Assembly (NCBI GenBank): GCA_946965045.2
Contig: OX337229.1
Span: 868,001 to 932,000, forward strand
DNA: 64,000 bases
Origin: Epithemia pelagica
Taxonomy: Eukaryota; Protista; Bacillariophyta
Direction: 5' to 3'
A program made the position numbers and the translations under genes. Within the stretch, counting starts at the first letter, position 1, and each line of letters opens with the position of its first letter. Positions 1 through 64,000 of this stretch are shown one piece after another. Below the pieces are notes generated by a model, which was not told the DNA's origin, searched no databases, and worked only from the letters and a program-made list of their open reading frames with translations.

Positions 1-575
1 GAAAGATGGTACCTCCACATTCCCAAACATTAATATCTCACGGAGGAATCATGTTGCGCATTTCCTGAGTCTCTCGTAGTTATGGCTGGAACACAGAGAT
101 GAGAAAAAAATACCAAGGCTGGAGACGGACAAGCTGTCCCAACATTTGTATCGATAGCTGTATACGTTCTCCTTTCTCTCATTTGATAAAAAGACTTGTG
201 GGAGTGCAAAGTCTGTGTTGCTACTTGATGATGATTAGAATATGGATGGATTGTTGACAATGGTACTACATCGGTCAGGAACATGTGGTGACGATTGACG
301 ATAGGAGAAAACACCATGAGCTAGAGGTAACCTTACTCCGCTTGCTTTGGTTCCTTTGCTAGATTTGGTCGCGGATTGTGGAGGATGAATACGCGTTGGT
401 CCTTACCCGGGCAAGAGATCTCTTGACGACTCTTGAGATTTGAGATTTGAGATGTACTATTACTAACTCCATACCAGACTGTGTAGGTAGTTCGTCTCAC
501 ATTTTTATACTACAGTAGGAATTTTTTGTACGACCGGGAAGTAGTTTCGTGCGAGTCGCACGGTTTCCCTTTCGT

Positions 576-616
576 GTGTGACACTTGTGAGACACTTGTG
601 TGACACTTTGTGACAT
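576..616. repeat. 11-bp tandem repeat GTG(T/A)GACACTT x3 plus a partial fourth copy
   Basis: gtgtgacactt (576-586), gtgagacactt (587-597), gtgtgacactt (598-608), tgtgacat (609-616). Confidence 0.9.
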
Positions 617-668
617 GGCTTCTAGGAATTTCTCACTACCTACACAGCTTGATAGGGAGTAAGTTTAC

Positions 669-842
669 TACTTCCCTGTGTCTGGCCGTCCTCTCGCGTC
701 GGGCGCGCCCGGCTTGTCGGGAGAATGACTCGACGGGCAATTGTCTTGTCGGGCGTGCGTCCTCCTTGACCATTGCCCTCCTCGTCATTCTACCCTCCGC
801 GCCGGGCGGTCCCTCCTTGAAAGGACTCAACACCGGGAAGTA
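669..842. repeat. Long imperfect inverted repeat / rod-like fold-back (candidate structured ncRNA or MITE)
   Basis: Pairings read by hand: 669-676/835-842, 678-681/830-833, 688-695/819-826, 701-703/811-813, 706-713/801-808, 719-729/784-795, 735-745/768-778, 751-754/759-762; apical loop 755-758. The confidence refers to the fold-back itself, not to its function. Confidence 0.85.
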
Positions 843-959
843 TTAATACTACTTTAGGAACAGTGTACAGATACTTATTGGTCATATGACCTTCTGCCTA
901 TTCGTATATAATAATTCGGACTTTCGAATTTTTATTCAGAGTTCAGAGGGAAAATCACC

Positions 960-3622
960 ATGGCACGACGATTCTTGTTGGTGGTCACGGCATGGACCAC
1001 TCTGGTCCTTTCGACGGATCCAGACTCGTCGTCCTCGCCGGTGATTCAGAATCGTACCACAGTGCTAGCAGCGGAGGACGAAGATCAAGATCCGCATGCC
1101 ATCAAAATTCGTAGATTGATTGGACCGGTGGATCAGATTGTGGTGGATCGCTACAAAAAAGTGCCTACCGGCTTTCGCAAGCATCCTTCGTACTATTCGG
1201 AACGGTACTTAAGACGTGCCAGGACGTACAAGGGCGCCGAAAAGGACAAACTCGATCAATGGGGCAAATGGGAATTCCAAGATCCCGATGAATCCTCTCG
1301 TCCAGGAAATGCCTTTTACGACGACGAAAAGTATACCCATCGCGATGTCCCTCGCAAGGATTTTCCCAAAACGGCCTGGCAAACCGACAAGAAGTACTTG
1401 TCCAAGTTTTTGCCCGAAGCCCTCCAGCTGACAAATCGTGCCTTGGAAGCCATTTTGGCCGAATATGGTCGTGGTAAGGACGACATGCCGGGGGCATCCT
1501 TTGACGAACGAAGTGCACCCTTTCAACCCCGGGTTGGCGACCAGGGGAGTGGTGGAGGAGGGTACATGAAACCATCGTCCTATGAGGGCCTCAAACGTCG
1601 TATTTGGCATGCCGTCATGACGGAAGATCGATTCACCTTTGCCATGGCTGGACATTCGGCTGCGGCAGGTACGTTGTGTACAAGAAACCTTGTGGATAGA
1701 GGAGAGGAAGCAAGGCCCTCACACATCTCTCCTCGTCCTTTGTTGCTTTCTTGTACTCTCTACAGGCCATGGCAACAATTTTCAACAATCGTATACACTT
1801 CAAATTGGACGCATTTGTGAACCAATCTTTGCTCGATTGGGTGTCAAATTTTCGGCTCGCAACTTTGGCTACGGGGGTTTAGGAACGCTTCAAAACGCCT
1901 TGGCCTCGGCCGATATTTTTGGACACGATGTGGATTGTTTACTCTGGGACTCGTCCATGACTGAAAAGGCACCTGAGGCCATTGGAATCTTGGCCATTCA
2001 GGCCTTGATTGCCATGGATCGGGCCCCCTTTTTGTGGTTTACCCGAGACCAACAGTTGAACAAGATTCAAGAAAGCACTGGTGCCGATACGGCTCGGTAT
2101 GGAAGTCCCAGGACTGGCAAACAAGTGGAGGATCCGGCCGAGTTTTCCAACTTACCCTGGGCGATTCAATACGACAGTTGTCCCAAAGATATGAAACGTT
2201 CGCCCATGTGCAGTCGTTGGATTGGATCCTGTTGGGAAAATCGAACCAACTTTGAGTGGGAGGGAATAGATCTATCCTACGTTGCCAAGAAACAACAAGC
2301 CGCTCCCGGTGGTCGTGCGGGATGGCATCCGGGCAACCGAGAACATCAAAAACAAGGACGATCCTTTGCCTTTACCGTACTCTTGGCATTGCGGGACGTG
2401 CTCGAGAAATGGAATAAGGCGCCCGACTATGTCGTGAGCGACAGTGACTGGCATGTCACGGCCTATTACAAGGGCATCAAAGACAAGGTAGCGGAAAAGA
2501 GTGCACTGTGGACTGGTTGGTGCGACAAGCAAAGGGTTTCCAAAAAGTTTTGCATGTATGCCGCCAAGGGACGAACCGAAAACACACCCAGAAACCGGCC
2601 CTGGGCCACCAGTATCCGATCCATCATTTCGGGAAGTGAACATCCAAACCTCAAGGTTGGCAAAAACGCCTATGATCCACCCGATGTGTACATCCCCGCC
2701 CTCCACCCACCAAAAGGCCAAGTCGACGTCCTGGCGATTGTGGAAAACGGTGTTCCCTTTCGTAAGAATTTGGCACGAGTCTACGATTCGGATCAAGATA
2801 TGGAAGGAATCTTCTTTGAAGGAAAGGAGGGAACTGGATCCATTCACAATAAATCGATTGCGGGGGGCAAAGGATGGCAGTTTTTTAATACCCATTCTTC
2901 TACCGGAACCGATAATTGCGATGGAGAGCACGATTCCTGGTGCCGAAGGGTAGGAGGTTGCTTGTTGTATGCGCACAATGATTTACGAACGTACGTTACT
3001 AGCTCTTGTCCTACCGCTGTCGTTGCGAATGAATGAAAGAATGAAAAATTCTTTTTGGACCTAACCTTGTTTTTCATTTTTTGCGTCCCCCCCCCCCCCC
3101 CCGAGCAGTGGATTTGGCGTGGATGGTTACTCTGGATGGATGATCTTCAACCTGACAAAGGTAGAACATGGTCTCGTTTTGCTCAAGTTCCACACCTGGT
3201 CCTTTGGGCCACCAGGGGCCACGAGCAATTGGTGCAGTGAAAACAATGAAACTCCCTGTCAACCTCAAACCAAAGGAAAACATCGTGCCTTGTCGTCGTC
3301 TTCGAAGTCGTCAATTCCTACCAATGTCATGTCGTCCATGGACAATACTACCGTTGTGTCTTTGCCAGAACGCCGACTCAAAGGCAAAGTACCTGCCTAC
3401 TGTGACGATTTCCGGTTTGAATTTGCCATTGACGGAGCCGTTACCTCGTGGAACTTTACGCAATTCCGAGCGCATAAAAATTACGCGCAACGTGTTGTGG
3501 AGTTGGTCACGGTTTTGGATGAGGACCATTGGCCCGTCACGAGGGACGTGGAAGTGGCCTTTCGTCTCACGGGATGTGGTCGTCAAAAGCCATTTGAACT
3601 CACTCATGTCTACTGGATCTAA
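960..3622 (+). CDS. Secreted/membrane-anchored SGNH(GDSL)-hydrolase-like protein, 3 exons (960-1668, 1766-2990, 3109-3622)
   Basis: Hydrophobic N-terminus (RFLLVVTAWTTLVLS). GT-AG introns 1669-1765 and 2991-3108 join three track ORFs in frame (AAG|HGNNF; DLRT|GFGVDGYSGW). SGNH-like blocks: AGHSAAAG, RNFGYGG, WDSSM, GWHPG. Confidence 0.7.
3087..3102. repeat. C16 homopolymer just upstream of the intron-2 acceptor
   Basis: 16 consecutive C residues followed by gagcag|. Confidence 0.9.
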
Positions 3623-4140
3623 GCAGGACCATGATGATCGAAGATGTTATAGATCTATAAGCCAGCTGGAAGTTGAAACAGACCAGTCATGTGATCTCAA
3701 ATCACTGATTCAAGTTATGAGTGCATAGAAGAGAAAAATGTTAAACGAGTACTTCAAGGAGTAGGAGTAGTTAGGAGTAGTGATGTTATCTGGATACACA
3801 TAGCGCACATAGACTCTTCGCACCCCTAAGCGCTAAATACGACTCATGTGCGTTTCGACATTTTGAGAAATATGTGCACTCAAGATTTCCGCGACTGAGA
3901 CTCTTCGAAGAATCTTAGCGCCTTTTGTCTTCTTTGTCGCATCTTTCGTCAGAGAACAATTATTATGAATTTCAATCTCATAAAGACAACGACAAGCAGC
4001 AACTACATGTCTCCTATCGAATAGAAGCAAGCAGGAAATCGTCTCTTTTTATTATTTGTGACTGCCAGAGCAAGAAACGACGGCTCTGCTTTGTTTCGAC
4101 GACGAACGCTCTCAAATTTTGACGTAAATCTTTTGCTAGC

Positions 4141-6707
4141 ATGCCACCTCCACTTCGTATTCCACAAACTGGTCCCCAGTGTCATCAGGAAGGGCTCTCG
4201 TCGTTTCCCTTTCTGGGCCAGGACAGCCCCGAACGTCTCCTCCTTCGCCATGGAGTTATTGACGCAATACCTACTCGTCGATGTGGCAATCCGGGAGGCA
4301 AAAATGTGGTACGAGCGTCATCAGGCCTGCAGAACCACAAATCCATGGACCCACCACTCCCTCTCACCGTCTTGGTTTGCATTTGTAGATTTTGGTACGA
4401 CGTTGCCAAACAAAACGGCGTCGATTTTCTCTTGGCATGCTTCTCCAAACGTTGTGTTGACAGCTCACACGGTGCCTGTTTTGAATTCTGTTTATAATAG
4501 GTGGTTGGAGACGGCATGGGATGGGAAATGGTTCGAGCAGGTGCCATTGCCCGTCGAGTTCTGGATGAATTGGAGGAGTTGGGGATCGATACTGTCCATG
4601 GATCTCCCGGAACTCCCCAAGGTGAAAAGGCATTGGCTGCCTTTCAAGGTCGTACATTAGACGATTACTACACGGAAGGTTTGTGTCTTTGGTCGCCCCT
4701 TCGTACCACTCATGCTCCGTGACTTTGATGCTGGGTGTCTCACCCCATGCACTTTTCGTTTTCCCAACGTACAGGTGCAGGAAGTGGCCTTTCCTTTCAA
4801 AATGAAATGAATGGCTTTACCCTCATGACCACCACTACAATGGTCCTTCAAAGTCCCAATGATGGAAACCATTACGCCCCCGCCAACTCTCTCTTGCAAG
4901 GGTCCGTGTCGGATCATGACAATGGCATGGCACCCTTGGCTCTCAATGAGTGCGGATATCCCATTGATTTTTCTCCATTGGAATATCAACTTGAGGGGGG
5001 CAACATGGTGCTTTGGAACGACGAATTGGGTGGTACATATCCGTGGGATGAACGGTATTATGGTGCACCAGCCTCTGGATCCTTTGATCCTACCTGTACG
5101 TTGGACCATGAACATGGAATGGCGCAGGTGTCGTCCGTTTTCCACTACGAGCTAACTCTTCATTCCCATCTGTTTGTTTTTTGTTGGTGTATTTGGTTCG
5201 CTCTACTATATAGTCATTATCCAGCATGCGACCGATTCGGCGTCGACCGCCGGCTGCATGGCCACAGGACACAAGTCGGCCGTCAGTATGTTATCCATGA
5301 ATCTCTATGAAGAGGCAGTTCCCACCATGGTGGAAAATGCCATGCAATGTGGCAAGGCAGGAGGTGTCGTCACGTCCGTCCCCGTCTTGCATGCCACACC
5401 GGGGGCCTTTGTGGCTCACAGCAACAACCGTCGCAACACGGCACAACTCCAACAATCCTTTGCCACGGTCAAGCCAACTCTAGTGTCGGGCATTTGTCAA
5501 GGTGGCTTCCAACCCTCGGAAGAAACGAAAACTGCCATGCTCAATGGTCATTTATCCAAGGAATGGACCTTTCTTCGTCAAGGCAAAGTTGGCAATACGC
5601 AACAGGATGGCGCTACAGCCGAAAATTTTTATGATTGTAAGTGTGTCATGTTGTAAGTTGCACGTGTACAATGGTGATGTTTTCTCATATCAGTTTTGCG
5701 GTTCATCTGTTTTTTGTTGAAATAGCCATTCAAGAATTGGATCCAGACAATGGTGACCATTTATTGGTGTGTTTTGGAGGAGAGTACGCCACAGACACCA
5801 AAGACCCAGGCAATATGCCATTTCGTGGTCTGGATTCTAGCTACAGTAACCGTTGGTGTTCCAATGCGAATGAAATTCGAGATGTGAATGACAAATTGAT
5901 GGGATACAAACCCACATCGGAAACATGCGACCACTACAGCGAACAAGACCGGAAACAAATCCCCAAAATGAATGTTAATGTTCGAGAAGCCATCAACTTT
6001 CTTGGAAAAGATGACGATGGCTTCTTTATGCTGTACGAACAAGGAGATGTAAGTTATGCATTCTTTGAATTGGTTCAAGCAAACGGATTCGAGTCATATG
6101 TTCTCAATATTTCTTGTGTCGACCATGTTTGCAGATTGACTGGGCTGCCCATGCCAACCACATGGATGATTTGCTAGGTGCAATGTTAGATATCAATGAC
6201 GGGGTCCAGGAGATTCTTGACTGGATAAAGGACAATGGTGGATGGGAGAAGAATGCTTTGTACGTAGGTGCGGACCATGATCATTATCTCACCCTTCTAC
6301 CCAGTTTTCCTGAGGCTGTGGCGAAACACATCATCATGGGTGAAACTCATAACCTCACGCCACAAAACAACTCGAACAAAAACCCTTGGACTGGAGCTGT
6401 GAGTATCGGTCGTCACAAAGATCCTTCCAAAACACAAAAAGAACATATCGCCGACTTTACCACGTGGACCGATGATGACATACAAAATGTCGCGCATTTT
6501 TGGGGTCCCGATGGTGCCGGCGGAAACGGTTGGGGCTCTCATTCGAAACGTCCAGTCCCTCTTTATTACATGGGAGACGGTGGTTGCATTGAGGCTTTAA
6601 TGGGAAAGGGGTTTCAGGTTGTGGGTCGTGAAGTTTCCGGTGTGGACGGCAAAATAGACCAAATGCATCTTCATGCATGTATGTTGAAGAACCTTCTTGG
6701 GCTCTAA
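4141..6707 (+). CDS. Alkaline phosphatase (PhoA-type), 7 exons (4141-4308, 4389-4394, 4501-4678, 4775-5095, 5214-5636, 5726-6048, 6135-6707); start uncertain
   Basis: After splicing the protein carries GKNVILVVGDGMG (metal Asp), TDSASTA (catalytic Ser), HATPGAF, EQGDIDWAAH and ADHDH. All introns are GT-AG and preserve frame. No clear signal peptide at ATG 4141. Confidence 0.85.
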
Positions 6708-7057
6708 AGATGGACATGGAATCAACAATCGAGTCTATCAAAACTACGGCATTGATTAGTCAGTCAAGTAGATGGATTTTGGTTTTTCTCGGGATGTCAA
6801 GTCTTTTCTTGACAGATGACAATAATTCCATTCTGTTGGCGCTTAAACCCGAAAAATGAAATCACATATCAAAATGGCCAAAACCATCTACCGGAGAACT
6901 ATACCTAGTAGCATTGATTGAGTTATCCAAAAGACAGATCACCACGCCTGACCTTTAGAGCAGCTCGGTGCCCGATGCAACATGCCGACCATGGGAAACA
7001 CGGTCTGTTTGTCACTAACAGATGGAATAGCCAGGATTACACTCTAAACCACTCTTC

Positions 7058-10000
7058 TCAACCAGATAGTATGCCTTTTCCCAAAGGGAATTCCACGCGA
7101 CCAGCGGTTATCGTGTAAAGGGATAGTTTCTCGCTGTGCTTCTCCGGCAAATGAGCATAGGTTGGACTTAGATCAGGAGGATGCATAAAGGTGGCATTGG
7201 CAAGGCATCCACGATTGATCAAGTTTTCTTGGTAAAATTCGTTCAATAAAGCTGTTGCATTCTCATCGTTGTATCCAGCTTGAATCCCACCCCAGGCCAG
7301 ACACCCATTTGTCTGATTGAAAGTTCCATGTTCATATGTAAAGTCCAAGAATCGATGAATCCGACTTGGTTCTGCAAACAAGTACGCAGACATGGAATGA
7401 ATCATCAAGTCACCCAATCTTCGCCTGTAGATTTGACCCTGGCGGTCAATGAAACGGAGGAACTTTTGAACGGGTGCGCTTTGAAAGAATTCAATATCGG
7501 CGACAAAAAAGTTGTTGTAAAATCCACACATTTCTAGTTCCACCTTTCGCTGAGGCTGGAATGTTGGGTTTTTCTTCCGGTAAAGGGCCCTCATTTGTCT
7601 GGTAACTTGCATTTCGTAGGCGCAAAGTCGATACCCGTATGCGTACTGATTGGATTTCATAAAATCAAAGATGTCGTATTGGATAGGCGAGTGAATGTAT
7701 GAGTCTTCGTCGAGACGGAATATGTAGCGATAGGAACAATCCTCCTGATCATTCCACTTGGCAAAAAAGTCCCATATATCAATAGCAAACCAGTGTATCA
7801 TCCGACGATATCCTTCCGAGAACAGGGGATATACATGCCACGTGTTGGGATCGTCACCTGCATGGTGCGAAGGGCGCTGCCAAAATGGCGACCCTGTCAA
7901 GTTAACCAAGCGAATAACGCCAGAAAAGGACTCCCCTAATCTCGATTCAAGTATTTCAAGGTCTGATTTTGTGAAGTCGTTCGTGTGGAAAATGAAAAGG
8001 TCCAGATTGTCCAGGTGATTGTTCAGTGAAAGGTAGTTCTTGTTGACAAGATCAAGCGAACGCAGGAAATTGGCATGACTGTTTCTTCCTGTGTAACTTG
8101 AGTGTTGTTTCTGCGCAAGGTAGACAACTGCGTTGGATCGACACTTCCGGGACGTGTCACGGAAAACGATTGTCGCATTTTCAAGTTTGCGCTCAACCAA
8201 GGGACCTGTTGCTGACTGTTGATTTTCCAGCTTGTCACGCTCATTGTTTGATTGCAATTGTTTTTTGTGTACCTCTTTTCTCACCATGCTCCCAAATTCA
8301 GCGACAGATAGTCTGTTGGGGTCATCTATGTTCACGCTGCTGTTGTGCAGGTTCAAGTTGAGGTATATTGCAGCCTCGGAGGCGGTGGTAGTGGCGTGTA
8401 GAAGAAACTGACATTTGGACATGGCCAAAATGTCCACCAACGCTTCGCTATTGACACGATGATGGTTATCAATCATGTGCAACGGCCATTCTTTGGTCGT
8501 TCGCACTACGTGATCACCTTGTGTCCGAATCAGGCTGGTGATATCAGATGGGAAGTTCTTTTCAATGTATCGAAGCACTCGCCAAGAGTCGGTAGCAATG
8601 TATATACAGTTCCCTCCAGCCTCGGCAAATGCTTGTAGATAGGGGAGATAGTCATTGGCCGTTTGAATATGAGCCGCAACGCACACATCGTTGATTTCAA
8701 TGGGATTCACGGCATCCGCCCTCTCGAGAAGATGGGGTTGGAACTTGTAATACTTTTGGATCAGAGAATGGGCTCGTTCCCGAATGGGAGCGTACCATTC
8801 GTTCCAAGAACCGGGGTGCCATAAATGGTCCGGAACATGTTTATACTTGCGTACCCGGAGAGCCCACGGAGCTTTCATTGTTAGGGCAACCACCTGGGCG
8901 TCGTTCATGGTTGCAACAGGCAACTGACTACAAGATGAATCCTCTGGTAGACTGAAATTCGGGACGGAGTGCATATAGGATTGCCACAACCCATTCCCAT
9001 TGAGTGATTTGGCAACTTTTGATTGTCCTTCATCACTGCCGCTGTTTGACAATTTTCGTGGTTCACTGGGATACAAATCTCCATTGTCCATGTCGATTGT
9101 ATACCATGTCTTGAAATGCAACAAGCCATCATCCTTGCTGCTGGTACTGCTCGTACTATGCGCCCATCGATCGTACAACACAGAGTTCTCTTTGCTGGGT
9201 TCCAGATGAATCACGGGCAGCCAATTGTGTTTTTCAGCATACAAAAGTTGGTTTAGAATGTACGTGAACATGGCCATATCAATGGTGACCCTGTCCCCAC
9301 CGGTCGATGAAATGAGAAGAACGCCCTTGTATCCCAAAGAACAAGCCGACGAAAGCGACGACGGGGATGGTCGAATGGACAAAGACTCGATTGGTCGTAC
9401 CTTCCACCATTTGGATGAAGCAGGTGGCTTGGGAAGATACTGTGGATCCTCTCCTCGGAGTGCCATTTGGACAAATGTCCCAAACAAGCTAGCATCGATA
9501 TGATTGGGATCTTCCAAGTTTACCGAACCTGTCTGCAGTTCGCCGTTCAACCACAAGGCAGACTCGGACAAGGCACTCAGACCGTGGACCATGAATCGAC
9601 AAAAGGACAAGGCCTGGATTTCTACCAAGGCCTCCATGTTGGTTTGATGGTGATGGGAGGCCGCAAGATCAAACACGGCTTGATCGGAATCCGATCGAAC
9701 GACCCGTGGTTCCGACCCTGGATGCTGCGGATCAGGTGCTCCTGCGCCCACACTACCACTTCCCAAGCTGGTGATTCGACGAAAAAGGTCCGGGGGCCAC
9801 TCGTTGGCAATTTCTTGCAACACCAGGGTACTGTCGGTGGCCAAATAAATGTACTCTCCCCCGGCATGGACAAATGCCTTGACAAAGGGCAGAAATTCGG
9901 ACACGGGGACTTGTCGTCGGCCAGCGGCCTTGTCCGAATGTCGAATGTGCAACCCAAGACATTTGTTGTTCTTGTTGGAACAGTGTGGATTGGCATGACG

Positions 10001-11236
10001 AGCTCGTTCCAGGAGGTGGGGTTGCAATTGAATGCGATATCGTTTCACTGCCTCATGACCCAACAAACGGGAGGGTCGTAACCATTCGTGCAATGGAACA
10101 TGTGGCTTGGTCACGTAATCGGGCAAATAATGATACCGCCAACAACGAGGTGCCCATGGCGCAAAGCCATGAATCCCGGGTGTAATGTGCTTCAATGTGA
10201 GCGTCACATAGGGCGGTAATAAAGACGAGGAAAATGATGACGACAAAGTATGACCACTAGACGCACAAGGGGACACGAGATTCCATACAACATTCCCATT
10301 GGCATCACGAAAATAATGGCGAATATGCTGCTCATTCTTGTCGTTGCTGCTGTCGGGAAGCACGACCAAGGATGGTACGACCGGCACAAAGTAATCGTTC
10401 CAAACGCCGGTTCCTTCCAGTTGCACCGTCTTGGTTGTTGGTTTGTTGTCGTTGCTGTTGCTGTCTTGTTGTTGTTGCGGAAAGTAGGGTCGTCCAGGAA
10501 CATGGTCTCTCCAATGTCCTCGAGGACGGGCAATGTCACTGGCATTGCCCATGCCTTGAAACTCGAGTGTCGCCTGGCGACCATTTCCATGAACCCGTTG
10601 GTCGTAGATAATGTTGCTCACGTTATTGAAATGAATCAGAGGAAGTAAGCGATATTGCTCCGCATACATTAATTGTCCAATGACAAATTGAAAAAAGATG
10701 GTACTCGCTCCTCCTCCAATATCGCCCATGGCAATGTGCAAAACGCCCACGTACGAGTCGTCGAGAGGCTGGCATGCTGTGGATAGAGAGGCAGTCGCAT
10801 TTGGCCTTGGTTCCAATGGATTTTGTGTTTGTACAGGTTGCTCCCTCTTGTCGAGAAATGACCCTTGCTTCAGGTCGTTCTTTGCATCATCATTAGCAGC
10901 TGAGGGAGCTTGAAGCGTCGCTGTGTGGCTTGGAGGAACAGTCTTGGTATCAAATGATTTGTCATGGTTCGATTTTCCTGGATCCTTGCGAAGCCGGTTG
11001 TTGTTGTTATTGTTGTTTCGGTAACCAAGTAAAAACCAGGAATCTAGAACCTTGGTGGAGGCATTGCTTGCTGCTTCCTGTCGAGAAAGCGCCAAGTGAC
11101 TCAAGACCAGGTTGAACAGGATCACGACAAACAGAGCCACAAGACTGAAACGTTTCCACACACCCCAAAGGGACTTGCGTTTGACAGTTCCACCAACTGC
11201 TCCTCCTCCTCCAATGGCCACTCGTTTGCCCTTCAT
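7058..11236 (-). CDS. Type II membrane glycosyltransferase fusion, 1392 aa: two NodZ/GT23-like fucosyltransferase folds plus a C-terminal GT15 (KRE2/MNT1-like) mannosyltransferase domain
   Basis: N-terminal TM anchor FSLVALFVVILFNLVL. Domain 1: GLHIRHSDK, YIYLATDS, EIQALSFC. Domain 2: AAHIQ, IYIATDS, DILAMSKC. GT15 motifs: YRRMIHWF, RLDEDSY, YNNFFV, RRLGD. Intronless. Confidence 0.75.
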   Translation of the reverse strand: MKGKRVAIGGGGAVGGTVKRKSLWGVWKRFSLVALFVVILFNLVLSHLALSRQEAASNASTKVLDSWFLLGYRNNNNNNNRLRKDPGKSNHDKSFDTKTVPPSHTATLQAPSAANDDAKNDLKQGSFLDKREQPVQTQNPLEPRPNATASLSTACQPLDDSYVGVLHIAMGDIGGGASTIFFQFVIGQLMYAEQYRLLPLIHFNNVSNIIYDQRVHGNGRQATLEFQGMGNASDIARPRGHWRDHVPGRPYFPQQQQDSNSNDNKPTTKTVQLEGTGVWNDYFVPVVPSLVVLPDSSNDKNEQHIRHYFRDANGNVVWNLVSPCASSGHTLSSSFSSSLLPPYVTLTLKHITPGIHGFAPWAPRCWRYHYLPDYVTKPHVPLHEWLRPSRLLGHEAVKRYRIQLQPHLLERARHANPHCSNKNNKCLGLHIRHSDKAAGRRQVPVSEFLPFVKAFVHAGGEYIYLATDSTLVLQEIANEWPPDLFRRITSLGSGSVGAGAPDPQHPGSEPRVVRSDSDQAVFDLAASHHHQTNMEALVEIQALSFCRFMVHGLSALSESALWLNGELQTGSVNLEDPNHIDASLFGTFVQMALRGEDPQYLPKPPASSKWWKVRPIESLSIRPSPSSLSSACSLGYKGVLLISSTGGDRVTIDMAMFTYILNQLLYAEKHNWLPVIHLEPSKENSVLYDRWAHSTSSTSSKDDGLLHFKTWYTIDMDNGDLYPSEPRKLSNSGSDEGQSKVAKSLNGNGLWQSYMHSVPNFSLPEDSSCSQLPVATMNDAQVVALTMKAPWALRVRKYKHVPDHLWHPGSWNEWYAPIRERAHSLIQKYYKFQPHLLERADAVNPIEINDVCVAAHIQTANDYLPYLQAFAEAGGNCIYIATDSWRVLRYIEKNFPSDITSLIRTQGDHVVRTTKEWPLHMIDNHHRVNSEALVDILAMSKCQFLLHATTTASEAAIYLNLNLHNSSVNIDDPNRLSVAEFGSMVRKEVHKKQLQSNNERDKLENQQSATGPLVERKLENATIVFRDTSRKCRSNAVVYLAQKQHSSYTGRNSHANFLRSLDLVNKNYLSLNNHLDNLDLFIFHTNDFTKSDLEILESRLGESFSGVIRLVNLTGSPFWQRPSHHAGDDPNTWHVYPLFSEGYRRMIHWFAIDIWDFFAKWNDQEDCSYRYIFRLDEDSYIHSPIQYDIFDFMKSNQYAYGYRLCAYEMQVTRQMRALYRKKNPTFQPQRKVELEMCGFYNNFFVADIEFFQSAPVQKFLRFIDRQGQIYRRRLGDLMIHSMSAYLFAEPSRIHRFLDFTYEHGTFNQTNGCLAWGGIQAGYNDENATALLNEFYQENLINRGCLANATFMHPPDLSPTYAHLPEKHSEKLSLYTITAGRVEFPLGKGILSG

Positions 11237-12029
11237 GGCTTCCTTTGTTGGTCTCTGTTATATATGACGACAGTCAGAAGAAGCAAGGACGACAAGAGAC
11301 ACAATGGACAACGCCCTGTCGGAAAAAATGAAGCTGTGATTTGTGAAGGGACTTTTGGGAGTGACTCCTCGGTGGTGACTCGGAAGCTCGATCAGTTCGA
11401 TGGACAGACGGCGGAAGACGGTAGGCAGGTAGCTCAGTCCCATGTCCTTGCTGGAAAGTAAGTCCCTCTTGGCTATAGTCGTGAATTCGCGACTATTCCC
11501 CAGAGAATACTAGCGACTGGCAAGTGAGTAATCGTACACTCCTTGTCGTACTTTAGTATTATTCTCCTCCTGGTTTAACCGGTTGGCCCAGCTCCGATTC
11601 TGATTAAGCCTCACTTTGAAAGTTAGGGCATCGTTCCGAATTCGGAAGGGCCGGCCACCTTCTGGGACATTCAATGGCATTGGGGGTGTCACTGGTAAAC
11701 CCACTTTGAAGTTTTCAGTGCAAAAGAAAGACCATCCCAGCCAAGTTCATTCTTCAGCGCCCAATCCCCCACGGACCCCCTGTAGTTCTACACAAATTGA
11801 CATACACAAAGTTCCAAACGCCCGGTCGTGCCGTGAGGAAATAGCTCTGCTACATAAATAATGTTGTTGGACAAAATCATCCTCATCACCAACAACGAGT
11901 AAGCACAACGCAAAAGCACATCATCGTCAGGAAGAGTGGCTTCTACATAGCGCGCTTGTCCTATCCTTTTCCTCCTTGGCCTTGACATTCACCAAGGAAA
12001 AACTTGCCTTTTGTTGATTGTCGTTGAGA

Positions 12030-15000
12030 ATGGCACGCGATGCTCAATCACTGTGGACTTCGAGCTCCTCTGCGATTGACGTGCATCAACATAGTGATTT
12101 TGCATTGCCATCAACACCTTCTCCCAATCCGTTGGTTGTCACTCGAACATCTTCGGCTTCTTCGATTCTTCAATCTACATCCAGTGCAGTCGAGAGCAAT
12201 GCCGTGCAGCAGCAGCAGCCAGACCCATCGCAACGAGCCGCGGTGGTAGCATCCGCTCCTCGTGGAGTGTCTCGGAGACAGTCCTATCCGGCACCGAAAC
12301 AATCCAATCCACAAGAGCAACCACAGGAATCACCATTACAGACAGCAATCCCTTCTACAACAACAAAGACGAGACCAAGGTGGTTGCCAGGTGTCTCACG
12401 GAGACAATCTCATCCAGCCCCGACCGATGCCGAATCTCCATTGCAAACCAGCAGCAAGAAGAATCAAACTCCAAAACCCAATAGCAACAACAACAATGGC
12501 AGTAGCAGCAACAACGCTCCCTCGTGGAGACCTCGGTGGTTACCAAGACGCAAGTCCAAAACGGACTTGATTGATGTCTTGTTGGACGATGGAACCACTC
12601 AAAAAGAAAGTACCAGTAGTGCGGAACCTGATCCATCCACGCCCCGCAAACAACAACAACAACAACTCCAAAAAGTACCCTCCAAACGATCTCGAAAATC
12701 CTCTTCTCGAAGGAGTCTCAGTGGGGACAACACTGGCCTCGCCGATGCCACCAACAGCAGCCCTTCGGCGACAACAACGACGACATGTCCCAAATCGCCA
12801 TTGCTGGGCCGCAAAAAGAGCAAACGATATTTGGGCCTCGCGGATGAAAAGGCATCAACCACCACCAAGAGCAAGAATACGAAAAAGTCGGAGGAACCAG
12901 AACAACCGGTCAAGCAATCCTCCTTTCGATTACGTCGAAAGGGCAGCGGCCGAAAACTCACCAGTGAAAGCAACACAGCCAAGGCTGGATCCTTGGCAGC
13001 AGCCCTGGAGAAACAAGGCCGGGCCAACTCCTCGTCCAACATTTATGGAAAGAATCGTCGCAACAGCAACAACAACAAGAACCATCCAGATGGCGAAGAA
13101 GAGCGAACCGTTACTTCCACATCGTCCTTTGGAGCCTGGTCCTTGCGGAGTGCTCCCACCATTGTTGCCGCCAGTGGCAGCAACAACCACAACAATCACC
13201 ACAAGACGGAAACTCCCACCCGCAAGAGCAAACCTCCCACAACACCCGTCACCCGAGCCACAATACCCTTGACACCCACATCGGAAGAATCCTCCATGTC
13301 CTCTCCAACTACCAAATCACACGTGTTTCCACAATCCATTCTAGAAACAACAACAGCAACCTCAAGAGTGACGGGTCAAGAACAAGAATCGTTTGCGACA
13401 CGGTGGGAAACAGAGAACCCCTCACCCGAAACAGAGACAATACCAAAGCCACAACCAGTCAACACCAACGATCAGTTGGACAATGAGGAATCCACCACAT
13501 GTTTTCTGGCACACGAAGACGATGACGACTTGTTGGGACTTCAACCTCTGCCTCTGCCATCGGAGGCAGAACTCACGCTGTCTCCCACAAACTCCACTCG
13601 CAAGCTTGTCGCGAGCGAGAACAACAACAGCAGTAGTTGCACCACCACCACCATTAATGGTAGACCACCAAAAGCTGTGAAAAAGACCAAATCACGAAGC
13701 AAGAAACAACGAAACGGCAGTATCTCTTCTGGCAACAAACCTCGAGGCAGTGATGACAATGAAAGTCAGTGCGGAACGGCTTCCATTGTTTCCTCATCAA
13801 CCTTACCATCCGTGGAGCAACCTCCAAAGTTCTTTCCGGTTATTTCAAAAGACGAAAATCTAGATGTTGCAACCCTTGCGACCAGCAATCACTCGTTTCC
13901 GGCACAGGATTTTGAAGCCGACGACGAGCAAGAGGGGATGGAAAGCCACAATACTGTTGTGGAGAATAGCAGCGGCGTTCGAGACGTATCAAGTGTTCAA
14001 CCAAACAACAAACAAGAATCCAAAACCAAAAAGAAAAAGAAAAAGAGCAAGATTCAAAAGACTTCTTCATCGTCGAGGATGTCATCATCGTCCTCTGGTG
14101 ACACCAACTGGACTCCTGTTCGATTGGACAAACCACACTACGCGGATGGGAGCCCAACAGGAAAACCCCCGCGACGAAACAGTACAAATCAAGTGAACTC
14201 AATCAATGGGAAAAGTTCCTTGGAACAAAAATCACAATCCAAGGAAAACAGAGAAATGGGCAAAACTTCGTCTTCGCACCACAAGACTCCTCGTTTGATG
14301 AGACGCAACAGCGTAGACACTGCTGGACTTGCATCCATGCGCCGGAAAGAAAAACATGGCCGAGAACCAAGAAGTATGTTGATGATGATGAAACGCCGGA
14401 GCTCTGGTGACGGAGGCTCTACTGAAGAATCGAGGAATGACTGTGAAGACCCACAAGGATTGAAGCAACAAAGGAGAAACTCCACAAACGGTTACACGTC
14501 CGCTCCCTTCGAGCCACCGAAACGACCTCCCAGACCAAAATCACCCCCATCGTTGCTCCCCACATCCTTGTCTTCATCCTACGACAAAGATCAATTAGGC
14601 ACTGACAGGGAATCGTCCTATCATTCACTAGTTCAGCGACATGATAGCGGGGACCAACCGTCCCTGCCTCCGCTTACTCGTCAAAGCAGCCTTTCCCGAA
14701 GCAGTTTCACAGCTTCCATGTTGATGCGACGGAATAGTTTGAGAAACATTCATGGAGAAGATGAAGACGCTCCTCAGCCTTCCTTTCCTCCATCAACTCT
14801 CAAGCGACGAAGTAGCATGGGTGATGTAGGAACCACCCGAGAACGCGAAGCATTAGCTTCCACTGGTTTGCTCAGTACAAGAGAAGAGGTTGAATTTTTC
14901 CTGAAACTCCCACGACGACAGAATAGCAAGGAACGAACACGACGATCCCAACAGGAACACAATAGTGGTGAATCTAGTGAAACAAAATGGTCAGCAGAGA

Positions 15001-16943
15001 ACCAGCAAGATCCCTCAATACCACAACCCTGGAGTCTTTCGCTCCATCGGATGAAACGAAGAAACAGCACCGGTGACGTACCACCAAGATTTATCAATTC
15101 AACAAGGAGCCGTTCTAGGTCACCTAAAAGAGGAGAAAAAACAGAGACATCGTCGCCTCCGCCTCGGCAATACCAGGGACGTCCCATATCGCCTCTCCGC
15201 AATTCCACTCCCGGTGAACGATCCAATCGGCAAATGGTCCGACGGGATGGATCGCTTTCGCCTGTGCGAAGGCGAAACAGTGTGGGTGATACGCCAGCTT
15301 CCCATATGGCAAAGTTAGCGAAGGAACAGTATCAGAGGCGACGGAACAGCATTGGTGAGCACCCATCTAGACAAGAAAACCGCCAAACCCCCGTGCCTCC
15401 TATGCGAAGAAACAGTTTCACTAGAGACTCAGATGAACCAGCGAATTCTGGGGAATCAGCGCTAGTTGACAGACATCAAGACGCCCGACGAAAGACTGAG
15501 GAGTCTCATAAAGGAAAGCAGTATAAGATCATTGATGATGAACTCGACGCACGAAGCAACCATTCTCTGAAGAAAAGGATTCCGTCCCGTGTGGAGCAAA
15601 TGCAGCAGTATCGACTATCGAGATCTGGGGGTGGTGGACAAATGAACAGAGAGGGAAAAGTTACTCGAAGTGGCCCCATGAACATCCAGGATTTTGGCAT
15701 CGAAGCTGCAAATGACAGTTATGAGCAAGGAGTTGATCTTCATGAGTCCATGGAGTTGGAGCAACTCATGTCACCCAAGCGGAACCTTGTTGCAAGCATG
15801 TTGGCGACCATGAATCAGGGTGTTCCAACCACACCGCTCTTTCTCAAAAGGGGACCTTCGAATGGTTCGGATTCCCCTTCTGTCGGCAAAGGTGTAACCC
15901 CGAGAATGGCAAACCTTTCCACTTTGACACCACCGTACAGGAAATCAATTGAATGTTTGCAAGACAGTTTCACAGATTGGCATATTGCTGTTGGTCAGGA
16001 TTCCATTGCTGGTTCCAGTCTATCCGCAAGCACCGTTGCAAGCGCCGTTACAAATGATGAACAGGCATTGAAGAAACAGCTACGTCGAAAATTGATGCTA
16101 GCTCACAAAAGTATTGATCCTACTCAAATGTCCCAAGGAAGTTCGATGTTGAGTTTCAATCAATCCTTGACCAGCATCAATGAAATACACGAACTGTCTC
16201 GTGAACAAATGGAACTATTGGAGCTTGGATCCAAAGTCTCGTTCCGCAAAGGTAGCATTGTTTCCGTGGAAGGACGTCGATCCCGAGAAGGTTCCGATCA
16301 CTCCTTTGATGGTTCTGTTTCCACCAGCATGACGGATGCTCTATCCTTGGGCAACCAGTCGTTTTCACGTTCGGATGACTACACCCCCCGTTTACCCGAA
16401 CGAATCGACAGCGACGAGCTCAGTGAAATGATTCAAAGTCTTCCCAGTCACTCTGAGGAACGTAAACAACGATTTGGCCGAAACAGCGACGAAGATGCCT
16501 CGATTGAATCGTTTTCAAGGTCATCCTCGATTCGATCGCGCAGCGGCCACCGACATCGACCGAGATCAATGAGAACCTCGCGCCCAAGATCTGTGAGCTC
16601 TGCTGGTTCGTCAGGTCATCGCACGCCCAATGAGATGCCTGAGGTAGCAGCGGAATCACAAAATCTGTTTCTCCAACTGGATTTCCAATCTCTTGGCTCC
16701 GTTCAGTATGCCAACAACATGGCAGTGAACACGATGACCGACCACCATGAGGAGGAAAACGAAGACGGAGACATTCATATGCAGCAATCACGCCGGAGCA
16801 CTTCGGATAGACAGGGGACTAACTTGTTCCGATCCCGAGTAACGGCAAACAACCAGGACGAAAGCGAGGACGACAATTCATCAAAGAGTATTATGGACCG
16901 GCTTTGGCAGTTGGGCAGCAGCAAAAATCCAGCTGTTGAGTAG
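12030..16943 (+). CDS. Large Ser/Arg/Gln-rich intrinsically disordered protein of unknown function with many RRxS motifs
   Basis: Uninterrupted 4.9-kb ORF, first ATG at 12030; no recognisable globular domain. Confidence 0.75.
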   Translation: MARDAQSLWTSSSSAIDVHQHSDFALPSTPSPNPLVVTRTSSASSILQSTSSAVESNAVQQQQPDPSQRAAVVASAPRGVSRRQSYPAPKQSNPQEQPQESPLQTAIPSTTTKTRPRWLPGVSRRQSHPAPTDAESPLQTSSKKNQTPKPNSNNNNGSSSNNAPSWRPRWLPRRKSKTDLIDVLLDDGTTQKESTSSAEPDPSTPRKQQQQQLQKVPSKRSRKSSSRRSLSGDNTGLADATNSSPSATTTTTCPKSPLLGRKKSKRYLGLADEKASTTTKSKNTKKSEEPEQPVKQSSFRLRRKGSGRKLTSESNTAKAGSLAAALEKQGRANSSSNIYGKNRRNSNNNKNHPDGEEERTVTSTSSFGAWSLRSAPTIVAASGSNNHNNHHKTETPTRKSKPPTTPVTRATIPLTPTSEESSMSSPTTKSHVFPQSILETTTATSRVTGQEQESFATRWETENPSPETETIPKPQPVNTNDQLDNEESTTCFLAHEDDDDLLGLQPLPLPSEAELTLSPTNSTRKLVASENNNSSSCTTTTINGRPPKAVKKTKSRSKKQRNGSISSGNKPRGSDDNESQCGTASIVSSSTLPSVEQPPKFFPVISKDENLDVATLATSNHSFPAQDFEADDEQEGMESHNTVVENSSGVRDVSSVQPNNKQESKTKKKKKKSKIQKTSSSSRMSSSSSGDTNWTPVRLDKPHYADGSPTGKPPRRNSTNQVNSINGKSSLEQKSQSKENREMGKTSSSHHKTPRLMRRNSVDTAGLASMRRKEKHGREPRSMLMMMKRRSSGDGGSTEESRNDCEDPQGLKQQRRNSTNGYTSAPFEPPKRPPRPKSPPSLLPTSLSSSYDKDQLGTDRESSYHSLVQRHDSGDQPSLPPLTRQSSLSRSSFTASMLMRRNSLRNIHGEDEDAPQPSFPPSTLKRRSSMGDVGTTREREALASTGLLSTREEVEFFLKLPRRQNSKERTRRSQQEHNSGESSETKWSAENQQDPSIPQPWSLSLHRMKRRNSTGDVPPRFINSTRSRSRSPKRGEKTETSSPPPRQYQGRPISPLRNSTPGERSNRQMVRRDGSLSPVRRRNSVGDTPASHMAKLAKEQYQRRRNSIGEHPSRQENRQTPVPPMRRNSFTRDSDEPANSGESALVDRHQDARRKTEESHKGKQYKIIDDELDARSNHSLKKRIPSRVEQMQQYRLSRSGGGGQMNREGKVTRSGPMNIQDFGIEAANDSYEQGVDLHESMELEQLMSPKRNLVASMLATMNQGVPTTPLFLKRGPSNGSDSPSVGKGVTPRMANLSTLTPPYRKSIECLQDSFTDWHIAVGQDSIAGSSLSASTVASAVTNDEQALKKQLRRKLMLAHKSIDPTQMSQGSSMLSFNQSLTSINEIHELSREQMELLELGSKVSFRKGSIVSVEGRRSREGSDHSFDGSVSTSMTDALSLGNQSFSRSDDYTPRLPERIDSDELSEMIQSLPSHSEERKQRFGRNSDEDASIESFSRSSSIRSRSGHRHRPRSMRTSRPRSVSSAGSSGHRTPNEMPEVAAESQNLFLQLDFQSLGSVQYANNMAVNTMTDHHEEENEDGDIHMQQSRRSTSDRQGTNLFRSRVTANNQDESEDDNSSKSIMDRLWQLGSSKNPAVE

Positions 16944-17123
16944 GAAAAGTCGCTTTTGATGCCCTCTACAAACACATAAGTGAACTTTCTCATGCAACTT
17001 GCTGCTCATAGTATGTAGTATGAGATGTGTTATGCTATTGACTTCGATGAAAATTAATATCCCGGACTCTGCCCTCTATTGGCTTGGGAGCGGGAAATTG
17101 CCGTGGTAATTATTGAACACGCT

Positions 17124-20100
17124 CTATCGTCGCCACGCCGTAAAAAGTCCCCGCTTCTTCTTACCTTGGTCTTCCACGTCGTTGACAACGAGACCTTTCT
17201 TGGGAGCACCATCACCACTTTCAGTTCGGCCAAGTCCTGAATGCGCCATCTCATTCCCTAAACTTGGTTCACTCAGACTTTTCTTGTATTCAAGTGTTGT
17301 ATTAGCTTCGATTGGTTTCTCCACAGGAGTTTCTTCTTGTGAATCGCTCATTGATGACTTGGCAGTCTTCAACTGCTGTTTTCCAGTTTTCGATTCCTTT
17401 ACAACTTTCGTACTCTTTTTCTGTTTGGTTGCACTTGTCGACTTGCGACGAGTCTTTGTCTTCACATCAGAAGTTTCACCATTTTCAGCCGAGGTTGTCA
17501 CGGCTTCCTCCTCGATGTTAGAACTGCTTCGTTTCGCAATGACTGAAGACTTGATGTTATCCTCAGTCTTATTGTTTATTCGATTTTCACCATTAAGTTC
17601 TGTCTTCTCTTTCGTGGATGTAGTTTTTGTGAGGGTGTCCCGCTCCTTCGACGATCCGGTCTTCGATGAGACGGGCTGGACCTTGTCTGTAGACTTGACC
17701 TTTCTAGTCTTAGATTTCTCATTGCTTGAAGATGACGCCTTCTTGACCAATCGTTTGGAATCAGCCGTGGCAACTGCATCATGTGGAACTGGAAGATTGG
17801 ACTGCTCGATGGAGTTGTTCTCGGAGGTTTTCTCACCTGAATCCTTACGGACAACCTTGCTGGTATCGCCCTTTTCCCCCCTGACATCTTTCTTTTTCTT
17901 TCCAGAGGAGGCCTTATTTTCCAAACTTCGAGATTCCTTTTTGACTACTCCTCCCTTTGAAACGGAAAGTTTGGACTGCTCGTTTGACTTTGTCTCTGAA
18001 GTCTTCTCACTTGACTGTGCCACAACGGGATTGGTGTTGTTGTCCGTTTGACCTACTTCAGAAGTACTGGGGTCTTTCTTTTTCTTTTTGGTTATCTTTC
18101 TTCCGTTTGAGCTTGATGAGACAGATGCTCGAACGTCGACATCCGAACGGGAGATGGTTCTGGATGTGCTTTCGGAACGTTTCCCCTTGCTGGAGGTTTT
18201 AGATGTAACACCGGTAGTTCTCTCTAAACGAGGATCACTGGAAGAGGAGCGTGTTTTGCGTCCACTGTGGGATTTCTTCCGAGATGACAGGGATGATCTT
18301 CCAATACGTCTTTCGATGGACTCGAATTCACCAGCTTCATCGACCCCCTTAGTTTCCTTTTTGCTTTTCGACTTCTTTTGTTTGGAACTCGCTTTTGGTC
18401 GTGTCTCATCGACTCCATCACCTTCGTTCACAGCCACAAACAGTTTAGATGCATCGTCTGACCGCTTGGGTCGGCGCCCCTGCCGCTGACTAGGACGATG
18501 CTTCCCTGAATTCATCTCTGCGATCAGCGTGTCCATGAACGACGAACCAGTGCTTTTCTTGTTTTCAGAAACAGTCTTTTCGGTACTTGCGTGCGTCACA
18601 GTAAACGCCTTGGAAGAATCATCTGATCTTTTCGGAGGTCCGTCCGGTACGAAATTGCTTGATACAGAACTGTTTAAGCCACTGTCGTCCATTCGAGGAC
18701 AATCTTCCGGTTCATCAAGGATGACTGTTTCAGTAATTTTGGTCTTCGACATAGATGACTTTTTCTTTTTGGACTTAGTTTTCTTCTTTGCAGGCTCATC
18801 TTTGGTTTTCTTCTTGGACTTCTTTTTCTTCTTTGATTCATTCTTGATACTCTTATGCTCGGCTTCTCCTTCCACCCTCTTCTTCTTCTTTTCTTCTACG
18901 ATGATAGGTGTGGGGGCCGTTTCTGTTTCAGTCTCCTTGGTGTCTTCTGGTTTTTCCTCCGGAGAGTTCGGAGCGGAAGCACTTCGATCCGGCTCTAATT
19001 CTGCTGCCACCGCAAATGGTATAAGTTTCGGCATTCCATCAACATCAGCCGACGCCAGAATGGCGTCATTATCCCAATCTCCTTCGTCTTTCGCGGCAGC
19101 TGTATAAGGCATCAATTGGGGCATTGCGTCCGCATCAGGCGAAGACAAAATCTCTTCATTGTCCCAGTCTCCGTCTTCAGATCCGCTGAAGCTGGACGTG
19201 TCCCATCCAGAGCCTTCTGACGAATCTGTGTCCATAGAATTAATAGCTTGTTCAATGCGCCTTTGCCGTTGCACATACTCGTCAGACATTCGTCTTTGTG
19301 GCACGGGTCTTCGAATATCCAATTCGTGCTGTTCTGGAAGTTGTTGTCGATCGGAAGAAACATCTCCACCCTCCTTGGGAACCATGTCTCGAAAGACATT
19401 GTCACTCTTCTCCACACCAACAATTGGCTCTGGATCTCCAACATGCCGCTCACTATGCCTCTCAGATGATTGTTCATTTATTACAATTTTCCACGGCTGT
19501 TCCACGTCAGCATCTTGGTCGACAGCATGTGAAATTTCCTCTCTAGAATCCAGACCTTTGGTCTCATCCACCGAAACCAGCCTGTCAACATGTGTGTCGT
19601 TCTCCTGGGGCTTCGATTCCGAGTTTTGTTCAATCGGCTCTTCTTCTTCTTCTTCTTCTTCTTCGTGTAGAGTTTCAAGTACTTTCGGTTCATACGAATG
19701 TTCGTGATCTTGAGACAGGTCATAGGGATCGTGCAGTGGAATGTACTCCACTGTAAGATCCGAACTTTCAGTTTCTTCTTCCGTGTTTTCAGTATCGTTG
19801 TCCATCATGTCTGATAGTTTTTGGGGTGCTTTCAATTCCACGTCCAAAGGCTCTGCGATCGCAGGTTCTTCTTTATGGTTCTCTTCCGTTTCAACAAAAG
19901 ATCTCTCTGCATCAAGTATTTGTTTCACTGCATGCCGCATGGCCAAGAAAATTGGAGAACAACCTCCTTCGGACGACGCCCCCACATGGGACATGGCCAA
20001 CGGCCACAAACCAAGAGAAGTGGTACTCGAATTTTTGGTGTTGTTGTAAATGATTTGTTCCATTCGCCCGATATCCGTGTTGCGTTGCAAAATGGAGCGA

Positions 20101-21452
20101 ATTCGTTGTTGGCTCTCCTTGGTAAAATCCTGTTCGGCCAAACGAAAGGTGAAATGTTCAAGACTCTTGTTCTGCTCCATAGCTTGGAGCATCGCAGCTT
20201 CCGTTTCTTCGTTCCACCAATTTCCCAAATTAAACCAGGTTCCACTGTTAGCCGTGGTATCAATAATGGACAGTTCGGTGCACTTGGTAGTTTCCGGCAA
20301 GATTTTGATCAATTCTTGCGCTAGATCGCCATTTGTGATAAAATTGGAATCCTCGAGCAAGAGACTGAAATTGGACGAGTTGGTGGAGGCAGCAACTTCA
20401 AGGAACTTGATCGATGTGTTCCTCGTCATGCCCACATTGTAGAATTCCAAGCGTAGGCCCGCTCTGCACTTTTTGGCTGCCTCCACAAAGTCATCCACTT
20501 GTTGAGCCGTCGCACCAGCAAAGAGTTTGCGTCGTGAGTTTTGAAGGGAAAGGTTGAAGTAAGTCAAATGCGGCAAATCGTTCATTAGGTACGACATGAA
20601 CATGAGCGAGGACGGGGAAATTTCGCTCTTGAGCATTTGTATATGGACGTGCTCCAAACTATCTCGGAGGGAGAGCAATCCACCGGCCAAAATGGAAAAT
20701 CCTTCATCCTCAAACTCACAGGAGGTAAGTTCAAAAGATTTGAGTCGATGTTGTAGTCTGGGCAGTACATCTGCAAGTTCACGCATGCGTGGAATTCGAA
20801 TACGTGATTGCGTAGGGTGACGAGCATCGAGTTTCAACTCTTCCAATGGAAACGCTGCAACATTGCTTTGTTGACTTTCCTGCTGTTTCATTTGATGCTC
20901 ATCTAGCTTCTTCTCTTCATCGTGATGCTCTGGTTGCGGAGGACACACCTGGTCGATCTGATCTTCCAATCCGCCAGTGTATCGAATGGTGAGGTGCAAG
21001 CTCTTGACCGTGTGTTTCGCAGCTGCCACAAGTTCGACAATTTCTCCTTGTTCAAAATTGGTGGCCGAAAAGCTCAGAGAGCGTACATCGTGAGACGAAA
21101 GAAATGTCTTGAGTGCTTCCAACGCTTCGGCGTCATAGAATTGGCAGCACGGAAAGGCAAGGTGAAGTGCAGGTGTCTCGGATAAGAGAAACTCATCGAT
21201 GATTCGAGAAGACATTTCTTGAATATCAGCGCCTAGAATCCTGCAGTTTAAAAAGTTGAGTTCCAGGAGGGGCAACTCAGTGCTTCCATTGTCGCTAACT
21301 TTTTTCTTGTAGCTATGAAAAGCATGTTCCACTTCTCGGATGAATCGACCCATCCTTTTGTAGTGACGAGCAACACTTTTGAGAACACAACCTTCCCTTC
21401 CTCTTTCGCGTTGGTTTGGATCACTCTCGCCCTCGAAGCTGCGTGGTGTCAT
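17124..21452 (-). CDS. RNI-like/LRR-type N-terminal domain plus long acidic and Lys/Ser-rich disordered tail; start uncertain (ATG 21452 or 21353)
   Basis: 4.3-kb ORF with degenerate LxxLxL repeats (LEELKLD, LKSFELTSC, LTYFNLS, LEHFTF) followed by RNTDIGR...LWPLAM...PIFLAMR, a cap typical of diatom RNI-like proteins. Confidence 0.65.
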   Translation of the reverse strand: MTPRSFEGESDPNQRERGREGCVLKSVARHYKRMGRFIREVEHAFHSYKKKVSDNGSTELPLLELNFLNCRILGADIQEMSSRIIDEFLLSETPALHLAFPCCQFYDAEALEALKTFLSSHDVRSLSFSATNFEQGEIVELVAAAKHTVKSLHLTIRYTGGLEDQIDQVCPPQPEHHDEEKKLDEHQMKQQESQQSNVAAFPLEELKLDARHPTQSRIRIPRMRELADVLPRLQHRLKSFELTSCEFEDEGFSILAGGLLSLRDSLEHVHIQMLKSEISPSSLMFMSYLMNDLPHLTYFNLSLQNSRRKLFAGATAQQVDDFVEAAKKCRAGLRLEFYNVGMTRNTSIKFLEVAASTNSSNFSLLLEDSNFITNGDLAQELIKILPETTKCTELSIIDTTANSGTWFNLGNWWNEETEAAMLQAMEQNKSLEHFTFRLAEQDFTKESQQRIRSILQRNTDIGRMEQIIYNNTKNSSTTSLGLWPLAMSHVGASSEGGCSPIFLAMRHAVKQILDAERSFVETEENHKEEPAIAEPLDVELKAPQKLSDMMDNDTENTEEETESSDLTVEYIPLHDPYDLSQDHEHSYEPKVLETLHEEEEEEEEEPIEQNSESKPQENDTHVDRLVSVDETKGLDSREEISHAVDQDADVEQPWKIVINEQSSERHSERHVGDPEPIVGVEKSDNVFRDMVPKEGGDVSSDRQQLPEQHELDIRRPVPQRRMSDEYVQRQRRIEQAINSMDTDSSEGSGWDTSSFSGSEDGDWDNEEILSSPDADAMPQLMPYTAAAKDEGDWDNDAILASADVDGMPKLIPFAVAAELEPDRSASAPNSPEEKPEDTKETETETAPTPIIVEEKKKKRVEGEAEHKSIKNESKKKKKSKKKTKDEPAKKKTKSKKKKSSMSKTKITETVILDEPEDCPRMDDSGLNSSVSSNFVPDGPPKRSDDSSKAFTVTHASTEKTVSENKKSTGSSFMDTLIAEMNSGKHRPSQRQGRRPKRSDDASKLFVAVNEGDGVDETRPKASSKQKKSKSKKETKGVDEAGEFESIERRIGRSSLSSRKKSHSGRKTRSSSSDPRLERTTGVTSKTSSKGKRSESTSRTISRSDVDVRASVSSSSNGRKITKKKKKDPSTSEVGQTDNNTNPVVAQSSEKTSETKSNEQSKLSVSKGGVVKKESRSLENKASSGKKKKDVRGEKGDTSKVVRKDSGEKTSENNSIEQSNLPVPHDAVATADSKRLVKKASSSSNEKSKTRKVKSTDKVQPVSSKTGSSKERDTLTKTTSTKEKTELNGENRINNKTEDNIKSSVIAKRSSSNIEEEAVTTSAENGETSDVKTKTRRKSTSATKQKKSTKVVKESKTGKQQLKTAKSSMSDSQEETPVEKPIEANTTLEYKKSLSEPSLGNEMAHSGLGRTESGDGAPKKGLVVNDVEDQGKKKRGLFTAWRR

Positions 21453-22606
21453 ACAGCTGTGTGAGGGCTTGCACTCGCCGCAGCCCAACGATCGCCCGAC
21501 AAAAACAACCCTCGCCAACGTAAAAGAGATGGGTTCTTTGGTACGGCTGGCTTATCTTGTGCACACTGTATACTAGTGGATGCTTTCGATACTTTGGAAT
21601 GATTTTTGTCGTGTCAAACGGTCCGAGGAAAAGGTGCAGTCTTGTAGCTGGAGTGTTTGTGTCGGTGCGGAATTCACTCCACCCCGCGTGCTCGGATTTT
21701 TCTTGGCATGCGTTCATTCCAGCGGTTCTTATGGAAATTCAATGGGGGTGTAGAATAATGATGATAATCTTTTGGCAGTGACGCAATTTTTGGGGAAGCT
21801 TCTCCGCCCAGGTGTAAATTTTGGTCACGAATTGAACCATACAATAAGGTACATCAGAGACTGGCCGGCGCCCTCGGTCAACACTCCGATAGCATCGTTT
21901 GCACCTCCGATCCCCCAAACAAAAAATAATGAGATGCCGTCCGGATGAAAATCCGAAGAGCCACAACCGCTTGATCTTGACTGCTTTCAACATTATGTCA
22001 CCAGACTCTGCCGTCCATTTTAGGGACAGATGGCAAACCGATGACTGGACGTTGAGCCAGGAGAGTTGGATGGAACCGGACAAAGAGAAGCTTGACTGCA
22101 TCCTCGTTTGGTTACTGATTCTGCGGGTTTCGGAAGCAACTGACTAATACTGACAACGAGAATGTGTCAAAGTCAAACGACGCTCGATGCAGCATGGAAG
22201 TCGATGAACACTACGAATATTGACGGTAACGACTTCTCGATATCTCGCTCAAAGTTTCTTTAGTACCGGGCCCGGCAGGATGTCAACTGGCAACATCCAT
22301 TTGTGCCGCAACAAGGAACCACTTTACACTTTACCTCATCGGCTTATGTATAATCCCACTAAACATCAACAACTCCGAATTCATAGGAGTATCTCCTTGA
22401 CTTACATGGTTCGTTTTTGGTATTCATCCAGGTAAAAAGGTTCTGCTAGAGAGCGATGAATCCTTAGGGTTCAGCTACGATGGCTAGGAATTGAACACGC
22501 AACCTCCCGATCTATGAGCGACCAGAACACCAGCTAAGCGTGTGGACTCCAAGATGGAGGATTAGAAGGTCCGTCGACGACCGCGAGGTGCGCTGGGTGA
22601 TTTGGA

Positions 22607-24403
22607 ATGTTGTGGTTGAGAGTTGAGACAACAGAAACAGAGCTGCTACCTTACTCGATACATTCGCATAACAAAGAATCTTCGCACCCTATGACTTGGA
22701 ACTGCGTCAACTGGCTTTCGTCGTCGCAGGGAAGCCGGAAATGGCGTCGGTCATTCATTTTTGTGCTTTGTTTGTTATCCACCCTCTCGAGTCAGTGCGT
22801 TGCATTGCGACATTCCTTTACGACGGAAAATGACCCACGAACTGTCATTGGTCCAGTGGGTGTTCCATTTGGCTTTGCGAGTGAAGGCCAATACAAACTC
22901 AATGTATTCGATTTTGAATTAACGACAAGCCGAAAGGACATGAGTGATCTTCTCAGTGGTGTGACAGCTGGTTTTCACTTGCAACGGTTTCCCAATGAAG
23001 CGGCGTATACAAAATTTCTGAATGGACTGCAAAGCAATGTGTCGTTGTGCTCTTTCGAGCAGTTTTTGGATCCCGACGATGTCATGAATGACGACCAGTC
23101 TGTGTTTGATGAAGTTGGATCCATATCATCGGCAGAAGATGGTATCTTGCTTATGATGACACCGCGCACGACCAAATGGAAGCCAGCAAAGCCAAGCATT
23201 GAATACACTTTTAAGGTTGAAGAAGATGGCTTGTACTTCTTGACGTATCAAGTTTGTCTCAACCACAAGGATGACCAAAAGAGCCGCCCCTTGTTGACGA
23301 AAAATAGATTCCGATCGCAGTTTGAATTGGATTTTCATTTTCTCAATGTTGTGGGTGGAAAGCCTTCGTACTTGACTGTCGGTGAGCTACAGCTTCCCAT
23401 GCTGTTCTTCTTCTTCTCCCTCAGCTACTTGATATGTTCCATTTGCTGGATAATGAATATTCAAAACATTGGACAGGGTGGATCCGGATTGTTTTCCAGC
23501 GGTGATACAGGAGGCGGAAAACCGGTGGTATATCCCATCCACAAACTGATGGCCGCCTTGTTGTTGTTCAAATTCATGTCAGTCCTGTTTGAATCCTTAC
23601 GATATCACGCCATTCGTATTACGGGTCATGCTGAACTATGGTCTGTGGTGTACTACGCTATTACCTTTGTCAAGGGCATTTTCTTATTTACGGTTATACT
23701 GTTGATTGGAACTGGTTGGTCCTTTGTCAAGCCTTTTCTCAATGTCAACGAAAAGCGGATCGTCTTCTCTATCTTGGTACTGCAAGTCGTCAACAATCTA
23801 GCGATTGCAATACTGAGCCATGAAACCGCTGGAGAACGAAGCTTCGATCGATGGAATGCCATTCTTCACATTGTTGACATTGTGTGCTGCTGCGCCGTAC
23901 TGTTACCCATTGTTTGGCAGGTGAGCGCCCTGGAAAAGAGCCTTCCAAATTCGTCCACGAACACAGGTGAATCTTCAGAAGACGGGAAAGCACGTATGGA
24001 TGAATATGATATACCAGATGACGATGAGGCACAAGATCAAATGGAACAGGTTCAGTTGAGTCCATATGACGAGGATGAACATGATTTGGCCGAAAAAGGG
24101 CAGATTTTGTCGAAGCTCAAGCTCTTTCGTTCCTTTTATTTGCTCGTCGTCGCCTATATTTATTTGACTCGAATCATTGTTTACCTCTTTGCAACACTTT
24201 TGGATTATCGTCATCTGTGGATTCGATATGCTATCATTGAACTGGTCACCTTGGCTTTTTACGTTGTGGTTGGTATACTGTTTCGACCCATGGTGGAGAA
24301 TCCGTACTTAAGTGTTCGGCAACATGACCAAGACAGAAGAACAGGAAGTGATTCCACCGGTATCGCCTTGCCAGTTCGCAAGAAGGATCCTTCGAAGGCA
24401 TAG
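22607..24403 (+). CDS. GPR107/GPR108-like (Lung 7-TM / GOST family) Golgi protein
   Basis: Signal peptide, luminal domain and seven TM segments with family motifs IHKLMAALL, ILLIGTGWSFVKPFLNVNEKR, KLKLFRSFYLLVVAYIYLTRII. Confidence 0.9.
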   Translation: MLWLRVETTETELLPYSIHSHNKESSHPMTWNCVNWLSSSQGSRKWRRSFIFVLCLLSTLSSQCVALRHSFTTENDPRTVIGPVGVPFGFASEGQYKLNVFDFELTTSRKDMSDLLSGVTAGFHLQRFPNEAAYTKFLNGLQSNVSLCSFEQFLDPDDVMNDDQSVFDEVGSISSAEDGILLMMTPRTTKWKPAKPSIEYTFKVEEDGLYFLTYQVCLNHKDDQKSRPLLTKNRFRSQFELDFHFLNVVGGKPSYLTVGELQLPMLFFFFSLSYLICSICWIMNIQNIGQGGSGLFSSGDTGGGKPVVYPIHKLMAALLLFKFMSVLFESLRYHAIRITGHAELWSVVYYAITFVKGIFLFTVILLIGTGWSFVKPFLNVNEKRIVFSILVLQVVNNLAIAILSHETAGERSFDRWNAILHIVDIVCCCAVLLPIVWQVSALEKSLPNSSTNTGESSEDGKARMDEYDIPDDDEAQDQMEQVQLSPYDEDEHDLAEKGQILSKLKLFRSFYLLVVAYIYLTRIIVYLFATLLDYRHLWIRYAIIELVTLAFYVVVGILFRPMVENPYLSVRQHDQDRRTGSDSTGIALPVRKKDPSKA

Positions 24404-25029
24404 TCTGTGGGGATCATCTTATATTCTGAGTTCTCAGCAAACCTTGCTTTGTTAGCGATACTAGCCTTCGCGCGTGAAGCTGCTGCAGTAAAATGCATGT
24501 GTTCATCGAAACTTCCTCATCGCCATATCTAAGGAGGGCTACCGGTAGTGATGTCGAAAACGGGGCGCCCTTGCTTGCGCCAGGGAAAACGAGAAGAGCG
24601 CGCTTAGTCTGTCGTCTTGTAAACCTGTACAGCTTACAAAGAATGCCCATATGTAGAGTGTCGTTTTGTGGAGTTGGTGTGATGGTTGCTCGTAATTGAT
24701 GGATTATGTTTCAAGCTGTCATTGCATGGAAATGGAAGCCACGGGAGCAATGGCTATTACCTTAGACTTCGATCTTTCCATCACCTCTAGCTCCCCTAAG
24801 CTAAAAAAAGGGAATAGTCTATTCTTCCAGCTGCCGCGCCTACCCGCTCTAAGCTAGCTATCCTACCGTAGACCTTCAAAGCGTCTGAAGCGCGATCCAT
24901 TCCCATCATCACCTATCGCATGCGATTGTTCCTTGGCAGCACATCCATCCATCAAAAACGAAGGGCCTCTGTGGTTGGACATTGGATGCAACATCCGTCT
25001 CTGTTGCAGAACAATCCACTACTTAAACC

Positions 25030-25428
25030 ATGAGCATGAACTTTTTCGGAGGAGGCGGTCAGGATCAACAGGCCCAGGGGCCGGATCCGGTCTATGCCGC
25101 TAAGCTTGAAATGGAGATGTATACTGTGAGTGCACAATAGCTACGATACGTTACTCGTTTCTCCTTATTGGTGTTTCTCATTAAGCATTATTTGGTGCCC
25201 CTACAGGATTTATTCAATAAGATTTCATCGACATGTTTTCAAAAATGTGCAAGCAAACGCCACAAAGATCCGGAACTTTCATTAGGAGAAATGAGCTGTA
25301 CGGATCGATGTGTTGCCAAGTATCTGGAGAGTCAACAAAGGGTTGGCCAAGTACTTCAAAAAGCCAACGAAGCGCAGCTAGAACAGCAACAGAACCTTGC
25401 CGCAATGCAACAGAGGTTTGGAGGCTGA
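25030..25428 (+). CDS. TIM10: Mitochondrial small TIM chaperone Tim10, 2 exons (25030-25125, 25207-25428)
   Basis: EMEMYT|DLFNKISSTCFQKC...GEMSCTDRCVAKY twin CX3C motif; GT-AG intron 25126-25206. Confidence 0.9.
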
Positions 25429-25567
25429 GGGAGGATTGATGATGTATCGAAACAATATATATAGAAGACGAACGAACCTGTGGTGGGGACATTTTCGTAG
25501 GCAACGAACCCTTTCTTGCTCGTTGCGCTGTTCTTCACTTCCAGACGATAAGTCCGATCTACCACAG

Positions 25568-27560
25568 TCAAATGGAAATGAATTTGCTCCCCGTATTTTT
25601 CGTAGGGCACAGTCCGATCATTGACCACAAAAAAGTAAAAGCTTTCGAGCAACGATTCAACATCGAGGTCCATGAAGGGGGTAGATGTGCCAATCGCTGG
25701 GAACCTAGGCTCGTTGCACTTCCAGTCACCACTTTCCTCGTAACTCCTGACATGAGATTCTGTAGAACGGTTGTCACGACAAGGGTCATCATCACGTATA
25801 GCGGTATCGCCACACAAAGACCGTACGGCTTCAGATGTCTCTTTTCCAGTAATGTCCATTTTGTAGGACTTCGGTTTGTCTTTCCATTGGCATACTTCAG
25901 TTTCACGAGTTTTGAATTACCACTGCCTCTCTTCTTGTCAGCTTTTAACGCCTTGCGAAGTCCTTGACTGGCATCGGCGTATCCGTCGCTTGCGAAGCCT
26001 TGAGCAGGATACGGAGACATTACATCGGAGTCACCTGCCCATCGGATGCCAACAGTACAGTGAAACGACGGAGATTGTGAAGGGCTAAGCAATGGGTTTT
26101 TCTTTTTTCGGTGTTCCAGGAGTGTCTTAGTCTTTGATTCTTCTGAAGTCGGGGATTTCTTTGAAGAAGTTTTGGTATCTATGTAACGACGCGATGGAAG
26201 GAGAGCCGTTGATACGGCCAAGGCCGCGACATCGTCTCGACCGACCAACGCCGGGGTGTCTATTGTATTTGAGGGTTGAACCTGAACAGTGGCTCCATCT
26301 GGACGTTCTTCATCAACCAAATCGCCAGGACGAATGACAATAGTATCGAGTAACTTCGCTTCCTCTAATACCTTTTCGGCCATTTCTTGATATCGAAATA
26401 CCTGACAGCAAGTCATAAGAACAACGTTGAAGAATATCACGGCAACAGAGAAAAGAGGAAAAAACACATACCATGGAGTGAAAAACATTAGCCAAAAGTG
26501 GAACTAGGTGCCAAGGCTTCTGTTCCAAGCAGAGATCTGAGATCCGAATGAATCTGATTCGAGGAGGCCCCACATCCGATTCTTCTTTCCCGTCACGACC
26601 GGCTTCGCTGTCATCCACCGAGAACGCATCTTCTCTTCGTTGTTGCTCCTCCTCTGCAAACTCCACAGCTTTCTTCGTGCTGATATATGTTGTGTAGTAT
26701 GGATGTCTGGCATCAGAGCACCACCCCGATACATCTTTTCGCAACAATCGAGTCAGAGGTTTCACAACAAAATCAGTCCAAGGATTGGTTGGTCTTACAG
26801 ATCCAACACAGCTGATGATCGCTGAACAACCCGATATAGCATCGCGCAGAGCTTCATGACCATCATCATCACTAGAGGGTGCCTGACTGCCATCATCGTA
26901 GTCGGAAACAGCAGTGCCATAGAAGTTAGCCGCAGATTTGGCACGCTGTAACCACTCGGCCTCATCAACATCGTCCAAAAGCTTGTCATTATCAGAGGCA
27001 AAAACGTCGTCACTCGAAAGCAAGTCTCCTTGAATGATCTGCAATTTGGGACCTCGTCGTTGATTGTTTGCCACTATCAAGTCATCGTATAAAACACGGC
27101 ATGCCTTGTCGTAGTCACGACAAAAGGCAACAACGGTAGCTCCTGCCTGCAATTCGCTGCTCTCCAAAAGTTGTCGTACCACCAATCGTCCAATCTTTCC
27201 CGTGGCTCCTAGGACAACAATCTTGGGCCTAGATGGCATGATTTCTGCTTCTGGTTGTGCTGCCAGCGTTTCCGTGGGGCGTTTGGATTCCGGTTCAATG
27301 TAGGCAAACGGTCGTAATGGGCGCTTTTCCTCTTCTCTCTTAAGGTTATGGTCCATCCCTCCATTGTCGAGGGAGTCATCTCGAAGAGAAATTGTACGAC
27401 GCCTCGCAGCCAATGATTTACCACGCGGAGACACGGCAATCCTCTTGTGGATACTTTGTTGGTTTTCACGGCCTATAAGGGGGCTGAAGCTTGACAAAAC
27501 CACTGGCAAAAGGCTAAGCAGGACAAGCACATATGCCGGTTCGAGACATGATCGCAACAT
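25568..27560 (-). CDS. Plastid-targeted NAD(P)-binding Rossmann (atypical SDR/NmrA-like) protein, 2 exons (27560-26472, 26401-25568)
   Basis: Signal peptide + VLS-SF leader; IVVLGATGKIGRLVV, IISCVGS, IRFIRIS; 70-nt intron 26402-26471 restores HSM|VFRYQEMAE...IVIRPGDL, VGRDDVA. Confidence 0.8.
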
Positions 27561-28008
27561 CTCTTCTGTGTTGCTTTTGGAGGCAGCTGGACCTCTGCGA
27601 ACCTGACCAGAGTAATGAAGCTACAATTACAGCAATCGAGATAAATATCCTGATGGATCCTTTTGATGGTGGATTTTTTATGGAAAAATGGAAAAAAGAG
27701 AGGAATGTCCAAAAACTCGTACTCGCGACCAGCTGGTGTTCCAAAACCTCGTGAAATCTTCAGACTTCACGTATCACGATGGCGCCTTCGCTTATCTTGA
27801 TGCTCCTCATGTCATAAGAACGCTGCAATAAGCTAGTAAACGCAAAACTGAGGAAACAAGAATGGAGTTATCTTACACAAATATATATGGATCGATGAGC
27901 ATTGTTGTGAAACAAGTATACATCAGACTTTGACTAAAACAACCGAAGTGTCGTTCGGATATCGAATCGGTTGACAATGGTTCCCCCAGACCAACTGGTA
28001 CTAACGAA

Positions 28009-29047
28009 CTACTGATCCCTAGACTTCTTCTCTGTCTTTTTCTTTGTCGTTGTAGTCTTCTTGGTGGTCGTGGTCTTCTTCTTCGCTGCCGTAGTGGTAG
28101 AAGCAGCCTTTTTCTTGGGTTCGGCCTTCTTCGTAGCGGTCGTGGTCTTCTTCTTGGTGGTAGTAGTCTTTTTCGTTGGGGCCTTGGCCTTAACTGTGGT
28201 GGTCTTCTTCTTTGGGGCATCCTGTACAGTTGATATGTGTTAGCGCGAATGCTTATGAGCTTGAGATCGACAGAAATTTCCAACTGGGCTTACCTTCTTT
28301 GGTTTGACCGTTGTTGTCTGTGCGTCACCGGTAAGCGGAGCCGTGAGTCAAAGTGGGTTCGTGCATATCCTCATCTTGGCGCCAACACCGAGACTTACCT
28401 TCTTCTTCACAGGGGCCTTCTTCTTTTCGGGCTCAACTTTCTTGGGTTTCGCCGGAGGCTTCTTGGCGGCGGCTGAAAGCTTGTACGACGCCTTTACCTG
28501 TACGAGAACACCGGTTTCCAAGCCGCGGGCCAAGGCAGCCTTCATAACATGCTTTTTAACAGAAGTCTGGATAATCCAATCAGCACAGAGTTAACCATAT
28601 GAGTAAGGATATCGATGAAGGTGTTCGTGTAGCTCAAATCGCTCTTTCCATCGAGATAGAGGTCGTCACATAATCGACGTAGAAATCGATACCAAAACCA
28701 ACGTAGCAGACAAGTCAAGGCATAACTCCTCCTCGACATCGATCCACTCTTCCGTACTTCGACAGAGTGTTCCTGTGGTACAAAGTGACTGATTGATACT
28801 GGATTCAGGTCAAAAGACCCGATATTCGTGGAGATATCGTAGTCGGAATTCAACGGTGACGCGAAAAAGCCAGTTTTTGGACCGCGGCCGCGCGAGTTCG
28901 CCAATCTTGATGTTGCTTCGATCAAAACACGTCCAGACCACCTACCTGTTTCTCCGTTTCAATCCACTTATTAATGGCAATGGTCGACGATCCTGTGCGG
29001 TCCTTGAGAGCCATAATGGCTTCTTTGATGAGGGTTATGGTGGCCAT
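28009..29047 (-). CDS. Linker histone H1, 4 exons (29047-28946, 28566-28399, 28317-28294, 28221-28009)
   Basis: Globular domain EAIMALKDRTGSSTIAINKWI...LARGLETGVLVQVKASYKLS plus K/T/A/P-rich tail; all introns GT-AG and in frame. Confidence 0.9.
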
Positions 29048-29718
29048 GTCAGCAAGTCAAGCAAAAGAAAAGTTCGTTGTTGTTGTCGTGGTGAGTTGTG
29101 TGCGAAAAGCGTGCATTTCGACTGTGGAGTGAAATTTGCCCAAGAGGAACACTATCAGTACCGTGCGCACGTAGATTCTACGTGACACACTAAACCGGAT
29201 AGTAAACTGCTCCAATCGGAAGAAAGCACGCCATGCCAACCCCACTGCGACATCACATCCTACTTTACAATACTTTATCTCTGTTGTCGATAAACGTTCG
29301 GCCACCTAAGTACTCATGTCGTTCCTGCCTTTTTGTTAAGGTCCCACCAAGACCAAACAGAAAGTCACGAAATCCCAAGAGTAGTGACAGTTGGTTTCTT
29401 ACGAGCATGTACGGAAAGGAGCTCTCCCCTCACAATTTCAAATGTTGAAATGTCTCTTCGGACCGATCGGTGTCTCGCTGAATTATCACGGTTCCAAGTT
29501 CCAACTGACTGTCGACTTCGTTACAAAGCTGTCGAGCTTCCTTTGAACTCCAAACTCGCTCATCTCGTTAGGACATGATCAAGGGCATATTCTATCGTCA
29601 ACGAAGTGATTCTAAAATGGATTTTAGTGTTGTAAAAGTACTAATGTCGCAAACAGTCACTTCTATATCATAAATCCACAATTCGTACGGGACATCACCG
29701 AAGAGACAAACGGATGAA

Positions 29719-31806
29719 TTAAAGTTTCTCCTTCAAGTCTTTCCAGGCCTCAGGGAATACATCATCCGGTACGCCAATGGCATGTCGGAACGCATGTGGT
29801 AAATGCTGATCTGTCGTGTAAATCTTGTCGGACAAGCGAATGGCTTTGCGGGGGACATGTGTGACAATCAAGGGTGAGGTTAACCGTTCTTCCTTGCGTA
29901 ATCCGTATCGGTTCAAAATCTGGACCGAATAGAAAAAGACATTCTTGTACTTGGTAGCCTGTCGTTCCATGATGCGACAGGGACGCATATTGGAGAATTC
30001 AAACATGCCTCTGGTAAGTTCCCATTTGATCGTCGTGACCGAGCCATCTCCCTTCTGCTTCTGACTATTGCTTGTGGTGGTGGTAGCCAAATGTTGACGA
30101 ACCGTTTCATTGACGGGGAAAAAGCAGGATGCAAAAATATGATCCGGATAGGGATGTCCTTTTAATTCTTTTTCGGTCCGTGCTTGAACAATCGCATCGT
30201 CGTGGACATAGGACGGTGCATAGCTTTCGGCATGGGGTGGAGGCTTCCATTCGCGAACATGGTCCTTCCATGCAATATCCCAGGCTGCACCATAATCCAA
30301 CAAGACTTCTTCACCTGCCACCAAGTCACGTGTGGCAACCAACTCCAACAAAAGACCCGACTCGCGCTGCGTCCACAATTGATGCGTGGAATTGTTTTGC
30401 AACCATTCTCGGTGGCGAAAGAGTGTGGGTGAGTTGGACCACTGCAATCGAACATTGGGAAACACATTTGTTTGTTCATGTTTTTGTTTGTGGCTCTTGT
30501 GCGTCTTGTCCGGCATTCGATTGGTACCATTACTAGAAGCATGATTGATGAGAGAAAACATGGGACCGTATGGAACCAAGACTGTCGAGGATTCTTCATG
30601 TCCCAAGACATAGTTCAACAACAATTGCCATCCTTCAAACATGTTGTCCTTTTGTGAATTGTCATCTTCCTTGGCTCGTTGGACCCACAAGGCCTGTTTG
30701 GCAATGGGAATGACAGGGACCGGCAACACAACATGACCCGCAGGTACATCCCATCGGACAAAGGCACCACGACCGGCATGAAGAAGCTCCGAATGTCCCG
30801 GTTTGAGGGCGTCCAAACAACGACCTTCTTGCTGCAATTGCGACCAGGGACGGTGACCCCATTGTGTTGAATCTTTTTCATCATCCGGATTTGGCAATTC
30901 GTTTTCCGTGCCAGTGGATGTTGACGACGAAGGTTCGGGGAGTTGTGTGATGAGAAAGTTTCCCTCCTTATCTGTATTGGAATGAACCTTTTGTTGTCGT
31001 TCTTGAAACCATTTAGAGCCATAATTGACAAAGATTTCATCTCCCAAACTGCGATTGTGCAAGACAAACCAGGTATAATTGTGATAATGGGTAATCGCTC
31101 CCGCACCGGGCGACTGCAAGCGCGTGAGTCCTCCTTCATCAATGCGGGGAGGAAAGGGCAAGACATTGGCTCCTGAATGTCCTGCCTTGGCACTCTCCAA
31201 TCCATTGGCCAGCATACCAATGCCAGGCATGTGCGATACAACCGTCACACCTTCGTAAATACCACCCGTCTCTGAGGCTTCCCACCAATAGGAATGCAAG
31301 AGCAAGGCTAAACTGGCATGTGCGGGCAAATCGTGTACTTGCACCACAACATCACCTCCCATCAAGGGGCGGCCTCGGGAAAGTGTCTTGCGGTGCCCCG
31401 AAAATACACCCCATCCCGAATTAGGTAAGGAACTCATGGCCAAAATCATACCACATTCGTCCGACACGACAGAAGTCGAACGGTCTTCCAGGTCAGGTTC
31501 ATGTTTAAGGCAGTTTGTGGTGCTAGTGGACTCGTTGCCGTTCGTGGTCTGCTCATTGTCTGGAGAGGACGCACAAACTGCGGATTCTGGATCCTGTCCA
31601 TCCTTGTCTTCAGTATGACGCTCTGGAACATTTGAAGGATCCTCATTCCGTTCTTTTGGAGAGAGTACTGTCGCCGTGGTGGTTTCTCCAGTCGTTCTGG
31701 TCGTTGCTGTCGTTGAAGATGTGTCTTCACTCACGACTGTGTGGCCAAAGAATGCCATGAAAAACAAAACTACCACCGACACATGCATCCATTTTACCAT
31801 CGCCAT
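29719..31806 (-). CDS. Signal-peptide-bearing protein with two SET-like subdomains, 695 aa
   Basis: Signal peptide (VSVVVLFFMAFFGHTVVS); SSLPNSGWGVF...EIFVNYG and AGRGAF...LINHAS...ATRDLVAGEEVLLDYG. Confidence 0.7.
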   Translation of the reverse strand: MAMVKWMHVSVVVLFFMAFFGHTVVSEDTSSTTATTRTTGETTTATVLSPKERNEDPSNVPERHTEDKDGQDPESAVCASSPDNEQTTNGNESTSTTNCLKHEPDLEDRSTSVVSDECGMILAMSSLPNSGWGVFSGHRKTLSRGRPLMGGDVVVQVHDLPAHASLALLLHSYWWEASETGGIYEGVTVVSHMPGIGMLANGLESAKAGHSGANVLPFPPRIDEGGLTRLQSPGAGAITHYHNYTWFVLHNRSLGDEIFVNYGSKWFQERQQKVHSNTDKEGNFLITQLPEPSSSTSTGTENELPNPDDEKDSTQWGHRPWSQLQQEGRCLDALKPGHSELLHAGRGAFVRWDVPAGHVVLPVPVIPIAKQALWVQRAKEDDNSQKDNMFEGWQLLLNYVLGHEESSTVLVPYGPMFSLINHASSNGTNRMPDKTHKSHKQKHEQTNVFPNVRLQWSNSPTLFRHREWLQNNSTHQLWTQRESGLLLELVATRDLVAGEEVLLDYGAAWDIAWKDHVREWKPPPHAESYAPSYVHDDAIVQARTEKELKGHPYPDHIFASCFFPVNETVRQHLATTTTSNSQKQKGDGSVTTIKWELTRGMFEFSNMRPCRIMERQATKYKNVFFYSVQILNRYGLRKEERLTSPLIVTHVPRKAIRLSDKIYTTDQHLPHAFRHAIGVPDDVFPEAWKDLKEKL

Positions 31807-32209
31807 GGTAGAAACAATGAAAGAAAGTCAACTGCAAAAGCGATTGTCCCTTGCCGTCTACCTTATGAACACCTACATCCAAGTTGGGCTCGGAACTTGG
31901 AACCTTTGACAGTTCCAATGACGAGAACAGCGACTTATCAACGACTCTTTTTAAGCGACTACATATGCGACTGAGGTAGCTTACGTCACTTTTTAGTGAT
32001 ACGACATAAGAAGCGGAACATCCTTGCTTCTGTTTGGAAAATCGATGTGGACTTTATGGACATGGCGTGTGTTGTTCATCTCTTTCTCTCCCTTCTTCTG
32101 TTGTTTGTGTTGTAGTCGTCCTCTGTAGCTACGCATTTTCTTTCTTGCCACGGCTGGAACAAGAGACGACATTGGTTGAGTCTCGATTTTATTTTGCATT
32201 TATTGCCCC

Positions 32210-33229
32210 ATGAGGCCAAGAAAACTGATCCAACCACAGTGCCAACCGCCGCTTGGCGTTGGTTGCTCGTTGGGGTTGTTGTTGCTCTTGTTGCAACTGC
32301 TCTTTCTGTCATCGGTGCATTGCTTTGTTTCGGACGATTCTCCTCGTGGCGCATCTCGATTTTTTCTCGACTCGGCCAATGAAAAAGAATGGGAAAATCT
32401 CTTGTGCACAGGCATGTTTCATGGCGTCACAACCAATCCACTCGTATTGAAGCAAGTCAATCAACCTTGTACCATTGAAAACCTGCATCGCATGGCCCAT
32501 GTGGCCTTGCAATCCGTCAATGAATTTTTCTGTCAAACATGGGGAAGTACCGTCGAAGAAATGTACCAGAACGGCATGGCATTGACCCAACCCGCCCGCG
32601 ATCGCATTGTTGTCAAGGTACCCATTACCTTGGCGGGAGTTCAAGTGGCCACCAAATTGATTCAATCCGGCTGTCGCGTCTGCTTGACGGCCGTCTTTGA
32701 TCACAAACAAGTCTTGACGGCCGTCGCCATTGGAGCCGAGTACTTGGCACCCTGTCTCGGCCTCATGAACGATATTGGAAAGGATGGAGAACAGGAATGC
32801 CGACAAATGCTGGAGATTGTCAAGGGCTTGAAAGGCCAAACCCGCGTCCTCGTTGCCTGTGTCCGGGATGTGGACCAATTGACTCAATTGGCGGCTGCTG
32901 GAATGGATACCTCGTCCTTTTCGCCGGAAATTGCCAAAAATTTGTTTTTGGAACCATTGACTGATGCAGTGGCGGCCGAATTCGAACACTGTGCCACGGT
33001 ACACCAGTCTTGTTCCGGGTCGCCTCCCATTGTGAGTGTGAGCAGTCCAATCACAAGTGTGACCAATGTGGAGACCTTGTCAACCTCTCCTCCTACGGCT
33101 TCTCTGATTTCTACCCAGAACAACAACAACAAGTTCTCAAAGCCCAATCGAAGAATATGTACAAGACGCAGTCATTGTAGATCATCCACACCGGAACGCC
33201 ATCGGCGTGAGTTAACCTTGTCACGATGA
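32210..33229 (+). CDS. Transaldolase-family (FSA/TalC-type) aldolase, copy 1, with altered active site
   Basis: FFLDSA, GVTTNP and VVKVP (Schiff-base Lys); signal peptide + VHC-F; PCLGL and VACVR replace the conserved PYxGR and ASxR. Confidence 0.8.
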   Translation: MRPRKLIQPQCQPPLGVGCSLGLLLLLLQLLFLSSVHCFVSDDSPRGASRFFLDSANEKEWENLLCTGMFHGVTTNPLVLKQVNQPCTIENLHRMAHVALQSVNEFFCQTWGSTVEEMYQNGMALTQPARDRIVVKVPITLAGVQVATKLIQSGCRVCLTAVFDHKQVLTAVAIGAEYLAPCLGLMNDIGKDGEQECRQMLEIVKGLKGQTRVLVACVRDVDQLTQLAAAGMDTSSFSPEIAKNLFLEPLTDAVAAEFEHCATVHQSCSGSPPIVSVSSPITSVTNVETLSTSPPTASLISTQNNNNKFSKPNRRICTRRSHCRSSTPERHRRELTLSR

Positions 33230-34143
33230 CAATGGTTCCTTCATCTTCTTGGATCCTTTTCTTTCCAGGTCATTAGCCAGAGGTGATGGGGAACTTGGTT
33301 GGCCGATTTGGTTCGATTGACTGAGTGGACAGGCATATAAGCAGCTTCTCCTTCCATACAGATGCCCTCTTCCCAGCCTCGCTCTTTCGCATCCGGATTA
33401 CCTGTACATACACTTCACATGAAGCCTAGCAACGAAAGCACACCATCCCGCGCGAAACCATTCCAACACGTTGTCATACCCACAAATCAGAAAAGAGAAT
33501 GGAAACATTTGACACCTGAACATGCTTATCATCAGCCAATGCTGAAAGGACACACTGCAATGTACGCTCTCGGCGCATCGAGTTGGAACCAATCTATGGG
33601 ACCTCATACGAACCACCAGCGATCAAAGTAACGTTTGATCCAGATTTTACAGGGCAAGACTAACCATGGCCTATATCGCTTCTTGCCTGTTCCTCTGGAT
33701 ACAAAACTGTCCACAGGATACCCTGTTCACACAACACAACCTACACCAAGACCAAAGCCCACCCATGCGAACAATTTTCTCCAGTGGGTGTAGGTAGAGT
33801 AATTTTTAGAAGGAAATTCAACCATTTACACGGTGAGGACGATGCCATGGTGTGCAACTTTCATGACGTACCTTTCGGATTTCAGAAACATGCATTGAGA
33901 AGGTCTGGTGTTTACTTTGTTTTCCAGGATGTGTTAAGGTCCCATGGTTCTGCCGAGGACGTTTGGGCCTAAACTAGTCTATGTGGTCGCTACTATAGCT
34001 ACATGTACAGAGAGTAAAGCCCACGTGATTTCCACGATTCAGAAGCGACCTCTTCTATGGTACGTGTTCTTGCCCCCGATTTCGTACCAAGATGTGTACA
34101 CGACGGATGGGTCTCTCTTGACAATCCATTACAGTTGCCAACC

Positions 34144-34959
34144 ATGAATCTTCCAACGTCGTTGGTGCTAGGGATCAGTATATGTTTCCTCTCGTTGCTG
34201 TTTGTGGAATCCTTTGCGCCCGAGTTTCGAGGTGATTCTCGATTCTTTCTGGACACGGCCGATGAACGAGAATGGGAGGAACTCTTGTGCACGGGCATGT
34301 TTCATGGCGTGACGACGAATCCAACGTTACTGCAGCAGGCCGATCAACCATGTACAGTGGATAACTTGCATCGGATGGCATTCACGGCCCTCAAGTCCGT
34401 GGATGAATTCATGTGTCAAACCTGGGGATCTTCGGTCGAAGAACTCTACGAACGGGGCATGGCCCTCTCCGCTCCTGCACGGGACCGTATCGTCGTCAAG
34501 GTGCCGGTGACCTTTCTAGGTGTACAAGCGGCATCCAAGCTGATACAAGCTGGTTGTCGAGTATGTCTGACAGCCTGTTTTGATCACAAGCAAGCATTGG
34601 TCGCAGTGTCGATTGGAGCCGAGTACATTGCTCCGTATTTGGGACGCATGAACGATGCCGGCAAAAATGGCATGAAAGAATGTACTGATATGATGGAAAT
34701 TGTGCATGGGATGCAAGGAGAAACACGCATTCTAGTGGCCAGTCTGCGTAACGTGGAAATGATTTCTCAATTGGCACTGAGTGAATTGGATACCTTCACC
34801 ATGTCGCCCAAGGTTGCGCGAGAACTCTTGTGTGTGGAACCTCTCACCGATAAGGTCACCGCAGCCTTTGAAAAGGCAGCTGCTCATGTGGTTGTTGGGA
34901 ACAACAACGATATGGATGGAGAGGGCGCCAACAACCATCACAACAACAGTCATTCCTGA
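34144..34959 (+). CDS. Transaldolase-family (FSA/TalC-type) aldolase, copy 2
   Basis: FFLDTA, GVTTNP, MCQTW, VVKVP, YIAPYLGR, ILVASLR; signal peptide + VES-FAP plastid motif. Confidence 0.85.
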   Translation: MNLPTSLVLGISICFLSLLFVESFAPEFRGDSRFFLDTADEREWEELLCTGMFHGVTTNPTLLQQADQPCTVDNLHRMAFTALKSVDEFMCQTWGSSVEELYERGMALSAPARDRIVVKVPVTFLGVQAASKLIQAGCRVCLTACFDHKQALVAVSIGAEYIAPYLGRMNDAGKNGMKECTDMMEIVHGMQGETRILVASLRNVEMISQLALSELDTFTMSPKVARELLCVEPLTDKVTAAFEKAAAHVVVGNNNDMDGEGANNHHNNSHS

Positions 34960-35605
34960 AATTTCAAGTCTCTGTATTTTTTCTTTGTCCTGTGAACCGA
35001 GTCATCGTGTCGACATGAGACATGGGCTCATCCCCTTTTTGTCAACGGTTATTAATTTGTTGAATGGCAAGTGGTTTTCTTGTTCAGAACCCCACTAAGT
35101 TGTTCTTACATAACTTTTAGGAGTACTCCGGACCGATCGAAAGCATGGGAATTGATCACAATTGAATAGTTCAAGACTTTTTTGAAACTGAAACCGATTC
35201 TGTTTTGTTTATTTCGCACAATGCATTTGCATTCCCATTTACTCCATGCACTCCTACTTCAACATTGCTCTCTCCTCCAAAAGCTATGTATGCTATCTTT
35301 CCGTGATTAGTGAGATCCACATGCGACTCATCGCTGCGTCATTTCCGTTCGTCCGCACCCCCCAAAAACTCCTCCCGCCCTCATTTTTTACGTAGAGTTT
35401 AGAGTTCGCTCTCGAAGGACGCTTTCAACTCGTTGGGACTTTTTTTCTCGTTCTGTTCACAATACGATACCATCACCGTTACGTCGAGTGGACCACATAC
35501 ATACATTGATATACAAGGGAGACGCCGTTGTTGTCGGATCATCTGCATCCAGTCAAGACTGAAGAGAGCAGTGGATCTCACTGGGGAGAGAGAATCCACG
35601 GCATC

Positions 35606-38600
35606 ATGCTAAGACCTTTTGAAGAACTGAATCGCTGGATTCAGAGTGTGGACTCGAAAGAAAAGGGGGAAACAACCGGAGGCACCACATCCAAACGTCC
35701 AAGAAACTCGGGGCATGGAGATTCGATAGAGTCGCTCTACCACGGAAAATCGATTTATGAACTCTCCGAAGCCGATTGTCGGGCGTTTGCGAACGGAACA
35801 TCCAATGGCGAACATCAACACGAAGAGCAAACACCCTTGGCCGTGACTCGTTTACGTATATTGGAGGTATGGAAGCAGCTCATGAAAGTTTTGGTTGAGA
35901 AACATATTTTCTGGGATCAGATCAAAAACATTAAACAAGGATTCATTTCCTCGACAGGATTCGAGCCGACAGCATCCAACAACCCTGATGGCATACCATC
36001 GTTGGGCTTGATTCATGCTTCGGATATCCGTCACGTCGAAACATTGGTGCGGCTCTTGGTCCATACCGCCGAGCATGTGGATCGAGACAATTCCACCGAA
36101 TGCCGGTTCGCGACACTGCTCGAAATTTTGTTATCCTACACACCGCAATGGGTACCCTCGGAGGAAGTGGCGCGACTCTGGATTCGTCTCATGCAACGAG
36201 TGCCGTATCAATGTGCTCCCACCAACTTTCGTCGCAAAGCCTATCGAGTCTTGGTATCGCTCAGTTGGGTCCCCAGCTCCAAGGGATTGCTCGCAGCTTG
36301 TAGTATTCCGGAACGATCCATGCGTGTGGCTCCATTGCCCAAGGCCAGTCAAACCTATCGCTGCGCCGTAGTTTCAACGCAACCGAGTAAAACCAACACC
36401 AACAATAACAAAAATGGCTCTACTGGTGGTGAGCAGCAAGAATCTCAAGTCACTATCCCACGACATGATTCCGTCAATCAATTACTGGATCGTCTCAAGG
36501 ATGAAACAGATGTCTGTGTGGCCTTGACGTCGACTCAACCTGGTATAGGCAAGAGTACATTGGCCTCTCTGGTGGTGTCTCATCCATCAATTCAAAAAAG
36601 CTTTTTCGTGGTATGGATCCGGCTGGTCTCGCCCACCAATATCAGTAATGGAGACACAAATGCTTCGGAAAGCCACAACTCGAAAAGTCACAACATGTCG
36701 TTTGAAACCTACCGCGATCATATTATTCAAATACGAGATCAAATTCGTGAACAACAAGGGTCCAACGATGGTGAAAAAGAAATCGATTTTACCTTTCCAA
36801 CCTGTGAAGAACGATTTGAAGAACCAGCAGTCCGACAATTGCGAGAGGAACAGACCATGGCTCTCACCAAAGAGAGCGTGGCCAAGGAACTCAAAGCCTT
36901 GCAGAATCCAAATTTGTTGCTTGTCCTGGAAAACGTGACGAGTGATGCACAAATCCCTTTGTTTCGGTTCCATGACAAACAATCCTTGATCATTACCACT
37001 GCCGAAGACGAACTGAAGAATGTAGATTGGCAAGTCGAACTGGATCCAATCAGCTGTGAGGAAGCCGTTGATTTATTCCTCGGACATGCTGGATTGCCGC
37101 CCTCGCATCCCCTGGGACAAACACCGGAACTGCAATTTATGTTGGAAGATCAGTGTCAATATCTTCCGTTAACCATTCGAACGGTTGGGAGATGGTGCCG
37201 CCTGAAATCTGTCGCGGCTGGACCCATTCGGGCCTGCATTGAAATTATGAAGGAAATGGAAGAGCTTGCGACGGACCAACAACAATGCTCTCTCGTATTC
37301 GAAGGAGCTCCTGACGCCAAACGATTTCTATTTGATATACTAAGTCTCATGATTGGACCGTCACAGCGGAATGAAAATGATGGGACCCATGGTATGACTT
37401 CAGCGGTCTTTGTCGTTTGTTTGGCTGCCATGGCTGTCGTTTTTCCGGCAGGGAAACGTGTTCCATTGGATGTGGTGCTCTTGCTGTGGGAGCAAATACT
37501 ACTTGTAGAACCTGTTGTGGCGAATGAAGTGTCTGCACTGATCGACCTCCGTAGCTCCACTCCAGATGGGAAAAACGGGAAAAGCAACACAAATAGAGAA
37601 AAAAGCCGAGAACGTCGTCAGTTTGTCGGCATGATTGCTCAGGGTTTACTTCACATGGGTATGGTTGAAATTTATGAAGTCGACAACAATACGTGGATTG
37701 AAATCCATCATCAGATCTATTCTGAGTTTGCCTGGACTATGGCAAAGGGACTTGACCTCGGTGAATCGTCCTTTGAACGAACGGTGCAGAAATGGCACAA
37801 AGCCTTTGTAACGTCGTACTTTGAACAACGCATTCAAAAGAATATTGCCATTGAAGCTGTTGGAGGTGTCAACAGCTTGGATTATGCTGTGCGATTCCTG
37901 CCGACGCACATTTTTCATGCAAGCATGATGAAAATGGGTGAAACAATGTTGGTGGATACTAGATTCTTTGAAATCCGAGTCAAGGCATTGGGGTGGGAAC
38001 GCGCGGTCGAAATTCACATTCAAGATTGCCTTCGACTGCAAAGTGGGTTTTTGGAATACAGTGCCTATCAAGCCAGCAGAAGCTCGTTGAACGGCAGCAA
38101 CTCTGGTCCATCCAGCAGCTCTTCTTTGACCTCTGGTGGTGGCACCACAAACTCGTCGGATCTACTTGTGGTTTCACCTGTCTTTTCCAAATCTTCCGCC
38201 ATGATCACCTCCTTTCTCAAAAATAATGGCAGCAACACAATCAATGAAGACAGAAGCGACAGGGAAAGCGATGATCGGAGGGTCACTGCAGCAGATGTGT
38301 CGACCGCGCTGTATCGCATGGCATTTGGATTGGCTGGACATGGATATTTTGAAGAAGCGCTTTCACAATTCAGTGCTGCCCAAAAGCTTGTTCCAGAGTT
38401 GGGGGAACTTCAGGCATCAATCATGTATGGGATTGCATGGGTCCTCTTGGTCTCTGGAGATAGCAAGAGAGCGCTTCGCAAGATCACCAGTGCTCTCAAA
38501 ACAATGACGGAACAGTATCCACAACATTTGCTCTACAAAGAGGCGAGGCAGCTACACGTCGATACCATGTTTGAACGATGCGATTACAAGAAAGCACTGG

Positions 38601-40420
38601 AAGTCCTGAACGAAATTGAAGCCGACCTTATGAAAGAAAGCGACGAAAACATGATAGAGCTGGGGGCGGTTCTGAAAAAGCGTGGTTGTCTTTTGCACGT
38701 CATGGGGAAAGCAAAGGATGCTGCCGCTGCCTTTACTCAGGCAATCGAATGGAAAGAAATGGCGCAGGAATGCTCGTATGGCTTGGCCAGTTGCTATTGT
38801 CAACTTGGTGATGTGAACATGGAGCTACATGCATTGTCTGGGATAAAAGACAATTTTGAGCGGGCGGTTTCTACTCTTGTCGATTCAAATTGTGACAAAG
38901 AGCACGTGAGCTACCTGGTAGCGACTGGGAAGCTGTACTTTTCGAGAAGCGATTTCGCTCGGTGTTTCGAGGCTCTTGAGGCGGCTCGTAATGCTATCCA
39001 AGTAGCCCCTCTGTACATCATGGATCAATCAGCATACGACCTTCGTTGCATCGCTCGCACGTATCGAGCACGAGGGGACTCAACAACAGCGATTGAGATT
39101 TTACGCGAAAGCTTAACTTTGACAGCTCACCGGCCAAACTCGTTGGAACGGGCTACCTGTCTGCGTGAGCTAGGAAGATACTTGCTCGAAGCAGACCAGA
39201 GTGATGATGAGGGCATAGCATGCTTAAAGGAAGCATTGAGCATCATTGGCATTGCCCTCGGACATTGTTCCCAACTGTTTGAGCTAATGAACACGATCGC
39301 ACTGGTGCATAAGATGCGCTGTGAATACGATGATTCTTTGAAGGTTCTCGCAAAGGCTTCTAGTATACTCGAGACGATAGCTCCCGATGACACGGAGAAG
39401 GAAGCTAATATATACTTTTCGATTGGGGACGTGGAAGAGAAACGAGGAAACTTCAATGAGGCTCTGGGGGCCTACACTCAAGCGACGGAGATTATAGAGC
39501 AAACACATGCCTCAGACGATCCCTTGTTTGCCAAGGTACATGAATGCATGGGTTCTGCTTTGAAGGCTAGCAACCGTTTGGTGGAAGCGCGAGAAAATCT
39601 GGAGGTTGCCGTTCGTATTCGCAGCCATCACTTTGATGAAAGGGCACTGGCTGAGTCCAAGTTTAGTTTGGGTGTGGTTTTAAGAAAACTAGGGAGTATT
39701 CCGGCTTCAGAGAAGCTCTTGAAGGAGTCGTTGGCATATCGAGAACGAAACGAGGGCTCGCATGATCACGTGGCGACGCTGTTTGAAATAGGGAACATTT
39801 ACCTACTCTCAAATCCAGTTCACGCCCTTACGTTTTATCAGGACTGTGTGAGCAAACTTGATGTCAACGATGTTTTACTCGGCGATGTCTATCAAGCAAT
39901 GGGACACGTCAAGTTCTTTGAGGTGAAGGAAGACGAAGCGATTCAGTTCTACCGGCTTGCTCGAGACGTCCGTCAAATCCATTATGGTCAAGAGCACTCA
40001 AAGACAGCCAATTCCCTACGAGGTATTGGAATGACGCAGTTATTTTTCCGACGCAAAGCGGATGCAGAGAAAACCTTGGAATCTCTTTGTCAGATATGTG
40101 GCAATCTTGCAAGGAAGGCTGCTTCCAGTACGTCCGATCTCGAACGGAAAGTCTGCGCGACAAGGGATTACATCTTGGCGATCATATTCCTTGGGGACGC
40201 TTACTATGCCAACCGAAAGAAGCAAGAGGCGGTTTCGCTTTGGAACAAGGCTCGTTCGATTTTTGAACAAGCGCAGCTTGAAAACATGTCATTGCAACCG
40301 GAACTCAGGGACATTTATGAACACCGCTTGGCGTCGGATACACAAGGCGGGAAGGCATCTCCTGAACATGAACAAAGAGAAGCACAAGCTCTGGCTTCCA
40401 TGATCTACGTCGATGACTAA
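35606..40420 (+). CDS. NB-ARC/STAND P-loop NTPase with C-terminal TPR array (NLR-like architecture)
   Basis: Intronless 4.8-kb ORF: Walker A QPGIGKSTLA, Walker B-like LLLVLENV, GLPL-like QYLPLTIRTVG, MHD-like IHHQIY, then many TPR-like repeats (e.g. ANIYFSIGDV..KRGNFNEALGAYTQA). Confidence 0.75.
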   Translation: MLRPFEELNRWIQSVDSKEKGETTGGTTSKRPRNSGHGDSIESLYHGKSIYELSEADCRAFANGTSNGEHQHEEQTPLAVTRLRILEVWKQLMKVLVEKHIFWDQIKNIKQGFISSTGFEPTASNNPDGIPSLGLIHASDIRHVETLVRLLVHTAEHVDRDNSTECRFATLLEILLSYTPQWVPSEEVARLWIRLMQRVPYQCAPTNFRRKAYRVLVSLSWVPSSKGLLAACSIPERSMRVAPLPKASQTYRCAVVSTQPSKTNTNNNKNGSTGGEQQESQVTIPRHDSVNQLLDRLKDETDVCVALTSTQPGIGKSTLASLVVSHPSIQKSFFVVWIRLVSPTNISNGDTNASESHNSKSHNMSFETYRDHIIQIRDQIREQQGSNDGEKEIDFTFPTCEERFEEPAVRQLREEQTMALTKESVAKELKALQNPNLLLVLENVTSDAQIPLFRFHDKQSLIITTAEDELKNVDWQVELDPISCEEAVDLFLGHAGLPPSHPLGQTPELQFMLEDQCQYLPLTIRTVGRWCRLKSVAAGPIRACIEIMKEMEELATDQQQCSLVFEGAPDAKRFLFDILSLMIGPSQRNENDGTHGMTSAVFVVCLAAMAVVFPAGKRVPLDVVLLLWEQILLVEPVVANEVSALIDLRSSTPDGKNGKSNTNREKSRERRQFVGMIAQGLLHMGMVEIYEVDNNTWIEIHHQIYSEFAWTMAKGLDLGESSFERTVQKWHKAFVTSYFEQRIQKNIAIEAVGGVNSLDYAVRFLPTHIFHASMMKMGETMLVDTRFFEIRVKALGWERAVEIHIQDCLRLQSGFLEYSAYQASRSSLNGSNSGPSSSSSLTSGGGTTNSSDLLVVSPVFSKSSAMITSFLKNNGSNTINEDRSDRESDDRRVTAADVSTALYRMAFGLAGHGYFEEALSQFSAAQKLVPELGELQASIMYGIAWVLLVSGDSKRALRKITSALKTMTEQYPQHLLYKEARQLHVDTMFERCDYKKALEVLNEIEADLMKESDENMIELGAVLKKRGCLLHVMGKAKDAAAAFTQAIEWKEMAQECSYGLASCYCQLGDVNMELHALSGIKDNFERAVSTLVDSNCDKEHVSYLVATGKLYFSRSDFARCFEALEAARNAIQVAPLYIMDQSAYDLRCIARTYRARGDSTTAIEILRESLTLTAHRPNSLERATCLRELGRYLLEADQSDDEGIACLKEALSIIGIALGHCSQLFELMNTIALVHKMRCEYDDSLKVLAKASSILETIAPDDTEKEANIYFSIGDVEEKRGNFNEALGAYTQATEIIEQTHASDDPLFAKVHECMGSALKASNRLVEARENLEVAVRIRSHHFDERALAESKFSLGVVLRKLGSIPASEKLLKESLAYRERNEGSHDHVATLFEIGNIYLLSNPVHALTFYQDCVSKLDVNDVLLGDVYQAMGHVKFFEVKEDEAIQFYRLARDVRQIHYGQEHSKTANSLRGIGMTQLFFRRKADAEKTLESLCQICGNLARKAASSTSDLERKVCATRDYILAIIFLGDAYYANRKKQEAVSLWNKARSIFEQAQLENMSLQPELRDIYEHRLASDTQGGKASPEHEQREAQALASMIYVDD

Positions 40421-40460
40421 TATAGTGTTTCATGCGTGTACGTGATAGTGTCTTTTGTAA

Positions 40461-40560
40461 TGTAAAACATGAGTTTTGTATCATAGAGATGTAAAACATG
40501 TCTCTCTGTGTAAAGGAACAGTTGCATCATAGGTGTAAAGGAACAGTCGTATCACGGAGA
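40461..40560. repeat. Four degenerate direct repeats starting TGTAAA
   Basis: tgtaaaacatg at 40461 and 40490; tgtaaaggaacagt at 40509 and 40534; three units end in tRYatcaYRg. Confidence 0.75.
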
Positions 40561-40779
40561 CCACCTCGCAGATCGGCTAGCAGTACATTCGATTTATTTG
40601 TGTGCAAGAAATAGGTTTTGGTTCTATTAACGAGATGTTTCGAGGTAAGGAAAGGGTTCCCCCTCAACGATTAAGATATACCATTAAGCTGCTGCTATAC
40701 ATTGACAAGAATTTCCGTGCCCTGTTCCAAGACCCACAGTTTTAGGACAAAGTTTTCAGACGTTGATGTAGTGGATACT

Positions 40780-42092
40780 CTACTTGCGCGTATCCACGAC
40801 AACGGGTCCATTCTTAAAGGCTGGCATGCTGTTTCTTATCTTTTCCAAGGATTCTTTCCAGTCCTTGGCACCTTCTGAGGCAGCAACGGCTCCCATGGCT
40901 TCCATTTTGGCAGCTTCCTCTTCTGGCGAAACCATGGTGAGTGAGACCTTGCGGTCAGCAATGGCCTTGACTCGTACTTGCACCTTGTCGTCCACCGACA
41001 CGACGCTTTCGACCGACGAGGCACGTCCGGCCGTCAAGGCCGATATATGGACCAACCCATCAAATTCCCCCGTCACATCTTCTTGCAACTGCGAAGCTTC
41101 AATTCGTACAAAGGCTCCAAAATCCACCGTGCTGACAACCGTACCTTCGACAAATTGTTCGGAATTCCATCCCTTTTCGGCCAATTGCGCCAAGACAGCA
41201 CTGTCGTCGCGACGGTTGGAGCTTCGTTGCGGGCGTTCGCGGGATTCCCGAGAACGGTTGGCAGCCTCCTTGGCCGATTCTTCTTGTTCTTCCGTCAAGA
41301 GCGAGAGAGCGACTTGTCCCTTGTTGGCGTCAATTTTGATGATTCGTACATCCACTTCTTGGCCCGCTTCCAACACAGAGCTCACATCGGAAACATAGTC
41401 AACGGAGAGCTGCGAAATGTGCAACAGACCGTCGGTCGTGGCACCAATATCCAAAAAGGCACCATAACTGGCAATGGCCTTGACCTTCGCCTTGACCGTG
41501 TCGCCCACATTGAATTCGGAAATGGGCTTTCCACGAGGACCCTTTTTCCGAAGAGATTTACGAGCGGGACGGTCGGCGTTGTGTGCCTCTTCAGAGCTTT
41601 CAATACCATCCAGAGCCTCTACTTCCGAGGGCACTTCCTCCTCGGTCTCTGCGGGCGTTTCTTCCACCACATCCGCAAAGAGCCGGGTGGTTTGTCTACG
41701 ACGGTTGGCCGTTCTGGAACAACTCACACAAAGGCACAAATAATTATGAGCTGGAGCTGTTTCTGATGTTACTACTGCAGTGGATGTAGTGGATGGACCA
41801 GAAGATCTGTGTTGGGGAACAAAGGCTGTCACGAAACATCAACAGTAATTAAGAAGGGAGATAGAAAGGTTCGAACACAACAATGTAAGATCAGTTTGAT
41901 CAAAAAGTCTTTCCATTCTAAACCGGAGACACCGCGAGAGTCGCTACCAAAACTACGGAAGAAAGGACACTGTATGAACCTCAACAAAGTGGTTCATCGC
42001 GATTTGTCTCGCGTACCTGTCAATGGTCTTGGCGCAAACGCAGTCGACGTTGCGGCAAACAAGAGAAATGATGCAGCTTCCTTGAACAGCAT
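40780..42092 (-). CDS. Plastid-targeted protein with two S1 RNA-binding domains (S1/PSRP7-like), 2 exons (42092-42017, 41825-40780)
   Basis: Exon 1 MLFKEAASFLLFAATSTA-FAP; phase-1 intron 41826-42016; S1 motifs VKAIASYGAFLDIGATTDGLLHISQL and VSTVDFGAFV...DGLVHISAL. Confidence 0.8.
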
Positions 42093-42593
42093 AGTTGTGG
42101 TGGTGGATATATATGTTGCTGGTTGTTTGGTTGCCGGTTCAAGAGTTCACAGCCATGCAAGAAGTCCTTGTGCTTTTGGTGACTGGACAATTCTTTGTTG
42201 CAATGGTGATGGCCCGTCATGTCGTCGTCCGTCAGTGATCTTACTTTCTGGGGACTTTTAGTTACAACCCATCGGAATGGTGCATTATTTTGATAGAGTA
42301 TGATTATCTACAATCATAAACCAAAATATTTCACGGAAGTATATCGGACGCGAGGGAGTCCACGCACACCCACGTACTTCCATGAAAGTTGATGGCTGAC
42401 GGACTAAGAAGCACAACCATCCATCGTGGTTCTCTTCTTTGCGATAGCAAGCAGCAGCAGTGACAGTGTGTCTCTGTGTTGGCGTCCTTCTGGTTCGACA
42501 AGCGCAATTCCATCATCTCTCCTCTCGTGACACATCACCAGAGTGTGTTGCAGTTTGTTGTTATCCAGACGACAAGATACATCAACAGCAATC

Positions 42594-43102
42594 ATGAACA
42601 ACGTTTTGCTCTCTATTGTCTGCCTCCTTCTAGTGGCTCAGTCCGCCTTTTCGTTTGCCCCTCAATCGTTGTTTGGCGTCCGAACCACCCCGGTGAGGTA
42701 AGCCCATGAGACAGAAAACAACATGATCCTAAATGTCTGCATACTCTGTTGAACTGTTGTTGATCGATGGTGCTTGATTTTCTTCAGTGCCTTTACATTT
42801 GACGGAGTTTAGACTTTTGCTATCATGTTGCTCTGGTTTAGGTCATATACTCACTTTATTCTATCAATGGTTGCTTTCTTTCTTTTCTTACTCTCTATTT
42901 GTTGTTTAGTGCCACATCTCCCTTGTTTGCCAAGCATGTCAATGACAAGGCCGCTCGATGGGCCGCTTCGAAGCGACCGAAAAAGTCACGTCCTTCGGAT
43001 ATCAATCGCAAACCCATTGTCTACGAATTGACATCCATGGCCAAACCACCGGAATACACCATTTCGGATGCTCCCGCCGAACCAGCGGTCAAGCCACAAT
43101 AA
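42594..43102 (+). CDS. PSRP6: Plastid-specific ribosomal protein PSRP6 (cL38)-like, 2 exons (42594-42697, 42910-43102)
   Basis: Bipartite leader MNNVLLSIVCLLLVAQSAFS-FAP; mature KRPKKSRPSDINRKPIVY...PPEYT matches the plant PSRP6 core RPKKxxPxDIxRKPxVY as recalled from memory; phase-2 GT-AG intron 42698-42909. Confidence 0.65.
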
Positions 43103-43426
43103 GAAGAAGATGATATACGAACAAGACACTCAACGGGAGGCACTCTCAAGTGACATGGGCGACCTTTTGCATCGTAGTGAAAATTGTGTCCCGCAACAGC
43201 AATCTGCGAATATGGCTCTTCTTGTGCAAGGATGTAACACTGTGTCTGGTATATAACCATCCACTTAGTAAGGGACATAAGATAAAGATCGTGTAGAAAC
43301 ATTTGACGTTTTAGCTTTTCGGAGACTGATTTGCGCTTTGAGACCTCGTAGACTGCTAGGTGTAGGTAGACTTTCGAAGGTACCTACCTAAACCTTTTAG
43401 GAAGATGTTATTCCCACGCTTGTTTC

Positions 43427-45445
43427 TTATTGATGTCGTGCCTTTTCCAAGAGTTCTGGGATATCCACGGAAAAGACCTTGTCCATTTCTCGTACAAACT
43501 TTTTGTCCAACTTGGGGAATTCACTCAAGTCTTTGATTTCCTTGAGTGCTTGTCGCATGGGTTCCAATGGTGGAAAGTCTCCCTTGGGCAATCCATATCG
43601 TCGGGCCGCGGCCAAAAATTCCGAATCCAATCGATCAATCAATCGTTTTTGTTTTTCGCGTTTGCCCCAGGTATACGGCAATTGTTTGCGCAAATAATGA
43701 ATAATATAGGCATGCACTTTGACACTGCGTGCTCGCTTCACCATTTCATTGATCCGTCTCATGACGGCGTATTGCGGCAAGGCTGTAATGTCATGCAACA
43801 AATCCATTTCTTCCCGATTCAACAATTCGGCTTGATCGGTGTTTTGCAACGGCACATCCCAAAAACTACCCATGTACACACGAGCCACTTCGGGTGTGTT
43901 CATCACCTTGCCCAATTGCCACATGAGTGCGCCGTAGACACGCATCAGTTGTTGGGTGGACACACTGTCGGCCTTGTTCAAGACAATCCGAATCTTGTCG
44001 GAATGGGCCGTCAACAAATGCATGACGCGTTTCAATTCATCGGAAATATCGAGTTTGTAGGCATCAAACATGATGATAATCAAATCGGATCGTTCGGCAA
44101 ACCATTTCATGACGCCTTCGTAATCGTAATTCCGGGCACGTTGTTTTTGACCCGACAATATACCGGGTGTATCGACCAAGGTGACATTTTTCAAAATGGG
44201 GGCATCCAATTCCGAGCCTTCCATGCGCGACAAAAAGTTGTTTCCAAAGGGATTCAAACCGGTAAAGGGTCGATGGGCCTGTGAACACAGAGCAGCTCCC
44301 GGAATCACCTTGTCTTGATGTCCCCACAAAACGGCTGTGAAACGATCCGTGGTAGGTTCGGGGCCAATCCGAATGCCGGGAAAATCGCGACCCAACAAGT
44401 ACTTGATAAAGGAGGTTTTGCCGACACTGTATTGTCCCAACAAGAGAATCATGGGCGGAGCATCAAAGTCGGAGGGACTGAGGGGTGGCGAACCAAAGTG
44501 TCCATATCGGGACGCAATTTCCAGGGGTAATATTTTACGACGATACAAACGTGCCAAACCACGCAGAATGTATTCCTTGTCAAAACTAGACAAATCCATG
44601 CCGCCACTCTTTTCCTTGTTGCTACTGTCTTCGTCCCACATTTGTTCCGTAGTAGGACCTGTGGGAGGTTGTTGTTGTGGTGGTTGTTGTTGTTGTTGGG
44701 GAAAGGGTGGTTGTTGTTGTGGGTAGGGTGGTGGTATTCTTTCATTGGGCAGAGGACGATAGGACTGTCTCGATGCGGGGGTGGTGACCATCGATGGATC
44801 ACCTGGTAAGGGTGGCGGTGATTGTCCATACCCTGGTCCTCCATATGCATAGGGTGGTTGTTGCTGTTGCTGTTGTGGAGGATACTGAGCATAGGGTTGC
44901 TGAGGAGGTGGAAATCGAGGTCGTTTGTCTTGGTCCTCATCGTCGTCATCATCATCATCATCCTCATCTTCGTCAAAGGGCAATCCATCTGGAAGTCTTG
45001 GAGGAGGTAAATTGGGAGGTGGTCCTGCTGCATATTGATTGTTGTTGTATCCTTGTGTTGGTCGATCCGAATACAGTTGTTGATGTTTTTGTTGTTGGTG
45101 TGGTGGTGGATTCGGATTGTACGTGGGTGGATAGGGAGATTGTCCATCCATTCGTTGTTGCTCTGGTCTCCCTTGCATATAATTCGATGGACCATCGTCT
45201 CGAGTTCCTCCTCGTATGGCTATTGGTGTTGTTGCTGCTGCTGTTGTTCTGGTTGTCAGTTTCTGGGTAACTTTTCGTTGCCATGGCAACCAAGCACGAG
45301 GCCGAAAGGAGATTGCCGTCACAGCTCCTCCTATTGTCAAGTTGATTGGAGACACTACCGAAAGATGAATCCAAATCAGTGCCTCTACCAGTAGGATCAT
45401 CCTCCATCCTTGTCTGGACGACCATTTCCGTGTCTGTCTCGTCAT
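43427..45445 (-). CDS. EHD/RME-1-like dynamin-superfamily protein lacking the EH domain, with hydrophobic leader and P/Q/Y-rich linker; start uncertain (45577, 45445 or 45400)
   Basis: LLGQYSVGKTSFI, IGPEPTTDRF, VDTPGILSG, FDAYKLDISDE, LNKAD, RVYGALMW, RVYMGSFW; ORF ends shortly after the helical domain. Confidence 0.85.
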   Translation of the reverse strand: MTRQTRKWSSRQGWRMILLVEALIWIHLSVVSPINLTIGGAVTAISFRPRAWLPWQRKVTQKLTTRTTAAATTPIAIRGGTRDDGPSNYMQGRPEQQRMDGQSPYPPTYNPNPPPHQQQKHQQLYSDRPTQGYNNNQYAAGPPPNLPPPRLPDGLPFDEDEDDDDDDDDEDQDKRPRFPPPQQPYAQYPPQQQQQQPPYAYGGPGYGQSPPPLPGDPSMVTTPASRQSYRPLPNERIPPPYPQQQPPFPQQQQQPPQQQPPTGPTTEQMWDEDSSNKEKSGGMDLSSFDKEYILRGLARLYRRKILPLEIASRYGHFGSPPLSPSDFDAPPMILLLGQYSVGKTSFIKYLLGRDFPGIRIGPEPTTDRFTAVLWGHQDKVIPGAALCSQAHRPFTGLNPFGNNFLSRMEGSELDAPILKNVTLVDTPGILSGQKQRARNYDYEGVMKWFAERSDLIIIMFDAYKLDISDELKRVMHLLTAHSDKIRIVLNKADSVSTQQLMRVYGALMWQLGKVMNTPEVARVYMGSFWDVPLQNTDQAELLNREEMDLLHDITALPQYAVMRRINEMVKRARSVKVHAYIIHYLRKQLPYTWGKREKQKRLIDRLDSEFLAAARRYGLPKGDFPPLEPMRQALKEIKDLSEFPKLDKKFVREMDKVFSVDIPELLEKARHQ

Positions 45446-45711
45446 GATGATAGAGAGAGGTAGAGGATGATGTCTTTGGTTTGGCGACAGAAATGATTGT
45501 GATGATGGAACGAACGTTTCGATCATGGTCTTGCTTTGAAAAAGTTCCACGTTGAAAAGATAGAAGGAAAGACTCATAACCTAATCCATCATCCTCGTTG
45601 GTCGCGTTTGGGTCATTGACATCATCCGATCTTTTTCTCATTCACACAATCTTTTTCTCGCCGTCGTCGTCATCAGTCATCCTCCTCCTAACCAAGAGAG
45701 AATCTGCCTGA

Positions 45712-46992
45712 ATGGTGTTTGCCAAGGTATCCAATTGGGGAAGGGCTCGTCGTCGTGGTCTTGTGAGTGGATTTTCGTCGCACTGGTTGCTCTGGTCGTC
45801 CTACTCGTATTATTATTGTTCGTATTCGGCATGGTTCTCGAACCACATGTCCACTGCCGCCGCCGCCATGTCCACGTCCTCGTCGTCTGGACGCAGTATT
45901 GAAATCTCCATTGCCAAGGCCTTGGAGTTGCATGCCCAACAACAACAACAACAATCCGAAAAAGACCAAAACCACAAACCCGTCGTATTTGTAGATGGAT
46001 CCTGGTGGATGCCAAATGCCCCCGTGACGGCTCGAGCCCAATTTGAAGCTGGTCCCCGGATTGCCGGTGCCCAGTTTTTGGACATTGACAATGTCAGTCG
46101 TCAAGAGGAATCGGTTCGGCATTTGAGTCACATGATGCCCACTCCCACCTTGTTTGCCGCTGCCATGGATGCCATGGACATTACCAACGACCATTGTATC
46201 ATTTTGTATGGACAACCCGCCTGTCCCTTTGTCCACCGGGCTTGGTATCTGCTGGTCAGTATGGGACATGGATTGGATCAAACACTCTTGTTGCAAGGCT
46301 CCTTGGACGATTGGAAAAGGGCCGGAGGTCCCATGGACGAGGCACCCACACAAGTTCAGTTACAAGATGCCCAACAATTGGACCTGACCAAACCTACCAA
46401 GTATCAGCCAAGACCCTTGTCCAATGTCGTGGTGAATTTGGAGGAAATGAAGTCCATTGTGACGACGACGCCATTGCAAACCCTGGTCTTGGATGCTCGT
46501 GCGTCGGACCGATTCTTGGCCCAAGTCGATGAACCACGTCCTGGGTTGAAACGAGGACACATGCCGGGAGCATTTAATTTGCCCTTTTTGTCCGTTTTGA
46601 ATCCCAACAATCCAGTTCAATTGAAATCCACCAAGGCATTGACGGAAACCGTCTTTCCGTCCATTGTCACTACAAGCAGCGACGACAACAAGGACAAGAA
46701 GGAGTGGTGGAAGGATGAACAACTCCGCATTGTCACCACATGTGGCAGTGGAACAACGGCCTGTACCTTGGCCGCGGCCTTGATTCAGTGTGGTCGGGAT
46801 CCCTCCACCGTGGCCATTTACGATGGAAGTTGGGCCGAATGGGGAGCGGCGCCCAATGTTCCCATTGTCAATGAACAAGAACAACAAACAGAGGACGCAT
46901 CGAATGAAGCCAACAGCAACAAACGCAAAGCAACGAGCGATGGAGACGCGCCGGATTCTCCTCCCACCAAAGCACCACGATCCAGTGAATAA
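45712..46992 (+). CDS. Tandem-rhodanese 3-mercaptopyruvate/thiosulfate sulfurtransferase
   Basis: DGSWWMP, RIAGAQFLDID, HMMP, DARASDRF, EPRPGLKRGHMPGA, active-site CGSGTTA, YDGSWAEW. Confidence 0.92.
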   Translation: MVFAKVSNWGRARRRGLVSGFSSHWLLWSSYSYYYCSYSAWFSNHMSTAAAAMSTSSSSGRSIEISIAKALELHAQQQQQQSEKDQNHKPVVFVDGSWWMPNAPVTARAQFEAGPRIAGAQFLDIDNVSRQEESVRHLSHMMPTPTLFAAAMDAMDITNDHCIILYGQPACPFVHRAWYLLVSMGHGLDQTLLLQGSLDDWKRAGGPMDEAPTQVQLQDAQQLDLTKPTKYQPRPLSNVVVNLEEMKSIVTTTPLQTLVLDARASDRFLAQVDEPRPGLKRGHMPGAFNLPFLSVLNPNNPVQLKSTKALTETVFPSIVTTSSDDNKDKKEWWKDEQLRIVTTCGSGTTACTLAAALIQCGRDPSTVAIYDGSWAEWGAAPNVPIVNEQEQQTEDASNEANSNKRKATSDGDAPDSPPTKAPRSSE

Positions 46993-47977
46993 AAGAACCA
47001 AACTCAACGTTATCTTCACGATGGGCGGACAAGAATGTCCACGGCTATTTGGTTTCTTTTGAAATACAGACAGTGCTTCATCGGCTGATCTGTGACACTC
47101 TCAAGAGCCTTGCTTTCCGAAGTTGTCAAAAACAACAAGCATAGTCTCCGAAATAAAGTTATTTTTGAAGACAATTCAGAGCTAAGGTCTTCGGCTTCTA
47201 TCATTCATTTGACCTTCATACAAATCTAGAGACCCATTACATTTTCATCCAGGCACTTTAGTGAATAACAGAGAGCGACATGACAAGAAGCAACTATCGT
47301 TCTGTCCTTGGAGTCGGAGCAACACTAGCTACCGCTCCCAAGGATGCCTATCCCCATACAATAGTGAGATATTCCAGTCAAGGCCGCGAAATTGGTCGTG
47401 CGTGTTGCTTGACGGTGTATACATAGTTATCTACTCCCATAGTTTCCCCAAGAATACTGGTTACGAATCGTAGTTTGTACTCCTTCTCACCTACAATATC
47501 ATTGTGAGAAGTATTTTATCAAAGTCTTTTGTCCAGCAGACCCGCTTCCTGGATGGTGGAATAGCCCTTAACCCGTGTTTTAACTATCCATAGCAGTGCC
47601 GGCTTCTCTTCCAAGTCTATGTCTTTTCTATGAAACAGGCATAGCCAGCGAAACATTCGGTCATTTAGGGCAATTGAAAGTTTCTAGTGGGCCCAACCAA
47701 CCACAATTCCCTATGTCGTTGGTAATCTGGTAAGGCGATTTGGTTCCCGGTACACGCACAGAGGCACCACATTTATTTCTCGGTCCAACATACATTCGAC
47801 CACACGAATTGTTGTGTCAACGCCAATACGGCAACACGCAATCGTACCAGAGCCAACCAGTACTCGTTTTACTCCTTGCCCACCACCAAAGCAAGGCGAA
47901 GGACCACAAACAAAAGTAGCTCTTGGCAGGACACGCTGTACATACACATTCCTATTATATAGTTTCGTTCAGTCACT

Positions 47978-48445
47978 ATGAATCGATCCAGTTACCATGG
48001 AAAGCTTGCTCCCAGTGCCAGCGGCGATGAGTCTACGGCGGAAATCTCCTTGAGCTCCATCAATACAGACGTTCATGCCGAAAGTTTATTTGATCGATTG
48101 CAAACATCGTTGGATATGGATACGCACAATCCCATGAATATGCCTTCAACGACCAGTCATTCGACCAGAGCACGACGACATTTGGAGGCCATTATTGCCG
48201 AAGATGGCGAAGGGGATCACGAGGAGGAACACGACGAAGAGGAAGATGACGATGACTTGCTTCAAGAGTCGTTTGCGATTGATGACACTGCAACGAGCAG
48301 CTACTTTGGCAGTTTAGCACAAGCGTCGGCGTCCATGCTCACACTAGACAAGTATGTAAGCGACGTGGATGAAGAAGAGGAAGATGAGGATCTGGTACCA
48401 CCAGCGTCACCATCAACATCATCAGTTCCACACACAGAGGGGTAA
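47978..48445 (+). CDS. Small acidic hypothetical protein, 155 aa
   Basis: ATG-initiated ORF with poly-E/D tracts in otherwise stop-rich intergenic DNA; no domain recognised. Confidence 0.5.
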   Translation: MNRSSYHGKLAPSASGDESTAEISLSSINTDVHAESLFDRLQTSLDMDTHNPMNMPSTTSHSTRARRHLEAIIAEDGEGDHEEEHDEEEDDDDLLQESFAIDDTATSSYFGSLAQASASMLTLDKYVSDVDEEEEDEDLVPPASPSTSSVPHTEG

Positions 48446-49023
48446 TATTACAAGGCTCATGACTATGGGTGTCATGGACTACACAACACAGTGAAGAGAC
48501 AACCACGGATGGGATGACTACAAAGGGTTGCATTCATCGTGTTGTCACTGGTCTCATGATCCTTTAGTTAGCACAACATCATTAATTGATTAGACAAGGG
48601 AATAAATGAATGCATATAGCCGAGAGTCTCCGTGGACTTGATGAAGAAGGCATGCTGTTGTTATCTCCGCTTCTCTTGGTGGTGCCCATTCTTTGCGTAT
48701 AACATAATACTAAGTTTGTGATTCGCCGCATATGAGTCGCGGAAAAGAATACTTCCATGGCTATGCATCGTTCTAGCTAGAGAGAGAAAGATAGACGGTT
48801 TCGTACATTGGTTTCTATGCTTCTAACTGGCGGCTGGGTGTAGGACTGGGAACCAGAGCCGTCATGCCTCTGGACCTTGCCTCATCCGAGTTGCCATGGG
48901 TGTATGTGTGTGCGTTGAGTTGTGCGCTTTTCGGCAGGATTCGCGGCGATTGTCGCTGGACACTGACAAAGGGTGACAAACCCAGCCGTCGTGTGCCTCG
49001 TGTGCCTCCTCATGCGTTTATTA

Positions 49024-50865
49024 TTACACCATGGGCGTATGGAGCGATGCAGTCAATACTTTATGCAAGGGATTGTTGCGATACTGCAATTGCAGAGTTT
49101 CACGTGGTCCTTGGTCCTCCCGTGTTGGGTGGGAGGTGGTTTCGGTGCATGCTGGGACACTACCGGTTGTGGCAACCGAGTCGTTGGGTTTGTTGGACCA
49201 GGAATAAAAGGAAAAAATATCGGCATTGGATGACATCAACGCTGTGGTCAAGGTCTTGGAGGAGGAGGAGGATTCTACCACTGTAGTTGTTGGTTTGTGG
49301 GAAGCCTTGGAGGAGGAGGAGGAGCTTGTCTTGCGCGGAGAGGAGTTGCTTTTGCGACGACCACCCTCACTGTCACGACGACGACGACGAGACGAAGACG
49401 ACACGGCATGGTCCCCTGCCGTTACCAGAGGTGGCGGTGGTGGTGGTACCATTATGGCCAGGGGCGTTCCTCCACAATGCACTTGTCGGGCCTTGAATTC
49501 GGCCACCGTGGGAGGACAAACACCTCGACTGGTCCGCGGCGATGCCAAGGCCGTGGCATTGGTGGTGGACAGTGAGGAGGAGGAGGAGGACAAGTATTTG
49601 GGACGACCACTACGCTTGAGGTTGTGGTTGTTGCTGCAGCTGCTATTATTGCTGAGGCGTGGTGAATGAGAAGATTGACTGGTACCACCCGTCTCCTCGG
49701 GCGTGTGGGACAAGCAAGACGAGGAGGAACTCAAGCCATGATGACTGTGACTCAAACTGGAAGAGGAGGAATTCCAAAGCTTGTTCATGCTGCTGCTGCT
49801 GCTGCTGCCATGATAGCTTCGATGCAAGGAGGACAAGCTATCGTGGCTGCTGGGTTTGGGTTTGGTCTTGTTCGGGCTACTGCTTCCTCCATGGTGACTT
49901 TTGGATCCCAAGAGGAGGGGCGCTTGCAACTGTTGTACCATGTCGGTGAGTGTGATGCGCCGAGACGAGCGAGAGACGGGTGTTTTGGCACTGGACGACG
50001 ACAAGGGCGAAGAGGACGCCAATTTGTTTCGGACCGATCGATGGTGTTTGGCATGGCTGTGGTTGCTGCTCTTGGGTGTACTGGGCAAACTGCTGCTGAT
50101 CGAACTGGTACTGCTGCTGCTACTCCCAGGAGTCCGAGGAGACGGGACCACTTTGCGCTTGCTTTTTTTGCTGGAGGTGGGTGTCAGGGGACTCTCATTC
50201 GTGTGGGTGCTACCACCACTGCTTGCACTACTCGTACTGGTGCTCGTGCTGGTGGTACCACCACTCTTGGTCGTACTCAAGGTGGCACCGGACGACTGGG
50301 TCGTTGGTTTCGTTCTCGACCCACACGATTGTTTTCGTCGACTCTTTCTGCTGCTGCTGCTTTGTTGGAGCGAGGACAAGGACTTGACCGATCGAGACCG
50401 TGCCAGTGGACGACGCATGACCTTTTTGGGATCCCCCAAACCTTGTAGGAGCTGTTCGTCGTCGTTCCTGGGAGTGGGTTCCAGAGATTGGGCAGCAGCT
50501 GCTGCTTGTGGTGCTGGTGCTTGTGGTTTTGTTTTCTTCTTGGTCTTCTTTTGGGGAGGTGTCACTGCCGACAGGGCCCGTTGTTCTCGTGTGAGCCATT
50601 GTTTTAGTGGCAATTGTCCATGTTGAATGGCATCGGACCATTCGGTACGAATCACCACAAAGGGTGAATCCTCTCCCTCCTCCTCCTCATCATCGTAGTA
50701 GGACAAGGACTGTTCCGTCAAGTCTTCGTCACTTTCCAGGCCGGCGGCCTTTTTTCCTCCTCCACCACGTCGTTTTGACGACGACGATGAGGTGGGCATG
50801 GACTTGAGGGAACGCGACGAGAGAGCCTTGGACAAGACGCGTTGGTTGGCTGTTGTTTGCATCAT
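49024..50865 (-). CDS. Ser/Lys/Arg-rich disordered protein, paralogue A
   Basis: Long ORF, first ATG at 50865; shares three C-terminal motifs with 52607-54184. Confidence 0.7.
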   Translation of the reverse strand: MMQTTANQRVLSKALSSRSLKSMPTSSSSSKRRGGGGKKAAGLESDEDLTEQSLSYYDDEEEEGEDSPFVVIRTEWSDAIQHGQLPLKQWLTREQRALSAVTPPQKKTKKKTKPQAPAPQAAAAAQSLEPTPRNDDEQLLQGLGDPKKVMRRPLARSRSVKSLSSLQQSSSSRKSRRKQSCGSRTKPTTQSSGATLSTTKSGGTTSTSTSTSSASSGGSTHTNESPLTPTSSKKSKRKVVPSPRTPGSSSSSTSSISSSLPSTPKSSNHSHAKHHRSVRNKLASSSPLSSSSAKTPVSRSSRRITLTDMVQQLQAPLLLGSKSHHGGSSSPNKTKPKPSSHDSLSSLHRSYHGSSSSSSMNKLWNSSSSSLSHSHHGLSSSSSCLSHTPEETGGTSQSSHSPRLSNNSSCSNNHNLKRSGRPKYLSSSSSSLSTTNATALASPRTSRGVCPPTVAEFKARQVHCGGTPLAIMVPPPPPPLVTAGDHAVSSSSRRRRRDSEGGRRKSNSSPRKTSSSSSSKASHKPTTTVVESSSSSKTLTTALMSSNADIFSFYSWSNKPNDSVATTGSVPACTETTSHPTREDQGPRETLQLQYRNNPLHKVLTASLHTPMV

Positions 50866-52606
50866 TTTGCCATGTGCCTTTCCAACAAACTCGACAGATT
50901 TCTGGTTGTGGTTGTTGTTGTGTTTCTTTTGTGAGATGAGGAAACACTGGAATTCGTGACGCAATGACACGATCACCGCCTCGTGGTGGAATCGTTGTTT
51001 GTATGTGTGTTGGGTTCGACTTCAAAAACAAAAAACAACTTCTTGTGCTCGTTTTCGTTAAGCAGAGATGGTAGATGGAGGGGACTCTACACAAGGGTGG
51101 GATTAAGATGCCCGTGTTTGTCCTTCATAGAGGCAATGAGAACACAGAGACTCGTACGAATAATAATAATATCCGGAATGAATCGTGTGTTGCTGTTTGC
51201 TGTCGCTTGTCGCATCATTTGTTGTTGTGCCGTTTGTCCGACGCTTGACTTTGTGAAGGAACGAGAATAGGCACTTATTGGATTCCGAGTCCCGAATTCT
51301 CGGGCCCTTTCCGTTTCTGAAAATGGACTGTACAATTATCAGATCCCCCGCTTCCCCCGAACTACAAGCCCAACCAGATATTGTCAAGGAATAGATCCAA
51401 AAATCCTTTGGGAGTTGTGAGGAATGGAAGCTGTCACAACCAGGCGCGATAGGCTTGAGAGTCTCGATGAAGGCTCAATGAGAGATTTCGCCTTTCGTTT
51501 CAAGAAAAATCTGGGGTGTGGAGCTGAGACGTTTTTGGCCGCTGTCGAGTGTCCACCCGGTTCGGGTTCTAGTACCAGTGGTATACCGTATCCCGAAGAC
51601 GAAGACACTATGGGCAAGCACAATGCTGTGACGTTGGCGAAGTTTGATCGCCCTCTGTGGGTTCCAGCAGTCACCATCAACTCCTCCATTGTACTATTAA
51701 ACTATGAGCATTTAGTAGTAACACATTTGTGTGCATCTCATTCACCCCACACAAAATCCGTGGCCTTGTCCCGATGATCGCGTGAAAGGGTTTGATCGGA
51801 AACGTTTACATGGTAGACCTCAAGAGTTATGGATTCGATTCACGGAACGACTTTTTTCCAGAGTTCAGTGATTCCGAAACATGGCTCTCAAATCTCAGAC
51901 CGTTGCAAATCTTTTCCCCAAGAGAGAACACTGGGAACGCCCCGGGTACCTTGCAGTATTTCGTGTCATTGCCAAAGGGAATAGACGTCTGGTTGCGTGA
52001 TTTACGCTCCTGCACACTAGGTAGAGTTTCTGACGAATGAAACCCGCTTGAGTTGGGGATGGTCGTCCTCTCTGTCGGAGGCTGTGGTCATGGCGTTGCC
52101 TTTCTCACAAAAGAATGGAGCCATGTGCGCGCTCTCTTGTAGCTCCTAATCCATTCCCGTGCGGGACCACAAGACGCAACCTTCTAACCCATCTCTATCT
52201 ATGCAACGACGAACGATTCTATGAAACCATAATCTCGCCTCACTACTAGCTACATCCTGTTGTTGCCCCAAGTCATATGTTCAAGTAGTAGACGTATTTG
52301 GAACGAAGGCGTTCCACACATTGTGAGCAGGACTCTGTAAACCGAAACACACCGTATCCCCCTCTAGCTAGAGAGCGTTCGCAGTGTCATGTGTTCCTCC
52401 ACACGGCAAACTCTCTCTAGATAGGTAGGTAGGATACCCGTCGCTCAGTGTCCGCTTTCTCTCTGTTCTTCACCGCAAAAAGTGTCGTCCAAAAGAGCGA
52501 CGCCGTCAGGTCTGGTTGGGGCCCGACCACAGCAGCCCACTTCACAGACAATGGTGATACGACACGCGCGCTGTGATTGTTGTGATTGTTGTTCCTACGG
52601 TAGTTC

Positions 52607-54184
52607 TTAGGCCACTTCCATGTTGGCCAAGGCCTTGTGCAACGGATTGTTTCGTAGCGTGAGTTGCAGATTGGTTCGTGTCATGGAAAGAGTTTCGGGT
52701 GGCGTCCTGGTCGTCGTGGAATGGTACAAGGGACGGTGTCCCGAAGTACTACTGCTGCTGGACCACGAATAAAAGGAAAAGACATCGTGCCACTCCGAAT
52801 GCAACAAGGACGACGAGGACGACGACGAGGATGAGGAGGAAGCCAGAGGGGGAGTGGGTTCCAAGGGATTGGTAAATTCACTCGTTTCACTGACAGAGGG
52901 AGGAATGGCACTACTCCGACTGCTGCTGCTGTAGGAACTTTTTTTGCCCAAACTCTTCTTTTTTTTGGTACGAGGAGGATGCAGTGATGACTTGGTGGTA
53001 GTGGATGGTTTGCTTCCCGCACTAGCGTCTCCAGTCGTTGTGGGTACTGCTGCTTTGGCGGCTGCTTTGGTAGTAGTCGTAGTGTGTTTGCCATGAGTGA
53101 CCATGGCCATGATGGGTGTTCCTCCTTGATGGAGTCTTCGGGCCGTGAATTCTTGGACGGTGGGATTGGACATGCGCCGATGAATGGCCGGCACAAGGGG
53201 GGACGGCACGGGGGATACGGATCGGGCCGTCGCGGTCGTAGTACTTGTGGTGGACCAGGGATTGCTGGGGCGAGGCGAACTGGGAGGAGTCGTATTCGTA
53301 GTACTAGTACTACTAGTGTTGGAGGATACTGTCGATGGATGAGACCGACGCTGCATCGGGGAAGGCGATCGAGATCGAGCGGTTCGTGGATTGACTTTTT
53401 TGTTGGGAGAGGAAGGAGTGGATGTTAGATCTCGTAGAGTAGAAGCCTTTGCCTTGGCATTGTTGCTGGGTGTCTTGGTGGGAGAAATGGGTGGTTTGGG
53501 ACGTGATGGTTTCCCCACGACGGAATCCCCACTAGGAGTTCGTAGAGTCTTTTGGGCAAAGTCCAGGAGGTCCGTTTTGGTTTTTTCCTTGTGTTGCTTG
53601 GACCGACTGGAAGAAGAATGTTTTTTGCGTGCTGTTTGATCCGGGCTGGTATAGGCCGATCGTACTTCGAGATCTTCGTGTGGTTGCGATTGTTGTTCTT
53701 GTTGTTGATCCAAAAAGAGGCCCAGTTTCAATGCTCCTGCTGAAGCTACACTGGGCTTTTTCCGACGCGGGGAGGATTTTTTGCGTCGTTTGGAAGGACT
53801 TTTGAATCCACTGCCGGTGGATTGTGCACCACGGCTCATTTCACTGGCAGTGGATCGTGATCCCGAACTGGCCACGGATTGACTGTCGCCATTGCTGCCT
53901 CCTCGAAGCTTGTGTTGACCCGAAAAAAAGACATCGAGAGGATCACTTCGTGTCTTGTTAGTCGTTCCATTCAGGCCCAGAGACGAGGGGAAGGATTGTT
54001 TGAGGGACGACGACTTTTCGGGGACCAGGGCCTTGGGTTTGCCACTCTTTTTGCGGGGAGTGGCCGTCATGGCGGAGTACTGCGACGACGATACCGCTCG
54101 TGACATTTTCAGACTTGCCGAAGAGACCGAGTTGGTCGAACGTGTGGATTGCGGTTGTTGTTGTTGTTGGCTTGGTTGCGCCAT
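52607..54184 (-). CDS. Ser/Lys/Arg-rich disordered protein, paralogue B
   Basis: Long ORF, first ATG at 54184; shares three C-terminal motifs with 49024-50865. Confidence 0.7.
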   Translation of the reverse strand: MAQPSQQQQQPQSTRSTNSVSSASLKMSRAVSSSQYSAMTATPRKKSGKPKALVPEKSSSLKQSFPSSLGLNGTTNKTRSDPLDVFFSGQHKLRGGSNGDSQSVASSGSRSTASEMSRGAQSTGSGFKSPSKRRKKSSPRRKKPSVASAGALKLGLFLDQQQEQQSQPHEDLEVRSAYTSPDQTARKKHSSSSRSKQHKEKTKTDLLDFAQKTLRTPSGDSVVGKPSRPKPPISPTKTPSNNAKAKASTLRDLTSTPSSPNKKVNPRTARSRSPSPMQRRSHPSTVSSNTSSTSTTNTTPPSSPRPSNPWSTTSTTTATARSVSPVPSPLVPAIHRRMSNPTVQEFTARRLHQGGTPIMAMVTHGKHTTTTTKAAAKAAVPTTTGDASAGSKPSTTTKSSLHPPRTKKKKSLGKKSSYSSSSRSSAIPPSVSETSEFTNPLEPTPPLASSSSSSSSSSSLLHSEWHDVFSFYSWSSSSSTSGHRPLYHSTTTRTPPETLSMTRTNLQLTLRNNPLHKALANMEVA

Positions 54185-54721
54185 TTTGGGGATTACCACT
54201 TGTTACTCTTGTTTGGTGATTGGATGTGTCTTGGAACCAAAGAGAAAAGAAACCAACACATGGTTGAGTGAGACACACCTTTTCCTTACGCGTTTTCGTG
54301 GTGGGAATGGCGGTGAGTCCGGCGAACGCAAGTCACACATGAAATCAAGCATGCAAACTGGTTGCGATATCACATAAGCTCCTTTCTACGAGTACAGCGA
54401 GTAGGAATGACCTACTGGAATTGCCCAGTTTGATAAGCCACGTGAATTGATATTCTCGTCTACTATGGCTCGAGACTTCAAACTTGGTTGGGTATCAGGT
54501 TTTCGGACATGGACTCAAGAGCGATCGAAACGACCTCAAACGCGACAAAAGATCCGATCGAGGAACCAAACCTGTCGCGAGATGCGTCAGTGGCCGGTCA
54601 GCATGGCGATATCACACGAGACACGAGACCAACAACATCATGACAAGAAGTGATGCCACAAAGTTGGTGTTGCCGGATCTCACTCACCTTCTTGTCGATA
54701 CCAGTTGCGAAACGAAGAAGA

Positions 54722-55899
54722 ATGAAGCGTTCAACCACTACAACCTTGAATCTCTTGTGCTTGTGGAGCACGGGTGCCTCCGCCTTTGTGGTGACGGCTC
54801 CCACCAGCAGCCACTCGAGTGTGACGAGCACGGCCTTGTTTGACAGTCGTCATCGTCAAAAGGTGGCATCTCGTACCCAATGGTTGGAATCTCGGGGCAT
54901 GGCCAGTGGTACGTCCGAAGCCGCCAGCGCCGTGGAAGCGGGTACCTTTACCAACGACGGTGGTTTGGACTATGTCAAGTTGGTCCATCCCGAATCGGGT
55001 GCCACGTCGGAAATTTATCTCTATGGCGGATGCGTCACCTCCTTTTGCGATGGCGATGGCACTGAATTCATTGCCGTCCGTCCCGATGCCAAAATGGATG
55101 GATCCAAACCCATTAGTGGGGGATTGAGCCACTGCTGGCCGCAGTTTGGCCCCGGGGAAATCCAACAACATGGATTTGCCCGCAATGTCATGTACGTGTG
55201 CCGTCCTTCGTGCATGGCTGTGATGGTGGTTCCATTCCACACAAGACGCTCACGAATTAATGGATTCCTGTGGTACCGTTGCCCGGTCTTTTTGTTTTGT
55301 TGTTGTTTTTCGTTTCATTTGTGTTCAGGTGGACTGTGGAGGAACAAACGGACACGAGCGTTACCTTGCAAATGGCCCCGTCCGACTACACCAAGGAAAT
55401 GTGGGATAAGGAATTCTTGTGCACCTTTACGGTCGATTTGGAGGCTGATCAACTCACTACCAACATGTTGGTGGAAAACAAGGGCGAAGAAGCCTTTGAC
55501 TTTCAGGCCGCCCTCCATTCGTACTTTACCGTGTCGGCCTTGGACAGTTTGGAAATTTCGGGCAGCTTTGCTGGCAAGGAGTTTTTGAACAAGTTGGCCG
55601 GAGACGAGGGCGGCGAACTGCAAACCGAGGAGCGGGAGGTTATTACCATTGGAGAAGAATACGATCGTGTGTACAAGCAAGTGAATGATCCCGTCTTGAA
55701 GGATTCCGGAACCGGCAAGGCCTTGGCGGTCCTGAACGAGGCTGGATGGGAAGATACCGTCCTGTGGAACCCCTACGGCAATGAAGGAATGGGTTACAAC
55801 AACTTTGTCTGCGTCGAAAGTGTCAAGTTCGACCCCGTCTCCTTGGAGGGTGGTGCCAACTGGGAAGGCAAAATGTCTCTCAAACCTAGTGCCTTGTAG
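54722..55899 (+). CDS. Plastid-targeted D-hexose-6-phosphate 1-epimerase (aldose 1-epimerase family), 2 exons (54722-55191, 55329-55899)
   Basis: Leader ...STGASA-FVV; ISGGLSHCWPQFG, QHGFARN, ALHSYF, VLWNP, FVCVE; GT-AG intron 55192-55328. Confidence 0.88.
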
Positions 55900-56154
55900 T
55901 AAACGTATGTAGAGAAGATACTCCTGTTGGGGATCAAACTACTATATAAGTCTCTATCATTACGTGCACTACAACCAATTCACTGCAACAGGCAACTCAA
56001 TGGTGTGTTTTTGGATTGCCAGAAAATGCATCAATATTCGACATGAAAAATAAATAAGAAAGACGTGTGGACCTGGGAGGAAGCCCGTCTCAACAAGGAG
56101 AACAGCAAGGGCATTTTGTTTGGGAAATTCTTGTTCACCAATCCGAGACGATCG

Positions 56155-57060
56155 TCATGTTTGCACTTTGGCGATACTTTGTTCCAGAAAGGTGGGTGCT
56201 TTTCGACATCGAATATTGAGAGCCTTGCTTCGTGCGGTTCGTGCCTTGGGCAATTGACCCTGTTCTTCATAGGCCTTGGCCAATTCCATGCACATTTCGG
56301 CGAGAATCAAGGAATCGGGGGCCACGGCCTCTTCTCGATAAATGGCTTGTTTGTAGCAATGAATGGTCTTGTCCATTTGTCCCGCTCCAAAGTAGACATT
56401 GCCCAAGTTCATGTCAATGGTTGCCAACAGGGATGTGGGTACCGGCTTGACATGGTGCTTGGCAATATGACGGGCCTTGGACAGTAACATGACCGCCTTG
56501 GTATATTGCTCCATGGCCATGGCAACATTGGCCAGGTTAATGTAGGTTCGTGCCAAGGTGGGAGAATTGGGAGCCTTGACTTCCTTGATTCGACGAGCGT
56601 TGTGATGCAACTCGACCGCTTCGGGAATACGATTCAGCTGGACCAAGACGAGACCCAAATTGGTACATGTGACGGCAACATCGAGCGACATGGGATCAAT
56701 CTTTTGCCGAATACTCAAGGCACCCTCCAGCAAGTAGTAGGCCTTTTCGTATTCGCCTCGTTCATGAAAGATACAACCAATATTGGACAGTGTCTTGGCC
56801 AAGGAGGATGTTTCTGGTACCGCCCGTTCCTTGATGGTCAAGGCACTCTTGGAGAACTTGAGGGCCTTGCTTATGTCTCCGACTCTCCAGTATTCTTGGC
56901 CCAAATGATCGAGACAATCGGCCATTTCGATCGAGTCGGCTTTCAAATACGACAAGGCCTTTAAATGAATGTCAATGGCTTCTTGGAATCGTTCACACTT
57001 GAAGGCACGGTTCCCTTCCTCAATGAGGTAGATCCCACGGCTACTGGATTGGTTTCCCAT
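56155..57060 (-). CDS. TPR-repeat protein with predicted N-myristoylation site
   Basis: MGNQSSS start; successive repeats such as SLAKTLSNIGCIF..RGEYEKA, VAVTCTNLGLV, LARTYINLANV. Confidence 0.8.
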   Translation of the reverse strand: MGNQSSSRGIYLIEEGNRAFKCERFQEAIDIHLKALSYLKADSIEMADCLDHLGQEYWRVGDISKALKFSKSALTIKERAVPETSSLAKTLSNIGCIFHERGEYEKAYYLLEGALSIRQKIDPMSLDVAVTCTNLGLVLVQLNRIPEAVELHHNARRIKEVKAPNSPTLARTYINLANVAMAMEQYTKAVMLLSKARHIAKHHVKPVPTSLLATIDMNLGNVYFGAGQMDKTIHCYKQAIYREEAVAPDSLILAEMCMELAKAYEEQGQLPKARTARSKALNIRCRKAPTFLEQSIAKVQT

Positions 57061-57822
57061 GATGATAATGATGATGATTCCGTACCGTAGCAAACAGTGG
57101 AAACAAAGTAATAATAATATCTTTGGGACTGATCTGGGACAATCGATTCGCGTCGTGTCAAGTGAAAAAAAGTGAACGGAGCACACGAGTTCCAAGCCTG
57201 TTGCTGCCCTTCCGTTGTCCAGCCTCCACCGTTTTTTGCTGGTCGTTGTATATATATCCGTTGACTTGGTTCCAACAGGCCCAGGCGAACGAGAGAGAGA
57301 GAGAGATGCAGATTGATGGTACAACGAATATGAGCGATTGGGACCCTTCTCGACGTGTTGCCTCCTTCCACGCGAAAGGGCCAAGGGCGAACGAGGAAAA
57401 AGTGAGACCCTGCCTCACAACATAGTACAGCATCTCGTAAGTAAAGTAAATTTTGGGGGATAGCGTCGGGTTGGGGGAATCTGTGGTGGGGCATAAAGAG
57501 GAGTTGACTTAAGATCAATTGCTATACTGACGAATACTTTGCCCCACTCCGACGTGGGCACCAGGACAATTACCGTTTGAAAAATCAGGAATGGTTGAGG
57601 AAGTTTGCCCCGTTGCCCGTTGCCCGCTCAAACTTTGTCGAGCCTCTGCCTTCGGCCTTTCGAGGATCATCGGTCCGAATCTTGCAGCCAACATAACTTT
57701 TTTGGCTGCATTCGCCCTTCCTCTCCAAGTGCTGCAAATCACGAAGAGTGCGCAAGAAGACAACAAGAGACAGGAAAAAGCTTTCTCAACCAATCCCAAA
57801 AAAAGAAGCACGACAAGACGCC

Positions 57823-58818
57823 ATGCCGCCATTATTGACCCAAGTTGCCCGTGTTTCGGATGCTTTACCATTGGTGGCAACCCAAACGCCCACGCACAGT
57901 TTCAATGTAACCACGCAAGTCCAACAAGATGCCAAGAAACTCATGAGGAGCATGACTGCTGGGTACGTGCATGCATGGCTCTCTCCTTCGTTTTTGTTGG
58001 GATGACACGAACGAAACAAGCCCCTCATTGCATGACACACCTGTTTGACTCTTGTTGTTTGGTTTTTACTGTTGGCTGTCTGTGTCGGCATTTTGTGGCG
58101 AATTTCAGAAATCCCAACAAAATGAGCATTGTTTCGGGCAACACGGTATTCTATTACATGACTCGCGACAACTTGTGTTTCCTAACCTTGACAGAAGAAA
58201 GCTATCCAAGACGTGTAGCATTTCTCTATCTCGAAGAAGTGGCGGATGCCATTTTACAAGAGCTTGTCAATGAATTTGGAACGGGGGTAGGTGTTGTTGT
58301 TCCTCCATAGGACAGAGTCAGTGTTGTGTCGTACGGTTCTGACTCTTGTTGTTGATTTGCTTCTTCTTCTTCTTCTTCTTTATTCATTTACCATGACTGG
58401 ACTTTTTTACCCCAAACCAACCAACTTTTCTCTACAACACAACACTATACACAAACAGTGGCGTGACAAGGTGGATCAAGCGGCTCGGCCCTTTCAATTC
58501 ATTCATTACGATCCCATTATACAACGAAAACAACGTGACTTTCGTGATCCGTCCCAACAAAAATCCAAATTAAATGAGGATTTGAATGAGATTCAATCCA
58601 TTATGCGCAAAAACATTGATGAGATTTTGAATCGCGGTGAAAAGTTGGATCATGTCAGCAACATTTCGCAAGAATTGCGGACCAAATCCAAAGATTTCAA
58701 GTGGGGCGCCAAACAATTAACCTGGCAAGCAAGATTGCAACAATATGGACCCATGGTGGTGGGAGCCTTGATTGTTCTCACCATTGTCTATGTCAAAGTC
58801 TTTCATATTGGGTTTTAA
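57823..58818 (+). CDS. SEC22: Longin R-SNARE Sec22, 3 exons (57823-57962, 58109-58286, 58459-58818)
   Basis: LTQVARVSDALPL, SYPRRVAFLYLEE, RPFQFIHYD, SNARE helix IMRKNIDEILNRGEKLD and C-terminal TM; GT-AG introns keep frame. Confidence 0.9.
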
Positions 58819-59094
58819 AAAAACATGGTATAGAAGAATAGATGAAAGTATCTGTCTGCGTTTGAGATAAAAATGTGATGATATAATGTGATTTGCATCG
58901 TTGTACGAAAGCTGTCGCCTGTCCTTGTCATTTTTGGGTTGTCGTTTGTAGTGGTGGGTACCAGTTTCGCCATTGAGAACCTACTCGGAGGAGCTATTGC
59001 CATTTATGTACAGAAACAAAGATTCCAACATCTATATTCCAAAAATTAGAATGGTTCCTCTCTTTTGGTTGGTTTGGATGATACATGTTATTAC

Positions 59095-61254
59095 CTAGCA
59101 AGCAGCATCGGTGGGATCTAGTTTGGCACATTGTCCTCCCGAATCTTCGTACTCTTGCACCAATTGTTCCAAATCGTTCAATCGCATCATCCCCTCCACA
59201 CCCGTCCCTCGGGGTGCCAATGTGGCAAAGTTGACACAATGGACAAACTGAGGAGTCTTTTTGCCATCCATTAACAAGATTCGAACAACAAAGTCACTGC
59301 TCATACTGTCGTTACTGTTGTTGTTGTGGTTGTGGTTGGTTCCCTCGTTGGTCCGTACCAATTCAAATACGAGGGCACTGGCATAGGAGGGCCAAAAGTC
59401 CCAACCGGGCACGGTTTCATCGGCCAAAAAGTCGGCCCCCACACCATACAAGAGACCCAAAATAGTAATGTCATGACAACTGTACAAGGAAAAGGGTCGT
59501 TTGGAAGTATCGTCGGTCGATGGCAATTGTGCCGTATGGGCCATTTGAGTAATCATTTCTCGAAGGGGAGGTGCCGCAATGGCCGCCAAAAGTTGTCGGT
59601 GTTGATACCATTGCCGAAATCTCCAGGCCAAATGAACCTTGGTTTGAAAGGACATGGCCTTGAGTGTTTGTTCCACGCGATCTAAGAAGCCCATTCACCA
59701 CGCAACAACAAGAGTGACAAACACACATGTACCCAATGACCCCCAACAACACACTACAGTGTTAGCAACCCCATCTAGTAATAGAACCAAGCAAATCTCT
59801 GTATCCGAGAACTCTGGCCAAACCAAAGCCAACACTACGTACCATCATTTTCAAAATTCGAATACTTGGACAAGAGTAGTCCATGAGATTCACGACATAC
59901 AAAATGATCGGCTACGTCCAGGACACCCAAAGAAACCAAACAGAACCCAAAGATATAAACTATACTTGAGTGTCCAGGAGAATCTCACGCATCAAACATC
60001 GCACACACACACGCATACATATAAAGAATACGTACCGGCTTCCACCCAATTGATTCCCGAGGGTGATCGACTGGAAAAGCCCGATCGATGGGGTCGAATG
60101 AGACCGGGCAAAATATTGGCCAAGCGTGCCGCCAAGGGTGCCGCGGCCGAATCGCGCGTAGTAAAATCCGCCTGTTTCATGACTTCACCGACATATTCCG
60201 CCATGCTATCCGGATGTCGATCAAAGGCATTGAGAGGATCTTGACTCAATTTCCGAACCTGCACCGGAACCAAGGCTGACGAGGAGGAGGATGAAGGACA
60301 GGTCGTAGTGTTGTGGTTTGGAAAAAAGGTTTCTCGGACCCATTCATGATCCGGAACGACTTGTTCTTTCGTAATCTCATCGTCCACCGTTCGTTCGGCC
60401 GAGGGTGTAAAACAATGGGTTCCGAGCAGTCCATCCAAAAAACTTTGGGCCGACAAAATCGTGCGCACATAATTGGTGGAATAGACATTGACCTTCCAGA
60501 CGGCCAAAAAATCTTGCGCCGTTTCCCATCTCCAATGATCCCGGTTGGCCAAATGACGACCACATCGATCGTATCGATTAAAGAAGCGATGTCCACTTTC
60601 CTTGAGTTGCGACAGTCCCTTTTGGGTTAAAAAGCCATAGGGATTGCGTTTGGTATCGAGAAATTCGCCATGGTTGGTCCCGGGATAAATATCGGGTGGA
60701 TAGTATTTGCAATAGGAGGAAAAGGCGGTTAGAGAATCGGGATAGGGCAGTCGACTCGTCCAAAAGGCACCTTCTTCGTTCCGTCGATGCGCCGGGGACA
60801 AGACACGGCCTGGACTCCGATCACCATGACGACAAAAGATCCAAACACCTTCCACCACTCCACCATCCGATCGATAATCCACTCGTTCATCCTTTGGTGG
60901 TTCGTTGTTGTTGCTATTATTGTTGTTGGATGAACCTGTTGCATTGGACATGGAAGAAGAAAAGCAACGCGACGATCCCAAACACAGCCGTATTGTCCCT
61001 TGTCGTTGTCGGAACAAAAGCTTTCGCTTCACCCATATTGATGTTTCTTTGGAAAGGCCAGTGGAGATCATGTCATCCCAATGTGCGGCAGTGGAATAAT
61101 AAGAATAATAATACTGTCGTTGGTAGTGATGAGATCGGGTGGTAGTGTTCTGGCAGTGTCGAACCAGAAACGAGTTGGGAGGTATTATGGACGCCCCACC
61201 ACCACCGAGCATGGAAGGTCGAAAGGATGCCGCTGCCATCTTTCGAAGTGCCAT
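59095..61254 (-). CDS. Histidine acid phosphatase (His_Phos_2), 3 exons (61254-60036, 59911-59843, 59681-59095); possible mitochondrial presequence
   Basis: RHGDRSP catalytic motif, GFLTQKG, STNYVRTILSA, SCHDITI; introns 59912-60035 and 59682-59842. Confidence 0.85.
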
Positions 61255-61780
61255 TGTGCTAGGTAGAAATGTTCTACTTCACGTCCCAAATAAGGAGACA
61301 AAGAATGATCCTCAACCGAAATGAACAGTTCAAAGAGACGGAACAAGGACCACACAAAGTGCAACCGAAGAAGGTTGGCGCATCAAAAGTTGCACGAAGA
61401 GAATCATATGACAATAATAGATAGAGATCCATAGCTAGAGAGAGTAGCTATGGCTACGGTGGGCAGAGTACCGTCTGTCTGTCTGCTCACTTCTCAAGCG
61501 CGACTCCCTACTCCGTTGTCGGGCGGACGGGCGGACCGACCAATGGAAAACTATGGTATCTTTTGTTTTCTTCGATTTTGTTTGGTCGATGCAAATGGTA
61601 ATGGTTTCGTGTCTGGTGCAGTTGCTTCTGGTTTTCTCTTTCGATAATCGTCGACACAGCGCCATCCTTACCATCCCTCCAACTCCATACAGCCTTGGTG
61701 TCACTCCAGATCTTGTGGTGGTGTGTCTAGAATACTTATCTCTCCCTTGTCGAGATTGTTTTGCGCGCGGTGTGGCCTGA

Positions 61781-63592
61781 ATGTTGTTCACCAGCACTCG
61801 CACAACACAAAGAACGACCATCCATTCCTCCTCCAGTTTCAATTCTTGCTGTTGTAATCTTTGGTTCCTCCTCCTCCTTGTCCTCCGTCTTGTCGCTGGA
61901 ACCATGGCCTACCAGCTACCATCAGCAAGGACACGCATCATGGCCCTTCGAATCACCACCACCCGGATGATGACGACGAAGTCTCGGTGGGTGGTGGGGC
62001 AACCACGCTCCGAACCAACCACAGCCTCCCACTACGTTCCAGGAACAGTTTCGTGGTTGGTTCCATCACCACAGCAACACCACCAACAACAACACCGATA
62101 CGTGCATTCCAAGACGCTACGAGCCGCCACTCGAACCCATTCGTACTACCACCACCAAGACCATGACAATCATCATGATGACTATGAGGAGGAGGAGGAT
62201 ACTCATAATCCAGAACCCCTCCCACGTCCGCCCAATCCCGCCTCCTTTTCGCGATACGAAGCGCAGTATTCGTACAGTCAGTATGCACGTCGTGATTCGC
62301 GTCGTCGTCCCTCCTACCATCGTCATCGTCCTTCCAGTACGGCACTCTTTCCACACTCCCCGGAATATGCACACGAAGAAGGAGAAGACGACGGAGACGG
62401 CGACTATTATCATGGCAACGACGACTACGACGACTATGAAGAGCAAGAGGAGGAGGAGAACAATTCTTACAACGACAACGACGACTACTATGGTGTGGAC
62501 CAAGACAAGGACCATCATCATCATCATCATAAAGACTGGAAAGACAACAATCAGCACTCTCCAAGCTACAGCAACAACAACAAGAATGGGGAACAACGGC
62601 CACGACGACAACGACAACAACAATACCCAAAACAACAATCGTACAGCAACCCTCGAACCAGAGACTCGACGCGTGGATACGAACCGAAACGTTCGTCGCA
62701 TCACCAACGTCGACCAGAGAATCGTGAACGACAATCCTTTGTTTCACAACCCGAACGATCCGAAACGAACCACAATGATAATAATCCCAATTTGGCCTGG
62801 TCCTCGCCGCAATCGTCCTTGACCTGTCCCTTTACTCGGGGGGACAAGGTAATGGTGGAAGTGACCCAATTTGGACCGCTCGGTGCCAGTGTTGACATTG
62901 TCGCCCATGCCTCGCACAATCCACAAGATATGATTGCCACCCATGAACCGCCCTTGGCCAAGGGATTGATTTATCAAGATGAAATTCGATACTTTCAACA
63001 AGGACGACACAATGTTCCCATTGTAGTGGGGGAAGTCTTGCCCGCCTATATCCTCAAGATCAAAACCGAACCGCCGCTCCAACAAGAAGAACCAGAAACT
63101 GAAGAACAAGAACAAGAACCGTTTGGCAATGGTCCCCAATCCTCCAACAACAACAAAAGGAGCAAGAACGATGACACCAATGATCTGAACCCAGTGGAAC
63201 TGGATGACTATGGACGACCCATACATCCCCGTCATCGTCGGACCTTTTCGACGAAACGATCCTATCCCCTGTACAGCATGACGGACGATGGCTTTTTCAA
63301 GTTGGACATTTGTTTGCGCATTTTTGGGAGTCAAGCCAAGGCCGAGTCTGTCGCCACGCTTGTCTTGGAACTCTTGCACAAACGGCAGTCGACCACTCCT
63401 GAGCGAGCTACCATTCCCATTGGGGACAAGTCCTCTCCGGATGAAATTGCTCGGTGGTTTCCCGGTGTGAGCAAATTGTCCTTTAAACGGGCCCTGTCGG
63501 CCCTCTACAAGCAAGGCAAGGTGGAACCCGGACGTCATTCCGTCACCTTGTTGGAGGTGGACAAAGAAGACGGAACCCATACCCACGAATAA
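61781..63592 (+). CDS. CvfB/YitL-like RNA-binding protein (S1 + winged helix) with bipartite-type leader
   Basis: Leader NLWFLLLLVLRLVAGTMA-Y; S1-like GDKVMVEVTQFGPLGASVDI...KGLIYQDEI; C-terminal IPIGDKSSPDEIARWFPGVSKLSFKRALSALYKQG, the CvfB winged-helix signature. Confidence 0.75.
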   Translation: MLFTSTRTTQRTTIHSSSSFNSCCCNLWFLLLLVLRLVAGTMAYQLPSARTRIMALRITTTRMMTTKSRWVVGQPRSEPTTASHYVPGTVSWLVPSPQQHHQQQHRYVHSKTLRAATRTHSYYHHQDHDNHHDDYEEEEDTHNPEPLPRPPNPASFSRYEAQYSYSQYARRDSRRRPSYHRHRPSSTALFPHSPEYAHEEGEDDGDGDYYHGNDDYDDYEEQEEEENNSYNDNDDYYGVDQDKDHHHHHHKDWKDNNQHSPSYSNNNKNGEQRPRRQRQQQYPKQQSYSNPRTRDSTRGYEPKRSSHHQRRPENRERQSFVSQPERSETNHNDNNPNLAWSSPQSSLTCPFTRGDKVMVEVTQFGPLGASVDIVAHASHNPQDMIATHEPPLAKGLIYQDEIRYFQQGRHNVPIVVGEVLPAYILKIKTEPPLQQEEPETEEQEQEPFGNGPQSSNNNKRSKNDDTNDLNPVELDDYGRPIHPRHRRTFSTKRSYPLYSMTDDGFFKLDICLRIFGSQAKAESVATLVLELLHKRQSTTPERATIPIGDKSSPDEIARWFPGVSKLSFKRALSALYKQGKVEPGRHSVTLLEVDKEDGTHTHE

Positions 63593-64000
63593 ACACAAAC
63601 AACAATGACAATTGGCATCCAGAACACTATACGGTGTGAATTCCATATGTGATCGATTAAGGATCCCTACTCTAGCTAGAGATTCATACAACAGCCACTT
63701 GCTAGTAATCCATTTGGTTTCACTTATGGCATCGTTGTAAGGCAAATTGTGCATCATGCCAACAGTGGGAGCTATGTGAGATGAACAGTTCGGCACAACA
63801 TGAAATGAACCGAAGCAATGGCATGAAAAGAACCTTCTGATATGGTTGGTACTTGAAGGTAGTCGAAATCGGTCTCTTTCCACGTCGGTCAGAGAGTTGT
63901 ACCAGTCATATGAGGGACAATGTGCTTCGCGGCAAATGCACGAACGATTTCGTACTGTTCATTTTTGTCCACCATATCCAGCAGGTCGAGTTCGTTGCCG

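Follow-up and report, generated by a model that had tools for sequence, protein, structure and literature searches.

DIRS retrotransposons cannot transpose without their ICR, a region that is complementary to both extremities of the element and overlaps the 3-bp junction of the circle; a trinucleotide is found at both ends of these elements, with no TSD (PMC7192593, PMC3266345). Cryptons carry short direct repeats and no TIR, are present in diatoms and include non-autonomous families (PMC3212892). Their transposition is described as a model only, their ends as unstructured, and the ICR is regarded as a feature of DIRS retrotransposons. Two bacterial systems are known in which one strand is folded before recombination. 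In integron attC, purine skew in the unpaired parts helps to select the recombined strand (PMC5027507), and in CTXphi attP(+) two inverted sites of one strand fold together and form a recombination site whose centre is unpaired (PMC3442271). Replitrons, which are elements of HUH type, have short terminal direct repeats and were not detected in diatoms (PMC10288648).

We analysed a window of 64,000 nucleotides of Epithemia pelagica DNA (contig OX337229.1), in which a sequence-only reading had marked a hairpin at 669-842 as a candidate structured RNA. We found that this 174-base hairpin is no RNA gene in its own right but makes up the right half of a mobile element of 389 bases that is present in many copies. 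The fold itself was as described: 669-842 formed a single long fold-back, an unbranched rod on either strand, and all quoted letters were at their positions. Folding of both strands with RNA parameters and shuffled controls gave -92.2 kcal/mol (z = -7.7) for the plus strand and -101.9 kcal/mol (z = -9.1) for the minus strand; with DNA parameters the values were z = -4.3 / -4.5. This was the strongest local fold-back within the 64-kb window. The second-strongest, at 53660-53990, consisted of three near-perfect short hairpins in a 530-aa minus-strand ORF.

The hairpin is located in a gap of approximately 930 bp between two plus-strand genes. The gene at 960-3622 is unannotated, starts 108 bp past the element and encodes a putative signal peptide with no Pfam match. 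It has an intron near 1666-1762, and a contig of run X4 was spliced there with a GT..AG joint (1665-1763), which identifies the window as eukaryotic. A 7-bp unit is present in three perfect copies at 433-453, immediately left of the insertion site.

We aligned four public contig sets to positions 101-1900 of the window. In set X1 the summed contig depth was 25,000-228,000 over 461-880 and 100-330 on the flanks, and in the public contigs the excess of 461-851 over the flanks was 100-1000-fold. Summed contig depth is no copy number, but even the minimum within the element (approximately 12,700) implies tens to hundreds of copies. The contigs broke into unrelated flanks on the left at 461 or 463 in all four runs, and on the right at 851 or 852 in two runs (X4 and X5). 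No break at 669 was among the loose ends listed, beside which there were 43 weaker ones. Individual contigs from other copies covered 461-839, 461-735 and 591-734, which means that the hairpin moves together with 200 bp on its left. Therefore the limits of 669-842 proposed earlier were too narrow: the element spans 463-851 and includes a second fold-back, 462-491 with 635-664. It is non-coding, and its 389 bp, as delimited by contig depth and loose ends, comprise a 386-bp unit and one CTA. The family was also found in biofilm and sediment metagenomes whose contigs lack cover of these flanks; no second copy was present within the 64-kb window. The sequence L020 was the same as the window (99.99%) and is hence not an independent strain. 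The evidence that the feature is mobile, as opposed to an RNA gene in single copy, is good, and we consider it very probable.

Both ends of the element carry the triplet CTA on the plus strand (TAG on the minus strand), at 463-465 on the left and at 849-851 on the right, and in the contig alignment it was invariant across differing flanks. The left triplet lies within TACTA (461-465) in this copy, with divergence points at 461 and 463; the triplet is the putative site of crossover. TA preceded the triplet in three of five left flanks, and all three right flanks had T at the third position past it. This resemblance of the flanks to the joined element ends around the triplet suggests, for the few flanks seen, that the crossover may be guided by homology. 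Terminal inverted repeats were absent, as the two termini do not pair mutually. The right terminus contains a perfect 12-bp palindrome (839-850), which together with the left end makes an imperfect dyad over the joined ends.

The two ends pair instead with an internal segment. On the plus strand, the ICR-like splint at 635-676 is complementary to the left terminus through 635-660 and to the right terminus through 662-676. The left terminal arm (466-491, plus strand) pairs with 635-660 as part of the second fold-back (30 nt, 83% complementary; z = -5.1). From left to right the element thus consists of A (466-491), the interior, A' (635-660), B (662-754) and B' (759-851). When 635-676 was tested against 466-491 and 834-851, we obtained one continuous register: the two pairings meet exactly, with 851 and 466 adjacent and facing 661 and 660. 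The junction duplex is imperfect. The junction CTA lies opposite 661-663 with one A.A mismatch, one bulged base is nearby, and there is a T.C mismatch. With the ends joined, the element forms a single rod, in which 88 Watson-Crick pairs are interrupted by 29 mismatches and 5 gaps, and the 386-nt circle folded with z = -6.6 (plus) and -11.4 (minus) under RNA parameters and about -7 under DNA parameters. The interior (492-634) is variable, lies at the far end of the rod and holds most indels of the family. The end motif recurs there for a third time, as CCGGGAAGTA at 534-543, beside an 11-bp tandem repeat at 575-613 (3.5 copies).

This anatomy resembles DIRS1-like elements in several points: an internal region can pair with the two extremities placed next to each other and meets them at a 3-bp junction, an identical triplet is present at both ends, and there is no ordinary TSD. 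DIRS1-like elements pass through a single-stranded intermediate, which is proposed for the present element as well (PMC7192593, PMC3266345). It differs from them in that DIRS1 has inverted terminal repeats (66-316 bp) whereas the ends of this element do not pair, and in that the DIRS1 triplet is NTT and not CTA. Further, the element is non-coding and has none of the DIRS1 genes (GAG, RT/RH, MT and YR), and its splint is imperfect and runs on into a 90-bp purine-zipped rod. An assignment to DIRS1 thus fails on the missing inverted terminal repeats, and by its anatomy the element would act like a DIRS ICR or like a folded-strand site of a tyrosine recombinase (YR).

With Cryptons, in particular CryptonS of oomycetes and diatoms, the element shares the absence of TIRs, short direct repeats at both ends, abundant non-autonomous copies and, in the model proposed below, a circular intermediate (PMC3212892). 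The repeats described for Cryptons are 4-6 bp long (TATGG in most CryptonS), in contrast to the 3-bp CTA (TACTA in this copy). Neither an ICR nor a hairpin is described for Cryptons (the word hairpin occurs 0 times in PMC3212892), and the CryptonS-like elements that we fetched had other ends and no rod. In a literature search we met with no Crypton or diatom element for which ends of this kind are described. In attC and CTXphi attP(+), a single strand likewise folds to a duplex site with an imperfect centre, and one strand is favoured, with purine skew in the unpaired parts; in our element the fold shows a strand asymmetry. Those systems are bacterial, the parts of their descriptions at hand contain no periodic tandem G.A modules, and the site of the present element forms only once its ends meet. 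A blastn search of phage and plasmid collections revealed no similarity to the element. Replitrons also share short terminal direct repeats, non-autonomous families and the single-strand chemistry proposed here, but they have no ICR and only a short terminal palindrome (PMC10288648).

Further, we compared the internal loops of the hairpin. The four 5x5 loops reported earlier are present, with left strands GCGTC (696), TTGTC (714), TCGAC (730) and TTGTC (746), right strands TCCTT (814), TCCGC (796), TCCTC (779) and TCCTT (763), and a central G-C pair in each. Read on the minus strand, the loops are modules 1 (696-700 with 814-818), 2 (714-718 with 796-800), 3 (730-734 with 779-783) and 4 (746-750 with 763-767), and their ground motif is two tandem G.A steps flanking one G-C pair. 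Module 1 is a perfect double tandem G.A in one subfamily. As noted earlier, GGG/CCC follows the loops of modules 1-3, and module 4 has GGG/TCC in this copy. The G.U pair noted there exists but belongs to this copy only: T at 760 and 767 is private, most family contigs have C at both positions, and the majority letters restore GGG/CCC and GAGGA. The rod is thus built of helices of 7-8 bp plus GGG/CCC, split by four modules of GA-G-GA / GA-C-GA type, which keep all perfect duplexes at 13 bp or less.

The recurrence of the modules was unlike simple decay, as had been argued before. We simulated random decay of a perfect inverted repeat to the same 23 mismatches, and four modules of the order mismatch-mismatch-pair-mismatch-mismatch arose in approximately 3e-5 of the decays (about 3 per 100,000 trials). 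The placing of the G.A pairs on the minus strand also held: in a strand-neutral alignment we counted 18 purine-purine mismatches on that strand, 16 of them G.A, and 3 pyrimidine-pyrimidine mismatches (p = 0.0015). Decay of an inverted repeat favours no strand, and such a bias is therefore unlike decay. G.T and A.C mismatches were equal on the minus strand (4 and 4). The G.A-tolerant pairing score of 669-842 was 112.5 on the minus strand and 66 on the plus strand, with a background of up to approximately 65-72, and the family-majority letters at 760 and 767 stabilised the minus strand by 7.6 kcal/mol and the plus strand by 1.8 kcal/mol.

A subfamily with a different outer helix is represented by loose ends of X5 at 705 and 808, the latter position being shared with X1. 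This helix is changed on both arms and still pairs in 9 of 9 positions, adjoining a perfect GA-G-GA / GA-C-GA module; the arms are known from short pieces of two different contigs, both of the same run, with their linkage assumed. The exchange of the helix with retention of the module, together with the purine-purine bias on the minus strand only, agrees with the earlier view that the modules have been selected for the structure of a folded single strand. Tandem G.A steps are common in RNA too, and as the motif is stable in both DNA and RNA it does not tell one from the other. The lack of a G.U excess on the folding strand leans slightly towards DNA. Sheared tandem G.A pairs are known to be stable in DNA. 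There, tandem GA steps stack strongly (PMC8163305).

We propose that the element is non-autonomous and is moved in trans by a YR through a folded, end-splinted single strand, and we give this reading about even chances. The minus strand would be freed as single-stranded DNA and would fold into the rod. The internal segment would then splint both ends side by side and allow closure into a circle; alternatively, the splint may shape the ends into a folded core site for the YR, imperfect at its centre. The junction would be closed or recombined by a YR provided in trans, with crossover at CTA/TAG with a similar chromosomal site, and each end would retain the triplet. Because of the G.A modules only the minus strand would fold well, which would fix strand and orientation; the modules may double as protein docking sites. 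Several observations stand against the YR reading. No autonomous partner was present among eight Crypton-like YR elements that we fetched, the stability of tandem G.A is equal in RNA, and the covariation comes from the pieces of two contigs mentioned above. Moreover, neither a circle joint nor an empty-site joint was found in the four contig sets, in which rare forms are dropped. The wider proposal, that of a eukaryotic group of RT-less DNA transposons in which a YR acts on a folded single strand with an internal splint and G.A modules choose the strand, is tentative and seems to us rather doubtful. If true, it would provide a eukaryotic counterpart of integron and CTXphi recombination and would connect Cryptons with DIRS on structural grounds. 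A high-copy element of 389 bp, reduced to a splint and a strand-specific purine zipper, is small enough to be synthesised as a minimal substrate, and it would allow a direct test of whether eukaryotic tyrosine recombinases use folded single-stranded DNA.

The same anatomy can be read in other ways. A non-autonomous DIRS-like retroelement would be transcribed, a YR retrotransposon would lend its RT to turn the transcript into single-stranded cDNA, the ends would be restored and joined through the ICR, and a YR would integrate the product. The splint of both ends and the triplet at each end are hallmarks of DIRS1, the DIRS RT acts in trans (PMC7192593), and the element sequence was found in the RNA-like run X4; since the pair of inverted terminal repeats is missing and the termini are CTA and not NTT, we consider this origin unlikely. 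Ordinary double-stranded cut-and-paste of Crypton type, with the internal copy of the ends as an accessory binding site and the rod as a transient cruciform or read-through RNA, would account for the short direct repeats without TIR, the imperfect dyad at the joined ends and the third end motif at 534. It leaves the strand-specific purine-purine mismatches (p = 0.0015) and the replacement of a helix on two arms unexplained, and the Crypton-like elements fetched had no such rods; such a mode of movement appears quite improbable. Helitrons end in TC...CTAG, and these ends are missing from the element. More generally, a single-stranded DNA transposon of an HUH nuclease, following the logic of Replitrons, Helitrons or IS200, would use the hairpins as recognition sites. 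HUH enzymes work on single strands and recognise hairpins, the fold here is strand-specific, and the short terminal direct repeats have their parallel in Replitrons; however, diatoms yielded no Replitrons, whose hairpin is moreover just a short palindrome at the terminus, with no ICR (PMC10288648), so that we hold an HUH origin to be a poor candidate.

Further from the data is the first interpretation of the hairpin, in which it is a structured non-coding RNA of its own whose four loops bind protein. The RNA fold is very strong, the module is repeated and the change of the helix is compensated, and the Rfam check gave no match at both thresholds (one chance hit, E = 4); ARAGORN found nothing on the element either. 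Against this interpretation, the family has its limits at 463 and 851 and occurs in many copies in unrelated flanks, with a very large pile-up, and the fold continues across the joined ends. Many dispersed copies were among the results that the sequence-only reading had itself named as refuting it. Run X4, the only RNA-like one, which we take as RNA because it was spliced and without intergenic cover, contained the element in contigs that continued into foreign flanks, as would read-through of other copies. The X4 contigs, which cannot show RNA ends or strand, gave no sign of a discrete 174-nt RNA. A stand-alone RNA is thus very unlikely. Equally part of the sequence-only reading was the alternative of a mobile element; this much was right, but not the Tc1/mariner type, for the ends proposed for it are internal and the true ends are CTA direct repeats. 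A Stowaway-like MITE at 671-840 with TA duplication would rest on TA-CTTCCC...GGGAAG-TA, which resembles Stowaway ends. It was rejected since the true ends at 463 and 851 are not inverted repeats of each other, there are no listed loose ends at 669, the contigs of other copies run across its left border, and the mismatches are strand-biased and periodic, unlike those of a decayed inverted repeat; we regard it as extremely improbable. As a caution, rod-like 'RNA' candidates of diatom genomes can be transposon ends.

Known RNA motifs were considered as well: SECIS, k-turn, SRP helix 8 and telomerase template were rejected, as the loops are symmetric and there is neither a GNRA apex nor a template. 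A degenerate pattern of the modules had 19 matches in metagenome contigs, nearly all of them GC-rich and bacteria-like, and none resembled the element by blastn. Patterns of the modules and ends gave no match or chance matches in viral and prokaryote-genome contigs. Two GC-rich, probably bacterial contigs (L013:900-1050 and L014:1480-1660) contain hairpins of repeated TCGGGAG / CTCCCGAC units with variable spacers, which are superficially modular and unrelated to the element.

With regard to the proposed YR, we infer its link to the element from anatomy. The search for a partner started from a Crypton-like gene located 30 kb upstream on the same public contig as the window, with only its first exon as the query. 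We collected approximately 500 relatives of this recombinase, with the residue set R-K-H-R-H-Y; close relatives came from Epithemia, Fistulifera and Grammatophora, and from an Atlas cluster of Bacillariophyta. Viral and genome contigs gave no related loci. We examined eight YR elements of Crypton-like type, four from the same assembly (L024, L025, L037/38, L039) and four from other assemblies (L026, L027-36, L040 and L041/42). The rod was absent from all eight, and the five compared by blastn shared no ends with our element. One of those fetched had TGTTC direct repeats in several different flanks and another formed a tandem array with a TTGTGA junction; both behave as typical Cryptons.

The array (L037/L038, ENA ERZ21939226 ctg1186l) consists of a CryptonS-like YR element arranged head to tail, with a 4676-bp unit in at least 3 copies from L037:5711, which fits circle integration or rolling amplification. 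The L025 element ends in the TTGTGA of this junction as well. Two Crypton YR genes are preceded by GACACAC repeats to which the 11-bp tandem repeat in our element (window 572-615) was similar (L037:5805-5822, 16/18 identical), a match that was not significant (E = 0.5). The element with TGTTC direct repeats (L027-L036, protein P0014) is young, intron-less, Crypton-like and approximately 3.2 kb long, with varied metagenome flanks; some of its copies have TGGTC at the right end and one flank in common. In L039, long fold-back arrays of TGTGGAT type (540-760 and 5300-5530) surround a DDE_Tnp_4 (PIF/Harbinger-like) gene pair beside the YR gene. The Crypton-like element at L024:5650-11820 has two extra ORFs (154 and 259 aa) with no Pfam match. 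Close to each of its ends lies a copy of an 11-bp direct repeat, and the YR gene is preceded by a G-rich region with strand asymmetry.
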